Shown here piece by piece: positions 1 through 64,000 of a stretch of DNA of 64,000 bases. The DNA comes from an uncultured SAR86 cluster bacterium (lineage in GTDB: Bacteria > Pseudomonadota > Gammaproteobacteria > Magnimaribacterales > D2472), in assembly GCA_902557575.1 (NCBI GenBank), contig CACEAR010000001.1, positions 470,674 to 534,673 on the forward strand. Reading direction: 5' to 3'. Made by a program: the position numbers and the translations under genes. The notes under the pieces were generated by a model. It saw only the letters and a list, made by a program, of their open reading frames with translations, was not told where the DNA came from and ran no database searches. Each line of letters opens with the position of its first letter. Position 1 is the stretch's first letter.

Positions 1-1
1 G

Positions 2-766
2 GAGGGAGATAAGAAAGCATCCGATGCTTTGTTTGCAGGTGATTTATTTTCAAATGTAGAGGAGGATTTTAATCCTTATGATCAATACAAAGATGTAAAT
101 CCTCTGAATTTTTCTCAAAAACTGAAATATGAAAAAGAAGCTCTTGGTTTTTATATTTCTGGACATCCTGTAGAAGCAATTAAAGATGATATTAAAGATT
201 TAAGATCCCATAAGATATCCAATCTTGATGCAAATACTTCATCTGCAACAATTGTAGGCCTTGTTAACTCAACAAGACAGATAAAAGACTCGAAGAATAA
301 ACCAATTACTTTTGTAAATTTTGATGATGAAAGTGGATCTATGGATGGAATAATTCTTTCTGAGTTATATGAAGAGAAATACGGAATCATCAAGGAAGGA
401 ACAATATTAAGATTTTATGGATCAGTTGAGGTAGATGATTACAGATCTAGAGAGACTAACTCAACAATGTATAGAATGAGAGTAAAGAATATAAATGCAG
501 TTGAAAGCGATTTAGTTGATAGCAAAAAAGATCTTTTAATAATTTGTGATACTGTCAACGGCGACTCTCTCCAAGAAATTAAATTAAAGCTTAATAAGAT
601 TGATTCAGATTTTTGGGGCGGCGAAAGTAAAGTAAAGTTAAAAATACTTAAAGACAGCACAGAAGCGCTTATTTCTTTAAATGACAACTTTATGATTGAT
701 CTAAATTCAGAAAATTTGGATAATTTAAGAAGTATCTTTGGAGATAACAAGATTAAATTGAGTTAA
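2..766 (+). CDS. dnaE: DNA polymerase III alpha subunit, C-terminal part (5' partial; frame is open from the window edge)
   Basis: EKEALGFYISGHP motif, OB-fold segment (IVGLV...FVNFDDESG), lies directly upstream of accA as in the canonical dnaE-accA-tilS order. Confidence 0.95.
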   Translation, partial: EGDKKASDALFAGDLFSNVEEDFNPYDQYKDVNPLNFSQKLKYEKEALGFYISGHPVEAIKDDIKDLRSHKISNLDANTSSATIVGLVNSTRQIKDSKNKPITFVNFDDESGSMDGIILSELYEEKYGIIKEGTILRFYGSVEVDDYRSRETNSTMYRMRVKNINAVESDLVDSKKDLLIICDTVNGDSLQEIKLKLNKIDSDFWGGESKVKLKILKDSTEALISLNDNFMIDLNSENLDNLRSIFGDNKIKLS

Positions 767-768
767 TT

Positions 769-1716
769 ATGATTAAGCGTCACTTTTTGGAATTTGAAAA
801 GCCACTGGAAGAAATTGCTGACAAGATTGATGCGCTCGAGATTGTTTCAAAAGATAATCCCGAATTAAGATCCCAGATAGACAAGCTTCAATCAGAATTT
901 GAAGAAAGAACTAAAAAGATATACTCAAATCTTAACCGATGGAACAAAGTATTAATTTCAAGACATCCGCAAAGACCTCATACTTCAGACTATATTGAGA
1001 ATATTTTTTCTAATTTTGATGAGCTTCATGGAGATAGGCAGTTTGGTGATGACCCGTCAATAATTGGAGGCCTTGCAAAAATCGATGACATTCCAGTAAT
1101 GATTATTGGTCATGAAAAGGGAAAGGGCACAGATGAGAAGGTCAAAAGGAATTTTGGAATGCCTCAACCAGAAGGATATCGTAAAGCAAAAAGATTAATG
1201 AAAATGGCCGAACAGTTTGAGCTACCTATCATAACTTTTGTAGATACATCTGGAGCTTATCCAGGAATAGAGGGAGAGGAAAGAGGTCAAAGTGAAGCAA
1301 TTGCTTCAAATCTAGCTCTAATGTCTCAACTCAAGACTAGAATCATTATTGTTGTAACTGGTGAAGGTGGATCAGGTGGGGCTTTGGCTTTAGGAGTAGG
1401 CGATCATGTGACCATGCTTGAGCATGCAATTTATTCTGTGGCCTCTCCAGAGGCCTGCGCTTCAATTGTGTGGAGATCTTCTGAGAAAGCAGAAGAAGCT
1501 GCAGAAGCAATGAAATTAACTGCAAAAGATTTGATTAAGCTCAATATTATTGATGAAATTATTGAAGAGCCAACAGGCGGCGCACATAGAAATTACAAAA
1601 CTATCTCTCAAAATGTTAGGCAGTCATTATTATCAAATATTGAAAATCTTAATAAGATTCCTCTTGAGAGACTTTTAGAAAGACGTTACTTAAGGCTCAC
1701 GGAAGTAGGAAAATAG
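769..1716 (+). CDS. accA: Acetyl-CoA carboxylase carboxyltransferase alpha subunit
   Basis: FLEFEKPL, RHPQRP, ELHGDR, NFGMPQPEGYRKA, GEGGSGGALA motifs. Confidence 0.98.
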   Translation: MIKRHFLEFEKPLEEIADKIDALEIVSKDNPELRSQIDKLQSEFEERTKKIYSNLNRWNKVLISRHPQRPHTSDYIENIFSNFDELHGDRQFGDDPSIIGGLAKIDDIPVMIIGHEKGKGTDEKVKRNFGMPQPEGYRKAKRLMKMAEQFELPIITFVDTSGAYPGIEGEERGQSEAIASNLALMSQLKTRIIIVVTGEGGSGGALALGVGDHVTMLEHAIYSVASPEACASIVWRSSEKAEEAAEAMKLTAKDLIKLNIIDEIIEEPTGGAHRNYKTISQNVRQSLLSNIENLNKIPLERLLERRYLRLTEVGK

Positions 1717-1717
1717 C

Positions 1718-2680
1718 TTGTCACTTTCTACAAACCTCTTAGATACATTGTCTCCAAAAAATAAAATTTTTGTAGCTTTTAGTGGAGGACTGGACTCAAC
1801 AGCACTTTTATTTTTATGTAACAAAGCCTTAAAACAAAAAAAAATAAATAATTTAAAAGCTATTCATATAAATCATAATCTTTCAAAAAATAGTGACAAC
1901 TGGCAGCGGCATTGTGAGAGTTTTTGCAGGAGTAATAATATTGAATTTGATTCTTTCATGGTAGAAGTATCAAAAAATAGATCCAGCATTGAGTCGCAGG
2001 CAAGGCAGGCAAGATATAAAATTTTTGAAAGCCTGTTAGATAAAAATGATCAGATTTTATTAGCTCATCATAGAGATGATGTTTTTGAAACTATTCTTCT
2101 TAGGCTATTCAGAGGAACGGGAGTTGATGGTCTCAGTGGTTTAAATGAAAAAAGATCACTAGGTAAAGGAGAAATAATAAGACCATTTTTAAACTTATCT
2201 AAATCTGATTTGGAAATTTTCGTTCATAAAAATGATTTGCCATTCGTAGAAGATGATACAAATTTAAATAATGATTTTGATAGAAATTTTTTGAGAAATG
2301 AGATCATACCATCCCTTGAAAAAAGATGGAGCAAACTTCCTGAAAGGGCTGCACTTACTTCATTAACAGCAAAAAAGAAAAAACTTTCATTAGATTTCAT
2401 GCTTGAAAAGAACTTTAAAAAAGAAATTTCTACAGGCATCATTGAAAGAGCAAAATTTATTGAGACACCTTCCTTCTTAATAGAAGAGTTAATAAGATTA
2501 ATTTTAAGAAAGAAGGGTATTGCACTACCTAGTCAGAAAGTTCTGTCTGAAATTATGAATGTATTTTTTCATAAGAAACCTTCAAATGAATCATATGTTG
2601 AGTGGTCAAGGAAAGATGGCGAGCAAATTGGAGGAAAAGTCTTCTCAGAGCATAATGATATAATTTTGAAAAAAAAATAA
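1718..2680 (+). CDS. tilS: tRNA(Ile)-lysidine synthetase, short form (320 aa)
   Basis: PP-loop AFSGGLDS, HINH, ARQARY, AHHRDD, RPFL, DDTN...RNFLR; synteny after accA; TTG start. Confidence 0.95.
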   Translation: MSLSTNLLDTLSPKNKIFVAFSGGLDSTALLFLCNKALKQKKINNLKAIHINHNLSKNSDNWQRHCESFCRSNNIEFDSFMVEVSKNRSSIESQARQARYKIFESLLDKNDQILLAHHRDDVFETILLRLFRGTGVDGLSGLNEKRSLGKGEIIRPFLNLSKSDLEIFVHKNDLPFVEDDTNLNNDFDRNFLRNEIIPSLEKRWSKLPERAALTSLTAKKKKLSLDFMLEKNFKKEISTGIIERAKFIETPSFLIEELIRLILRKKGIALPSQKVLSEIMNVFFHKKPSNESYVEWSRKDGEQIGGKVFSEHNDIILKKK

Positions 2681-2682
2681 CC

Positions 2683-2688
2683 TATAAT
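2683..2688 (+). promoter_or_regulatory. Candidate sigma70 -10 box (TATAAT) 6 nt before the ATG of the crotonase gene
   Basis: Perfect TATAAT at 2683-2688, ATG at 2695, no Shine-Dalgarno in between. Confidence 0.5.
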
Positions 2689-2694
2689 TTAATT

Positions 2695-3477
2695 ATGAAT
2701 ACTGAAACACTTCAAATAAATATTGAATCACCCATAGCAACAGTCACATTAAATAGACCTAATGTTTTAAATGCATTTAATGAGCAGTTAGTTCTAGACC
2801 TCCAACAAGCATTTAAAAGTTTGACTGAAGATGAATCAGTGAGGGTAATTATTCTCACCGGCTCAGGGAAAGGGTTTTCAGCAGGAGCTGACCTAACTGA
2901 AAGAGAAGCAAGTTGGGATCCTGACTGTCCATCAAAAGACGCTCTTCTTCGTGGTTATATGCCTATTTTTAATAATATTGTTGAAATGCCAAAAATTGTA
3001 ATAGCTGCAATTAATGGTCCAGCAGCTGGTATTGGAGCAGCATTGGCGATGGCCTGCGATCTAAGAGTTATGACAAAATCATCATATATTCTTTCAGTTT
3101 TTAGCAATATAGCGCTTGTTCCTGATGGCGGATTAAATTGGCTTTTAACAAGATTCTTAGGATATGCAAAGGCACTTGAATTTGCTATTGAAGCAAAAAA
3201 AATAGATTCACAAATGTGTTTAGATTTTGGTATTGCTAATAAAGTTGTTGAAGATAATAAGCTTCTTGAGGAGACATACTCCTGGGCAAATTCATTAGCG
3301 AAAAGATCACCTCAAGCGCTTTCAAACACCAAAAGATTAATGAGAGACTCTTTGAGTAAATCTTATTTTGAGACTTTTAAACAGGAAGCAGAAATTCAAA
3401 ATGATATTTTTGGGTCCTCTGAACACAGAGAAGCTGTCCAAGCGTTTTTTGAAAAGAGGCAACCTAAATTTGATTAG
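2695..3477 (+). CDS. Enoyl-CoA hydratase/isomerase (crotonase family), PaaG-like
   Basis: LNRPNVLNAF, FSAGADL, AAINGPAAGIG, IALVPDGG, AFFEKRQPKF. Confidence 0.9.
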   Translation: MNTETLQINIESPIATVTLNRPNVLNAFNEQLVLDLQQAFKSLTEDESVRVIILTGSGKGFSAGADLTEREASWDPDCPSKDALLRGYMPIFNNIVEMPKIVIAAINGPAAGIGAALAMACDLRVMTKSSYILSVFSNIALVPDGGLNWLLTRFLGYAKALEFAIEAKKIDSQMCLDFGIANKVVEDNKLLEETYSWANSLAKRSPQALSNTKRLMRDSLSKSYFETFKQEAEIQNDIFGSSEHREAVQAFFEKRQPKFD

Positions 3478-5135
3478 ATTAGTTTAGCTACTCCAACAAT
3501 AATGGCTTCAAATGAAGCTTTTGTAGTATTAGGATTTATACCAACACCCCAACTTGTTTTGTCACCTTTTTGGAGTTCAATATAAGCAGCAGCTTGAGCG
3601 TCAGAGCCAGATGAAATTGCACTCTGATGATAATCAGATACTTTTATATCAATTGATAGTTTTTGATTCAGTGCATTTACAAATGCGTCAATTGGACCAT
3701 TACCTGAACCAGATATTTCATGGTTTTTACCATCAATTTCAATCTCAGCTTTAATATGATCACTTAAATCAGTTGCATCTGAAGTTTTTAAGGAATAGTT
3801 TTTAAAACTATGCCCAGATTTTGGCATTACAAAGTTTGTATGAAAAATTTCCCAAATCTCTGATGTTGAAATTTCTTTACCAGTCTCATCAGCAATTTTT
3901 TGTATCTTCTGACTCATGCTTATTTGAAGCCTTCTAGGGAGAGACACGCCGTGATCTTTTTCCAATAGAAAAGCAACGCCTCCTTTCCCAGATTGTGAAT
4001 TAATTCTTACAACGGCTTCATAAGTTCTCCCCAGGTCTGCAGGATCAATTGGTAAATAAGGCACTTCCCATTGCGGGTCATTCGAGCTTCTCAATGCATT
4101 TAAACCTTTTTTGATGGCATCTTGATGCGATCCCGAGAAAGCAGTAAAGACCAAATCTCCGGCATAGGGATGTCTGGGATGGACAGGTAGCTGATTACAG
4201 TATTCAACTTCTCTCATAACATTATTAATTTGTGAAAAATCTAAATTAGGATTTATACCTTGGCTATACATATTTAGAGCTAAGGTTACGATATCTACAT
4301 TTCCTGTTCTTTCACCATTACCAAATAACGTTCCCTCAACCCTATCTGCACCTGCCATTAAGCCAAACTCAGAAGCAGCTATTGCTGTACCCCTATCATT
4401 ATGCGGATGAAGTGAAAGACATATATTTTCCCTATTTTTAAAGTTCTCACTCATCCATTCTATTTGATCTCCATATATATTTGCCGTTGACATCTCAACT
4501 GTTGCTGGAAGATTAATAATAATTTTATTATTTGAAGAATCTTTTAATATATCAACAACGTCATCGCAAACCTCTACTGCATAATCTAGCTCAGTTCCAG
4601 TGAAACTTTCAGGAGAGTATTCATATGACCAATTAGTGTTTTTATATTCACTTGATAACTCTTTGATTAATTTTGCAGCATCCGTTGCAATTTTTTTAAC
4701 CCCTTCTTTATCTTTATCAAAAACAACTCTTCTTTGAAGAGTTGAAGTCGAATTATAAAAATGAAGAATTGCATTAGGAGCTCCATCAAGAGCTTCGAAA
4801 GTTCTCTTAATAATTTCGGGTCTAGCTTGCGTAAGAACCTGAATAGTTACATCAGAGGGGATAACTTTTTCATTAATTAAATATCTTGTGAAATCAAAAT
4901 CAGTTTGTGATGCAGCCGGAAATCCAATCTCAATCTGTTTAAAACCAATTTTGCACAATAGATTAAACATTCTTTTTTTTCTTTCATCTCCCATTGGCTC
5001 AATAAGAGCTTGGTTTCCATCTCGCAGGTCTACAGAACACCAAATAGGAGCATTTTCTATAACTTTTGAAGGCCATGACCTGTTTTCCTTACTTACAGGC
5101 TTATATGGCTTATATTTTTTATTTGTTTTATCCAT
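3474..5135 (-). CDS. leuA: 2-isopropylmalate synthase (yeast/actinobacterial type)
   Basis: WCSVDLRDGNQAL, EIGFPAASQTDF, NLPATVEM, HPHNDRG, GNGERTGNVD, AFSGSHQDAIKKG. Confidence 0.97.
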   Translation of the reverse strand: MDKTNKKYKPYKPVSKENRSWPSKVIENAPIWCSVDLRDGNQALIEPMGDERKKRMFNLLCKIGFKQIEIGFPAASQTDFDFTRYLINEKVIPSDVTIQVLTQARPEIIKRTFEALDGAPNAILHFYNSTSTLQRRVVFDKDKEGVKKIATDAAKLIKELSSEYKNTNWSYEYSPESFTGTELDYAVEVCDDVVDILKDSSNNKIIINLPATVEMSTANIYGDQIEWMSENFKNRENICLSLHPHNDRGTAIAASEFGLMAGADRVEGTLFGNGERTGNVDIVTLALNMYSQGINPNLDFSQINNVMREVEYCNQLPVHPRHPYAGDLVFTAFSGSHQDAIKKGLNALRSSNDPQWEVPYLPIDPADLGRTYEAVVRINSQSGKGGVAFLLEKDHGVSLPRRLQISMSQKIQKIADETGKEISTSEIWEIFHTNFVMPKSGHSFKNYSLKTSDATDLSDHIKAEIEIDGKNHEISGSGNGPIDAFVNALNQKLSIDIKVSDYHQSAISSGSDAQAAAYIELQKGDKTSWGVGINPNTTKASFEAIIVGVAKLI

Positions 5136-5148
5136 TTAATTCTTCAAA

Positions 5149-5158
5149 ATGTTAACAT
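5149..5158. promoter_or_regulatory. Palindromic ATGTTAACAT: extended -10 (TGn-TAACAT) on both strands between divergent leuA and holD-like gene
   Basis: Perfect 10-bp palindrome inside a 29-bp intergenic gap. Confidence 0.5.
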
Positions 5159-5164
5159 CAAAAA

Positions 5165-5587
5165 ATGTTTGATACTAAGTCATCCTTTATTTTATCTAAA
5201 TTAGGCATCCAGAGGTTTCAATCTCAAATAAATAACTCAAATTCAGAAGTAATATTTGGCGTACTTTGGGGCGATATTCTAACACTCTTGGACAAATCAT
5301 TTAATGAATTAGAAGAAAATGAATTAAAGTTATTAATTAAAATAATAAAGTCTATTGTCGAAGATGGTAGCGAATATCCTTTTTCTAAAGAAATAAATAA
5401 TCTTAGTGAAATAAAAAAGAAACCAAAACTTATAATCTCCTTTACAGGCTTGAAGCCCAATCTGATAAAAGAATTTTCCCCACTGATTGAATCTAAACCT
5501 CTTTCTGTGCTTGAAAATAGTCTAGAGGATAAGAAAACATTATGGTCAAAGATTAAGGAACATAAAGATGGATCTTCAGCTGGCTAG
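5165..5587 (+). CDS. holD: Putative DNA polymerase III psi subunit (HolD-like)
   Basis: N-terminal ILSKLGIQRF and C-terminal KKTLWSKI resemble psi motifs (LQQLGITQW; ALWQQI); ~140 aa; immediately upstream of rimI as in holD-rimI. Confidence 0.6.
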   Translation: MFDTKSSFILSKLGIQRFQSQINNSNSEVIFGVLWGDILTLLDKSFNELEENELKLLIKIIKSIVEDGSEYPFSKEINNLSEIKKKPKLIISFTGLKPNLIKEFSPLIESKPLSVLENSLEDKKTLWSKIKEHKDGSSAG

Positions 5588-6005
5588 CTTTGGTGATTTA
5601 GACCAAATCTCAACCATTGAAAAGGAAACGAATGAATATCCTTGGACCCCAAATAACTTCAAGTCTTCATTGGACGCAGGAAATTGTTCTATAGTTTTGA
5701 AGGATAATAAAAATATTCTTGGGTATGCTTTTTTTTCAGTTATTGGAACTGACTCACATTTATTAAACATTACCGTCTCAAAGAATTATCAAGGAAAAGG
5801 TTATGGAAAAAAGATTCTTCAGAAGGTTCTTTTCCAATCAAAAGTCTTAGGAGCTTCTATTGTTTTTCTTGAGGTGCGAGTTAGCAATCACAAAGCAATA
5901 AATTTTTACGAAAAATTTGGGTTTAAGAGAGATGCTATAAGGTATAACTATTATGATGGCAATCCTAAGGAAGACGCATTATTGATGTCTAAGCAAGGAC
6001 TATAA
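5568..6005 (+). CDS. rimI: Ribosomal protein S18 alanine N-acetyltransferase
   Basis: YPW, HLLNITV...QGKGYG, FLEVRVSN..AINFYEKFGF, RYNYY...EDALLM. Confidence 0.93.
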   Translation: MDLQLASFGDLDQISTIEKETNEYPWTPNNFKSSLDAGNCSIVLKDNKNILGYAFFSVIGTDSHLLNITVSKNYQGKGYGKKILQKVLFQSKVLGASIVFLEVRVSNHKAINFYEKFGFKRDAIRYNYYDGNPKEDALLMSKQGL

Positions 6006-6479
6006 GATCTTCTCAATTTCCTCTCTAATATACTTTGGCTCAACTCTTGGACTAAATCTCTCAACAATTTTTCCATTGTTGTTGATAAGAAATTTTGTAA
6101 AGTTCCACTTTATAGATTGAGTCCTAAAAATACCAGGTTTATCACTTTTAAGTAGTTTGAATAAAGGATGAGCTTCGGGGCCATTAACCTTAATTTTAGA
6201 AAAAATTGGGAAAGTTACCGAGTAGTTAAGATCACAGAATTCACCAATTTCTTGATCAGTTCCTGGCTCTTGTCCACCAAATTGATTGCATGGGAAACCA
6301 AGGACAACAAAATTTCTATCCTTATAGGCATCATATAGTTTTTGTAGACCTTCATATTGCGGAGTAAGACCGCATTTACTTGCTACATTAACAATTAAAA
6401 GTGTTTTACCAGCAAACTCAGACAAACTAATATCGATATTAGCTGAGTCCTTTACATCAATATTGTATATATCAACCAT
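6000..6479 (-). CDS. Glutathione peroxidase family (Cys type)
   Basis: NVASKCGLTPQY, LGFPCNQFGGQEPG, IKWNFTKFL. Confidence 0.95.
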   Translation of the reverse strand: MVDIYNIDVKDSANIDISLSEFAGKTLLIVNVASKCGLTPQYEGLQKLYDAYKDRNFVVLGFPCNQFGGQEPGTDQEIGEFCDLNYSVTFPIFSKIKVNGPEAHPLFKLLKSDKPGIFRTQSIKWNFTKFLINNNGKIVERFSPRVEPKYIREEIEKIL

Positions 6480-6561
6480 GGATCTTTAGATGCACTTATT
6501 GCAAAGTTAATTTGTAGAAATATCTCCCTTAGCGCTATTATACAGCATTAATTTTTGTATT

Positions 6562-7023
6562 ATGACTAATAAAACTCGATTCATTTGGCATAATTTTGAT
6601 TCAATTTCAAAGGAACAGCTTTACGATGTTTTAAGTCTCAGACAAAGAGTTTTTATAATTGAACAAGATTGTTTCTATGAGGATTTAGATTATTCTGATC
6701 AGAAAGCAAATCATCTTCTTCTTTACAAAGATAATAAGCTAATTGGATATTCAAGGGTTTTTGCACCGGGCATTAAATATGATGCTGCCTCAATAGGAAG
6801 AATAGTTACAGATTTAGGATTCAGAGGAAAAGGTTATGGAAAGGATATTACCCAAGAATCTATCCAATTTCTAAAAAATAATTTCCCTGGATCAGATATT
6901 AGTATATCTGCGCAATATAGACTGGTTGATTTTTATGAAGATCTTGGCTTTGAAAGAGAGGGCAGCGTCTACTTAGAAGATGATATTGACCATATTAAGA
7001 TGACCCTAAAGGCAAATAAATAA
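6562..7023 (+). CDS. elaA: ElaA-family GNAT acetyltransferase
   Basis: LYDVLSLRQRVFIIEQDC, IGRIVT...RGKGYG, ISAQYRLVDFY, YLEDDIDHIKM. Confidence 0.88.
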   Translation: MTNKTRFIWHNFDSISKEQLYDVLSLRQRVFIIEQDCFYEDLDYSDQKANHLLLYKDNKLIGYSRVFAPGIKYDAASIGRIVTDLGFRGKGYGKDITQESIQFLKNNFPGSDISISAQYRLVDFYEDLGFEREGSVYLEDDIDHIKMTLKANK

Positions 7024-7066
7024 AAATTAAAAGCTTCTATAAAACAACACTAATAATATGAGATAA

Positions 7067-8830
7067 TTGTCAAAAAATATTATGTTCAAAATTAAATATC
7101 TCACTCTGTTTTCTATTACTTTGCTACTGATAGGCTGTAGCGGAAGTGACGGTGAGAGTGTTTCTACTCTTGAGGCCACAGTTACTTCTTCTAATGATGC
7201 TCCTTTATATGATGAAACATACACAATTAGCTGGGAATCAAATGCGAGCCAGTGCTATGCAACTTCCACAACAGGATCATGGCTCGGTGAGCTAGCCCCC
7301 TCTGGAAGTCAGGATTTTGTTGCTAAGAGGGGAGGTACAGCAAACTATGGAGTGCAGTGTAGAAAAAGTATAAATTTTGTAAATGCTTCAACGGATGTAG
7401 TTGTTAACAAGGATTTTATTGATTATTTTGATTTTGATGATGTGCAAACTTATGATCTTGGTTCTTTAAATATTAGTCTTGATAATGATTTAGATGTTCT
7501 AGATACAACTATAAGTGACTTTAATGGAGATTTTCTTCTCGATATTGTTTTGTTATTAGAAGATTCTGGTACACAGGACATAGGTGACTCAACTTATTTT
7601 ATTTTAGCTTTCTATGGTCGAGACCTATCAACAATTAATGATGAAGATCCTTTTGTAATTCAGGAAATTAATCAAGGAAATTGTGTTGGAGATAAATTAA
7701 TAAGAGCCGATTATAACGTAGATGGAGCACTTGATATTATGACAGTTTCTAGATCTGCGGATGAGTCATTAAATAAAAGAGGGATTTGTATCTTTCTTGC
7801 ATCTGAAGATGGATTAGTCCTTCAAGATGAAGATTATATTTCCAATGAAACGGTTCTTGATTTTTCTAATGTAGAAATTGGGTCTACTGTTGCCTATGAT
7901 TTAACTTCTAATCTTAGACCAGATATTTTACTTTTAGGAAATGGTGGAACTACAGATTTACCATTTTATATATCACCTTCAGAGGAGGGACCTTCTATTG
8001 CTCTCTCAAACCCTCTGAACACTCTTAATCCTTATACAAGAAATCAAGGTTGTGCAGAAGGAATAACCTTTTTATGTGACTGGGCTTCAAAAGAATATTA
8101 TTTTGAGGATTCAGTGGTAATTAATGCAGATGGTGATGGAATCTTGGATTCAATTCATTCAATCAATACTATTGATGGCCCGACTTATATTCTATACAAC
8201 ACTAGATTTGAGAATGTTTATTTTGACTGGTCTTTACCAGTAGAGGACTATATTTCAACATCTATTTCTTCTGGTGATGGAATTGCTTTAAGAATGGCAC
8301 CGGCTGATGGAAACTTAGATGGACGAACTGATTTATTAGCATTTGAAAAAAGTTTATCTAGCGATACTTTTAAAATAAGCATTTATGAAAAGGTGGTTTC
8401 AGAAGAAGATTCTATTGATGAAATTTCTAGGACTAATAATGGGGACTTTGCTGATGAATATTCATTTCAAAATAGTTTAAAGTTTTCAAGCGAACTCTTG
8501 GTTTTTGATCTTGATAGAAATGGATTTTCAGATATATTTATTCCTTATACAGAGCTCCCATACAAGCAGGGAAATGTAGATAGTGATAAGCACTTCTTAG
8601 CTTTCGAAAAGAGCTATACAGTTAATGAAGATGAAACTACTTCCCAAGATTGGATTGTTCAAGACTTTTCAGACTTAATTGGCTTAGATGCTAATAGCGT
8701 ATTCAACTCGTGGATTGACTTTGATGGAGACAATGACTTGGATGTAATATTGATGATCCCTGAAGTATCAAATGATGGCTTATCAATAAATTATAATTTT
8801 AAAATATTTCTTAATAACTCTCTTTTCTAA
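7067..8830 (+). CDS. Acidic lipoprotein with N-terminal Ig-like segment and ~7 FG-GAP/VCBS-like repeats (start may be ATG 7082)
   Basis: Lipobox LLIG-C; repeats DFNGDFLLD, DYNVDGALD, DLTSNLRPD, NADGDGILD, DGNLDGRTD, DLDRNGFSD, DFDGDNDLD. Confidence 0.75.
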   Translation: MSKNIMFKIKYLTLFSITLLLIGCSGSDGESVSTLEATVTSSNDAPLYDETYTISWESNASQCYATSTTGSWLGELAPSGSQDFVAKRGGTANYGVQCRKSINFVNASTDVVVNKDFIDYFDFDDVQTYDLGSLNISLDNDLDVLDTTISDFNGDFLLDIVLLLEDSGTQDIGDSTYFILAFYGRDLSTINDEDPFVIQEINQGNCVGDKLIRADYNVDGALDIMTVSRSADESLNKRGICIFLASEDGLVLQDEDYISNETVLDFSNVEIGSTVAYDLTSNLRPDILLLGNGGTTDLPFYISPSEEGPSIALSNPLNTLNPYTRNQGCAEGITFLCDWASKEYYFEDSVVINADGDGILDSIHSINTIDGPTYILYNTRFENVYFDWSLPVEDYISTSISSGDGIALRMAPADGNLDGRTDLLAFEKSLSSDTFKISIYEKVVSEEDSIDEISRTNNGDFADEYSFQNSLKFSSELLVFDLDRNGFSDIFIPYTELPYKQGNVDSDKHFLAFEKSYTVNEDETTSQDWIVQDFSDLIGLDANSVFNSWIDFDGDNDLDVILMIPEVSNDGLSINYNFKIFLNNSLF

Positions 8831-8833
8831 TTT

Positions 8834-9838
8834 TTGAATATGTTTGTTCGGCTGGCTAAGGTAAAAGATTGCCAAGAGATATATGATTTGATTAAAGATG
8901 GTGATTCGGGCATGACAACTCTGCCCAAATCACAAGATGAAGTCCGAGAGAGAATTAGCTGGTCTAAAAAATCTTTAAACAAGAAAACAAAAAGACCCGA
9001 CATAGATTCATATCTTTTTGTCCTAAAAGAAAATAACAGAATAGTTGGTATTTCTGCAATCTACACCTCTGTTTCAAAAAATGGAACTTCAGTTTTTTTT
9101 AAACAAAAAAAGAAGAATATTTCCTCAAAAGTTTTTAAATTTAAGAAAAGTTTAGACGTTATTCAGTTACACACAGTTAAAAATCCATATACTGAATTAG
9201 GTACTCTTTATTTACATCCTGATTTTAGAGGAAAGGGAAGAGGGTCTTTATTGTCATTGGCGCGCTTTAAGTTTATGGCTCTCTGGCCAGAGAGATTTGA
9301 TCAGAAAGTTGTTGCTGAAATAAGAGGTAAAGTAGATAAAGATGATACTTCAATTTTCTGGAAACATTTTAGTAAGTACTTTTTTGATGAAGAAATGTTC
9401 AATAACAACGAAATAAGTTATATAAACAATTCTTTTATTGCTGAGTCTATACCTAAACACCCATTCCTTGTAAGTCCATTAAATAGATCAGCTCAAAGGA
9501 TAATTGGAATTCCAAATGATAATGCGGTACCTGCTTTTAAGATGATGGAATCTCAGAACTTTAAACCTAATGGCTTGGTGGATATTATTGATGCTGGGCC
9601 TTGTCTTGACTGTAAGTTAAATGAAATTAAAACAATTAAAAATAATCAGTCTGTAAAAATAAAATCATTTGGTCTTCCTGAAAAGCAATTCAGCGGCCTT
9701 ATTTCAAATACAGATCTAAAAGGGTTTAGAGTTGTCAGATCAGATTTTTCTTTTGATGGTGAAAAAGTTTCAATTCATAGAAACCTTATTAAGACTCTTA
9801 AATTAGGAACTAATAGCAAGGTTGCAATTAATGTCTGA
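8834..9838 (+). CDS. astA: Arginine N-succinyltransferase (start may be ATG 8840)
   Basis: GMTTLP, YLFVL, TELGTLYLHPDFR, LLSLARF, AEIRG, VDIIDAGPCL; adjacent to astB. Confidence 0.93.
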   Translation: MNMFVRLAKVKDCQEIYDLIKDGDSGMTTLPKSQDEVRERISWSKKSLNKKTKRPDIDSYLFVLKENNRIVGISAIYTSVSKNGTSVFFKQKKKNISSKVFKFKKSLDVIQLHTVKNPYTELGTLYLHPDFRGKGRGSLLSLARFKFMALWPERFDQKVVAEIRGKVDKDDTSIFWKHFSKYFFDEEMFNNNEISYINNSFIAESIPKHPFLVSPLNRSAQRIIGIPNDNAVPAFKMMESQNFKPNGLVDIIDAGPCLDCKLNEIKTIKNNQSVKIKSFGLPEKQFSGLISNTDLKGFRVVRSDFSFDGEKVSIHRNLIKTLKLGTNSKVAINV

Positions 9839-11150
9839 AATAAACTTTGATGGTTTGATTGGTCCCACACATAACTATTCAGGATTATCTGAAGGCAACA
9901 ATGCATCAAAAAAAAATTATTCTTCACCCTCTAATCCCAAGAATGCAGCGTTACAAGGAATTAAAAAAGCAGAAACTTTAATTGCTTGTGGATTGAAACA
10001 GGGATTTTTCCTTCCCCATGAAAGGCCTTTTATACCAGGACTAAAAAAGCTTGGCTTTAAAGGAACTGATGAAGAGATACTTTCATCAGCATTTAATCAT
10101 TCAAAGGTTTTATTGAGTAATTTTTCATCTGCCTCATCAATGTGGGCCGCTAATGCAGCAACTATATCTCCTAGCTCAGACACTCAAGATGATAAGGTTC
10201 ACTTAACGCCAGCAAATCTAAATACTATGTTTCATAGAAGTATTGAAACAGAATTTACATATCAGCAATGCAAAATAATTTTTCCAAAAAAATATTTTGA
10301 AATACATAAACCAGCCTTCACTATTTCAGGTTACGGCGATGAGGGAGCAGCAAATCATTTAAGAATAAGTAAATCTCACAATGAGAAAGGCTTTGAAATA
10401 TTTATATATGGCGATAGTGGTTTTAAAAATGATAAGGCGTCAGTGAAGAGACAAGCACTTGAAGTTTCTAGATCAATTGCCTTTAATCACAAGCTAGATA
10501 TGGAAAACACTTTTTTTCTTCAGCAGAATCATCAAGCTATTGAGGAAGGAAGCTTTCATAATGATATTGTTAGCCTCTCAAATGAGAATGTCTTAATTGC
10601 GCATGAAAAGGCTTTCCAAAATAAAGATGATTTAAATAAAATGCTAAATATACTTGAATCTAAAATTGATAATTTCCAATATATTGAGATTTCTAATTCT
10701 GAAATTCCCTTAAAGGATATTATCAGCTCATATCTTCTTAACTCTCAACTCATTACGAACAGCGACAACGAGATGCAATTAATTCTTCCTGAAGAGGTAA
10801 AACAATATGAAAATTGTATGTCTTGGATAGATAAACTAAAACAAATCTCAGATGTAAAGCTTTTTGATTTTGTTGATATTAGGCAAAGTATGATGAATGG
10901 AGGAGGGCCTGCATGTCTAAGGTTAAAAGTGATTTTAAATGATGAAGAACTTGAAAGCCTTAACCAAAATTTCCTAATGAATAGTGAGAGACTAGAATCT
11001 ATAAAATTATTAATTGAAAGAGAGTATAGAGATGTGCTTTATCCTGATGATCTTAAGGATCCAAATTTACTTGATGAGAGCAGAAGAGTCCTAGATGAGC
11101 TAACACAAATCTTTAGTACTGGCTCAATATATGAATTTCAGAAACTTTAA
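9831..11150 (+). CDS. astB: N-succinylarginine dihydrolase
   Basis: EINFDGLIGPTHNYSGLS, SASSMWAANAAT, GDEGAANH, FHNDIV, SMMNGGGPACLRL; ATG overlaps astA stop. Confidence 0.97.
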   Translation: MSEINFDGLIGPTHNYSGLSEGNNASKKNYSSPSNPKNAALQGIKKAETLIACGLKQGFFLPHERPFIPGLKKLGFKGTDEEILSSAFNHSKVLLSNFSSASSMWAANAATISPSSDTQDDKVHLTPANLNTMFHRSIETEFTYQQCKIIFPKKYFEIHKPAFTISGYGDEGAANHLRISKSHNEKGFEIFIYGDSGFKNDKASVKRQALEVSRSIAFNHKLDMENTFFLQQNHQAIEEGSFHNDIVSLSNENVLIAHEKAFQNKDDLNKMLNILESKIDNFQYIEISNSEIPLKDIISSYLLNSQLITNSDNEMQLILPEEVKQYENCMSWIDKLKQISDVKLFDFVDIRQSMMNGGGPACLRLKVILNDEELESLNQNFLMNSERLESIKLLIEREYRDVLYPDDLKDPNLLDESRRVLDELTQIFSTGSIYEFQKL

Positions 11151-11153
11151 TTC

Positions 11154-13376
11154 CTACCTATCAATTAATGGCGCTTTAAAAATAATTGAATGAATTTCTT
11201 CAGTTATAAACGGAGCAAAAGGATGAATAAAAATAAGTATTTCCTTAAGAAGGGGATGCAGATTGTCAGTTTTTTCAGTTTTTTTGCATTCTTCAATGTA
11301 AACATCACAAAACTTATTCCAGAAAAACTCATATACATGATTAATAGCTAAATCTAACCTGTAATGATTTACATTATCCTCGACATCAGCTTTTAGCTGT
11401 TCAAATTCTTTTAATATCCATTTATCAGATTCAGATTCAGCTTCAAAATTATTCCCTTTGTTTTCATAACCATTAATAAATCTTGCAGCATTCCACATTT
11501 TGGTACAAAAATTTCTAAACCCTTTTAATCTCCCAATTTCAAAACTTATATCCTTAGCATTAGTTGCAATAGAATAAAATGTCATCCGTAAAGCATCTGT
11601 TCCATAAGACTCAATACCATTTGGGAATTGTTTTTTGGTTTTTCTAGCAATCTTTTCTGCTAAACCTTCTTGCATAAGATTTGATGTTCTCTTTTCAAGA
11701 AGATCTTCTAAAGATATACCATATATTAAATCAATAGGATCAATAATATTGCCTTTGGACTTTGACATTTTTTGTCCATTTTCATCTCTTATGAGGCCAG
11801 TAACATAAACATCTTTAAAAGGAATCTTTCCAGTAAATTCGATACTCATCATGATCATTCTTGCAACCCAGAAGAAAATAATGTCAAAACCAGTAACTAA
11901 TAGATTTGTTGGGAAAAAAGTTTTTAGATTTTTTGATTCATTTGGCCATCCCATTGATGCAAAAGGCCAAAGGCTAGAGGAAAACCACGTATCTAAAACA
12001 TCATCATCTTGTCTTAGCGATCTATTATCAAGTGAATAATGAGTTCGCACTTCATCTTCAGAATACCCCACATAAACATTTCCATGATCGTCATACCATG
12101 CAGGAATTCTATGACCCCACCAGATTTGTCTGCTAATACACCAATCTTCAATATTATTCATCCAGTTAAAATAAGTTTTAATCCAGTTTTCGGGATGAAA
12201 TTTAATTTCCCCATTTTCTACAGCTTTATTTGCCCTATTAGCCATGTCCTTTGTTTTTACATACCACTGATAACTCAGTTTGGGCTCTATAACTATATTT
12301 GAACGCTCTCCTCGGGGAACACTGATTTCATGTGGTTCCTCTTTTACAAATAAATCTAGTTTTTTAATTTCTTCAAGAACAAGCTTTCTTACTTTAAATC
12401 TGTCTAAATTTTTGAAGGGAGAAGGGACATTATCATTACTATGCGCCTCATCAGTAAAAATATTAAGTGGTTCAAAATCTTCAATATCATCAGATATATG
12501 AACTTCATTATCTACACAATGAAGGCAGTATTTTTTACCAATTTCATAGTCATTAAAGTCATGCCCAGGAGTAATCTTAAGGCAACCCGTTCCGAACTCT
12601 TTATCCACATAATCATCACCAATTATTGGGATTTTTCTCTTTACAAATGGGAGCTCAACTTTTTTTCCAATGATATCTTTGTATCTTTCATCTTTAGGAT
12701 TAACTGCAATTGCCATATCTCCAAACATAGTTTCCGGACGTGTTGTTGCAACTGTTACAAAATCATCTGAACCTATAATTGGATACTTTATATACCAAAT
12801 TAGACCTTTTTTTTCTTGTCTTACAACCTCCAGATCTGAAACCGCAGTTTTTAAAGATGGATCCCAGTTTACTAACCTGTAACCACGATAGATTTTCTCT
12901 TTCCTGTAAAGCTCAACAAAAGCTTTAAGAACAGCTTCATTAAAACCTTCATCCAAAGTAAATCTGTAATTATCCCAATCAACTGAGTTACCTAACCTTT
13001 TAATTTGTCCAGTAATTTTATTTTCTGAAAATTCTTTCCACTCCCAAACTTTTTTAACAAAATCTTCTCTACCTAAATCATTTTTATCAATATTTTCTCT
13101 GGATAGGTTGTTTTCAACGACCATTTGCGTTGCAATTCCTGCATGATCGGTACCCATCTGCCAATGAGTATTTACATCATTTAAGTGATTGTATCTGGCA
13201 TAGAAATCCATTATCGAATACTGGAAGCTATGCCCCATATGAAGAGTTCCAGTTACATTTGGAGGTGGAATAACCTGCGAAAAAGTTTGTAAGGAGTTAT
13301 TTTTACCTAAATTATTTTTTGCCCAAAGCTCTGACCACTTTTCTTCAATAATAAGTGGCTCATATCTTTTATCCAT
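11154..13376 (-). CDS. valS: Valine--tRNA ligase, C-terminally shortened (740 aa)
   Basis: PPPNVTGTLHMGH, DHAGIATQ, TTRPETMFGD, DWCISRQIWWGH, KMSKS, GTDALR. Confidence 0.97.
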   Translation of the reverse strand: MDKRYEPLIIEEKWSELWAKNNLGKNNSLQTFSQVIPPPNVTGTLHMGHSFQYSIMDFYARYNHLNDVNTHWQMGTDHAGIATQMVVENNLSRENIDKNDLGREDFVKKVWEWKEFSENKITGQIKRLGNSVDWDNYRFTLDEGFNEAVLKAFVELYRKEKIYRGYRLVNWDPSLKTAVSDLEVVRQEKKGLIWYIKYPIIGSDDFVTVATTRPETMFGDMAIAVNPKDERYKDIIGKKVELPFVKRKIPIIGDDYVDKEFGTGCLKITPGHDFNDYEIGKKYCLHCVDNEVHISDDIEDFEPLNIFTDEAHSNDNVPSPFKNLDRFKVRKLVLEEIKKLDLFVKEEPHEISVPRGERSNIVIEPKLSYQWYVKTKDMANRANKAVENGEIKFHPENWIKTYFNWMNNIEDWCISRQIWWGHRIPAWYDDHGNVYVGYSEDEVRTHYSLDNRSLRQDDDVLDTWFSSSLWPFASMGWPNESKNLKTFFPTNLLVTGFDIIFFWVARMIMMSIEFTGKIPFKDVYVTGLIRDENGQKMSKSKGNIIDPIDLIYGISLEDLLEKRTSNLMQEGLAEKIARKTKKQFPNGIESYGTDALRMTFYSIATNAKDISFEIGRLKGFRNFCTKMWNAARFINGYENKGNNFEAESESDKWILKEFEQLKADVEDNVNHYRLDLAINHVYEFFWNKFCDVYIEECKKTEKTDNLHPLLKEILIFIHPFAPFITEEIHSIIFKAPLIDR

Positions 13377-13391
13377 TTAGGTAAAAGTTCT

Positions 13392-14891
13392 TTAGCTTAG
13401 AATCAAATCGCAAAGAAGAGGAACTGGCCTTCCTGTTCCACCTTTTTCATTGCCTTTAACCCATGCAGTTCCAGCAATATCTAAATGAGCCCAGCTATAG
13501 TCTTCTGTAAACTTTGATAAAAAGCATGCCGCTGTAACAGTGCCAGCACCAGCACCACCTATATTTGCTAAATCAGCAAAATTTGTTTTGGTGCAAGATT
13601 TATATTCATCCCAGAGAGGTAATTGCCATGCTCTATCGCCAGAATTTTCTCCAGCTTGCAAGATCTTATCAGCAAGTTTTTGATCATTTGCCATCAAACC
13701 AGATGCATAGTTTCCAAGAGCAACTACACATGCTCCAGTTAATGTGGCTATATCGATTACATGAGCAGGCTTATATTTCTTAACATATGTAAGAGCATCG
13801 CAAAGTACTAATCTTCCTTCTGCATCAGTATTAAGGATTTCAATAGTTTGTCCTGACATTGATGTTACAACATCTCCAGGTTTAGTTGCATGAGCAGAGG
13901 GCATATTCTCAGCACATGCAAGAAGACCCACAACATTAACTTTTGCGTTTAGTCTCGCTAGAGCAATCATTACGCCAAATACCGAGGCTGCTCCGCACAT
14001 ATCCCATTTCATTTCATCCATTGCAGGGGATGGCTTTAACGATATACCTCCAGTATCAAAGGTTATTCCTTTTCCTACCAGGACAATTGGTTTTTCACCA
14101 GCTTTTCCACCTTTATGCTCAATTGTCATCATTCTTGAAGGCTCATCACTTCCTCTTCCAACACTTAAGAAAGAACCCATTTTAAGTTTAGCCAAGTCTT
14201 TTTCATTAAAAGTTGAGATCTTTAATTTTGGAAATGGTTTTTTTAAGGCTTTAACTTTTCTTTCAATTATTCTTGGAGTGCATAAATTTGCAGGCATATC
14301 GCCTAAATGCTTGGCTGCATTCATAGCTTCGCCGACTGCAAAGCCAACCTTAGCCGAGGTTTTAAGCTTTTTCAAAACTGAGGATGTTACAGAACTTGCT
14401 ATGATGGAAGCCTTTTTTAAACTAGGTTTCACAACTGTTTTATTTTTAGAGCTACCAAAAATATATGCAGATGCTTCTATTTGTCTACAACAAACTTCAG
14501 TTAACCAGCTTTCATCTTTCCCATCGGGACATTTGCATGCAAACATAACAGAAATGTCCTGTTTTCCAAGAGAATTAGCTATTTTTGAGATAGATTTAAA
14601 TAGATCTAACCATAGGTAGGTATTAGATTTATCAGGAGTCTTCATAAGCAGAACTTCTTTTGATGAAACACCATCGGGACTCTGAAGATTAAGAGACTTA
14701 GCTTTTGACTTCGCAAAGGAATTTATAGATTTAAATAAACCACCCTTAGTTACTTTATCCATATGAATTAGCAATTTATTCTTTTTAGCAGACTTATCAA
14801 CAAGGACTACCAAAAGAGAGGATTTATCTTTCACAAACTCTTTGCCGCTTAGATTTTTAACTGAAATGCTATTTAATACTCTGTAACTCAT
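13392..14891 (-). CDS. pepA: Leucyl aminopeptidase (M17)
   Basis: LVGKGITFDTGGISLKP, MKWDMCGAA, NTDAEGRLVL, HLDIAGTAW; SD AGGAG. Confidence 0.97.
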   Translation of the reverse strand: MSYRVLNSISVKNLSGKEFVKDKSSLLVVLVDKSAKKNKLLIHMDKVTKGGLFKSINSFAKSKAKSLNLQSPDGVSSKEVLLMKTPDKSNTYLWLDLFKSISKIANSLGKQDISVMFACKCPDGKDESWLTEVCCRQIEASAYIFGSSKNKTVVKPSLKKASIIASSVTSSVLKKLKTSAKVGFAVGEAMNAAKHLGDMPANLCTPRIIERKVKALKKPFPKLKISTFNEKDLAKLKMGSFLSVGRGSDEPSRMMTIEHKGGKAGEKPIVLVGKGITFDTGGISLKPSPAMDEMKWDMCGAASVFGVMIALARLNAKVNVVGLLACAENMPSAHATKPGDVVTSMSGQTIEILNTDAEGRLVLCDALTYVKKYKPAHVIDIATLTGACVVALGNYASGLMANDQKLADKILQAGENSGDRAWQLPLWDEYKSCTKTNFADLANIGGAGAGTVTAACFLSKFTEDYSWAHLDIAGTAWVKGNEKGGTGRPVPLLCDLILS

Positions 14892-14953
14892 GAAATTCTC
14901 CTATTTCAACATTGTTAATATATTTATTGTAATGCATCATACTTATTAAAGGC

Positions 14954-16066
14954 ATGTTTAAAAAGAATATTCTTTATAAAAGCATTAACCTTGAAGTTTT
15001 TAAAAACTTTTTAGGATGCTTAACCATTTTATTTATCCTTGTAGCTAGCTCAAGGTTATTAGGATATTTTGATAAATCAATTGCAGGAAATCTAGAGTCG
15101 GATTTAATTTTATCGATTCTAATTTTAAGGTCACCTGAGTTTATCAATCTGCTTATACCGCTTAGTTTCTTTCTATCAGTATTAATTGCTCTAGGAAGGC
15201 TTTATATGGATCATGAAATTTATGCTTATCAGTCTGCAGGATATTCAAAGATAGCTTTTGTTAAGTCTTTACTCTTTCAAACATTTTCTTTAACAGTAAT
15301 TTCAGTCTTTTTAAGTTTTTGTGTAACTCCAGATTTTGAAAAAAGAGCAGATGAAATACTTAATTACTCTTCCATTGAAAAAAAGTTAAAATTGCTAAAT
15401 GAGGATGAGCTAAGCTACATCTCAGATTCTTCATATCTTTACTTTTCTTCACGAAATGGAAATTATTTTAATCAGAGCATTTTCATTGAAGATGATGCAA
15501 ATGGAATATCAATAATTTCGGCTGAAAGACTTAAATTAATTGAAAAGAATAGAGCAACAGATTTTGAATTCTTAAATGGAAAGATTTTCTTTGATGCTGC
15601 TTCGCCAAATTCTTTAGTAAGCTCCTTCAAAAAGTTGACTACCGATTTTAATGAAAAAGATTCAGAAGAAGAATCTTTTGAAAGAGTATTTAATATTGAT
15701 GAGCTTTCAGATAAGGCTCAGTTTGAGTGGGCTCTTGCAGTTCCAATAATGATAATAAATTTAATGATTTTAGGAGTTTGTCTTACAAATTCTGCTCCAA
15801 GACAAGGCAGAATGATTTCTTTACTACCAGGCCTATTAATTTTCTTTTTATACCTCAGCACATTGATAGTTTTTAGAGATGGAATATCGGAGGATAAGTC
15901 TTTTGCATATTTTGGTATGTGGCCAGTTCACTTTTTAGTTTTGTTGACATCAATCTTTCTTTTTGTGCGCGGTGATGTGGTCTCTAAAATTCTTTTCACA
16001 AAAACTAATATTGCCAAGGCAGTAATGGCATCAATTTTGCTAATTATTTTATTATGGTTAATTTAG
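14954..16066 (+). CDS. lptF: LPS export permease LptF
   Basis: YjgP/YjgQ topology, GRLYMDHEI, PRQGR; divergent from pepA as in the canonical locus. Confidence 0.88.
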   Translation: MFKKNILYKSINLEVFKNFLGCLTILFILVASSRLLGYFDKSIAGNLESDLILSILILRSPEFINLLIPLSFFLSVLIALGRLYMDHEIYAYQSAGYSKIAFVKSLLFQTFSLTVISVFLSFCVTPDFEKRADEILNYSSIEKKLKLLNEDELSYISDSSYLYFSSRNGNYFNQSIFIEDDANGISIISAERLKLIEKNRATDFEFLNGKIFFDAASPNSLVSSFKKLTTDFNEKDSEEESFERVFNIDELSDKAQFEWALAVPIMIINLMILGVCLTNSAPRQGRMISLLPGLLIFFLYLSTLIVFRDGISEDKSFAYFGMWPVHFLVLLTSIFLFVRGDVVSKILFTKTNIAKAVMASILLIILLWLI

Positions 16067-17064
16067 TAGGCATCTTTTCAAGACATATAATAGTAAGGAC
16101 TTTTGTAATTACTTTACTAGTTTTTTTAGGCATTACTTTTCTTGATTTAATTTTCTCAATCATTGGTGATACTGAGGACTTAAATGAGGAATTCACTTTA
16201 AATGATCTTATCTTCACAACCTTATATAGATTGTTTCATGATTCAATGGATTACGTTCAGGGATCTTGTTTATTGGGAGCCTTAATATCACTTGGTATTT
16301 TTAAAAGAGATGGAAATCTTACAATAATTCGTTCAAATGGATTATCTCCTATAAAAATCTCACTAATTTTTGCTCTTGGACCAATTATCTTTTCACTTTT
16401 AATGATTTCGCTAGACAATAAGCTTTTCATTCAAGCAGCTAATCATGCTGAAACTTTTAATAGTCAAATCAGTAGGGATAAGCTAGATATTAAGTTTTCA
16501 TGGATAAAAGATGGAAATAAGATTCTGAGATACTCTCAAAAGAGGGAATCCGAAATATTAAATCCAACATTGATTCTTCTTGATGAAAATGACTCAGTCA
16601 AAGAAATAATTTCTTCTGAAAAAGCAGAGGTTTCAGATGGATTGATCAAAATTGATAAATATGTATTTAGATTCTATCTTCCAAAAGATAAGAATTTCAA
16701 TAGATCAACTGTAAAAAATATTCCAATTGGGAGCTTGAAGACTTATTTAAGAGGATCTGAAGCAAATAAACTTGAAGACAAAGAAAAGAATTTTATTATC
16801 GTAGAAATCCTTAAAAGGATACTTTTACCAATATCAGCGCTTCTTTTAATATTAACTGCATCAATATTATTTTTTAGGGATCAAAGAAATAATTCTTTTG
16901 GATCATATGTTGTTGGAGGATTTCTCGGAGCTTTTGTTTTTAATTTAACTCAAGAGTTTTTTTTCAGCATGAGCCTTACGATTCAATCAAATATAGTTGC
17001 AATTTCGCTAATGCCATATCTATTACTTCTATTAATTTTTTATTTAACTTATAAAAGGATTTAA
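16054..17064 (+). CDS. lptG: LPS export permease LptG
   Basis: YjgP/YjgQ topology, GALISLG...DGNLTIIRSNGLS; follows lptF. Confidence 0.82.
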   Translation: MVNLVGIFSRHIIVRTFVITLLVFLGITFLDLIFSIIGDTEDLNEEFTLNDLIFTTLYRLFHDSMDYVQGSCLLGALISLGIFKRDGNLTIIRSNGLSPIKISLIFALGPIIFSLLMISLDNKLFIQAANHAETFNSQISRDKLDIKFSWIKDGNKILRYSQKRESEILNPTLILLDENDSVKEIISSEKAEVSDGLIKIDKYVFRFYLPKDKNFNRSTVKNIPIGSLKTYLRGSEANKLEDKEKNFIIVEILKRILLPISALLLILTASILFFRDQRNNSFGSYVVGGFLGAFVFNLTQEFFFSMSLTIQSNIVAISLMPYLLLLLIFYLTYKRI

Positions 17065-17486
17065 TCTGAAGTAATTGATGTTTTAGATAATAAGTCACTA
17101 AGCGAGCTATTATTCTTATTTATTCTTCTTAAGAAAAGCGGAATGCCAGCTAATGAAATGGTAAAGATATTTGATAAAAATCTTATGATAGTCTGGATTA
17201 TTGTAATCTGATTACCATCTTGTGAAACTATTCTTAATTTCCATGATGACATCCCTAAAGTTTTGCCTCCATATATCCAGAACATAGCAAAATAGAGCCA
17301 TGTACTTAAAATCACAAGACTCATTCCAGCAATAGGATTAAGCGAGGATACTTCCCCAGTAAAAACAAACTTTACACCTAGAGCAAGTGAGCCAACTAAA
17401 AACCAAACACCTAACATAAGAAGTGAGTCATAGACAGTTGCAGCAACTATCCTTAATAGGGAAACTTTTTTATTTGTTGGTTCCAT
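17061..17486 (-). CDS. RDD family membrane protein
   Basis: RIVAATVYD, GKTLGMSSWKLRIV, LSDLLSKT; convergent with lptG. Confidence 0.88.
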   Translation of the reverse strand: MEPTNKKVSLLRIVAATVYDSLLMLGVWFLVGSLALGVKFVFTGEVSSLNPIAGMSLVILSTWLYFAMFWIYGGKTLGMSSWKLRIVSQDGNQITIIQTIIRFLSNIFTISLAGIPLFLRRINKNNSSLSDLLSKTSITSD

Positions 17487-17526
17487 TTTTGGTATAGTAC
17501 TAAATTATTATCAAAAATAAATTATT

Positions 17527-19002
17527 ATGCATACTTCATCAGATATATTAGGTCATCCAAAAGGTTTATTTGTTTGCTTTGCAACAGAAATGTGGGAAAG
17601 ATTTTCTTACTACGGTATGAGAGCTCTTTTAATTTTGTATCTTACTAAGCACTGGGAGTTTTCCGATGCTGCAAGTTATCTAATTTATGGAGCATATACC
17701 TCATTAGTTTACATAATGCCGGTTTTTGGGGGGATGCTAGCTGACCAAATCTTAGGATCAAAAAAAGCTGTTACCTATGGTGCAATACTTTTGGTTTTTG
17801 GTCATTTAGGAATGACTGTTGAAAGCAATGAACAGATTTTCTATTTATCCCTGGCCTTAATTGTATCTGGTGTAGGGTTTTTAAAACCAAATATTTCAAC
17901 AATGGTTGGAGCTTTATATGAGGAGGGTGATCCAAGAAGAGATTCTGGTTTTACTATCTTTTATATGGGGATCAATATTGGCGCATTTACTGCGACTCTA
18001 CTATGCGGATATCTTGGAGAAGAAATAGGTTGGGCCTGGGGCTTTGGAGCTGCTGGAATAGGAATGTTGTTGGGATTGATTATATTTCTCTGGGGGCAAA
18101 AATATCTTGAAGGATTGGCAGAACCGCCTTCTGAAAAATATAGAGAAAAGAAGGCAGGTATTACCTTTGAGAACTGGGCTTATATTTCTGGGATCATAAT
18201 GGTTTTAACAACATGGTTTCTTGTTCAAAACTCACAACTTGTTGGACAACTTCTTGGAGGATTTGGATTCATATTTATTGGAGCTTGGTTGATATATGCT
18301 TTATTCAAATGTGATCCTGAAGAAAGAGACCGTTTAATAGTAGTTGGTATATTAATATTATTTTCATTAATTTTCTGGGCTCTTTTTGAGCAGGCTGGAT
18401 CTTCACTAAATATACTTACTGACAGAGGTGTAGACAGAGTAATTCTCGGTTGGGAAGTTCCTGCTTCAATGTTCCAATCCTTGAACGCAGGCTTTATTTT
18501 CACAATAGCACCTCTTTTTGCTCTTCTTTGGATAGCACTTGCGAAAAGAAATATGGAGCCCTCCACTCCAATTAAATTTTCAATTGGTATTGTTTTTGTT
18601 GGGCTTGGTTTTTTAGCGCTTGTTTATGGAATGAAATCGTCTGAGGGCTTACAGACAGGAGTAATATGGATAATATTGATTTATTTACTTCATACTTTAG
18701 GTGAGCTATGTCTTTCTCCGGTAGGCTTATCATCAGTGACTAAATTATCACCTCAAAGAATTGTTGGATTTATGATGGGTATGTGGTTTTTTGCATCGGC
18801 AGCTGGAAATTATGTAGCAGGATTAATAGCAAGAGCAACATCATCAGAAAGTTCTGGTGTTTCCGGAGAAGTTTATAATCTAGCTCAAAAGCAGTCATTT
18901 ATAGATGTTTATACAGATGTTGGTTTAATGGCGATTGGATGCGGTATTGTTTTAGCTCTAATTACTCCATTGCTTAAGAAATTAATGCATGGTTCCAGCT
19001 AA
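17527..19002 (+). CDS. Proton-dependent oligopeptide (POT/PTR) transporter
   Basis: GHPKGL, EMWERFSYYGMRA, GFLKPNISTMVG, GFTIFYMGINIGA, GELCLSPVG. Confidence 0.96.
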   Translation: MHTSSDILGHPKGLFVCFATEMWERFSYYGMRALLILYLTKHWEFSDAASYLIYGAYTSLVYIMPVFGGMLADQILGSKKAVTYGAILLVFGHLGMTVESNEQIFYLSLALIVSGVGFLKPNISTMVGALYEEGDPRRDSGFTIFYMGINIGAFTATLLCGYLGEEIGWAWGFGAAGIGMLLGLIIFLWGQKYLEGLAEPPSEKYREKKAGITFENWAYISGIIMVLTTWFLVQNSQLVGQLLGGFGFIFIGAWLIYALFKCDPEERDRLIVVGILILFSLIFWALFEQAGSSLNILTDRGVDRVILGWEVPASMFQSLNAGFIFTIAPLFALLWIALAKRNMEPSTPIKFSIGIVFVGLGFLALVYGMKSSEGLQTGVIWIILIYLLHTLGELCLSPVGLSSVTKLSPQRIVGFMMGMWFFASAAGNYVAGLIARATSSESSGVSGEVYNLAQKQSFIDVYTDVGLMAIGCGIVLALITPLLKKLMHGSS

Positions 19003-19094
19003 TAGAAAAAGAGATCCTGTTAAGAAAAATATGGATAAATTCCATAAACCAAAGACTCATAAAGATAAATCAAAATACAGTAGAAAGGAAAAAT

Positions 19095-20231
19095 TTAAGC
19101 CGATTGATGAACTTTAATAAGTATCTTTTTATAAATTTCTTTTAAAGTACTTAGGTCTTCAATATCGACATGTTCATCAATTTGATGGATGGTTTTATTT
19201 AGTGGTCCAAGCTCAACTATCTCTGATCCCATTGGTGCAACCCATCTTCCATCAGATGTACCACCTCCATTATCAATTTTAGTATCGATATTATTTATTT
19301 CCTTAATTGATGACTTAACAATATCTATGAATTCAGTTTTTGCAGTCAAAAATGGAAGGGCGCTAAGTGTCCAACTTACATCGTATTTAAGATCTGATTT
19401 TTTTAACAATGCCTCAAATTTTTCCTTGAGTCCGTCCGGAGATGACTCTGGTGAAAACCTAAAATTGAAAGTCATTTCCAAAACTCCGGGCACTACATTT
19501 TCAGCTCCTGTTCCAGATTTAATATTTGAAACCTGAAAACTTGTTGGTTCAAAATTTTCATTGCCGCGATCCCATTCCATATTTTTTAGTTCTTCTAATG
19601 TTTTACCTATCCCTAAGATCGGATTTAATGCTTGCTTTGGATATGCAACATGACCCTGAATACCATATACTTTAAGATTACCTGAAAGCGAACCTCTTCT
19701 TCCAATCCTTATAACATCACCAACTTTTTTTGATGAACTAGGTTCACCAATTAAACAGAAATCTATAAATTTATCTTTATCAATCATCTCATTGATCACC
19801 CTATCAACTTTCCCATTTTCTAACTTACCCTCTTCATTACTATTTAATAAAACCATAATGTTAAAAGAGGGATCTTTGTTCTCAGAAAGAAACTCTTTAA
19901 GAGCAGAGATAAAACAAGCTACACCGCCTTTCATATCAGCAGCTCCTCTTCCATAAATCTTATTATCTATAATCTCACCAGAAAAAGGTGGAACACTCCA
20001 CTCACTTTCAGGACCAGGGGGAACAACATCCGTATGACCTAAAAAACAAAAAGTTTTATTTTTTGAATCTCCATTGGTGATGATTAGGTTACTAATATTT
20101 CTATAGTTTGTTTCTTCAAAAGAAAAATCTAAACCATCAAATTGTTGCTTAATAACATCAAAGCAGCCATTGTCATTTGGACTAATGGATTCAATTTTTA
20201 TTAATTTTTTAAGAAGTTCTAAATTACTCAC
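19095..20231 (-). CDS. dapE: Succinyl-diaminopimelate desuccinylase
   Basis: GHTDVVPPG, GRGAADMKG, EEG, GEPSS, GRRGSL, GIQGHVAYP, GGTSDGR, IHQIDE. Confidence 0.95.
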   Translation of the reverse strand: MSNLELLKKLIKIESISPNDNGCFDVIKQQFDGLDFSFEETNYRNISNLIITNGDSKNKTFCFLGHTDVVPPGPESEWSVPPFSGEIIDNKIYGRGAADMKGGVACFISALKEFLSENKDPSFNIMVLLNSNEEGKLENGKVDRVINEMIDKDKFIDFCLIGEPSSSKKVGDVIRIGRRGSLSGNLKVYGIQGHVAYPKQALNPILGIGKTLEELKNMEWDRGNENFEPTSFQVSNIKSGTGAENVVPGVLEMTFNFRFSPESSPDGLKEKFEALLKKSDLKYDVSWTLSALPFLTAKTEFIDIVKSSIKEINNIDTKIDNGGGTSDGRWVAPMGSEIVELGPLNKTIHQIDEHVDIEDLSTLKEIYKKILIKVHQSA

Positions 20232-21001
20232 TAAAATCTCTCTTCATCTCTTTTAGTAAGGACATCACATCCATTTGATGTAATGGCAATTGTATGTTCC
20301 CACTGTGCTGAATTTCTTCCATCCTTTGTTTCTACCGTCCAACCATCCGAAAGTATTTTAGTATATTTTGTACCTTGATTAATCATAGGCTCAATAGTAA
20401 AACACATTCCTTCTACAAGCTCGATTCCTGTGCCTGGTTTTCCAAAATGCAACACTTGAGGATCTTCATGATAGACCTTACCAATTCCATGACCACAATA
20501 GTCCTCAACAACGCTATAGTGATTCTTTTCAGCGTGAGACTGAATAACATGGCCTATGTCGCCTAGGGTGATACCAGGTTTTGCAATTTCAATAGCTTTG
20601 TACAAACATTCTTGAGTGACTGAGACTAATTTCTCATTGTGAGGTTGTGTCTTACCAACTAAAAACATTTTTGAGGTATCTCCATACCAACCATCTTTAA
20701 GGACTGTAACATCAATATTTACAATATCGTTGTCTTTGAGGATTTTGTTTTGATTAGGTATGCCATGACAAATAACTTGATTAACGCTTATGCATGATGT
20801 TTTTTCATAGCCGTTGTAACCAATATTAGCAGGAATCGCTTTTTGCTCATTAACAATAAAGTCATGACAAATATCATCTAGTTCCCCTGTTGATATTCCA
20901 GGTTTAACATGTTCAGTAATCATATTGAGGACATTTGCAGCAAGTTGACCAGCACTTCTGAGTTTTTCTATATCATTTTTATTTTTTATTGAAATATTCA
21001 T
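20231..21001 (-). CDS. map: Methionine aminopeptidase type I
   Basis: CISVNQVICHGIP, DVTV..DGWYGDTS, CGHGIG, FTIEPMIN, SAQWEHT. Confidence 0.98.
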   Translation of the reverse strand: MNISIKNKNDIEKLRSAGQLAANVLNMITEHVKPGISTGELDDICHDFIVNEQKAIPANIGYNGYEKTSCISVNQVICHGIPNQNKILKDNDIVNIDVTVLKDGWYGDTSKMFLVGKTQPHNEKLVSVTQECLYKAIEIAKPGITLGDIGHVIQSHAEKNHYSVVEDYCGHGIGKVYHEDPQVLHFGKPGTGIELVEGMCFTIEPMINQGTKYTKILSDGWTVETKDGRNSAQWEHTIAITSNGCDVLTKRDEERF

Positions 21002-21156
21002 TATTTTTGAGGCATATCTATAGACTAATTTTAATTAACCTTGTAAAGTACAATTTTAATGCCAGCATGTAATTTTAGCTCATTAAAATCCCCAAAAAAA
21101 ATATTTTTTTATCCTATTTTTTTCTGTCAATTCTTCTCAATAAGGAGTAAATCATA

Positions 21157-22281
21157 GTGTCTTTTCCATGCATCTTAGCACTTGAAGATGGAAGCACATT
21201 TGTTGGTCATGGTATTGGAGCTAAAAAAGTGGCAATTGGCGAAATTGTTTTCAATACTTCCATGAGTGGCTATCAAGAAATAATAACTGATCCATCTTAT
21301 TGCAAACAGATTATTACATTTACCCATCCTCATATAGGCAATACAGGTATTAATTCTGAAGATAATGAATCAGATAATATATATGCTGAAGGAGTCGTTA
21401 TAAGAAATTATATCTCTCAGCCAAGCAACTATAGATCTGAAGAAAATCTTGATGATTTCTTGGCAAGAAATAATTCTATTGGGATTTTTGGAATAGATAC
21501 TAGACAACTAACAATTATTTTAAGAGAAAAAGGCTCATTGAAAGCATGCATCAGTCCGATAGATGAAAATAATGAACAATCAGCAATATCTTTAGCAAAA
21601 AGCTTTGATGGTCTTGAGGGAATGGATTTAGCCAAAGAAGTAACAACTAAAAGTTTATATTCTTGGAACGAAGGAGTCTGGCCTGATTTTAAGGAGTCAA
21701 AAAGCAAGCTGCATATAGTTGCATATGACTATGGAATTAAAAAGAATATTTTAAGACTTCTCTCTGAGCATGTTGGTAAAGTAACAGTTGTAAATGCAAG
21801 ATGCTCTTTTGATGAGGTTCTAAAGATGAATCCAGATGGCATCTTTTTATCAAATGGACCTGGCGATCCAGAGCCCTGCGATTATGCTATCGAAAATATT
21901 AAAAGGGCGCTCAATGAAAATATTCCCATATTTGGAATCTGCCTAGGTCACCAACTATTAGCACTTGCGGGGGGAGCAAAGACTGAAAAAATGAAATTTG
22001 GTCATCATGGGGCAAATCATCCTGTTCAATCTTTAAACTCTAGGGAAGTATTCATAACAAGTCAAAATCATGGCTTTGCTGTGAATGAGGATTCATTGCC
22101 AAATAATATTGAGATTTCTCATGTATCACTTTTTGATCAATCGATTCAGGGTATTTCATTTAAAGATAGGCCTGCATTTAGTTTTCAAGGACACCCTGAA
22201 GCAAGTCCAGGTCCACAAGATATAGTTAGTTTATTTAAGCAATATAAAGAAATGATAGATAAAAATGCCAAAAAGAAATGA
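21157..22281 (+). CDS. carA: Carbamoyl-phosphate synthase small subunit
   Basis: [38 protein letters not shown]; GTG start with SD TAAGGAG. Confidence 0.98.
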
Positions 22282-25200
22282 CATTAAATCAGTAATGATA
22301 ATTGGTGCAGGGCCTATTATTATCGGTCAGGCATGTGAATTTGATTATTCTGGAGCCCAGGCATGTAAAGCATTAAAAGAAGAGGGCTATAGAGTAATTT
22401 TAGTCAACTCAAACCCAGCTACAATTATGACTGATCCATTGCTTGCTGATGCTACTTATATTGAACCAATTCACTGGGAGTCAGTTGCCAAGATAATAGA
22501 GAAGGAAAGACCAGATGCACTTCTCCCAACCATGGGAGGACAGACAGGTTTAAATACTGCTCTTTCATTGGCAAGGGAAGGAATCTTAAAAAAATATAAT
22601 GTTGAATTAATAGGTGCCTCAAGGGAGGCAATTGACAAAGCTGAAGATAGACAGCTTTTTGATCAGACTATGAAGAAAATAGATTTGGAAACGCCTCAAT
22701 CAGGCATTGCACACTCTATGGAGGATGCATTAGAGGTTCAAAAAGAGATTGGATTTCCATGCATTATAAGACCTTCGTTTACTCTTGGCGGGTCTGGAGG
22801 TGGAGTTGCATACAATATAGAAGAATTTAAAACAATCTGTGAGAAAGGATTAGATTTATCTCCAACAAATGAACTATTAATAGATGAGTCTCTTTTAGGC
22901 TGGAAAGAATATGAAATGGAGGTTGTAAGAGATAAAAGTGATAACTGCATTATTATCTGCTCTATTGAGAACTTTGATCCAATGGGTGTTCATACTGGAG
23001 ACTCAATAACGATAGCACCTGCACAAACTTTAACAGATAAGGAATTCCAAATCATGCGTAATGCCTCTTTTAAAATTTTAAGAGAAATAGGCGTGGAAAC
23101 TGGTGGTTCAAATGTTCAATTTGCCATAAATCCAGTTGACGGTCGAATGGTTGTCATAGAAATGAACCCCAGAGTAAGTAGATCTTCTGCTTTAGCCTCA
23201 AAAGCAACTGGATTCCCTATTGCAAAAGTTGCAGCACTTTTGTCTATTGGATATACCCTTGATGAGCTTAAAAACGATATAACCTCAGGATTAACTCCCG
23301 CATCATTTGAGCCTTCAATTGATTACATTGTGACAAAAATACCAAAGTTTGCGTTTGAAAAGTTTCCACAAGCTGAACCAAGACTTTCTACACAGATGAA
23401 ATCCGTTGGTGAAGTTATGTCAATTGGCTCAAATTTTCAGGAGTCTCTTCAAAAAGCCATTTGCAGTATGGAGGATGACAAATGTGGGCTAGAAAAAATT
23501 CTTGATGATAGTGAGTTAATTAATGAGAAGCTTGGATTTGAGTTAACTTTTCCAGGACCTGAAAGGCTTTTTTATATAGCAGATGCATTCAGATGCGGAT
23601 GGTCTCTTGAAAAGATTTTCGATCTAACATCTATAGATCCTTGGTTTTTGAGACAAATTGAAGATTTAGTTTCTGAAGAAAATGCAATTGAAGGCTCTAA
23701 GCTTGAAAACTTATCAAAGGAGAATTTCATAAGGCTAAAGACTAAAGGATTTAGTGATCAAAGAATTGCAAATTTACTTGACGAAAGCTATGAAGAAGTA
23801 AGATCAAAGAGGAAGTCGCAGAATATATTGCCTTCTTATAAGCGTGTTGATACTTGCGCTGCAGAGTTTAAAACTTCAACATGTTATATGTACTCAACTT
23901 ATGAAGGTATTTGTGAGAGTGAGCCAACTTCGAAAAAGAAAATATTAGTCCTCGGTAGTGGCCCCAACAGGATAGGTCAAGGCATTGAATTTGACTATTG
24001 TTGTGTACATGCATCTCTAGCGATGCAGGATGAAGGTTTCGAATCAATTATGGTTAATTGTAACCCTGAAACCGTCTCAACAGATTATGATGTTTCAAAT
24101 AGACTTTACTTTGAGCCAATAACCTCTGAAAAAATTTTAGATATTATTGACTTAGAAAAACCCGACGGAGTCATTATTCAATTTGGCGGTCAAACTCCTC
24201 TAAAACTTTCAAATGATCTTGAGAACTATGGTGTAAATATCCTTGGAACAGAGCCTGATGCAATTGACAGGTCAGAAGATAGAAAAAGGTTCCAAGAAAT
24301 TATAAGTAAGCTTGATCTTCTTCAACCAAAGAATGCAACTGTATCGAGTTTAAAAGAAGCGCTTAACAAATCAGATGAAATTGGCTTCCCGATTGTTGTA
24401 AGACCTTCATATGTTTTAGGCGGAAGGGCTATGGAGCTTGTAAATAATAAAGATGAGCTAGGCATATATATTTCCGATGCAGTGCAAGCCTCTAATGAAC
24501 GACCAATACTTTTAGATCATTATCTTGATAATGCAATTGAGGTTGATGTAGATGTTGTTTCAGATGGCAAGGAGATCGTAATTGGTGGAATACTCCAACA
24601 CATTGAACAAGCTGGAATTCATTCAGGTGATTCAGCTTGCTCTCTGCCACCTTATTCTCTGAGTGAGGAAATAATTAAAAAGCTAGAGCTTCAATCTAAA
24701 AAGTTAGCAGAAGAGCTGAATGTTATTGGTCTGATGAATGTTCAATTTGCAATTAAAGATAATGAAGTTTTCATTCTTGAAGTAAATCCCAGAGCATCTA
24801 GAACTGTTCCCTTTATTTCAAAATGTATTGGTAATTCTCTAGTAAAAGTTGCTGCAAAAACAATGGTTGGAAAGAGCTTAAAAGAACTAGGATTTTCAAA
24901 TAAGCTACCTGAAAATATGTTTTTTGTTAAAGAAGCTGTGCTTCCATTTGATAAGTTTCCTAACGTAGATCCAATTCTAGGGCCCGAAATGAAATCTACT
25001 GGAGAGGTAATGGGCATTGGAAGAAATTTTGGTGAAGCATACGGAAAAGCACAAAAAGCTGCTAATAAAGTTCTCAGAAGAAAAGGAAAGATTTTTATAA
25101 GCGTGAAAGAAGATGATAAGAAATACCTAGATTCAATAGTAGAAAAAATAATTAGTTTTGGTTTTGAAATTATTGCTACTAAAGGGACTGCAAAATATAT

Positions 25201-25471
25201 AAAAAAATTAGGTTTTGGTGTTCAGGAGATTAATAAGGTTGCTGAGGGAAGGCCACATATAGTTGACGAGCTTGTTAATGATCAAGTTTGTCTCGTTATT
25301 AATACAACTGAAGGAAGACAGTCTATAAAAGATTCTGCATCTATAAGGCAGACAGCTTTAAGAAAAAAGATATTATGTACAACGACAATGTTCGGAGCAG
25401 ATGCTCTGGTTAAGGCATTAGAAAACAAAGAAGAGGACTGGGAGTTCAGCTCATTACAAGAAATTAACTAA
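22265..25471 (+). CDS. carB: Carbamoyl-phosphate synthase large subunit
   Basis: [17 protein letters not shown], duplicated ATP-grasp domains, MGS-like C-terminus. Confidence 0.99.
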
Positions 25472-25482
25472 TCACCACAAGT

Positions 25483-25491
25483 TGATATAAT
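25483..25491 (+). promoter_or_regulatory. Extended -10 promoter (TGaTATAAT) 6 nt before greA ATG
   Basis: Perfect TGn-TATAAT, ATG at 25498, no SD. Confidence 0.6.
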
Positions 25492-25497
25492 TAGTTT

Positions 25498-25974
25498 ATG
25501 TCAAAGGTACCACTTACAAAAGAGGGAGAAATAATCCTCAAAGAAAGACTAACAAAGCTAAAGTTTGTTGATAGGCCTCAGATTTCAGAGGCAATTGCTG
25601 AGGCTAGAGCGCATGGGGATTTAAAAGAAAACGCTGAATATCATGCAGCAAAGGAGCAACAGGGATTAACTGAGGCTAAAATTAATGAGCTTGAGCATGC
25701 ATTGTCAAATGCTCAGGTAATTGATGTTAAAGAACTTCCTAAGACTGGAAAAGTTGTTTTCGGAGCAACTATAAAGCTCTATAACTTAGATACTCATGAG
25801 ACAACCTCTTATCGAATTGTAGGAAACCTTGAATCAGATCCTGCAAATGGCATGATCTCAATTGATACGCCTATTGGTAGGGGCTTAATAGGTAAGTCTA
25901 TCGGTGATGAAGTCAACATTGAAACACCATCTGGAAAGCTCAATTTTGAGATAGAGGAAGTAGAGCATATTTAA
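25498..25974 (+). CDS. greA: Transcription elongation factor GreA
   Basis: AEARAHGDLKENAEYHAAKE, ISIDTPIGRGLIGK. Confidence 0.98.
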   Translation: MSKVPLTKEGEIILKERLTKLKFVDRPQISEAIAEARAHGDLKENAEYHAAKEQQGLTEAKINELEHALSNAQVIDVKELPKTGKVVFGATIKLYNLDTHETTSYRIVGNLESDPANGMISIDTPIGRGLIGKSIGDEVNIETPSGKLNFEIEEVEHI

Positions 25975-25977
25975 TTC

Positions 25978-26541
25978 ATGCATGCTGATAATTGGGCTCA
26001 AAAAGCAAAATCTTTAGGATACAGATCAAGAGCTGTATTCAAGTTAATTCAAATAACTGAAAAAATAAAACAAATTAAAAATCCAAATCTAATTCTTGAT
26101 ATTGGAGCTGCTCCAGGTGGATGGTCTCATTATTTAGCAAATAAATATCCAAGCGCAGAAATATTTGCAATAGACATTCTAGAAATGGAACAAATTAAAG
26201 GAGTGAAGTTTATACAGGAAGATTTAAGAAATATTGAAAAAATAGATCAACTAAGCAGTTTAAAAAATAAATTTAATCTTGTGATTTCTGATTTAGCCCC
26301 AAATTTAAGTGGTATAAGCAGTATTGATGAAGAAAATATTCTTGAGCTTAATTTGCTTACTTTAGAGGGAGCAATTAGATTTTTAGATAGCAACGGTGTA
26401 TTTATTGTTAAAACCTTTCAAAACTCAAATCTAAGGAAATTTAGGAAAGAAATGGAAAAAAATTTAAAAATAGTTCAAACTGCTAAACCCGCTGCTTCCA
26501 AGAAGCAGTCAAAAGAGATATATTTATACGGTATTAAGTAA
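25978..26541 (+). CDS. rlmE: 23S rRNA Um2552 methyltransferase (N-terminally short)
   Basis: [37 protein letters not shown]. Confidence 0.93.
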
Positions 26542-26543
26542 TT

Positions 26544-28454
26544 ATGAATGATTTTTTAAAAAATATTTTTGTATGGCTGGTTTTAGGCTCTATTATTTTT
26601 TTAGTATTTAACAATGTTGAACCAACATCGCCAAGAGAAGCTATATCTTACAGTCAATTTAAGCAGGAAGTTCTCTCAGACAGAGTATCTGAGGTAACTT
26701 ATAAAGGTGACCAAATGACAATTTTTGGTCAGAGATTAGATGGTTCCAAATTTAAAACTAATCATCCTATTTATAAGTCTGATCCTGTTTTAGATGCTGC
26801 CCTTCAGGAAAATGGCGTAATCACCTCGTATGAAGAAGTTGAACAGCCATCGGTATGGTCACAATTATTAGTTGGGGCATTCCCAATATTACTCTTACTT
26901 GCGATATTTTTCTTTTTCATGAGGCAAATGCAAGGAAGCATGTCCGGAAGAGGCGGACCAATGTCTTTTGGAAAAAGTAAAGCTAAATTAATGGAAGGTG
27001 GAAAAGTTAAGACCACATTCAAAGATGTCGCTGGTTGTGAGGAAGCAAAACAAGATGTTCAGGAGCTAGTAGATTATTTAAAAGACCCAACACGATTCCA
27101 AAAAGTTGGTGGAAAGATACCAAGAGGTGTCTTGATGGTGGGCCCTCCAGGTACTGGTAAGACTCTTCTTGCAAGAGCTACTGCAGGTGAGGCCAGAGTA
27201 CCTTTCTTTAGTATTTCCGGTTCTGATTTTGTTGAAATGTTCGTTGGTGTTGGCGCCTCAAGAGTAAGGGATATGTTTGATCAAGCAAAAAAGAATTCTC
27301 CATGTATTGTCTTCATTGATGAAATTGATGCCGTTGGAAGGCATAGAGGAGCAGGTCTTGGTGGAGGACATGATGAGAGAGAGCAGACCTTAAATCAGCT
27401 TCTTGTCGAAATGGATGGTTTTGAGGCTAATGACGGAATTATCATAGTTGCAGCAACAAATAGACCAGATGTTCTTGATCCAGCACTACTGAGGCCAGGA
27501 AGATTTGATAGACAGGTTGTTGTTGACATGCCAGATATTAGAGGAAGAGAACAAATCTTAAAAGTTCATGTTCGAAAAGTCCCTCTTGATAAAAATGTTG
27601 ACCTTAGAGCAATTGCCAGAGGAACTCCGGGGTTCTCTGGTGCTGATTTAGCAAATCTAATTAACGAAGCAGCCTTATTTGCGGCAAGATATGGCGATAA
27701 AAAAGTTGAGCAATCTCACTTAGATCTTGCTAAAGATAAAATCATGATGGGTCCTGAAAGGAAATCAATGATTCTAACCGAAGAACAAAAACGCTTAACT
27801 GCATATCACGAAGCAGGACACGCTATTGTTGGAAGAATTGTCCCTGAACATGATCCAGTTTATAAAGTAACAATCATTCCGCGTGGTAGAGCACTAGGAG
27901 TTACCATGTTCCTTCCTGAAGATGATAAATATATGCAAAGTAAAGAGTATCTTTTAAGCAGAATATGCACTCTTTATGGCGGTAGAATAGCTGAACAGCT
28001 CATTAATGGGGAGAGAAATATAACTACAGGAGCTTCAAACGATATAGAAGTTGCGACAGGAATTGCTACTAACATGGTTACCAAATGGGGACTTTCTGAC
28101 AAGGTTGGGCCTCTTAAGTTTGGAGAAGATGATTCAAGCCCATTTTTGGGTAGATCTGCATCTCAATCATCAAAGACTTACAGTGATGAGACCTCGAAAC
28201 TCATTGATAGTGAGATAAAAGACATAATTAATTCTTGCTATGAGAGGGCTGAAACTATTTTGAAGGATAATATGGATAAACTTCATACAATGGCAGAGGC
28301 ACTTTTAAAATATGAGACAATCGATCAGCATCAAATCGATGACATCATGAGTGGTGCAGAGCCTAGGGAGCCGAGTGATTGGAATAATGACGATGAGCCT
28401 CCTAAAAAGAGTACAAAAGAATCTTCAATAAAAGGACCAGCAGAAGAGTTATAA
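26544..28454 (+). CDS. ftsH: ATP-dependent zinc metalloprotease FtsH
   Basis: Two TM segments, [21 protein letters not shown]. Confidence 0.99.
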
Positions 28455-28461
28455 TAGATCT

Positions 28462-29787
28462 ATGAATCTTAAATTTGGTACCGACGGAATTAGGGGGCCT
28501 GTCGAAACTAAAGTGACTCCTGAAGCATGCCTTCGCATCGGTCATGCAGCTGGTATTGTTTTTAAGGAACTTGGCTGGGATACTGTATTAATTGGAAAAG
28601 ATACCAGGGTATCAGGTTATATGCTTGAAGCTGCACTTCAAGCAGGATTCTTGTCTGTAGGGATGAATGTAAGACTTCTGGGCCCATTGCCAACACCAGG
28701 CGTTGCATATTTAACTAAATCTTTTAGAAACCAGTGTGGCGTTGTAATAAGTGCGTCTCATAATGATTATCAAGATAATGGAATTAAGATTTTTGATAAT
28801 GGTGGCGTAAAAATCGATAGAAAAATTGAGATGATGATCGAAAATATTTTAAGTGAGAAAATTACTTCATTACCATCAGTAGAAATTGGAAAAGCTAAAA
28901 GATTTGATGAATCCGGACCAAGGTATGTTGAATTTTGTAAATCAACAGTTCCCGATGAGATTAGTTTTACTGACTTAAGAATTGTCCTTGATTGTGCAAA
29001 TGGAGCATCTTATAAGGTTTCTCCAGATGTTTTTCGTGAGTTAGGGGCTGAGACAATTGTTGTTGGTGATCAGCCCGATGGATTCAATATTAATCAAAAT
29101 TGTGGCTCAACAAATCCTGAGCTTGTTCAAAAACTTGTTAAAGAACATAGAGCTGACTTTGGAGTGTCACTGGATGGTGATGCTGATAGAGTAACCATTG
29201 TAGACAGAGAATCAAATATTTTAGATGGTGATGACATTCTCTACATATTAGGTTTTGCCAATCCTAACAGACTAGGCCCATGGTCAGGCATAGTTGGAAC
29301 TCAAATGTCTAATGTTGGATTAGAACATGGCCTTAATAAACTTGGATATACATTCAAAAGAGCGGATGTTGGCGATAAATATGTTTCAGATTTATTATCA
29401 AAAGAGGGTTGGCTCCTTGGGGGAGAACCTTCCGGACATATTATCTGCAGAGACCTTGTCAGCACAGGTGACGGAACTATAGCAGCTTTAAAAACAATTA
29501 GTTCACTAGTTATGCTTGAGAAAGATCCAAAAGATGTTCTTTCTAATTTCAATAAAATTCCTCAAATAAACGAATCCATAAGCGTTATAAACAAAGATAT
29601 TGTCAGTGATGCCGAAGTAAAAACAGCCATAAATGATATCAAGTCAGATTTAACAATTAATAGAATTCTTGTTAGGCCATCAGGTACTGAAAATAAGATT
29701 AGAATAATGATTGAATCTGAAAACAAAAAAACAGCCAAAAAATATACAAATGATCTCATTAAGCTATTTGAGTCTAAAACTCCGTAA
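28462..29787 (+). CDS. glmM: Phosphoglucosamine mutase
   Basis: FGTDGIRG, ISASHN, DGDADR, GGEPSGH, RPSGTE. Confidence 0.97.
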   Translation: MNLKFGTDGIRGPVETKVTPEACLRIGHAAGIVFKELGWDTVLIGKDTRVSGYMLEAALQAGFLSVGMNVRLLGPLPTPGVAYLTKSFRNQCGVVISASHNDYQDNGIKIFDNGGVKIDRKIEMMIENILSEKITSLPSVEIGKAKRFDESGPRYVEFCKSTVPDEISFTDLRIVLDCANGASYKVSPDVFRELGAETIVVGDQPDGFNINQNCGSTNPELVQKLVKEHRADFGVSLDGDADRVTIVDRESNILDGDDILYILGFANPNRLGPWSGIVGTQMSNVGLEHGLNKLGYTFKRADVGDKYVSDLLSKEGWLLGGEPSGHIICRDLVSTGDGTIAALKTISSLVMLEKDPKDVLSNFNKIPQINESISVINKDIVSDAEVKTAINDIKSDLTINRILVRPSGTENKIRIMIESENKKTAKKYTNDLIKLFESKTP

Positions 29788-29802
29788 TATACCCTTAATA
29801 AA

Positions 29803-30570
29803 ATGTCACACCCTCTAGTTATTGCAAATTGGAAGATGAATATACCCTCTGGAGGCATTTCAGGCTGGATCCAAAGTGAGATGGTGTCCAAAAATGAAGA
29901 AGAGGATTTTGATAACAAATCTTCCCACTTTAAGTTTATGGGAATTGCCCCTCCAATTTCTCACTTAACTGAACTCAAAAACCTTTTTAAATTTGGGCTT
30001 CTTGGCGCACAAGATATTTCTAGATTTAATGATGGCGCTAAAACGGGAGATATAAGTGCTGATATGGTGATTGACAAAGGCTGCACATTTTCAATTTTAG
30101 GTCACTCAGAAAGAAGAGAGTTTTATAATGAAACAAATAGCCATGTTTCTGAAAAGCTAAGAATATGTCTCGAGAAGAATATTGTGCCAGTTGTCTGTAT
30201 TGGTGAATCTCTTGAAGACTATAATGCAGGTAAAACTCTTGAAGTGCTGGATATGCAACTAAAAGAGATATTTGCATCAATATCTACTAAAAAGACTGTT
30301 GTAATAGCTTATGAGCCAGTTTGGGCTATTGGTTCAGGAAAGACACCTACTGTAGATGAGGTGAATAATATTCACCAACATATTAAAGATATAGTACAAT
30401 CCATCGCTGAAATTGAAGCTATTAGTGTTATTTATGGCGGCAGTGTAAATTGTGAAAATGCTAAAAGTTTTTTTCAACAAACAAATATTGATGGTGCTTT
30501 AATAGGTGGAGCCTCATTGAATGGAAAAGATTTTTTAGATATTTATAATGATTTTTTGGAGACTTTTTAA
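29803..30570 (+). CDS. tpiA: Triosephosphate isomerase
   Basis: IANWKMN, GHSERR, AYEPVWAIGSG, YGGSV, LIGGASL. Confidence 0.97.
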   Translation: MSHPLVIANWKMNIPSGGISGWIQSEMVSKNEEEDFDNKSSHFKFMGIAPPISHLTELKNLFKFGLLGAQDISRFNDGAKTGDISADMVIDKGCTFSILGHSERREFYNETNSHVSEKLRICLEKNIVPVVCIGESLEDYNAGKTLEVLDMQLKEIFASISTKKTVVIAYEPVWAIGSGKTPTVDEVNNIHQHIKDIVQSIAEIEAISVIYGGSVNCENAKSFFQQTNIDGALIGGASLNGKDFLDIYNDFLETF

Positions 30571-30573
30571 AAG

Positions 30574-30888
30574 ATGATTTTATTTGTACAAATTCTTTGT
30601 ATTATTCTGGCAGTTTTGCTTGTAATTCTTGTAATACTTCAACAGGGTAAAGGTTCTGACCTTGGATCAGCATTTGGTGGCGGATCTTCTAACTCAATGT
30701 TTGGTGCCCTTGGACCTTCCAACCTTCTTGGAAGGTTGACATGGATTGTTGGCTCACTTTTCTTAATTCTTGCAATGACTCAAGCTGTTCTCCTAAAAAA
30801 CTTAAACACGCAAGATAACTTAAACTTTCCAGAACAGGAAATTGTCCTAGAAGAAATAGACGAATTAGATTCACTTCCAACAGAATAA
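30574..30888 (+). CDS. secG: Preprotein translocase subunit SecG
   Basis: LQQGKGSDLGSAFGGG, two TM helices, follows tpiA. Confidence 0.95.
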   Translation: MILFVQILCIILAVLLVILVILQQGKGSDLGSAFGGGSSNSMFGALGPSNLLGRLTWIVGSLFLILAMTQAVLLKNLNTQDNLNFPEQEIVLEEIDELDSLPTE

Positions 30889-30891
30889 AGT

Positions 30892-30978
30892 TGGTGCCGA
30901 AGGCGGGACTTGAACCCGCACGAGCATTAGCTCACTACCCCCTCAAGATAGCGTGTCTACCAATTCCACCACTTCGGC
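30892..30978 (-). tRNA. tRNA-Leu(GAG), 87 nt, encoded CCA
   Basis: GCCGAAG/CTTCGGC acceptor, anticodon arm CTATC-TTGAGGG-GGTAG, long variable arm, GGTTCAAGTCC T loop. Confidence 0.97.
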
Positions 30979-31034
30979 TTTAAAAAAAACATATCATAAC
31001 TCAAAATATTTAAATAAAAAAAATTTGATATGCC

Positions 31035-31064
31035 TTGACCAACTGGCTATCATTTCTATAAACT
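31035..31064 (+). promoter_or_regulatory. sigma70 promoter for tRNA-fMet/rimP-nusA-infB operon
   Basis: TTGACC (31035-40) and TAAACT (31059-64), 18-nt spacer, 15 nt before the tRNA. Confidence 0.6.
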
Positions 31065-31079
31065 TCACTTTCGCTGCGT

Positions 31080-31156
<77 letters not shown>

Positions 31157-31176
31157 GTCAAAAATTAGGATTTTTG

Positions 31177-31198
31177 ATGGGGCATATGCCCTGTTTTT
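31177..31198 (+). terminator. Intrinsic terminator/attenuator between tRNA-fMet and rimP
   Basis: GGGGC-ATAT-GCCCT hairpin followed by GTTTTT; same position as the terminator after metY in enterobacteria. Confidence 0.6.
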
Positions 31199-31209
31199 GT
31201 ATATGGAAT

Positions 31210-31689
31210 ATGGAAAAAGAAAGAATAAAAGAAATTATTGAACCCATTGTAAATGATCATGGGTGTGATTTTTGGGGCTTAGAGATCTCCCAAGGTAAGA
31301 ATATTCCTACATTAAGGGTTTTTATAGATGCCATAAATGGCGCCACTATAGATGATTGTGAAAATATCTCTAAAGATTTAAATCTTGAACTTTCAGTTGA
31401 TTCAGATTTTATAGATGATTATGTTCTTGAAGTTTCAACTCCAGGTCTTGATAGAAAATTCTTTTATAGCTACCAATTGAATGATTTTGTAGGAAAAACA
31501 TTAAAGATAAAGCTGAAAGACAAGATTAATGATAAAAAAACATTTAAAGCAATTTTGAAGTCAGTCGAAAATGATTCTCTAGAACTAAATATTGGAAAAG
31601 AAGAATTAACTATCGACTTTGGGATAATAGATATGTGCAAATTAATGCCAAATTACAAAGAAATTTTGAGGGAAAAAAATGGAAGGTAA
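31210..31689 (+). CDS. rimP: Ribosome maturation factor RimP (start moved to ATG 31210)
   Basis: LRVFID...TIDDCENISK, YVLEVSTPGLDR; the longer ORF start runs through the terminator. Confidence 0.93.
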   Translation: MEKERIKEIIEPIVNDHGCDFWGLEISQGKNIPTLRVFIDAINGATIDDCENISKDLNLELSVDSDFIDDYVLEVSTPGLDRKFFYSYQLNDFVGKTLKIKLKDKINDKKTFKAILKSVENDSLELNIGKEELTIDFGIIDMCKLMPNYKEILREKNGR

Positions 31690-33139
31690 AGAAATTTTAG
31701 CTGTTGTAGATTCTGTCTCCTCAGAGAAGGGTCTTGAGAAAGATGTTATTTTTGTTGCTATGGAGTTAGCAATCGCATCTGCCTCACAAAGACACTTTCA
31801 TGAGGATGCTCAACTTATTGTTGAAGTAGACAGAGAATCTGGAGAATTCATTACAAAAAGACAGTGGGAAGTGCTTGATGAGAATGATGAAGAATTTCAC
31901 AGGGAATCTTACATATCACCTTCTGAATCATCTATGGAGATTGGAGAACTTTATTTTGAGCAGGTTGATAATGTTGAGTTTGGAAGGATTGAAACGCAAG
32001 CAGCTAGACAGGTCATGCTTCAAAAAGTTAGAGAAGCTGAAAAAGAGCTTATCGTTTCGAAATTTCGCTCTAGTGACAATAATTTAGTATCTGGATTCGT
32101 TAAGAGGGTTACAAGAGACAATATTATTGTTGATCTAGGTCAAGATGCTGAAGCTATTCTTCCAAGAGACCAGATTTTACCCGGAGAAATTTTTAAAATT
32201 AATGACAGAGTTAGAGCTGTATTACAAATAAAAGAGATTGAAGGCAGAGGACTTCAATTAATGTTAAGTAGGATTTGTTCAGAAATGGTTACTGAGCTCT
32301 TTAGAATAGAAGTACCTGAAGTCAATGAAGATGTAATAGAAATAAGAGGTGTTGCTAGAGATCCAGGATCTAGATCAAAAATAGCTGTTAAAACTAATGA
32401 TGGAAGAATTGATCCTGTAGGTGCCTGTGTTGGGATGAGAGGATCAAGAGTTCAAGCAGTTTCTGGAGAGCTTGGCAATGAAAGAATAGATATCGTAATT
32501 TATGATGATAATCCTGCCCAATTGGTAATTAATTCTTTAGCGCCGGCTAAGATTGAGTCAATAGTCTTAGATGAAACATCAAAATCTATGGAGATTGCTG
32601 TCAATCAAGAAAATCTTGCACTAGCAATTGGAGCAAGAGGTCAGAATATTAGATTAGCATCAAAACTTTCGGGTTGGGACTTAAATATTATAAGCAGCGA
32701 AGAAGCAGAAGCTAAAGAAAAGGTTGACGAGACTGAATTCCTTGGAAAGCTTGTTGCTAGTCTTGAAGTAAGTGAAGAATCAGCAGAATCAATTATTGAA
32801 TTAGGATTAAGGAGTTTTGATGATATTGCATACGCTTCCAAGAAAAAACTTTCAAATATTTTTGAAGATGAAGAAGAAATTCAAAGAGTGAAAAGTGCTG
32901 CTGAAGATGCAGCTCTTCTAGAGGCAATGAGCGAAGTTGAGCAGGATGAACAAGATCAAGAGTCATTAACTGATCTTGAGTTAAGCGATGAACAGGTAAA
33001 TGCACTGACTAAATCAGGCATCAAGAATAAAGATGATTTAGCTGAACTTGCTACAGATGAGTTAATGGAAATAATTGATATTTCTGAGGATTCCGCCTCA
33101 GAAATGATTATGAAAGCAAGGGAGCATTGGTTCAAATAA
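31679..33139 (+). CDS. nusA: Transcription termination/antitermination factor NusA with acidic C-terminal repeats
   Basis: FGRIETQAARQV, S1, ARDPGSRSKIAV, GACVGMRGSRVQ, AIGARGQN. Confidence 0.98.
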   Translation: MEGKEILAVVDSVSSEKGLEKDVIFVAMELAIASASQRHFHEDAQLIVEVDRESGEFITKRQWEVLDENDEEFHRESYISPSESSMEIGELYFEQVDNVEFGRIETQAARQVMLQKVREAEKELIVSKFRSSDNNLVSGFVKRVTRDNIIVDLGQDAEAILPRDQILPGEIFKINDRVRAVLQIKEIEGRGLQLMLSRICSEMVTELFRIEVPEVNEDVIEIRGVARDPGSRSKIAVKTNDGRIDPVGACVGMRGSRVQAVSGELGNERIDIVIYDDNPAQLVINSLAPAKIESIVLDETSKSMEIAVNQENLALAIGARGQNIRLASKLSGWDLNIISSEEAEAKEKVDETEFLGKLVASLEVSEESAESIIELGLRSFDDIAYASKKKLSNIFEDEEEIQRVKSAAEDAALLEAMSEVEQDEQDQESLTDLELSDEQVNALTKSGIKNKDDLAELATDELMEIIDISEDSASEMIMKAREHWFK

Positions 33140-33142
33140 AAG

Positions 33143-35425
33143 ATGGCACAAACAACGGTTAAAGATTTTGCAAAGACTCTTAAAATCTCTGAGGAAGCAT
33201 TACTTAAAAGAATGTCATCTGCTGGATTGTCTCATAGCAGTGCAACAGACGAAGTAACGACAGCCCACAAACAAATTCTTCTAAGATCTTTAAAGCAGAA
33301 ACAAAAACAAACTTCATCATCAATATCATCATCATCAGGGGTTGGCATAAAGGTTAAATCTAAAGGTGGGAAAGCTATTTCTGATTCTAGTGAAACTAAG
33401 AGCTACTCGGACAATATTGAGGCGAAAAGACAGGCTGCTTCTGAAGCATTGAAAGCTGAGCAGGTAAAAAGGCAAGAACAGCTAAAAGAGGCTGCCTCTA
33501 AAAGAGAAGCAAGATTCAAAGCAGAACAGAAAAATAAAGAAAATACAAAAGCTGCTGAAAAACCTAAGAATGTTAAAGAAGAGCTTTCAAAAGCAGCTGA
33601 GAAGTATACAGAAAGTGATGGAATGGATATTGATGATCCAAAGCACAAGTTTGAAAAGCCTCAAGAATTTATTAAAAAAGATATTGAGATACCAGAATCT
33701 ATTCAAGTTGGAGAATTAGCAAAATTAATGGCAATTAAGGGTGGTGAGCTAGTAAAAACTCTAATGGGTTTAGGAGTTTCTGCAACCATTAATGATATTT
33801 TAGATCAAGAAACAGCGATATTGGCTGTAGAAGAAATTGGTCATAACAGCATTGCAAAGGCCTCAGATGATGTTGAAGAGGAATTATTAAATCAAATTAC
33901 TTATGACGGTAAAGAAAAAACAAGATCTCCTGTTGTAACAGTAATGGGTCATGTGGATCATGGTAAAACAACACTTTTAGATTTTATTAGGAAAGCTAAA
34001 GTAGTTGATTCAGAGGCTGGAGGCATTACACAACATATTGGTGCTTATGAGGTAAAGTCAAAGGATAGCAGTATAACTTTTATAGACACACCAGGACATG
34101 CAGCTTTTTCTTCTATGAGAGCTAGAGGAGCAAATACAACTGATATTGTTGTGTTAGTAGTTGCTGCAAATGACAGCATTATGCCCCAAACTGAAGAAGC
34201 TATAAATCATGCAAAAGCTGCTGAAGTTTCGATAATAGTTGCTATTAATAAGATGGATCTTCAGGGAGCAGATGCTGAAAAGGTAAAAGGGGATTTGGGA
34301 GCAAAAGACCTAGTGCCAGAAGACTGGGGTGGCAATGTTCAGATGATTCCTGTTTCAGCCCTCAATGGTGAAGGGGTCGATAAGCTTCTTGAAGCAATTT
34401 CTCTTGAAGCAGAAATTCTTGAACTTAAAGCTTTTCATGAAGGAGATGCTCAAGGTGTCGTAATTGAATCTGAATTAGATAAATTTAAAGGAGCTGTCTC
34501 AACATTCTTAGTTCAGAATGGTTGTTTAAAGGTTGGTGACGTTGTGATCAGTGATATGTCTATGGGGAAAGTAAAGGCAATAACGAATTCATCTGGAGAG
34601 AAGATTAAGCAAGCGGGACCATCATCAGCTGTTGAGGTGCTTGGTCTTGATACTGCTCCAAATGCAGGAAGCTCCTTCCAAGTTGTTAAAAATGAAAAAG
34701 CTGCTAGAGAAGTTATAGATTTTAGAAATAGTAAGCAAAAAGAAAAGAAACAAATTAAGCAAAAAGATGACAGCATGGGAGATATTTTTGAATCAATGGG
34801 CCAAGCTTCGATGAAGTTTCTAAACCTAATAATTAAAACTGATGTTGCAGGAACTGCTGAAGCTATAAACGCTTCTCTTGCTAAAATAGGGAATGATGAG
34901 GTTTCAATTAAGATTGTTGCCTCTGGAGTTGGCGGCATTACAGAATCCGATGCAAATTTAGCAATTACAACTAACTCAAGCATTGTCGGTTTCAATGTTC
35001 GTGCTGACAATGCAGCAAAAAAGATAATTGAAAAAGAAGGAATTGACTTAACTTACTACAGCATTATTTATGAACTCATTGATGATGCTAAAGCAAAATT
35101 AAGCGGATTACTTGACCCAATTATTAGAGAAGAGATAGTTGGAACAGCTGATGTTCTTGAAGTATTCAATTCACCAAAATTTGGTCAAGTTGCCGGTTGT
35201 GTTGTTGTAGAGGGGACTGTTCTAAGGAATAAGCCGGTAAGAGTTCTTAGAGATGATATTGTAATTTTCCAGGGTGAGTTGGATTCTTTAAGAAGATTCA
35301 AAGATGATGTTAATGAAGTCAAGAATGGAACAGAATGCGGAATGGGTATCAAAAATTATAAAGATATTCGAGAGGGAGATAAGATTGAGGTATTTGATAG
35401 GAAAGAAGAATCTCAATCAATTTAA
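33143..35425 (+). CDS. infB: Translation initiation factor IF-2
   Basis: [37 protein letters not shown]. Confidence 0.99.
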
Positions 35426-35431
35426 CTTAAT

Positions 35432-35761
35432 ATGTCCTTAAGACCTGAAAGAATCGCAGATTATCTTAAAAAAGAAATTTCAAATATAATTCTTCAAAAA
35501 GTTAGAGATCCAAGACTTAAATCTATAGTTATAAACCATATTTCTGTAACACAAGACATTTCAGTTGCTAAAGTCTTTTATTCGGTCTACAAAAATGAAA
35601 CTGAATTAAATGAAAAAATTCTTTCAAAATTTTCAGGCATGATTAGAAGCGAGATCTCAAAATCAATGAAAATTAGAAGGGTACCTAAGATTCTATTCAT
35701 TTTTGATAAAACGCCTGAGGAAGCAGACAACATAGAAAATCTTTTAAAGAATATTAAATGA
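35432..35761 (+). CDS. rbfA: Ribosome-binding factor A
   Basis: RPERIADYL, RDPRL, RRVPKILFIFD; synteny. Confidence 0.92.
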   Translation: MSLRPERIADYLKKEISNIILQKVRDPRLKSIVINHISVTQDISVAKVFYSVYKNETELNEKILSKFSGMIRSEISKSMKIRRVPKILFIFDKTPEEADNIENLLKNIK

Positions 35762-36429
35762 ATTCAGGTATTTTTTTAATAAATAAAGACAAGGGTCTTT
35801 CATCTAATAAAGCTATCCAAAAAATAAAAAGAAGGCTGGACATAAAAAAAATCGGTCATTTTGGCACACTTGATCCTTTGGCAGAAGGCTTGTTAGTGTG
35901 TGGAATTAATAAGGGAACAAAGTTATCAGAAAGATTCCTAAATCTAGATAAGTCATACTTTTCAAAAATTATGTTGGGGATTCAAACAACAACTGATGAC
36001 TCTGAGGGGAGTGTTATTGAGGAGAAAAAGATTCAAGTAAGTGAAAAAGAAATTATTGAAATGATTAAAACCTTTGTAGGTGAGTCAAAGCAAAAAGCTC
36101 CATTTTTCTCTGCTTTAAAATATAAAGGTAAACCGCTTTATAAGCATGCAAGAGAAGGAAGACTGATAGAAAAAGAGCCCAGAGATATAAAAATTTACAA
36201 GATATTAAATATTGCTGTAGAAAATGCTTTTGTTTCCTTTGAAATATCTTGCTCCAAGGGCACCTATATTAGATCTATTGCAAGAGACTTGGGTGACAAG
36301 CTTGGATGTGGCGGCCATTTAGTTGAGCTTGTTCGGCTTTCTCAAGGTAAATTTCAACTTAAAGATGCAAAAAAAGTAGATGATGTTCAAATGAGTGATT
36401 TGATAAATATGGAGGATTTATCCTTTTAA
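35758..36429 (+). CDS. truB: tRNA pseudouridine(55) synthase, lacking the C-terminal domain (223 aa)
   Basis: KIGHFGTLDPLAEG, FSALKYKGKPLY, CSKGTYIRS, LVRLSQGKF. Confidence 0.93.
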   Translation: MNSGIFLINKDKGLSSNKAIQKIKRRLDIKKIGHFGTLDPLAEGLLVCGINKGTKLSERFLNLDKSYFSKIMLGIQTTTDDSEGSVIEEKKIQVSEKEIIEMIKTFVGESKQKAPFFSALKYKGKPLYKHAREGRLIEKEPRDIKIYKILNIAVENAFVSFEISCSKGTYIRSIARDLGDKLGCGGHLVELVRLSQGKFQLKDAKKVDDVQMSDLINMEDLSF

Positions 36430-36473
36430 ATTTAAAAGAAATTAGTTGTTAATATCTTTAAATACCTTTAAGC

Positions 36474-36541
36474 TACGCACTCAAACTTTAGACATGCGAG
36501 GTTTGACGGGTGTAAATAAATAAAAATGTATGTCCTAGGAG
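36474..36541 (+). promoter_or_regulatory. Candidate structured rpsO 5' leader (hairpin plus pseudoknot next to the SD)
   Basis: Stem 36481-88/36499-506; loop GACATGCG complementary to TGTATGTC (36527-34), 2 nt before AGGAG. Confidence 0.5.
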
Positions 36542-36548
36542 AATAATT

Positions 36549-36818
36549 ATGGCGCTTTTAAAAGACGAAAAAGCTAATTTAGTCAAAAAATTTCAGAAGG
36601 ATGAAAACGACACTGGATCTTCAGAGGTTCAGATAGCTTTACTTACGGAAAATATTAATAAACTTCAAAGTCATTTCAAGACACATAAAAAAGATCATCA
36701 CTCAAGAACAGGTCTAATTAGGATGGTTAATCTCAGAAGAAAACTTTTAGCATATTTGAAAAGAACTAATCCTGAAAGTTATAAAAAAATTATTACAGAC
36801 CTTAATTTAAGAGGATAA
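36549..36818 (+). CDS. rpsO: 30S ribosomal protein S15
   Basis: [32 protein letters not shown]. Confidence 0.99.
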
Positions 36819-36821
36819 AAC

Positions 36822-38906
36822 GTGGAAAAACATTTAGAACCGAAATCATTATCATTTGAATATGGGGGTAAAGAAATAACCCTAGAAACAGGAAGAATAG
36901 CTAGACAAGCAACTGCAGCTGTCCTTGTTACTGTGGATCAAACCCAAGTACTAACAACAGTTGTTGCAAAAAAAGAAGCTGATCCTGGAAAGGATTTCTT
37001 CCCACTTGCAGTTTTTTATCAAGAGAAATTTTATGCGGCAGGAAAGATTCCTGGTGGGTATTTTAAGAGAGAAGCTAGACCAACTGAGAAAGAAACATTA
37101 ACGTCCAGACTTATTGATAGACCAATTAGGCCTCTATTCCCTGACGAGTTTAAAAATGATGTTCAGATTATGTCTACGGTCATTTCTTCTGATGAAGAAT
37201 TTTCTTCTGACATTGCAGCTATGATTGGGGCATCTGCAGCATTATCTTTGTCCGGTGTGCCTTTTCAAGGACCTATTGGTGCTGCTAGAGTTGGTTTTAT
37301 TGATGGGAGCTATGCTCTCAATCCATCAAAAAAAATAATGGATCAGTCTTTCCTGGATATGGTAGTTGCTGGTACATCTGAAGCAGTTCTTATGGTTGAA
37401 TCTGAGGCAAGCGAACTTAATGAAGATCTTATGCTAGGCGCTGTATTGTTTGGTCATAAATCTATGCAGATAGTTATTGATAAAATAAAAGAGTTTAGAG
37501 AATTAGTGGGTGTTGAGGACTGGATAGTTGAAAAAGATGAGGAAACACCTAGATATTTTGCTGAACTTGAATCAGATTTTTCATCCAAGATTGAAGAAGC
37601 ATTTACAATTGCAAAGAAATCCGACAGATCTGAAGCTATTAACGCAGTCCGTCTTGAAATTCTAGAAAAATATGAAGATCTTGATGAGTTAGCTACTGGA
37701 AAAGTAATGAGTGCCTTCAAAAAACTTGAGAGTCAAATAGTTAGGAAAAATATTCTTTCAGGTAAACCAAGAATCGATGGAAGAGATTTAAATACCGTAA
37801 GACAATTAACAGTTGAAACCGATGTTCTAAATAGAGCTCATGGTTCAGCTTTATTCACCAGAGGTGAAACTCAGGCGTTGGTAGCTGCAACGCTTGCATC
37901 TCCTCGAGATGCTCAAAGGCTTGAATCACTTGATGGCGAAGAACATGATCATTTTATGCTTCATTATAATTTTCCTGCTTATTGCGTAGGTGAGATTGGT
38001 ATGCCAATGGGCCCAAAAAGAAGGGAGATTGGGCATGGTAATTTAGCAAAAAGAGCTATAAAAGGAGTTCTTCCAGACTTTGATGATTTTGGTTACACAG
38101 TGAGAATAGTTTCTGAGATTACAGAATCCAATGGTTCAAGTTCAATGGCCACCGTATGTGGAACTTCTCTTTCCTTGATGGATGCCGGAGTGCCTCTAAC
38201 AGCTCCTGTTGCTGGAATAGCAATGGGTTTGATTAAAGATGGTGATGAGTTTGCAGTTCTAACAGATATCTTAGGAGATGAAGATCATTTGGGAGATATG
38301 GATTTTAAAGTTGCTGGATCAGAAAAAGGAATAACAGCATTGCAGATGGATATAAAAATTGATGGCATTAATGAAAAAATAATGGATGAAGCGCTTACCA
38401 GTGCAAAAGATGCAAGAATGCATATTCTTGAAAAGATGAATGAAGTTCTTTCTAAGCCTAAGGAGTTAGCTTCAGATGCTCCATCAATGCAAAAATTCAT
38501 GGTTAATAAAGATAAGATAAAAGAAATTATTGGAAAGGGTGGAGCAGTCATTAAGTCTATCCAAGAAGAGTCCGGAGCTGTTGTGGACATAAACGATACT
38601 GGAGAAATATCAGTCTTTGGTGATAACCAGGCTAAGATGCAGGCAGCACTTGATATTATCGATAAGATTATTGAAGAGCCTGAATTAGACAAAGTTTACG
38701 AAGGAACAGTTGTTAAGATTGTAGACTTTGGAGCATTCGTAAATATTTTACCTGGGAAGGATGGATTGCTTCATATTTCAGAGATTTCGGAAGAGAGAAC
38801 TGAGGATGTTTCAGCAGTTTTAGAAGAAGGACAGAAAGTTACAGTTAAGCTTATTGGTTTTGATAGAGGAAAAATGAAACTATCAATTAAAGCCCTTAGT
38901 AAATAA
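36822..38906 (+). CDS. pnp: Polyribonucleotide nucleotidyltransferase
   Basis: [45 protein letters not shown] and S1 domains. Confidence 0.99.
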
Positions 38907-38922
38907 AGTTCTAAAAGTCAAA

Positions 38923-38951
38923 TTGCGTTAAATATCCATTTGAGGTAATTT
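38923..38951 (+). promoter_or_regulatory. sigma70 promoter for small membrane protein 1
   Basis: TTGCGT - 17 nt - TAATTT. Confidence 0.5.
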
Positions 38952-39014
38952 GAAAACCATCATCAATTTTGGTTTCATATGCGTGTTAACCATTACCTTT
39001 ATAGGGGGGGAATT

Positions 39015-39233
39015 ATGGAAACTGGAATGAAAATGATTGGTGATTTAGTATCAGGTCTTACTAAGATTCTGATTGCTGTTATCGGGTTAGGTGTTGTAGC
39101 TGGTATCGTTTTTGGTGATACTTGGTTCTTCGGCGATGTTCTTTCAAATCTTCTTGGTGTTGTTTCATCACTAGGTGATGCTGGACTCGTTGGATTACTT
39201 GTTGCTGCTATCCTAATAGGATTGCTTAAGTAA
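39015..39233 (+). CDS. Small (72 aa) Gly-rich hydrophobic hairpin membrane protein, unknown function
   Basis: Purine-rich RBS AGGGGGGG 4 nt before ATG 39015, two hydrophobic segments, followed by a strong hairpin; paralogous to the next ORF. Confidence 0.85.
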   Translation: METGMKMIGDLVSGLTKILIAVIGLGVVAGIVFGDTWFFGDVLSNLLGVVSSLGDAGLVGLLVAAILIGLLK

Positions 39234-39245
39234 TCATTTATTCTT

Positions 39246-39276
39246 TCAAAGGGAGATTAATTTCTCCCTTTGACTT
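39246..39276 (+). terminator. Intrinsic terminator after small membrane protein 1
   Basis: 11-bp perfect inverted repeat TCAAAGGGAGA / TCTCCCTTTGA; GGGAGA/TCTCCC core followed by TTTGACTT. Confidence 0.75.
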
Positions 39277-39288
39277 AAAATCTTAAGA

Positions 39289-39525
39289 ATGAAGCTAGAT
39301 TTTTACTACTCATTAAACAAAATCAAAAGTTACCTCAAGCAGGTCACAGACGTTCTTTTAGTTGTAGTCGCAGTTGCTCTATTGCTAGGAGTTCTTTTTG
39401 GTCCTGATGCCCCATTTGTTGGAGCAGTATATTCAAACCTTGTTACTATATTAGATACTATTGGGGATAGCGGAGTTGTTGCTCTTGTATCCTTGATAAT
39501 AATTTTTTTAATAAACAAGAAGTAG
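39289..39525 (+). CDS. Small (78 aa) hydrophobic hairpin membrane protein, paralog of 39015..39233
   Basis: Shares FG-(P)D..F.G.V.SNL-x7-GD.G.V.L with the upstream ORF. Confidence 0.8.
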   Translation: MKLDFYYSLNKIKSYLKQVTDVLLVVVAVALLLGVLFGPDAPFVGAVYSNLVTILDTIGDSGVVALVSLIIIFLINKK

Positions 39526-39529
39526 AAAT

Positions 39530-39606
39530 TGGTGGCTATGGGTGGAATTGAACCACCGACCCCAGCGTTATGAGTGCTGTGCTCTAACCATCTGAGCTAC
39601 ATAGCC
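39530..39606 (-). tRNA. Elongator tRNA-Met(CAT), 77 nt
   Basis: GGCTATG/CATAGCC acceptor, anticodon arm CAGCA-CTCATAA-CGCTG; resembles enterobacterial metT (GGCTACGTAGCTCAG...). Confidence 0.93.
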
Positions 39607-39641
39607 ATTGACCCGAAATAATAATTTACTCTCAATAAAAG

Positions 39642-40733
39642 TCAAACATTAAATTTAAAGTGGGCTATGTCACCATCTTTAAATATGTAATCTTTCCCTT
39701 CCAATCTTAACTTACCATTTTCTTTTGAGCCTGCCTCGCCACCAAAAGATATATAGTCTTCAAAGCTAATAATTTCTGCCTTAATGAAACCTCTCTCAAA
39801 GTCTGTATGAATTCTTCCAGCTGCTTGAGGAGCAAGAGAGCCTCTTTTTAATGTCCAGGCTCTCAGTTCGTTTGGGCCAGCAGTAAAAAAAGTATCCAAA
39901 CCAAGTATTTCATACCCTTTTTTAATAATTTTATTAAGGGCTGGTTCTTCTATACCTTCTAATTCTAGAAAATCTTTTTTATCCTGCGGATCAAGGTTCG
40001 CTATTTCTTCTTCTAATTTAATTTGAACTTCAATAACTTCTTGATTCATTTTTTTTGCATATTCCTTAAGATTATCAAGATTCTCTTTGGATGATTTAGT
40101 ATCAGAAACATTTGCAATGAAGAAGATTGGTTTAGTTGTTAATAATTGAAAAGACTGAATTATTTTTAGATCCTCTTTATTGGAGAAGTCAGATATATCA
40201 ATAAAATCTCCAGACTCAAGAGTTTTTATACAATTCTCAATTAAGTTAAATTCATTAGCTAAATCCTTATCTCCAGACCTTAATTTCTTTTCAATTTTTT
40301 CTTTTCTTTTATTTAAGGTTTCTAGATCGGCAAAAATAAGCTCGAGATTTATTACCTCCGCATCTCTGGTTGAATTAATTTCACCATCTACATGAGTAAT
40401 ATTATTATCGTCAAAACATCTTACAACGTGAGCTAAGGCATTCATTTCTCTTATATTTGATAGAAAGCTATTTCCTAAACCTTCACCTTTAGAGGCGCCT
40501 TTAACCAATCCAGCAATATCAACTAAGTTTAAAGTTGTAGGTATAACTTTTTTAGCTATTACTATTTCTTGTAATGCATCAAGTCTCAAGTCAGGAACTT
40601 CAACAACTCCGACATTTGGTTCAATTGTGCAAAAAGGAAAATTTTCAGCAGGTATAGAGGATTGAGTTATGGCATTAAATAATGTTGATTTACCTACATT
40701 TGGCAAACCAATGATTCCACATTTAAAGCCCAT
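39642..40733 (-). CDS. ychF: Redox-regulated ATPase YchF
   Basis: GLPNVGKST, NFPFCTIEPN, DIAGLVKGAS, FFTAGP, GKDYIFKDGDI. Confidence 0.98.
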   Translation of the reverse strand: MGFKCGIIGLPNVGKSTLFNAITQSSIPAENFPFCTIEPNVGVVEVPDLRLDALQEIVIAKKVIPTTLNLVDIAGLVKGASKGEGLGNSFLSNIREMNALAHVVRCFDDNNITHVDGEINSTRDAEVINLELIFADLETLNKRKEKIEKKLRSGDKDLANEFNLIENCIKTLESGDFIDISDFSNKEDLKIIQSFQLLTTKPIFFIANVSDTKSSKENLDNLKEYAKKMNQEVIEVQIKLEEEIANLDPQDKKDFLELEGIEEPALNKIIKKGYEILGLDTFFTAGPNELRAWTLKRGSLAPQAAGRIHTDFERGFIKAEIISFEDYISFGGEAGSKENGKLRLEGKDYIFKDGDIAHFKFNV

Positions 40734-40734
40734 G

Positions 40735-41289
40735 TTAATTTACCAAGTTTTGAAGATTTTCTATTTCAAGGCTAAATATTTTATCTTTGTGAACCATAAC
40801 TTTTTTATATAACTCTTCAAGAAGTTGAGTCTCGGATGGTTTAAACTTTCCTAAAACCCAATTTGTAACTTCATTTTTTCTTCCCGGATGGCTAACGCCA
40901 ATTTTTAATCTTTTGAAATCTTTTCCAATAAGATTAGATAAATCTTTTAATCCATTGTGACCACCATCTCCACCACCAGATTTAAATTTTGCATCACCAA
41001 TCTGCAAATCAATATCATCATGCAATACTAAAATGTGCTCAGGTTTAGCATTTAGATATCTTTTGAGCAATGAAGCAACTATGCCACTTTCATTTACATA
41101 CACATCTGGCACCACCAAATAAACATGAGGCTCTACCTCACAAATACTACACTTTAATTTTGATTTTTTTACGAAAGTTAGTTCGTGATCTTTGGCAATT
41201 TTTTCAACCCAATCTTTGCCAATATTATGCCTGGTGTTGTTATATTTTTCTTCTGGATTTCCGATACCAAGAATAAATACCTTTTGCAC
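40735..41289 (-). CDS. pth: Peptidyl-tRNA hydrolase (true start GTG 41289)
   Basis: GIGNPEEKYNNTRHNIG, YVNESG, HDDIDL, GGHNGLKD; the longer ORF overlaps rplY. Confidence 0.93.
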   Translation of the reverse strand: MQKVFILGIGNPEEKYNNTRHNIGKDWVEKIAKDHELTFVKKSKLKCSICEVEPHVYLVVPDVYVNESGIVASLLKRYLNAKPEHILVLHDDIDLQIGDAKFKSGGGDGGHNGLKDLSNLIGKDFKRLKIGVSHPGRKNEVTNWVLGKFKPSETQLLEELYKKVMVHKDKIFSLEIENLQNLVN

Positions 41290-41296
41290 AGGGTAA

Positions 41297-41998
41297 TTAT
41301 TCTGTAGCTTCTTCTTTTTCTTCTGAATCTTCAGAGCCTTCGTCAGAAGCTCCATCAGTGACCTCATCACCATCTTCATCTCCTTCAAGAACTTCATCTT
41401 CAAGAGGCTCTTCTTCAACTACAGCTTTTGGAGCATTCACAGAAACTATCATTTGATCAGTTTCTTCTGTAAGTCCTGGAATTTCTGAACCCTCTGGAAG
41501 AGATAGGTCAGTAAGTCTAATAGAGTCTCCTAAATTAAGTTCAGCAATATCAACTTCAATAATTTCAGGAATATTTTCTGCGGAACATAGAATCTCGATA
41601 TCTCTCATTGTTTTTGTAACAACTCCACCCTCTGTTTTAACTCCTACACAGTCTTCTTCATTTAAAAAGTTAAAGGGAATTGTGACTTTAAGCATAGTTT
41701 TCCTCGAAACTCTCATAAAATCAGCATGAAGCAACTTGCCTTTCATAGGCTCCCTTTGAAGTTCCTTAAGTACAACCTTTTCATCATTGTCACCCACTTT
41801 AATGATTAGAACTTGAGTAAAAAATAGATCATTCTGTGATGCCTTTGTGAGCTCATTTAGAGGGATGTTTACATTTAAGAGCTCTTTCTCATTTCCATAA
41901 ATTACAGCTGGAACCATATTATCACTTCTAATATTTCTGGCTCTATTGGAGCCTAGCTCAGACCTAGAAACTGCATTTATCATTATTTGTTCTGACAT
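41297..41998 (-). CDS. rplY: 50S ribosomal protein L25 / Ctc with acidic tail
   Basis: VPAVIYG, KELQREP, HADFMRV, GVKTEGG, IRLTDLSLP. Confidence 0.96.
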   Translation of the reverse strand: MSEQIMINAVSRSELGSNRARNIRSDNMVPAVIYGNEKELLNVNIPLNELTKASQNDLFFTQVLIIKVGDNDEKVVLKELQREPMKGKLLHADFMRVSRKTMLKVTIPFNFLNEEDCVGVKTEGGVVTKTMRDIEILCSAENIPEIIEVDIAELNLGDSIRLTDLSLPEGSEIPGLTEETDQMIVSVNAPKAVVEEEPLEDEVLEGDEDGDEVTDGASDEGSEDSEEKEEATE

Positions 41999-42007
41999 AA
42001 AAACCTC

Positions 42008-42961
42008 TTATAAAAAAACCGCACTCAAGGATTCCTCATTAGAAAGCCTCTTAATACACTCTGATATTATTGGTGCGATCGATATGACGCGTATTTTACT
42101 GCATTTTTGACTATCTTGGGTAAGAGGAATCGAATTAGTTACAACAAGTTCATCAATCTCAGAATTACTTATTCTTTCAATAGCTGGACCTGACAAAACA
42201 GGATGAGTTATATATGCACTTACTTTACTTGCCCCAGCATCTTTTAAAGCCTTGGCTGCATTGCATAATGTTCCTGCTGTATCGATGATGTCATCAGGAA
42301 CAATACATTCTTTTCCAGCAACATCACCAATTATGTTCATTACTTCTGACTCATTAGCCACATCTCTTCGCTTATCTATAATTGCAAGATCAAGACCATC
42401 TAGATATTTTGCTAACGCTCTTGATCTGACAACCCCACCTACATCTGGCGAGACAATAACTAAATTATCTTTAGAATAATGCTTGGATATATCTTCAACC
42501 ATTAGTTTTGTTGCATAAACATTATCAGCAGGCATATCGAAAAAACCTTGGATTGTTTCAGAATGAAGGTCTAGAGTTAGAACTCTATTAATACCAACAG
42601 AACTAAACATATCAGATACAACTTTTGCACTAATTGGGACTCTTGAAGATCTAACTCTTCGGTCTTGTCTAGCATAACCATAATATGGAACAACCGCAGT
42701 GATCTTAGAAGCAGAAGATCTCTTTAGGGCATCAGCTAGTAACATTAGTTCCATGAGATGTTTATCAGCTGGAAAGCAGGTGGACTGAATTATAAAGGTA
42801 TCATGACCTCTAACATTCTCATTAATTTCTACTTGAATTTCACCATCTGAAAAGGTTCCCAATTCAATGGAAGAAAGCTCATTATTTAAAAGTTTTGCGA
42901 CTTCATCTGATAGATCAATACAAGATGACCCTGAAAATATATCTATTGTTCCATTACTCAT
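42008..42961 (-). CDS. prs: Ribose-phosphate pyrophosphokinase (true start ATG 42961)
   Basis: FSDGEI, PYYGYARQDRR, DLHSETIQGFF, SPDVGGV, DDIIDTAGT; the longer ORF runs through tRNA-Gln. Confidence 0.97.
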   Translation of the reverse strand: MSNGTIDIFSGSSCIDLSDEVAKLLNNELSSIELGTFSDGEIQVEINENVRGHDTFIIQSTCFPADKHLMELMLLADALKRSSASKITAVVPYYGYARQDRRVRSSRVPISAKVVSDMFSSVGINRVLTLDLHSETIQGFFDMPADNVYATKLMVEDISKHYSKDNLVIVSPDVGGVVRSRALAKYLDGLDLAIIDKRRDVANESEVMNIIGDVAGKECIVPDDIIDTAGTLCNAAKALKDAGASKVSAYITHPVLSGPAIERISNSEIDELVVTNSIPLTQDSQKCSKIRVISIAPIISECIKRLSNEESLSAVFL

Positions 42962-42968
42962 ATTTATT

Positions 42969-43043
42969 TGGCTGGGGTGGTAGGATTCGAACCTACGCAT
43001 GACGGGATCAAAACCCGTTGCCTTACCGCTTGGCCACACCCCA
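42969..43043 (-). tRNA. tRNA-Gln(TTG), 75 nt
   Basis: TGGGGTG/CACCCCA acceptor (U1:A72), anticodon arm ACGGG-TTTTGAT-CCCGT; canonical ispE-tRNA-prs position. Confidence 0.97.
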
Positions 43044-43048
43044 TCTCT

Positions 43049-43837
43049 TTAAACTCCTGTCAATGGTGAGTATTGTAATCCTTCACAGAAAAAGAATCTC
43101 CAATTTTTTGGAATTTTTTGTAATATTTTTTTTAAATCATCTTTTTTGTCATACTCTATAAAGAGCGTTGAACCAGTTCCAGATAACTTCAAATCATAAT
43201 CATTTATATTGCTAGCATAAAATTCTTCAATGCTTTTATTTTCTCTTAGTAGAGTATCTAGGAATGAATTTTGATGTTTGGGACTTAATTTATCAATTTT
43301 AAGTTTCCTGAACATTTCACCAGTTGAAACTTCGATATTTGGACAAATTAGTAAGAATTTATTTTTTCTAAATTCAACATCTAAAAAAATGTCACCAATT
43401 CCTGTTGCAATAGCATTTTTACCGTATATGAATATAGGAATATCTGCCCCTAAAGGCTTCCCAATCTTAGCTAACTCTTCCCTAGACAAATCAAGATCCC
43501 AAATTTTGTTTAATGCAATTAGAGTTGTTGCTGCATTAGAGCTTCCACCCCCAAGCCCAGCCCCAACTGGGATATTCTTTTTTAAATGAATCTGAATACC
43601 TTCATCTACTTCATAATATTCTTTGATTGCGTTGAATGATTTAAAAATTAAATTATTTTCAGGCTCTATCTCTAAACCATCACAGCTAATATTGAAAGAT
43701 TCATTGCTTTTCTCGAAAGCAATCTCATCGAATAGGTCTATAAACTGAAAGGTGGTTTCTAAATTATGATAACCATCAATTCTTTTTGAAATAACTCTCA
43801 AGTTAAGATTTAACTTTGCAGGAGATAAAAACTTCAT
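43049..43837 (-). CDS. ispE: 4-diphosphocytidyl-2-C-methyl-D-erythritol kinase
   Basis: SPAKLNLNL, GYHNLET, KNIPVGAGLGGGSSNAA, LGADIP, SGTGS. Confidence 0.95.
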   Translation of the reverse strand: MKFLSPAKLNLNLRVISKRIDGYHNLETTFQFIDLFDEIAFEKSNESFNISCDGLEIEPENNLIFKSFNAIKEYYEVDEGIQIHLKKNIPVGAGLGGGSSNAATTLIALNKIWDLDLSREELAKIGKPLGADIPIFIYGKNAIATGIGDIFLDVEFRKNKFLLICPNIEVSTGEMFRKLKIDKLSPKHQNSFLDTLLRENKSIEEFYASNINDYDLKLSGTGSTLFIEYDKKDDLKKILQKIPKNWRFFFCEGLQYSPLTGV

Positions 43838-43962
43838 TTTGCTTCAATTATTTTTCTTTACTAGATAAGTTGTATAATAACATTCATAGTTTTGATCAAA
43901 AATGAAAAAAAATCTTTCTAATCAATCAATTTTTAGCTACTGCTAAATACTTAACTTAAATA

Positions 43963-45192
43963 ATGCAAGAAATTCACCTAGTTGGAATAAACCATAAGAC
44001 CTCAAAGGTTTCGGATAGAGAAAGATTTATCGTTGATGACACAAATCTCGTTTATCTAAATGATTTTCTAATTTCAAAATTAGATAAAAAGATTTCTGGT
44101 TTTTTTGGCCTTTCTACATGCAATAGGACTGAAATATATTTCTATGGAGACAAGGGCATAGAGGATGATGTCCTAAAGCTAACTAAGGAGGCTCTTAATA
44201 TTTCTGATATACCTGATAAAAACTTTTATATTTATGAGGGTTTAAAAGCATTTGAGCATATGTGTAGAGTTTGTTGCGGCATAGACTCTCAAGTGGTTGG
44301 GGAGCAAGAAATATTTGGACAATTTAAAAACGCATATAACTCAGCCAAAGCTTTTAGGATTGTTGGGAAAGAACTTATGATTTATGTTGAAAAAGTTTTT
44401 GAAATTACAAAAAAAGTAAGAACTGAAACAAAGATAGGTATAAATCCGTTATCTGTGAGTGGCTTATCATTCAACCTCGTAAAGGAAATATTTGAGAATC
44501 CTGAAAACAAGGAAGTCCTTGTAATTGGAGGAGGAGATTTAGCAAAATCTATAATTAAAAACCTCTTTGACAAAGGCTTGAGGTCTATTTCTGCTATAAA
44601 TAGAACTATAAAAGAAATAAAGATATCTGAAGATTTTTCTATAATTCCGATGCCTCTAAATCTAGTACATAGAGAAATTATTAATGCTGATATTATTATT
44701 TGCTCTGCATCAAGTCTTACACCAATTATTGGTAAAGGAGCAGTTGAAAATGCATTTAAAAATAGAGGAAACAAACCAATGATGATAATAGATTTGGCTG
44801 TTCCTAGGAATGTTGAGCCAGAAATAGAAGATTTAGAACTGGTTTACTTGTTTTCAATTGATGATATCGAAAAGATTTCTCAAGATAATCTTGAAGAAAG
44901 ATTGGTTGAAGCTGGAAGAGGAAAAGAGATCATCAAATATCAAGCCTTAAAATCACATAAAACTATTAATTCAAAGATAGAAGATGACAAATTTGCTTTT
45001 GAGATATTAAAACTTCTCAAATCTTTAGATGATAAAAGAGTATATGAACTTTCCAATGACAACGACATAAATTTAGAGTTTTTAAATCTTGTTGAAAATA
45101 CAAACAATATTCAATTATCAGAAAAGCTTAGAAAAAAAATTGAACTTATCGATGGCCAAAAACTTATTTCAATAATTTCTAATTATAAATAA
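43963..45192 (+). CDS. hemA: Glutamyl-tRNA reductase (divergent C-terminus)
   Basis: GINHKT, STCNRTE, GIDSQVVGEQEIFGQ, KKVRTET, DLAVPRNVE. Confidence 0.92.
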   Translation: MQEIHLVGINHKTSKVSDRERFIVDDTNLVYLNDFLISKLDKKISGFFGLSTCNRTEIYFYGDKGIEDDVLKLTKEALNISDIPDKNFYIYEGLKAFEHMCRVCCGIDSQVVGEQEIFGQFKNAYNSAKAFRIVGKELMIYVEKVFEITKKVRTETKIGINPLSVSGLSFNLVKEIFENPENKEVLVIGGGDLAKSIIKNLFDKGLRSISAINRTIKEIKISEDFSIIPMPLNLVHREIINADIIICSASSLTPIIGKGAVENAFKNRGNKPMMIIDLAVPRNVEPEIEDLELVYLFSIDDIEKISQDNLEERLVEAGRGKEIIKYQALKSHKTINSKIEDDKFAFEILKLLKSLDDKRVYELSNDNDINLEFLNLVENTNNIQLSEKLRKKIELIDGQKLISIISNYK

Positions 45193-46283
45193 TGCAAGAT
45201 TCTATTGAGGCAAAGCTAATAAAACTTTCAGAACGCCTTTCGGAAATTGAAAAACAATTAATTGAGGAATCCTCAACTTTAAATCAAGATGATTTAATTT
45301 CATTAAATAAAGAGTTTTCGCATATTCAACCTATTGTTGATCTTTATTACAAGTATCTAAAGGTTCTCGATGAAAATACACAAGCAATAAGTCTTTCAAA
45401 GTCTGATGAAAATGAAATTAAAGAATTGGCTCAAATAGAGGTTGAAGAAACAGAAAACTCAATGAATGAAATCCTTGGAGAACTAAAGTTAATGCTTTTA
45501 CCAGTTGATGAGGATGATGAAAGATCAGCTTTTTTAGAAATCAGAGCCGGAGCAGGAGGAGATGAAGCTGGGATTTTTTCAGGTAACTTATTTCGGATGT
45601 ACTCTAGGCTAGCAGAAAGGGAAAAATGGATTATTGAAATTATTTCCCAGAAAGATGCAGAGCATGGAGGCTTTAAAGAAATAATTGCAAAAATATCAGG
45701 AAAGCTAGTCTACAAAACACTTAAATTTGAATCGGGAGTTCATCGGGTTCAAAGAGTTCCTGAAACTGAATCACAAGGTAGAGTCCACACATCAACATGT
45801 ACCGTTGCTGTCCTTCCTGAGGCAGAAGAAATAGATGATATAGAGATAGATAAATCAGAAATAAGAGTAGACACTTTCAGAGCGTCTGGAGCAGGGGGTC
45901 AGCATGTTAATAAAACTGACTCAGCTGTAAGAATTACTCATCTTCCAAGTGGTTTGGTTGTAGAGTGTCAAGATGATAGGTCGCAGCACAAAAATAAGAC
46001 AAAAGCATTATCCCTCTTAAGCGCCAAGTTAAAAAAACAGGAGGAAGAAAATCAGCAAGCTGAAATAGCTTCTGAGAGGAAGATCCTTGTAGGCTCAGGT
46101 GATAGAAGTGAAAAAATTAGAACTTATAATTTTCCTCAAGGAAGAGTTACTGACCATAGAATTAAACTTACCCAGCATAATCTTGATCAAGTAATGGATG
46201 GAGATATAAGATCTATCAGCGATGCCTTAATAGCAGAAAATCAGCTAGAAATGCTTGCTAAGCTTGAATTAGATAATAAATGA
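45192..46283 (+). CDS. prfA: Peptide chain release factor 1
   Basis: EIRAGAGGDEA, KFESGVHRVQRVPET (PxT), GAGGQHVN, RTYNFPQGRVTDHRI. Confidence 0.99.
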   Translation: MQDSIEAKLIKLSERLSEIEKQLIEESSTLNQDDLISLNKEFSHIQPIVDLYYKYLKVLDENTQAISLSKSDENEIKELAQIEVEETENSMNEILGELKLMLLPVDEDDERSAFLEIRAGAGGDEAGIFSGNLFRMYSRLAEREKWIIEIISQKDAEHGGFKEIIAKISGKLVYKTLKFESGVHRVQRVPETESQGRVHTSTCTVAVLPEAEEIDDIEIDKSEIRVDTFRASGAGGQHVNKTDSAVRITHLPSGLVVECQDDRSQHKNKTKALSLLSAKLKKQEEENQQAEIASERKILVGSGDRSEKIRTYNFPQGRVTDHRIKLTQHNLDQVMDGDIRSISDALIAENQLEMLAKLELDNK

Positions 46284-47062
46284 AGTCTGAAAAAGGTATT
46301 GATCTTTCTGAATTAAGCTTTGAGACCAAAAGGGACATAAATTTCTACATAAAAGAAAAATTTAAAGACTCATCTAAATTTAATCAAAGTCAAATCAATA
46401 AAATAGAAAATGTTGCTAAATCTTTAGAAGAAGGATACCCGAGGGATTACTTAATTGGAAACTCTGAATTTTATGGAAGAAAATATTTTGTAGATCAAAG
46501 AGTTCTTATTCCAAGACCTGAAACAGAAGTTCTTGTGGATACCATAAAAAGTTTAAATTTATCTGATGGCTCAATTCTATGTGATCTTGGAACAGGATCA
46601 GGATGCATTGGCATTTCTTTAGCAATGTTAAATGAGAGTTTCATTGTATTTGGTGTAGATATTTCTGAAGAAGCTATTTTAGTTGCAAGAAAGAATGATC
46701 TAACTTACATGAAAAAAAATTTCTTTTTAATACAATCAAACTGGGCTTCATGTTTTCAAGAAAATTCTATCGACTGCATAATTTCTAATCCTCCATATAT
46801 TGATAAAGATGATTCTCACCTAGCAGATCTAAAGCATGAACCATTACTAGCCCTTGTTTCTGAATTACACGGGCTACAAGCTTTCGAAATTATTTCTCAA
46901 CAAGCCAAACAATTACTTAAGAAAGATGGATTACTGCTACTAGAGCATGGCTTTGATCAAAGCGAGCATGTTGAGAAAATTATTTATAAAAATGATTTAA
47001 AATTAATTAGAAAGATAAAAGATCTATCAGGAAATGATAGAGTGATATTGGCGCAAAAATGA
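46280..47062 (+). CDS. prmC: Release factor glutamine methyltransferase
   Basis: VLIPRPETE, DLGTGSG, SNPPY, LEHG, DLSGNDRV. Confidence 0.95.
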   Translation: MKSEKGIDLSELSFETKRDINFYIKEKFKDSSKFNQSQINKIENVAKSLEEGYPRDYLIGNSEFYGRKYFVDQRVLIPRPETEVLVDTIKSLNLSDGSILCDLGTGSGCIGISLAMLNESFIVFGVDISEEAILVARKNDLTYMKKNFFLIQSNWASCFQENSIDCIISNPPYIDKDDSHLADLKHEPLLALVSELHGLQAFEIISQQAKQLLKKDGLLLLEHGFDQSEHVEKIIYKNDLKLIRKIKDLSGNDRVILAQK

Positions 47063-47796
47063 ACTTAGATTTTTTTGAAAAACAGTTACTAATAGATAAT
47101 TTCTCCGAGAAATTACAAAAAAAGATCTTTGATACAAATTGTCTTGTAATCGGAGGTGGTGGCATTGCTCATCCGCTACTCACCTATTTAGTTTCGACAG
47201 GTTTTGGAAATATTTCAATTGCTGATGGTGATAAGGTAGAGCTATCAAATCTTCACAGACAATACCATTTTAATGCAAGCGATCTCAATAAAAGAAAAGC
47301 AGAAGTCTTGAAAGAGAAATTTAAGAATGAGTACGAATTTATTGATATTAAATCAATAAATAAATTCCTTGAGGAAAAAGATCTATTCGAATTAATTGAA
47401 CATCATGATTTGATTTTTGATGCATCTGATAATTTCCAAACAAGATATATCTCTAATGATGTGTGTCATGAGCATAAAAAACCCTTAATATCTGGAGCAG
47501 CAGAGGGGATGCTAGGAATTGTTGCTGCTTTTAACTTTAAAGAAGATTCACCTTGTTATGAGTGCCTATTCCCAAGAAACTATGACTTAAATGAAAATAC
47601 CTGCCAAAACTCTGGTATTACACCTTCAGTGCTGGGCATAATTGGGTCTTTTATGGCTTCAATTGCTCTAAAAATAATTGCTGATAATGCATTTAGGAGT
47701 TCGGTAATGCGTATAAATTTAACTGATCTTAGTATTTCTCAGCCAAAACTTAAAAAAGATGTATTGTGTAAGATTTGTGGAGAAAACAAAGGATGA
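47059..47796 (+). CDS. moeB: MoeB/ThiF-family adenylyltransferase
   Basis: GGGG Rossmann loop, DGDKVELSNLHRQ, DASDNF, CYECLF and CKICG zinc motifs; follows prmC as in Pseudomonas. Confidence 0.85.
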   Translation: MNLDFFEKQLLIDNFSEKLQKKIFDTNCLVIGGGGIAHPLLTYLVSTGFGNISIADGDKVELSNLHRQYHFNASDLNKRKAEVLKEKFKNEYEFIDIKSINKFLEEKDLFELIEHHDLIFDASDNFQTRYISNDVCHEHKKPLISGAAEGMLGIVAAFNFKEDSPCYECLFPRNYDLNENTCQNSGITPSVLGIIGSFMASIALKIIADNAFRSSVMRINLTDLSISQPKLKKDVLCKICGENKG

Positions 47797-48836
47797 TAAC
47801 AGGCTATATTGAGGGATATTATGGTGTTGAACTATCTTGGAAAGAGAGAGATTCTATAATATCTAAACTTCATCAGGTCGGATGCAACACTTATTTTTAT
47901 TGCCCGAAAGAGGATCCTTATCATAGAGTTAGATGGAAAGATGATTATCCAATTGATTGGATAGATGATTTTAAAAAATTCAAGTCTAATGCAGATAGTG
48001 CTGGAATTGATATTATCTTTGGCATTTCTCCGGGCGCATCTTTGGAGTTAAAAGATTTTGAACATTTAGAAAGAAAAATAGGCATCTTTAAGGAGCTATC
48101 TATTGAAAATTTCTGTATTCTTTTTGATGATATTCCTAAGGAAAAAGAGCAATTCTCTCTTCATAAAGAAGTGCTTGAACTTTGCTTAGAAAAGTTTCCA
48201 AATATTAATTTTTCTTGTGTGCCGTCACAGTATTGTAAATACATGGTTGAAAATTCTAATAATTCTTATTTAGCAGAATTAGATAAAGTTGATACAAGTA
48301 TTCCTTTCTTTTGGACAGGAAATCAAGTTATAACATCCAATTATTCTGATAATAATATTGATAGTTGGAAAGAGTTGTTTCGTAAGGATAGAGACTTAAT
48401 AATTTGGGATAATACTTTTGCGAATGACTATTGTGTTCCTAAGATTGTTATGCAAAATTTTGATGGCTTTTTTTCTAAAGATGATAACAAAGTATCTGGG
48501 TTTCTCTTAAATGCATCTGGTATAGAGTTAATAGATCTTATTGCTATTGAAATATTAGACAATGCATTAAAGGAAAAACAAATAATGCTAGATGATATTC
48601 TAAAAGATAGAGGCTTTCCTAAAGAACTTATTAATTTAAGTAATTTTTTTAAAATAAACATTTCATCGAGTTTTACAGATGATGAAAAAAAAGATTTAGA
48701 TTTCCTCCTCTGGAACTGGAATGGAAAAATAAAAAAGTTTTTTTATCCATACCTCCATCAACTCAACCAAATTTTTAATGAAACAGATAAGCATGAAATA
48801 AATGGTTTAAAAAAGCGCTTTCGCATTAAACAATAA
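47793..48836 (+). CDS. GH84 beta-N-acetylglucosaminidase (O-GlcNAcase-like), no signal peptide
   Basis: GYIEGYYG, YCPKEDPYHR, ISPG, LFDD (catalytic pair), PSQYC, WTGNQV, WDNTFANDY; ATGA overlap with moeB. Confidence 0.88.
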   Translation: MITGYIEGYYGVELSWKERDSIISKLHQVGCNTYFYCPKEDPYHRVRWKDDYPIDWIDDFKKFKSNADSAGIDIIFGISPGASLELKDFEHLERKIGIFKELSIENFCILFDDIPKEKEQFSLHKEVLELCLEKFPNINFSCVPSQYCKYMVENSNNSYLAELDKVDTSIPFFWTGNQVITSNYSDNNIDSWKELFRKDRDLIIWDNTFANDYCVPKIVMQNFDGFFSKDDNKVSGFLLNASGIELIDLIAIEILDNALKEKQIMLDDILKDRGFPKELINLSNFFKINISSSFTDDEKKDLDFLLWNWNGKIKKFFYPYLHQLNQIFNETDKHEINGLKKRFRIKQ

Positions 48837-48891
48837 AGATATTTTTATTATAAGAATATTAGGTTAATATTTAATTAAGATTTTAAGAAAT

Positions 48892-49206
48892 ATGAGTGAA
48901 GTTCCAGTATATGTTGTAGCAAATATCGTAATCCAAGATCCTGATACTTATAAAAAATATGAAAAAGGATTCTTTCCGATATTAAAGAAATATGAAGGTA
49001 AGTTCATTACTTTTGACGATAATATTGGTCAACTTGAAGGAAGTTCTGAAGTTTCTGGCAGAGTTATAATTTTTTCTTTTCCAAATGAAAACTTAGCCGA
49101 TCAATGGTATAGCAGTGTCGAATACCAAGAATTAAGTGCTTTTAGAAGAGAGGGCACTGATACCATTTCAATTTTTAAAGTTAAAGGACAACCACCAAGA
49201 AATTAA
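48892..49206 (+). CDS. DUF1330 family protein
   Basis: VYVVANIVIQDPDTYKKY, LEG, VIIFSFP, WYSSVEYQ pattern. Confidence 0.8.
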   Translation: MSEVPVYVVANIVIQDPDTYKKYEKGFFPILKKYEGKFITFDDNIGQLEGSSEVSGRVIIFSFPNENLADQWYSSVEYQELSAFRREGTDTISIFKVKGQPPRN

Positions 49207-49219
49207 GGGAGGAATAATT

Positions 49220-50839
49220 ATGTTATTAGGAGATATGCAAGACTGGAAACCAAATGTTGCAAGCATTATAGAGTATGCTGCAGATATTTATCCTGAGTCT
49301 GAAGTAGTAAGTAAATTAGTAACTGGCGAAGTCCATAGGACTAACTACAAAGAGGTATGTGTTAGATCAAGGAAGTTAGCTTCAAAACTTTCTCAAGATG
49401 GTTATAAACAAGGAGATGTCATCGCTACTCTTGCTCTAAACACATTTAGGCATCTTGAGGCATATTATGGTGTTTCAGGAATGGGCGCAGTTGTTCATAC
49501 TTTGAATTTTAGATTACATCCCGAGCAGGCAGTTTACATAATTAATCATGCTGAAGATAAAGTAATCTTTGTTGAGGCACCTTTTGTTCCTATCCTAGAG
49601 GCGCTTCAAGAAAACCTTAGCACTGTTGAGAAATATATTGTCTTTTGCAATAAAGATGAGATGCCTGAGACTTCTCTTAAAAATTGTTTGTCATATGAAG
49701 AATACATTGAAGATGGTGATGAAAATTTTGTCTGGCCAGACCTTCCTGATAATGCAGCTTGTGGACTTTGCTATACATCGGGCACAACAGGAAATCCAAA
49801 AGGAGTTTTATATTCACACAAATCGACTATTCTTCACGCAATTTCAGCAGCTGGACCAAAGGCTTTAAAAATTGAAGGAGATGACTCTGTTTTAATGGTT
49901 GTTCCTATGTTCCACGTTATGGCATGGGGAGTTCCATACTATGGTGCAATTTATGGACTTAAAATTGTAATGCCTGGAATGGCAATGGATGGTGAATCTC
50001 TCTATGAAATGTGTAAGGAGGAAAAGGTAACACTTGCCTTTGGGGTGCCAACAGTTTGGATGCAGCTGTTGGGCTATTGTAGAGAAAATAATGTTGTCCT
50101 TGAATCAATGAATAGTACTGTAATAGGAGGTTCAGCAGTAACAGTAGCAATGATAAAAGAGTTTGATCAAGTTCATGGAGTAACCGTTCTTCAAGGATGG
50201 GGTATGACTGAGATGAGTCCTCTTGGAACAACAAATTTCCCAACCCCAGAAATGGAGGAAATGTCTGATGATGAAAAGTATGCAATTCAAGTTAAAGCAG
50301 GTAAACCTGTTTTTGGTGTAGAAATGAAGATAGTAGATTCTGATGGTAACACTCTTCCAAATGATGGTAAGGCTTCAGGAAGCTTATTAGTAAGAGGCCC
50401 TTGGATTATTAAAAAATATTTTAAAGCTGAGGAGGACGCTGTAGATAAAGATGGCTGGTTTGATACGGGTGACATATCTTCAATAGATCCAGATGGATAT
50501 ATGTCTATTGTTGATAGAGAAAAAGATGTCATTAAATCAGGCGGCGAATGGATTAGTTCAATAGATGTCGAAAACGCTGTAGCTAGTCATCCAGACGTAA
50601 TGCAAACAGCAGTTGTTGGCATTCCTCATCCAAAATGGGATGAAAGACCACTTTTATTTGTTGTTTCTAATTCTGGTAATGAAATTAATAGAGAAGAATT
50701 AGATGAATTAATGCTAAAGAAGTTTGAAAAATGGCAACTTCCTGATCAGGTAGTCTTCTTAAAAGAATTGCCAATAGGTGCTACAGGAAAGGTGAAAAAG
50801 ATCGATTTAAGGGAAGAATATAAAGAGCACTATATGTAG
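49220..50839 (+). CDS. Medium/long-chain acyl-CoA ligase, AlkK/DmdB-like (start ATG 49220)
   Basis: [47 protein letters not shown]; SD GGAGG. Confidence 0.93.
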
Positions 50840-50848
50840 GAGAACATT

Positions 50849-51307
50849 ATGCCAATGACATTTGTAAAACCTGAAGAATTAGATAGTTATGTTGGTAAGT
50901 CGCTTGAACCTAGTGAGTGGCTGACTATTGATCAAGAAAGAATAAATAATTTTGCCGATGCGACTAATGATCATCAATTTATTCATGTTGATCCTGAACA
51001 AGCTGCACCAATATTTGGATCAACAATTGCGCATGGATTTTTATCATTATCTCTGACTTCGGGAATGGGAGAGGAAAATGCTTTAGTTGTTGAGGGCTCA
51101 AAAATGAGTCTAAACTATGGATTAGATAAAATTAGATTTCTTGCACCTGTTCCTGTAAATTCTAGAATAAGAATGCACTCAAAGATTGTAGAAGTTAAGG
51201 AAAAGAACCCAGGTCAATTTCTTATTAAAAGCGAAGTTACTATGGAGCTAGAGGGCTCCGAAAAACCAGCCTTTATTGCTGAACAACTTGGTCTTTGGGT
51301 CACTTAA
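50849..51307 (+). CDS. MaoC-family (R)-enoyl-CoA hydratase/dehydratase
   Basis: FADATNDHQFIHVD, TIAHGFLSLSL, NYGLDKIRFLAPV. Confidence 0.92.
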   Translation: MPMTFVKPEELDSYVGKSLEPSEWLTIDQERINNFADATNDHQFIHVDPEQAAPIFGSTIAHGFLSLSLTSGMGEENALVVEGSKMSLNYGLDKIRFLAPVPVNSRIRMHSKIVEVKEKNPGQFLIKSEVTMELEGSEKPAFIAEQLGLWVT

Positions 51308-52734
51308 GAATTTAGCGCTTTTTTCAATAAATCGTTCACTGCTTTAGGGTTAGCTTTCCCTTGAGTTTCTTTCATTACTTGGCCAACAAAGAAACCGAAT
51401 AGCTTATCTTTACCATTTTTATAATCTTCAACTTGTTTAGTATTTGATTCGATTACTTTTGTGATTACTTCTTCAAGAAGGTTCTCATCTTGAATCTGAA
51501 CCAATCCTTGGTCATTAATTATTTCATCTGCATTTCTGCCTGTTTCCCAAATTTCAGCAAGTATAGTTTTTGCTATTTTTTTAGATATTGTTCCATCAGA
51601 TATTCTTTGAAGCAGAATATTAAAATTATCTGACGAAAGTTTAGATTCATCTATCTTTATATTATCCTTATTAAGTAGGGAGCTAATTTCACCAACTATA
51701 AGATTAGCAGCAAGTTTTGGATCATTTTTAGATTCTACTGCAACCTCAAAGAAATTAGATAGTTCTCTTGACGAGGAAATAATCTCAGCTTCACTTTCGT
51801 CAATTTTGAATTCTGAAATATATCTTCTTGATTTATCTGCAGGAAGTTCAGGGAAAGTACTTCTTATTTCCTCCATCTCATCATCAGAAATAACTACTGG
51901 TAGCAGATCAGGATCAGGAAAGTATCTGTAGTCATTCGCAAACTCTTTTGATCGCATCGGCCTTGTTTCATCCTTTCCGCTATCGTAAAGCCTTGTTTCT
52001 TGGGTAACTTTTTCACCGCTCTCTAGTACTTTAATTTGTCTTTTGATTTCGAAATTAATAGCTTTTTCAATAAACCTAAATGAATTAATATTTTTTATCT
52101 CAGTTCTAGTGCCTAACTCATCATCACCAACTTTTCTAATAGAAACATTCGCATCGCAGCGAAGAGATCCTTGCGACATGTCACCATCACACACATCTAG
52201 AAATGTAACAAGTTGATGCAAAGCCTTCATGTAAGAAACAGCTTCTTTGGCGCTAGATATTTCTGGCTCAGATACAATCTCAAGCAGGGGAGTTCCTGCT
52301 CTGTTTAAATCAATAACAGATTTATCTGGATAGGCATCATGTATTGACTTTCCAGCATCTTCTTCAAGATGCGCTCTTGTAATGTTTATGGTTTTTTTAT
52401 CTCCATCCACATCAATATCGATAGATCCTCCCTCTACTATAGGTTTTGTCATTTGAGTTATTTGATAACCTTTTGGTAGATCGGGGTAAAAATAATTTTT
52501 TCTATCAAAAGTAGATTCCTGATTAATATCTGCTTCAATTGCTAATCCAAATCTTATTGCTTTTTTAAATGCATCCTTATTAACAACAGGCAGAACTCCT
52601 GGTAAACCTAAATCAACTAAATCAACTTGAGTGTTAGGCTCTGAACCAAACTTAGTTGATGCACTGGAGAAGAGTTTAGTATTTGTAGACAGTTGCGCAT
52701 GAACTTCTAAACCAATTACTGTTTCCCAGCTCAT
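51304..52734 (-). CDS. gatB: Asp/Glu-tRNA amidotransferase subunit B
   Basis: [49 protein letters not shown]. Confidence 0.99.
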
Positions 52735-54182
52735 GAGCTCTCTCCAAGATCAGGAGTTTTGAAATGCCAATCACTATTTTTTTGATATTGGTGAGCAAAA
52801 TTTAATATCTTTGATTCCTCTAGATAATTTCCTATAAGCTGCAAACCAATAGGTAGACCATCAGAAAAACCATGAGGTATAGACATTGCTGGTACACCAG
52901 CAAGATTTGAAGAAATCGTAAACAAGTCTTCTAGGTACATTTCAATTGGATCTTCAGTTTTTGAACCAATTTTAAAAGCAGAGCTTGGTGATGAGGGAGA
53001 CATTATTACGTCAACTTCACTAAATGCGTTCACAAAATCATTTTTTATCATTCTTCTTGATTGCTGAGCTTTCTTATAATAAGCGTCATAGAAACCCGCT
53101 GATAAAACATATGTTCCTATTAGAATTCTTCTTTTAACTTCGTCCCCAAAACCTTCAGATCTTGATTTTACGTATAGTTCTTCTAAATTATCGACATCTT
53201 TTGCTCTATAGCCGTATTTAACTCCATCAAATCTAGAAAGGTTTGATGAGCATTCAGCTGGAGCAACTACATAATAAGTTGGAACAGAGAGTTTGATATT
53301 TGGCATTGAAACCTCTACAAAGTTTGCTCCCAAAGCTTCAAATATTTTTTTTGATTTTTCAAAAGAATCTTGAACTTCTTTATTAAGACTAGAAATATCG
53401 AACTCTTTAATAATGCCAATTTTCTTACCTTTTAGATCATTATTTATTTTATCTAGATAATTTTCCTGTTCATCGCTAATTGAGGTTGAGTCTTTTGAGT
53501 CATGGCTACAAATATGATTAAGTAAAAGAGCACAATCCTCTGCATTTCTTGCAAAGGCCCCAGCTTGATCAAGACTGGAAGCAAAAGCTATCATTCCCCA
53601 CCTTGAAGCTCTTCCATAGGTAGGCTTTATACCAGTAATTCCACATAATGCAGCTGGTTGCCTTATAGATCCACCTGTATCTGTTCCAGTTGCAGCGCAA
53701 ACAAGACCTTCTGAAACGGCTGCTGCTGAACCACCAGAGCTTCCTCCTGGAACTCTTTCAAGATCCCATGGATTTCTTACTGTCCCGTAATAGCTTGTTT
53801 CATTTGAGGACCCCATTGCAAACTCATCCATATTGGTTTTTCCAACACAAATGCTGCCAGCAGCAGAGAGATTATCTACAACAGTAGCATCATAAGGAGG
53901 AATAAAGTTCTCTAAAATCTTTGAACCGCAAGTTGTCCTTAAATTTTTTGTACAAAATAGATCTTTTTGAGCGATTGGTATCCCTGCGAGATCGCCATCA
54001 ACTTTACCCTCATCAAAATCTTTTGCTTTGTTTAGTGCTGCTTCTTCATCTAGTGTAATGAATGAATTCGTTTTACTTGACGAAATATTTTTAAAGGTTT
54101 CGTTTACCAGCTCATAGGAAGATATCTCTTTATTCTCTAAAAGTCTTTTTAATTCAGCTAATGTTTTAAATCTAATACTCAT
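52731..54182 (-). CDS. gatA: Asp/Glu-tRNA amidotransferase subunit A
   Basis: [43 protein letters not shown]. Confidence 0.99.
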
Positions 54183-54460
54183 TCAACGACTTTTGGGACC
54201 ATAAAATAATCTTGATCTGACTCAGGAGAGTTCGAGAGAAAAGCTTCTTTTCTATTTCTTGAAGCCACTGAGTCCTCTCTTTTAGGAGCTACTTTTTCTA
54301 ATGGATTGGAAAGTGGAACTATATCTTCAGTATTAAGATCTTGAAGCTCAGCAACGAAATCAATTATATTTTCTAGGTCTTTAGTAATTTTTTCTTTTTT
54401 ATCCTTATCTATCTTTAATCTAGCTAAATAAGAGATAGTTTCAACTGTTTTATTGTCCAT
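54179..54460 (-). CDS. gatC: Asp/Glu-tRNA amidotransferase subunit C
   Basis: [29 protein letters not shown]; precedes gatA. Confidence 0.93.
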
Positions 54461-54534
54461 ATATAGGATATTATATTAAAGTTGCGAGATGTTAACCTAA
54501 CGCAGTGTAATTTTATATATTTTTGAGGAAAATT

Positions 54535-55584
54535 GTGGAATTTAACTTATTCAAAACAGCTAGAGGGCTTTTTTCAAATGATCTATCAATAGATCTTGGT
54601 ACTGCTAATACCTTAATTTACACAAAAGATGTAGGAATAGTGCTAAATGAACCTTCGGTTGTAGCGATAAGAGAATCCAGAGGTCAAAAAACTGTTGTTG
54701 CCGTTGGTGCTGAAGCAAAGAAGATGCTTGGAAGAACGCCAGGCAATATTACAGCAATAAGACCCTTATCCGATGGAGTTATAGCTGATTTCCAGGTAAC
54801 AGAGAAAATGCTTCAACATTTTATCGCCACTGTTCATGAGCAAAGATTTATAAAACCAAGTCCAAGGATACTAGTTTGTGTTCCATGTAGATCAACTCAA
54901 GTTGAAAGAAGAGCCATAAGGGAATCTGTTCTTGGAGCAGGGGCTAGAGATGTAAAGCTTATTGAAGAGCCAATGGCTGCAGCAATTGGAGCAGGTTTGC
55001 CTGTTGAAGAAGCTAGCGGAAGCATGGTAATAGATATTGGTGGTGGTACTTCTGAAATTGCCATACTTGCATTAAACGGAGTTGTCTATGCTGAATCGGT
55101 AAAAATCGGAGGAGATAAGATGGATGAATCAATTGTTTCCTACATTCGAAGGAATTATGGGTGCGTTATTGGTGAATCAACTGCTGAGAAAATTAAACAA
55201 ACAATCGGATGTGCATCTGAGGACTCTGAAAAACAAGAAATGATGGTTACTGGTAGAAACTTAGCAGAGGGTATTCCTGAAACATTTAGTCTTTCAAGCG
55301 ATCATGTTTATGATGCTATGAAAGATCCGCTTAATGGGATAATCCGTGGAATAAGGGATGCACTTGAGCTTTCTCCACCCGAGTTGTCTGCAGATATAGC
55401 AGAAAGAGGTATTGTCTTAACAGGTGGAGGAGCGTTGTTGAGAGATTTAGATCGATTAATTTCATCTCAAACCGGAATACCAGTTATTATTGCTGAAGAC
55501 CCCCTTACCTGCGTCGCAAGAGGGGGAGGCCAAGCGTTAGAAATAATAGATAAATATAATATAGACCTATTATCAACTGAGTAA
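54535..55584 (+). CDS. mreB: Rod shape-determining protein MreB (probable start GTG 54535)
   Basis: [44 protein letters not shown]. Confidence 0.98.
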
Positions 55585-55585
55585 T

Positions 55586-56407
55586 ATGGCAAGATTGCCT
55601 GATAGATCATCAAGGTTTATGTTGATAGCAACTTTTATTATTTGCTCATCAATCTTATTTGTTGATTTTAGATTTGATACTTTTAAGCCTGTTCAGAATT
55701 TTTACAACTCTTCTTCGATTTTCATTCGAGTGTTTTCCAGTGAGTACGTTGTAAGACCCTTATATAGATCTCTTTCAAGTATGCGAGATACAAGAAGGGC
55801 TAAGGAAGAAAATAAAAACTTAAAAGAAGAACTCAACAAGCAATTAATTGAGAATTATATTATTTCTAATAAGGAAATTTTAAATAGAAATATTTTCTTT
55901 GATGTAACAAATTTGGAAAAGTTAGATTTAAAGTTAATTCCTGCAAAGGTTGTGGATTTTGATGTTAATCAATACAGATGCTGCGATAAGCATAGAATGT
56001 TTTTATTGCCTGAAGTATCAAGTGATATTGATTCTTTTAAAGTCGTAATAAATCCTGAGGGTATAGTAGGACAAACAATTAAAGTTAACAGCAGCTTATT
56101 TGAAGTAATTTTGTTAAGCGATAAAAGCCATAAGATACCGATACAAAATGAAAATAAATTTTACTGTGAAGCAAGTGGATTAGGAATACCTAAAAAAATA
56201 TTCTGTGACGTTGATTTAACTTTGGGGGATAAAGATTTTGAATTAAAACAAAAGATTTATTCATCTGGACTGGGCGGCATATTTCCAAAGGGAATTGAAA
56301 TCGGAAGCATTTATGAAATCAAAGATTTAACCCCTAAAGAGGTTAGGATAATAATTGATTTAAATGCAGACCCCTTAACATCAAATTATTTTGGAGTTCT
56401 TCTTTAA
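55586..56407 (+). CDS. mreC: Rod shape-determining protein MreC
   Basis: N-terminal TM plus coiled coil, GIVGQ, SSGLGGIFPKGIEIG; synteny. Confidence 0.88.
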   Translation: MARLPDRSSRFMLIATFIICSSILFVDFRFDTFKPVQNFYNSSSIFIRVFSSEYVVRPLYRSLSSMRDTRRAKEENKNLKEELNKQLIENYIISNKEILNRNIFFDVTNLEKLDLKLIPAKVVDFDVNQYRCCDKHRMFLLPEVSSDIDSFKVVINPEGIVGQTIKVNSSLFEVILLSDKSHKIPIQNENKFYCEASGLGIPKKIFCDVDLTLGDKDFELKQKIYSSGLGGIFPKGIEIGSIYEIKDLTPKEVRIIIDLNADPLTSNYFGVLL

Positions 56408-56880
56408 TGAAACTATCAGAATTAGTATTTTTGACTGTAATTTTTACATTACTTAGTTTTGTTGATTCTCAAGTTAATCTTTTTCTAATAGATTTTTTTA
56501 TAGTTTCGAACATAACTTACCTATTTCTTTGTTACTTGTGTTTTAGGAATCCGCAAAAGATTAATTCCTTATTTGGTGCATATATAGGTTTTATAGTTGA
56601 TCTCCACCAAAATACTTTTTTTGGTCTTCATGCAACATTATTCACATTATCCATTCTCTTAATCAACTATAACTACTTCAGATTGAGAATGTTTTCAACT
56701 TTACAAATAACAGCAGCTTTTAGCTTTTTTACAGTTTTTTTTGTTGGATTTAAGAGTATTTTAGTTTCAACAATGAATTTTCAGTATCTAATAGTCTTCC
56801 TTAGCTTTTTTTCTGCATTTCTTACTTATCTCTTTGTTCCAAGTCTCGGTAAATTCTTAATAAAGAAAACTAAACTTTAA
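56407..56880 (+). CDS. mreD: Rod shape-determining protein MreD
   Basis: Multi-TM, GFIVDL...FGLHA; follows mreC. Confidence 0.82.
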   Translation: MKLSELVFLTVIFTLLSFVDSQVNLFLIDFFIVSNITYLFLCYLCFRNPQKINSLFGAYIGFIVDLHQNTFFGLHATLFTLSILLINYNYFRLRMFSTLQITAAFSFFTVFFVGFKSILVSTMNFQYLIVFLSFFSAFLTYLFVPSLGKFLIKKTKL

Positions 56881-56881
56881 A

Positions 56882-58843
56882 ATGAAAAATGCTTTTTTAT
56901 TAAGGTTTTTGTTGGTGATTTTTTCACCACTTATATTTATTTCATTATTGTATTTTTTGTTTCTAAGTAAGCCTGAGCTTTTTTCTGGGAGTTTTGAAAG
57001 ATATAAGTATCAAGATTATTCATTTAGCTTTAAAAAGGTAGTTACAAACAAGAATCCCCTATATCCAGAATTGATATTTGAAGATGTTGTTCTCACAAAT
57101 AAAAATGAGGGTATTAAGATTATTAATCTTAAGATAGGCCTCAACATGCTTGGATATTTTTTTGATGATCTGAAAAGAATAAAATATTTAAAAATATACG
57201 CAACGCAAATTAAAACAGAGAATTATATTTCGCTACTCCCAGAAAACTCTATCGCACTGAAGAATAATTTATTAAACATAATTGATGATGGCAATATCGA
57301 AGAGCTATATTTTGAATTTATAGATGAAGCTGATATCAGCATTAATAATGAATTAATAATTTCAGACGTAATTCTTAATTTAGGATCTGAAAGAAAATTA
57401 ACAACTAAACGAGCATACATAACTGCAGACCCCCAAGAAGTTAAGATAAAACTAGACAAAGGTTCATTCGAAGACCTTCCATTTGAAGAAATTTCTGGAT
57501 TCTTAAATGTAGATACAATGCAATTGAATTATATTTCTTATCACAAATCTATTAATGAATATGCTGAAAATATTCTTCCGCTGGGAGTTTTAAACTTTAA
57601 AAATGATATTCAGCTGTTCACAACAGGTTTTGCTGACTTCAAAAACAACAAAAATAAGAATTTTGGTTTTATAAGTTTTCAAGACCTTTCAGATATTAAA
57701 TATCTACAAGATGGATTTAATATTAAGACTAATATATTTATTGAAGACTTTAATAATGTATTTTCACAAAATTTTATTTCTTTCAATGAACTCAAGATAA
57801 ATCTATATCTGTCTGGTAATGAAATACAAAATTCATCTGCATTCAATTTCTTTTCAGATAAAGATTCCGGTGTTGAGCTATCAGGAAGCTTCAATGAAGG
57901 AAATCTCACTTTAGATTTTAATAGTGAAAATCTTAAAGGATCTTTAGTTAGAGATGATTCAAGCTTTTTTAGAATTAATCTTTATGACTCAAATATTAAT
58001 TTTAATTTTGGGGATTCAGAAGAAGATAATTTTATTCTTCCAAACTTAAAGTTCAGGGTAACAGGAGAAAATGTTAGTTTTAATGATGCAATATTCAACT
58101 CAATAGATTTTTATTATCTAAAGAATGGGGATGTTCTCACCTTAAATGATATAAATATCGATAGTGACTTTTTGAAAATATCTAATTATGAAAATGAGCC
58201 TGCTTATTTTTCTATTAATACAGCCCGAGATTTTTACAAAATTAAAGGTTTATATGAATTCAATAATATTAAAGAAGCTTTAAAGCTTAAAAATTTTCCA
58301 TCAATAAATTATTTTAGGTCGAATATAAATATTCAGTGGAACAATCTTCTAGAACTTAGAAATATAGAAGGAAGCATGGATTTTTTAACTAAAGATTTCC
58401 AAATAAACCAAAAAAATCCGAACTCAGCTTTACTAAATCTAATCGGCTTGTTAAACATTCAATCATTTTTTGATGGTTATGACGGATCGTCAACAGATGA
58501 ATATATCAAGTTTAAAAGAGGGAGCGGAAGTATAATCTTTTCTCAAAATTATGGGAGGATTGTTGATGACTTTTCTTTTGAGGCTGATTTCGGAAATATG
58601 GATTGGAATGGCTTTATTATCAAAGATAATGCTGGTTCTTTTGAAAAGTTAGATCTTGAACTATCTTTAAAATTAAATCTTCAAGAAAATATACCATGGT
58701 ATGCAGCTATTTTTGGTGGTCTTGGCGTAGCTGCTGGAACAGCAATTATTGGAAATGTTTTTGAAGATCAGATTGAAGATATTTCAACTATAGAATACTC
58801 AGTGAAGGGACCGCTGAATTCTCCAAATCTAGAAAGGTTATAG
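56882..58843 (+). CDS. yhdP: YhdP-like AsmA-family intermembrane bridge protein, about half length (653 aa)
   Basis: N-terminal TM anchor, beta-rich body, AsmA-like C-terminus ending YSVKGPLNSP; position after mreD. Confidence 0.7.
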   Translation: MKNAFLLRFLLVIFSPLIFISLLYFLFLSKPELFSGSFERYKYQDYSFSFKKVVTNKNPLYPELIFEDVVLTNKNEGIKIINLKIGLNMLGYFFDDLKRIKYLKIYATQIKTENYISLLPENSIALKNNLLNIIDDGNIEELYFEFIDEADISINNELIISDVILNLGSERKLTTKRAYITADPQEVKIKLDKGSFEDLPFEEISGFLNVDTMQLNYISYHKSINEYAENILPLGVLNFKNDIQLFTTGFADFKNNKNKNFGFISFQDLSDIKYLQDGFNIKTNIFIEDFNNVFSQNFISFNELKINLYLSGNEIQNSSAFNFFSDKDSGVELSGSFNEGNLTLDFNSENLKGSLVRDDSSFFRINLYDSNINFNFGDSEEDNFILPNLKFRVTGENVSFNDAIFNSIDFYYLKNGDVLTLNDINIDSDFLKISNYENEPAYFSINTARDFYKIKGLYEFNNIKEALKLKNFPSINYFRSNINIQWNNLLELRNIEGSMDFLTKDFQINQKNPNSALLNLIGLLNIQSFFDGYDGSSTDEYIKFKRGSGSIIFSQNYGRIVDDFSFEADFGNMDWNGFIIKDNAGSFEKLDLELSLKLNLQENIPWYAAIFGGLGVAAGTAIIGNVFEDQIEDISTIEYSVKGPLNSPNLERL

Positions 58844-60175
58844 TAGAAATATTGTTGCTAGGCCAAGAAAAGAAACAAAGCCTACAACATCAGTCACTGT
58901 TGTCACAATAACACTCCCAGCTATAGCAGGATCCTGATTTAATCTTCTTAAGATAATAGGTACAAAAACTCCTGCAACAACTGAGCTTAGAAGATTGATT
59001 ATCATTGCTGCAGCAATTAGCGCTGAAAGAATTAACTGGTTAAACCAAACATAAGTAACTAAACTAATTATTAAAGACAAAATGATTCCATTGAGGATTG
59101 CAACCGCTAGCTCCCTTTTAAAAAGCCACCCAAGATTCGAATTTGAGATTTGCTCTAACGTTAATCCCCTCAATACAATTGTTAAAGTCTGGGTTGCCGC
59201 AACTCCTCCCATGCTTGCAACGATTGGCATCAAAACAGCTAGGTATACTATTTTATCAATTGCATCTTGAAAAATATTTATTGCTAAGGCTGCTACGAAT
59301 GCTGTGATGAGATTAAGGCCAAGCCAAACAATCCTTCTTCGTGCAGCTCTTGCTGGGGGTGAAAAAGTATCTTCAGCAATTCCAGCCATACTCAAAAAGT
59401 TTTGATCTGCATCCTCAATAATGACATCCACGACGTCATCAATGGTGATTCTTCCAATGAGCTCATTTTTATCATTAACTACTGCAGCAGATATAAGATC
59501 ATTTTGTTCAAAAAATTTAGAAACTTCTTTATCAGATTCATTGACCATAAAAGAATGCGGTTTGTCATTCATAACATCTGATACTTTTAGCTCTGGATTT
59601 GAGCTGATAATTTTTGAAATCTTTAGCTCGCCGATAAAATTATTGTTCTTAGAGACTACAAACAGTTTATCTGTATTTTCTGGGATATCACCAATTGATC
59701 TGAGATATTCAAGAACTAAATTAAGAGTAGAATCTTGTTGGACACTGATAATATCGTTATTAAGCAAGCCACCTGCAGAATCTTCAGGATACTCTAAGAC
59801 CATCTCAACCCTTTCTCTATCTATTTTAGTCATCTTAGACAGAAGAAAACTTATTCTTTGTTGAGGAAGGTTCTGAAGAATATCAACCATCTCATCTAAT
59901 TCAAGGTTTTGAACTAAATCTAGCAGTTCTTCATTAGAAATTTCATCAAATAAATCTTGCTGAATTTCTTCGCCCAATTCGCTCAGCACATCAGCTTCAT
60001 TCGATTTATCTATAATTGACCAAATTACTTTTCGCTGCTCTGAGGGAGTTGATTCAAGACAGTGAGCAATCTCATGCGAATCCATTTTAGAGAGGATTCT
60101 TTGAATCTTAATAAATTTATCTTCAGATTTTTTGCTTAATATCTCAAAAATCTTTTCTTGATTGTAGGTTTCCAT
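58838..60175 (-). CDS. mgtE: Magnesium transporter MgtE
   Basis: YPEDSAGGLL, CBS pair, GRITIDDV, PIVASMGG, TTVTDVVGF. Confidence 0.95.
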   Translation of the reverse strand: METYNQEKIFEILSKKSEDKFIKIQRILSKMDSHEIAHCLESTPSEQRKVIWSIIDKSNEADVLSELGEEIQQDLFDEISNEELLDLVQNLELDEMVDILQNLPQQRISFLLSKMTKIDRERVEMVLEYPEDSAGGLLNNDIISVQQDSTLNLVLEYLRSIGDIPENTDKLFVVSKNNNFIGELKISKIISSNPELKVSDVMNDKPHSFMVNESDKEVSKFFEQNDLISAAVVNDKNELIGRITIDDVVDVIIEDADQNFLSMAGIAEDTFSPPARAARRRIVWLGLNLITAFVAALAINIFQDAIDKIVYLAVLMPIVASMGGVAATQTLTIVLRGLTLEQISNSNLGWLFKRELAVAILNGIILSLIISLVTYVWFNQLILSALIAAAMIINLLSSVVAGVFVPIILRRLNQDPAIAGSVIVTTVTDVVGFVSFLGLATIFLL

Positions 60176-60894
60176 CAATCAAAAACTGTTCCAAAGTATT
60201 CCTCTTTAATAAGCGAGCTGTTTATAAGATAATCTTTTTCACCTTTATCAAGGATACTTCCATCTTTTATGACAATTGAGTAATTGCATATATCTATGGT
60301 TTCTCTCAGATTATGGTCAGTTATTAAGATACAAATACCTTTGTCAGAAAGGCTCTTTAAAACATTTTTAATATCTTGAATAGCAAGAGGATCAATGCCA
60401 GCAAAGGGCTCATCTAAAAGTATTATTTTTGGTTTTGAAGCTAAACATCGAGCTATTTCAACTTTTCTTCTTTGCCCGCCTGATAACACATAACCCATTG
60501 AATCCTCAATAGACTCAAGACCAAACTCTGTAATTGTATTTTGATAAAAATTAATAAGATCTTCTTTTTTTAAAAAATTTCTTTCTGCGACGCCTAAAAT
60601 ATTTGATTTTACTGATAGGTTTCTAAATATTGATGGTTCCTGAGGCAAATAGCTCATTCCAACTTCGGCTCTTTTATGAGGAGGAATCATAGTTATATCC
60701 TTGTTATCAAGAAAAACTTCTCCACTATCTATTTTTATTAATCCTAAGATTGAGTAAAAAGTTGTCGTTTTACCAGCACCATTAGGTCCCAAAAGTCCGA
60801 CAATTTGGCCCTCTGAGATATCAAATGAGATCTCATTAATAATTTGCTTATTTTTAATAGACTTTGATATATTTTTAACTCTAAGGACTTCCAT
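60175..60894 (-). CDS. lptB: LPS export ABC ATPase LptB
   Basis: GPNGAGKTT, YLPQEPSIF, LSGGQRR, LDEPFAGIDP, ITDHN. Confidence 0.97.
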   Translation of the reverse strand: MEVLRVKNISKSIKNKQIINEISFDISEGQIVGLLGPNGAGKTTTFYSILGLIKIDSGEVFLDNKDITMIPPHKRAEVGMSYLPQEPSIFRNLSVKSNILGVAERNFLKKEDLINFYQNTITEFGLESIEDSMGYVLSGGQRRKVEIARCLASKPKIILLDEPFAGIDPLAIQDIKNVLKSLSDKGICILITDHNLRETIDICNYSIVIKDGSILDKGEKDYLINSSLIKEEYFGTVFD

Positions 60895-60895
60895 A

Positions 60896-61309
60896 CTAGT
60901 TTATTTGAAGCTCTCCAGAACCCATATTGAATTTTATTATTTTACCTCTTATTCGCGAGTTCTTATCCTCTATTAGAACACTTCCAGAGATTTCTATCTC
61001 ATTATCTTGAATAAAGACTAAGTTTGAAAAACCATTGAAATTATTATCTTCGGTGCTTATTTTAAATTTTACAGGGGACCCTTCGATTTTAATAAGCTCT
61101 AAATTTCGATTATATTCTGCAACCTCTCCAAATATTTCAAAAGACTCTGACTGAAAAATAACATTATTTTTAAATTCGATCTTTCCTTCTTTAATTTCTA
61201 TGTTATCTGAAGAAATATCTATTTTTTCTGATATGTCTATGCTCATTTCAGCAGCATTAAGTATTCCAAATATTGAAATAACTAAGCCTACAAGAAATAT
61301 CTTTTGCAT
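60896..61309 (-). CDS. lptA: LptA/OstA-like periplasmic LPS transport protein (short)
   Basis: Signal peptide, beta-jellyroll pattern (IDISSD, GSPVKF, IRGKIIKFNM); directly upstream of lptB. Confidence 0.75.
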   Translation of the reverse strand: MQKIFLVGLVISIFGILNAAEMSIDISEKIDISSDNIEIKEGKIEFKNNVIFQSESFEIFGEVAEYNRNLELIKIEGSPVKFKISTEDNNFNGFSNLVFIQDNEIEISGSVLIEDKNSRIRGKIIKFNMGSGELQIN

Positions 61310-61344
61310 AAAATTTTAAAAACTAACAAGTGTATAATAATGCA

Positions 61345-61962
61345 ATGTCATACCTAAAAAGAAATTTATTAGCCCTATTTTTATTTTTATCATTCCCATC
61401 CTTATCTGATATTAATAAAAATCCATTTGAGCTCATAGATACTAAATCACAAGAAATGGTGTTGGTTTTAACAACAGAAAATGAATTATTCAATACCGAT
61501 CCAGAACTATTCAAAAATAAGATAAAAAATATTTTTGAACCCTTAATAGATTTTAATAGAGTGAGTGCAAGCGTTATGGGGAAAAAGTATTTTTTGAGTG
61601 CTACTAAAGAGGAGAGAGCTCAATTTATAGAAGTTTTTAAAATTTCACTTCTAGATACTTATGCAGAAACCCTTGCCCAATGGGGAGATGCAGAAATAAT
61701 TACTGATTTTTCTTATGATGAGAAAAAAAATAAGATTGTAAGCGTGAAGCAAGAATTACTTACTACTAACAATGTTTATCCAATAATTTATAAACTAAGG
61801 GAATATAAAAATGGTACTTATAAAATAGTAAATATAATTATTAATGGAATCAATTTAGGGCAAACCTTCCATAATCAATTTCAAGCACTTGCTATAGAAA
61901 AGAATGAGAATATTTCTTCAATTATTAGTGAATGGAAATCGGATGCTTTCATAGATGGATAA
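61345..61962 (+). CDS. mlaC: MlaC/Ttg2D phospholipid shuttle protein (probable start ATG 61345)
   Basis: Signal peptide, PLIDFNRVSASVMG, FIEVFKISLLDTYA, YKIVNIIINGINLGQTFHNQF. Confidence 0.88.
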   Translation: MSYLKRNLLALFLFLSFPSLSDINKNPFELIDTKSQEMVLVLTTENELFNTDPELFKNKIKNIFEPLIDFNRVSASVMGKKYFLSATKEERAQFIEVFKISLLDTYAETLAQWGDAEIITDFSYDEKKNKIVSVKQELLTTNNVYPIIYKLREYKNGTYKIVNIIINGINLGQTFHNQFQALAIEKNENISSIISEWKSDAFIDG

Positions 61963-62185
61963 TAATCAAATACAAGAACTTATTAGATCTTATCTAGACG
62001 ATGTCTCTGACCTATCCATTAGCGGTCAGGATTGTAATTTTTCTATAAAAATTGTTTCTAAAGATTTCATAAATATGAGCACCATAGATAGACATAAAAT
62101 TATTATGAAATTGTTCACAGATCTTCTACAATCAGGTGAACTTCATGCAATTAGTTTAGATTTAAAGGCACCAAGCGAGGTCTAA
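61955..62185 (+). CDS. ibaG: BolA/IbaG family protein
   Basis: CNFSIKIVS..F, DRHK, ELHAISL; upstream of murA. Confidence 0.85.
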   Translation: MDNNQIQELIRSYLDDVSDLSISGQDCNFSIKIVSKDFINMSTIDRHKIIMKLFTDLLQSGELHAISLDLKAPSEV

Positions 62186-63445
62186 TTGGAAAAATTATTA
62201 ATTAAAGGCGGAAAAAGTCTTTCAGGTCAGATTGACTGCTCAGGAGCTAAGAATGCTGCTTTGCCAGTAATTGCAGCATCAATTCTTTCGTCAGATGATA
62301 TAACGCTTAAAAATCTTCCATATCTTCAAGATATTACTACCATGTTTGAACTCATAGGCTCGATGGGAGCTGATATTTCTCTTGATGAGAAAATGAATTT
62401 TAAACTAAATACATCAAACCTTTCCAACCTTGAAGCAAGATATGAGCTTGTAAAAACTATGCGAGCTTCTATCTTAGTTCTTGGATCTATGGTGGCTAAA
62501 TATGGATATGCGAAGATCGCATTGCCTGGAGGGTGCGCTATCGGAAGTCGTCCTGTTAATTATCACCTTAAAGCTCTTGAAAAACTTGGTGCAGAAATAT
62601 CTCTCAATAATGGATATATTGAGGCTAAAGCTAAAAAGTTAACTGGAGCTAATATAGAGTTTGAGGGAGTTACTGTTACGGGTACAGAAAATCTGATGAT
62701 GGCTGCTTCACTAGCTGAGGGATTAACAACTTTAACTAACGTTGCAAAAGAGCCAGAAATTTCTGACTTGGCAGATTTTTTAAATTCAATGGGAGCTAAG
62801 ATTTCAGGAGCAGGAACAGATGAGATTAGGATTGAAGGTGTGGAAGAATTGACTGGTACAACTTTTAAAATTCCTGCAGACAGAATCGAGGCTGGTACAT
62901 ATCTTGTAGCAGCAGCTGTTACTAAAGGAAAAATTACAATCAATAAGATTGATCCAAAAAGAATGGGCTCAATTATAGAAACTCTTCAAAAAGCCGGAGC
63001 TGAAGTGGATTCAAATGATAATTCTATTTCCCTAGATATGACGAAGGATGCTATAAAGCCTGTTGATATTGTCACAGCTCCGTTTCCTGGGTTTCCAACA
63101 GATATGCAAGCGCAGTTTACTGTTCTCAACTGCATCGGACCTGGTGAATCAAGTGTAACAGAGACTATATTTGAAAACAGATTTATGCATGTGCAAGAGC
63201 TTAATAGAATGGGTACTGATATTACAATCAATGGTACCAGTGCACTTATTAATGGAGTTGATTCTATTTCTGGGGCTCAAGTAATGGCAACAGATCTAAG
63301 GGCATCAGCAAGTTTGATACTGGCTGGATTAATAGCAAAAGGAGAAACTATTGTAGATAGGATTTATCATATTGATAGAGGCTATGAAAGAATAGAAGAA
63401 AAATTGTCCAATCTGGGCGCAGAAATAATAAGATTACCTAATTAG
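62186..63445 (+). CDS. murA: UDP-N-acetylglucosamine 1-carboxyvinyltransferase
   Basis: SGAKNAALP, MRASIL, PGGCAIGSRP, DRIEAGT, PGFPTDMQAQ, HIDRGYE. Confidence 0.99.
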   Translation: MEKLLIKGGKSLSGQIDCSGAKNAALPVIAASILSSDDITLKNLPYLQDITTMFELIGSMGADISLDEKMNFKLNTSNLSNLEARYELVKTMRASILVLGSMVAKYGYAKIALPGGCAIGSRPVNYHLKALEKLGAEISLNNGYIEAKAKKLTGANIEFEGVTVTGTENLMMAASLAEGLTTLTNVAKEPEISDLADFLNSMGAKISGAGTDEIRIEGVEELTGTTFKIPADRIEAGTYLVAAAVTKGKITINKIDPKRMGSIIETLQKAGAEVDSNDNSISLDMTKDAIKPVDIVTAPFPGFPTDMQAQFTVLNCIGPGESSVTETIFENRFMHVQELNRMGTDITINGTSALINGVDSISGAQVMATDLRASASLILAGLIAKGETIVDRIYHIDRGYERIEEKLSNLGAEIIRLPN

Positions 63446-64000
63446 ATGCGATAGTCTTAACTAAAACCTCTTTATTTTTATCTTTTCCATAAATCTCAAA
63501 TAAAATCTCATCACCTGGGAAAGTTAATTTAAGTGCTGTAGTCAGATTTGTCCATGTGGCTGGTAAGTCATTTATCTTTAATATTATTTCACCCTCTGAT
63601 ATTCCATTTAGCTCAAGAGGATTTGCAATACCAGACGTATCATCAATTTTTATAATGCTTAAAGCTGGCACTAAATTATTGCTTAAATTTAATCTTATCT
63701 GCCTTACCTGAAAGTCGCCAATCCATGAATTTCTTACCTTGCCAAACTTAATGAGTTCGGAAGCAACTTGAATTACTTTTTCAGATGGTATTGCAAAACC
63801 AATACCTGAATAAGTCCCAGTTTTTGAATATATGCTCGAATTAATACCAATTAAATTTCCCTCTTCATTGAGTAATGCGCCGCCAGAGTTTCCAGGATTA
63901 ATTGCTGCATCTGTTTGCAGTAATTCCAAATAGGGGTTTCCATAATCTCTACCAGTAGCACTAATGATTCCACTTGTAACAGTTTTTCCAACACCAAATG
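63438..64000 (-). CDS. HtrA/DegS-family serine protease with PDZ domain (5' partial)
   Basis: Frame stays open to the window edge: FGVGKTVTSGIISATGR...LQTDAAINPGNSGG; PDZ-like C-terminus. Confidence 0.92.
   Translation of the reverse strand, partial: FGVGKTVTSGIISATGRDYGNPYLELLQTDAAINPGNSGGALLNEEGNLIGINSSIYSKTGTYSGIGFAIPSEKVIQVASELIKFGKVRNSWIGDFQVRQIRLNLSNNLVPALSIIKIDDTSGIANPLELNGISEGEIILKINDLPATWTNLTTALKLTFPGDEILFEIYGKDKNKEVLVKTIASN

Follow-up and report, generated by a model that had tools for sequence, protein, structure and literature searches.

A stand-alone GH84 glycosidase of SAR86 bacteria and its possible NagZ-like role in peptidoglycan recycling

The window analyzed here, a 64,000-nucleotide stretch of DNA from an uncultured SAR86 cluster bacterium, carries a gene whose product is best explained, on sequence and structural modeling, as a predicted active, cytoplasmic, exo-acting GH84 β-N-acetylglucosaminidase. 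With regard to its biological role, we see an even prospect that the enzyme hydrolyzes GlcNAc-anhMurNAc in the cytoplasm, as an analogue of NagZ. The original prediction had favored an enzyme that erases O-GlcNAc from proteins and is expressed together with translation factors, with a GlcNAc or peptidoglycan-fragment recycling enzyme replacing NagZ as its alternative. This second reading has become the better supported one, based on the gene cluster of a sister clade and on the published distribution of ampG and nagZ in SAR86.

Domain structure and active site

The gene and its parts lie in the window as follows.

47793..48836, + strand: GH84 β-N-acetylglucosaminidase gene, 347 residues and a stop codon (Pfam, PDB, AF2 and Foldseek)
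47793..48527, + strand: catalytic (β/α)8 barrel, residues ~1-245 (DSSP strands E2-7 to E236-240; Pfam match at residues 4-243)
48126..48131, + strand: codons GAT GAT for the predicted catalytic pair D112-D113 of LFDD (read from the sequence; invariant in 74 homologues)
48405..48434, + strand: WDNTFANDYC motif (W205, N207, D212, Y213 and C214), predicted wall of the sugar-binding site, its trailing Cys being a mark of the subfamily
48528..48833, + strand: C-terminal helical bundle, residues ~246-347 (helices H245-259 to H333-342), resembling the OGA stalk

The predicted 347-residue GH84 reading frame is present, and Pfam NAGidase (PF07555) matches its product with 172.4 bits against a cut-off of 25 (E = 1.8e-50), well outside the range of a chance match. 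GH84 chains of the PDB are matched with E ~1e-25 by the single sequence and 2e-61 by the family profile. The exact protein of the window has no record in the contig index and homologues were used instead; a profile search of a set of 5.8 billion proteins returned family members only, with no named distant relatives. The AF2 model (pLDDT 91.5) consists of a TIM barrel, in which strand-β1 begins at residue 2, followed by a C-terminal helical bundle. In a Foldseek search with this model, the matches listed at the top are all GH84 (best E 7e-22, TMq up to 0.80).

No signal peptide was found in the protein, the sole alternative start (TTG at 47775) adding six residues, and neither a CBM nor a further Pfam domain was found. 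The description as a stand-alone GH84 without signal peptide or CBM thus holds, whereas that as a bare catalytic domain does not, as residues ~245-347 form the stalk-like bundle. Although short, the bundle superposes on those of the Oceanicola granulosus enzyme (OgOGA) and human OGA in the AF2 and Foldseek comparisons, and it contains columns conserved across the 74 homologues (L306, W307, W309, Y318 and Y320).

The motifs quoted in the original prediction were all located in the protein: GYIEGYYG at residues 4-11, YCPKEDPYHR at 36-45, LFDD at 110-113, PSQYC at 144-148, WTG at 174-176 and WDNTFANDY at 205-213. Eight residues are invariant across the 74 homologues (K39, D112, D113, Y147, N207, D212, Y213 and N240), and in the family profile alignment this set coincides with the active-site motifs of human OGA. 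D112 and D113, the pair whose retention in orthologs had been set as a check, align to lfDDi of human OGA as the equivalents of D174 and D175. The GlcNAc-binding residues are likewise all present, namely the Lys of PKxD, the Tyr of PxxY, the Asn and Asp of WxNxxxxDY and the downstream Asn. With a dN/dS of 0.10-0.18, indicating purifying selection, and a GC3 of 0.22, the same as in neighboring genes, the gene is, by these two measures, functional and native.

Among GH84 structures, the best full-length superposition on the SAR86 model is given by OgOGA (PDB 2XSA, 2XSB and 7KHS; TMq 0.79-0.80 in Foldseek). OgOGA is likewise a stand-alone GH84 with barrel and helical bundle but without signal peptide or CBM. 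It differs in being ~100 residues longer (447 aa), with 20-21% identity in the structural alignment, and it is the weakest OGA-type profile match (160 bits). The best profile match is instead to the catalytic and stalk domains of human OGA (PDB 5UHK, 5M7R and 5UN9; 211 bits, E = 2e-61). The two proteins share motifs of the form GxxEGFYG, PKxD, LFDDI, CPxEYC, WTG and WDNxxANDY, and the asparagine of NxN aligns. However, the SAR86 protein is without the pseudo-HAT domain and the disordered insert, its stalk is much shorter, and the residue after NDY is Cys rather than the Asp of human OGA. Clostridium perfringens NagJ and CpGH84B and Bacteroides thetaiotaomicron BtGH84 have the same family membership, catalytic DD and fold, but they are secreted multidomain proteins (N-terminal domains, CBM32, FIVAR or cohesin modules) that carry WWNxPVxDY in place of WDNxxANDY and form a separate branch of the tree. 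The alignments bear out the claim that the SAR86 motifs are nearer to human OGA (WDNIHANDY, CPTEYC) than to NagJ and CpGH84B (WWNYPV(T/N)DY; VPTEYD or VPVEYW).

Gene order in SAR86

The surroundings of the gene in the window are as follows.

43963..47062, + strand: hemA-prfA-prmC, gene string upstream of GH84 and conserved in the SAR86 locus
47059..47796, + strand: ThiF/MoeB-family adenylyltransferase gene (Pfam ThiF, 201 bits), a variable neighbor
48892..51307, + strand: genes for DUF1330, AMP-forming acyl-CoA synthetase and MaoC dehydratase, downstream and co-directional

The sequence confirms the predicted overlap (ATGA) between the GH84 start codon (ATG, 47793-47795) and the TGA (47794-47796) of the upstream 245-residue ThiF/MoeB-family frame. 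The name moeB given to that frame is not established, because it scores below every NCBIfam equivalog cut-off. Of the proposed coupling to hemA-prfA-prmC-moeB, one part survives: the hemA-prfA-prmC string lies upstream of GH84 in 62 of the 71 SAR86 loci (clade A), but the link to moeB/thiF fails, thiF being absent from 22 of the 71, one of which has a GH84 88% identical to that of the window. In one SAR86 lineage the gene occupies an unrelated context, with cytochrome b561 and esterase genes on its two sides. Downstream partners also differ between loci, and the DUF1330 gene is limited to the sub-lineage of the window. A scan of 43.7-51.5 kb for promoters and terminators gave fewer promoter-like sites than in shuffled sequences and no plus-strand terminator.

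For the place of GH84 behind hemA-prfA-prmC, we favor gene order inherited in a compact genome over a functional tie to translation. In Pseudomonas, the slot after hemA-prfA-prmC-moeB is presumably held by murI. Horizontal transfer was considered as the cause of the odd location and rejected in view of the native composition of the gene and its lineage-wide synteny.

No gene for AnmK, MurQ, PIG-L or AmpG was found within 10 kb of GH84 in any of the 71 SAR86 loci. Tblastn searches with AnmK, MurQ, PIG-L, AmpG, YkuD and HIBADH of clade B, described below, gave no match in the window or the SAR86 loci, and E. coli NagZ gave none in the window or ~100 loci.

A sister clade and the recycling pathway

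A second clade of these enzymes, clade B (10 loci on 9 distinct contigs), belongs to low-GC, SAR116-like alphaproteobacteria and is sister to the SAR86 clade with an NJ bootstrap of 70% for the two together. Both fall in a wider group of short GH84 proteins (NJ bootstrap 98%) whose members all have the motif WDNxxAxDYC, in the form WDNxxANDYC in clade B as well. Assignment of clade B (28% GC) to SAR11 was rejected; the adjacent H+-PPase is 93% identical to that of a 'SAR116 cluster bacterium' and 87% identical to that of 'Candidatus Levibacter' (Puniceispirillales).

In clade B, GH84 sits among the pathway partners of NagZ. It adjoins genes for AnmK and a PIG-L deacetylase in all ten loci and for the MurQ etherase in seven, and an AmpG permease gene follows 4.6-5.8 kb downstream in 4/4 loci that reach that far. 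These identities agree with NCBIfam for MurQ (NF003915, 259 bits against a cut-off of 168), AnmK (344 bits) and AmpG (AmpG-family model TIGR00901, 350.8 against a cut-off of 350). No GH3 NagZ was seen in the clade B loci. The anmK, PIG-L and GH84 genes are separate transcription units. Elsewhere in the family, an unrelated relative of 44% GC has a gene for the exo-muramidase NamZ 2.5 kb upstream of its GH84.

In SAR86 itself, 22 of 23 genera are recorded with ampG but only five of the 23 with nagZ (Ramfelt et al. 2024, PMC11582366, Suppl. Table 5), leaving a hole in the pathway that a cytoplasmic GlcNAcase could fill. A brief mention in a preprint also assigns the GH84 of one SAR86 MAG to 'peptidoglycan recycling'. 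In the pathway that these data suggest, periplasmic lytic transglycosylases would free GlcNAc-1,6-anhydroMurNAc(-peptide), which AmpG would bring into the cytoplasm. GH84 would then take off the non-reducing GlcNAc by substrate-assisted catalysis, in which an oxazoline intermediate would arise as D112 polarizes the 2-acetamido group and D113 would serve as general acid/base, and both GlcNAc and anhMurNAc could afterwards be salvaged. Since we infer the substrate, the same holds for the pathway.

The SAR86 enzyme would share with NagZ its proposed role and cellular location. NagZ, however, is a GH3 enzyme with another fold and no homology to GH84, and the catalytic mechanism of GH3 differs from that of GH84. 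The SAR86 protein would therefore be an analogue of NagZ and not a member of its family.

Several observations count against a recycling role. None of the SAR86 loci has a recycling gene next to GH84, the association in clade B, where anmK, PIG-L and GH84 are transcribed separately, may be one inherited arrangement, and five SAR86 genera do possess nagZ. In addition, the family profile scores best on human OGA, a protein deglycosylase. To our knowledge, and in the literature searched, no GH84 enzyme has been demonstrated to cleave GlcNAc-anhMurNAc; searches for GH84 together with NagZ and anhydro, and for SAR11 together with anmK, returned nothing relevant.

Other possible substrates

Besides recycling of the cell's own wall, the enzyme could serve nutrient catabolism, hydrolyzing imported GlcNAc-glycosides, for example chitobiose, chito-oligosaccharides or muropeptides taken up from seawater. 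SAR86 has many TonB-dependent transporters, a capacity to break down peptidoglycan and polysaccharides has been proposed for it (Dupont 2012; Ramfelt 2024), and CAZy gives EC 3.2.1.52 activity within GH84. The gene is also single and housekeeping-like, and its neighbors are often catabolic (acyl-CoA synthetase, MaoC, esterase). However, no chitinase, GlcNAc transporter or nag genes were found near GH84 in any locus, and GlcNAc-β-1,4-GlcNAc is, as far as is known, a poor substrate for characterized GH84 enzymes. If the scavenged substrate were a muropeptide, this explanation would moreover overlap with recycling. We consider catabolism of exogenous glycosides unlikely.

A second possibility is the turnover of some other cytoplasmic GlcNAc conjugate, whether the head group of a GlcNAc-lipid or glycolipid, a precursor of a low-molecular-weight thiol or an intermediate of an envelope glycan. 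The PIG-L neighbor in clade B is nearest to the bacillithiol deacetylase BshB1, though at 89 bits it falls below the cut-off, and the clade B block adjoins a variable LPS/sugar island with Wzy_C, GT4 and GT9 genes. Similarly, the relocated SAR86 copy is surrounded by esterase, ceramidase, fatty-acid hydroxylase and acyltransferase genes. This lipid-gene context is, however, confined to one SAR86 lineage, no conserved partner backs any specific conjugate, and AnmK, MurQ and AmpG are specific for muropeptides, making such a substrate quite unlikely.

The remaining alternative is a reversible intracellular O-GlcNAc cycle in SAR86, in which a GT41 OGT would attach O-GlcNAc to cytoplasmic proteins and GH84 would strip it off again, as in eukaryotes and as proposed for Thermobaculum terrenum. 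The place of GH84 after prfA and prmC would in that case be a sign of control over the translation machinery. The T. terrenum enzyme, TtOGA (PDB 5DIY), is a cytoplasmic bacterial GH84 that the family profile matches over residues 3-317 with 185 bits, and it has been reported together with a functional OGT. The cytoplasmic location of the SAR86 protein, its retention after prmC in most loci, its two-domain build of barrel and helical bundle, shared with OgOGA and human OGA, and the WDNxxANDY and xPxxYC motifs in common with human OGA are all consistent with such an eraser. The profile scores are too, at 211 bits on human OGA against 185 on NagJ, 174 on BtGH84 and 160 on OgOGA.

With a single sequence, however, the score on human OGA (86 bits) equals that on NagJ (86-91 bits), and in contrast to T. 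terrenum no OGT is evident, GT41 being absent from the ~12 Pfam-annotated neighborhoods and the ten otherwise unidentified large window ORFs scanned. Clade B has these OGA-like motifs too, within the anmK-murQ-ampG cluster, and they are therefore no sign of a protein substrate. Together with the dispensability of thiF at the locus, the relocation of the gene in one lineage and a literature search that found no paper tying SAR86 to O-GlcNAc or O-GlcNAcase, these findings speak against the eraser and its proposed co-expression with translation factors, which we regard as improbable.

Significance for SAR86 and the GH84 family

Few bacteria of the surface ocean are more abundant than SAR86 and the SAR116-related lineage, and because their genomes are very small, each retained gene is informative. 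If NagZ-like recycling is indeed the role of the enzyme, the WDNxxANDYC-type GH84 would represent a non-orthologous displacement of GH3 NagZ in two abundant, streamlined marine lineages, and it would complete the AmpG-dependent recycling pathway left open in the SAR86 tables. It would also provide a physiological role for uncharacterized cytoplasmic bacterial GH84 proteins, OgOGA included. Eukaryotic OGA would in that case have enzymes of cell-wall recycling as its nearest bacterial relatives and might itself descend from such a glycosidase. As a caution, OGA-like motifs in bacteria should not be taken as evidence of O-GlcNAc signaling.

The GH84 gene and its product

The open reading frame described in the original prediction is real, and every motif listed for it is found in the sequence. 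Its assignment to GH84 also holds: the product scores 172 bits (E 1.8e-50) against Pfam NAGidase/GH84, the only domain that a Pfam scan of the 347-aa protein detected.

47793..48836, + strand: GH84 gene, 347 aa, N-terminus MITGYIEGYYG
48126-48131, + strand: aspartates of the LFDD motif, codons GAT GAT

The ATG (47793-47795) overlaps the TGA (47794-47796) of a 245-aa upstream ORF, and the sole alternative start, a TTG at 47775, would add six residues. Barrel strand β1 begins at residue 2, which leaves no space for a signal peptide. The GC3 of the gene (0.22) is that of its neighbors in a window of 33.8% GC, the gene is under purifying selection (dN/dS 0.10-0.18 versus relatives at dS 0.07-1.5), and it recurs in the same context at 87-98% identity in seven SAR86 single-cell or MAG genomes. 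One NCBI protein (P0045, 381 aa) contains Prs (ribose-phosphate pyrophosphokinase) Pfam domains yet is 97% identical to the GH84 over 28% of the latter; a chimeric gene call or a frame-shift on a SAG contig is the probable cause.

An alignment of 74 full-length homologues contains 31 invariant columns, including G8, Y9, G11, K39, D112, D113, Y147, N207, D212, Y213, and N240, as well as a conserved C-terminal patch (L306, W307, W309, Y318, Y320). The family profile pairs the invariant columns with the active-site motifs of human O-GlcNAcase (hOGA; GFYG, PKDD, LFDDI, CPTEYC, WTG, WDNIHANDY, NPN) and scores hOGA best at 211 bits, followed by Clostridium perfringens CpGH84B (190) and NagJ (185), Thermobaculum terrenum TtOGA (185), Bacteroides thetaiotaomicron BtGH84 (174), and Oceanicola granulosus OgOGA (160). 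A single-sequence search places hOGA and NagJ level, both at about 86 bits; its top PDB hits are O-GlcNAcases of family GH84 from Clostridium, Bacteroides, human, Oceanicola, and Thermobaculum. The NCBIfam model for the full-length secreted 'GlcNAcase' covers the catalytic core alone. The SAR86 protein is a true GH84 enzyme and looks active.

The AF2 model (pLDDT 91.5, pTM 0.92) has a (β/α)8 barrel and, C-terminal to it, a bundle of helices spanning residues about 245-347. The top matches listed by Foldseek are all GH84 structures, and the OgOGA and hOGA chains superpose on the whole model (TMq up to 0.80). With both barrel and bundle modeled and matched over their full length, the protein is a minimal two-domain OGA-type GH84 rather than a bare catalytic domain.

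Gene order at the SAR86 locus

The gene had been proposed to be coupled to a hemA-prfA-prmC-moeB operon. About 100 loci were gathered from genomes and metagenomes and sorted by tblastn, and the context counts rest on the 71 SAR86-type loci with sufficient upstream DNA. The order thiF-GH84 occurs in 40 of the 71 (39 with prmC on the same contig), whereas in 22 (L020, L021, L037, and 19 others) GH84 follows prmC without thiF; L037 lacks thiF although its GH84 is 88% identical to that of the window. The other nine, all of one lineage, have the order cytochrome b561-GH84-esterase in an unrelated region, where genes for a ceramidase and a fatty-acid hydroxylase are found as well. GH84 has thus long kept its position behind prmC in SAR86; its particular association with 'moeB' has no such age or stability. 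The ThiF/MoeB-family gene of the window itself falls under every NCBIfam ThiF or MoeB equivalog cut-off, and may serve thiamine, molybdopterin, or some other pathway. In Pseudomonas, the corresponding slot is presumably held by murI (PA4662-PA4666).

47059-47796: ThiF/MoeB-family gene, between prmC and GH84
48892-49206: DUF1330 gene, 104 aa, between GH84 and acyl-CoA synthetase, in the window's own sub-lineage only
L021 8666-10147, - strand: SelO (protein AMPylase) gene, a convergent insertion between GH84 and acyl-CoA synthetase in one SAR86 lineage

Genes for an acyl-CoA synthetase and then MaoC lie 3' of GH84 in SAR86. More distant SAR86 loci have the acyl-CoA synthetase directly after GH84, at times with overlapping stop and start, and others have SelO or other genes interposed. 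Such overlaps arise with any gene that happens to lie upstream or downstream, and are what a compact genome would lead one to expect. A promoter/terminator scan of the locus was uninformative. In our reading, GH84 sits where it does because gene order was inherited, and its position does not speak for a function linked to translation.

Two other places in the window deserve mention.

42969-43043, - strand: tRNA-Gln(ttg), between ispE and prs
56882-58843: YhdP-like protein gene, 653 aa, after mreB-mreC-mreD (weak Pfam match, below cut-off)

A mechanical 343-aa prs ORF (GTG start at 43039) runs across the tRNA, so the true prs start must lie further downstream (about MSNGTIDIF...). The YhdP-like gene occupies the slot where PBP2 or RodA is usual; the ORF at the corresponding place in other SAR86 loci spans 783-1045 aa and has no Pfam match.

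Sister GH84s and their neighborhoods

In a neighbor-joining tree of the catalytic domain, the SAR86 GH84s (clade A, 344-357 aa; bootstrap 78%) group with a sister clade B (367-384 aa; 95%) at 70%, and both with higher-GC relatives (group X) at 98%. Eukaryotic OGAs form the next branch, with the clostridial enzymes outside. The motif WDNxxAxDYC is common to all members of A, B, and X; hOGA has Asp in place of the Cys. Clade B genomes have 27-29% GC. Two genes downstream of GH84 they encode an H+-pyrophosphatase with 93% identity to a protein labeled 'SAR116 cluster bacterium' and 87% to one of 'Candidatus Levibacter' (Puniceispirillales), which makes clade B a low-GC SAR116-related alphaproteobacterial lineage. 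An assignment to SAR11 was rejected on these matches.

A block of anmK, PIG-L, GH84, and HIBADH-like genes is found in all ten clade B loci (nine distinct contigs), with a murQ-like SIS gene ahead of anmK in seven. NCBIfam models identify a MurNAc-6-P etherase (NF003915, 259 bits versus a cut-off of 168), an anhydro-MurNAc kinase (344 bits), and an AmpG-family muropeptide transporter (TIGR00901, 350.8 versus 350), whose gene lies 4.6-5.8 kb downstream in four loci and adjoins one for a YkuD L,D-transpeptidase. The block is kept even though AnmK identity falls to 40-49% among members, and is itself unchanged beside a hypervariable sugar/LPS island on its upstream flank. All cytoplasmic steps of anhydromuropeptide catabolism are present in the cluster bar NagZ, and GH84 occupies the place where a GlcNAcase is needed.

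The island (L014-L018, L023, L024; about 0-8 kb) contains nucleotide-sugar, NeuB, and aminotransferase genes that differ in each locus; H+-PPase, YkuD, AmpG, and Wzy_C genes are constant downstream. In group X (44-57% GC), GH84 is followed by genes for a SprT-like protein (a weak Pfam match in L087 and L091, putative in L098) and histidyl-tRNA synthetase.

L087 9926-13233: GH84 followed by SprT-like and histidyl-tRNA synthetase genes
L091 4473-7717: the same order
L098 5380-8612: the same order

L087 and L090 carry TPR Ser/Thr kinase and T6SS genes upstream of GH84. In L091, an unrelated 44%-GC relative, a gene for NamZ (exo-β-N-acetylmuramidase) lies 2.5 kb upstream.

A proposed role in muropeptide recycling and the NagZ gap

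In genus-level data (Suppl. Table 5 of Ramfelt et al. 2024, PMC11582366), ampG (K08218) is present in 22 of 23 SAR86 genera and nagZ (K01207) in only five, namely Suzuki G03, G06, G09, and G10 and RedeBAC7D11 G3. In the isolate HIMB1674, ampG is present and nagZ missing. Most SAR86 would thus take up muropeptides but lack the canonical enzyme of the next step. Peptidoglycan degradation by SAR86 was proposed earlier (Dupont et al. 2012), and a 2022 preprint files a SAR86 MAG's GH84 under 'peptidoglycan recycling' but offers no analysis of it; our literature search found no paper testing or arguing such a role. None of the SAR86 loci has a recycling gene less than 10 kb from GH84, nor does the 64-kb window contain one.

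Together, the clade B context and the ampG/nagZ gap favor what the original prediction had offered as its alternative, a recycling enzyme replacing NagZ. In the best-supported mechanism, to which we give about an even chance given sister-clade gene context and the reported pathway gap, GH84 would hydrolyze GlcNAc from imported GlcNAc-anhMurNAc(-peptides), as an analogue and not a homologue of NagZ. Catabolism of other imported GlcNAc-glycosides is unlikely, and turnover of other GlcNAc conjugates somewhat more so. The eraser role in protein O-GlcNAc cycling that had headed the prediction is not supported and looks improbable. A GT41 OGT, the partner that defines such cycling, appears in none of the Pfam-annotated neighborhoods and none of the ten otherwise unidentified large window ORFs scanned. 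The resemblance of the motifs to those of hOGA is genuine, but clade B has the same motifs inside a muropeptide cluster, so they do not single out a protein substrate. The SAR86 GH84, favored here as a recycling enzyme, belongs to an uncharacterized subfamily of short cytoplasmic enzymes, part of the core gene set of SAR86 and of a SAR116-related lineage.
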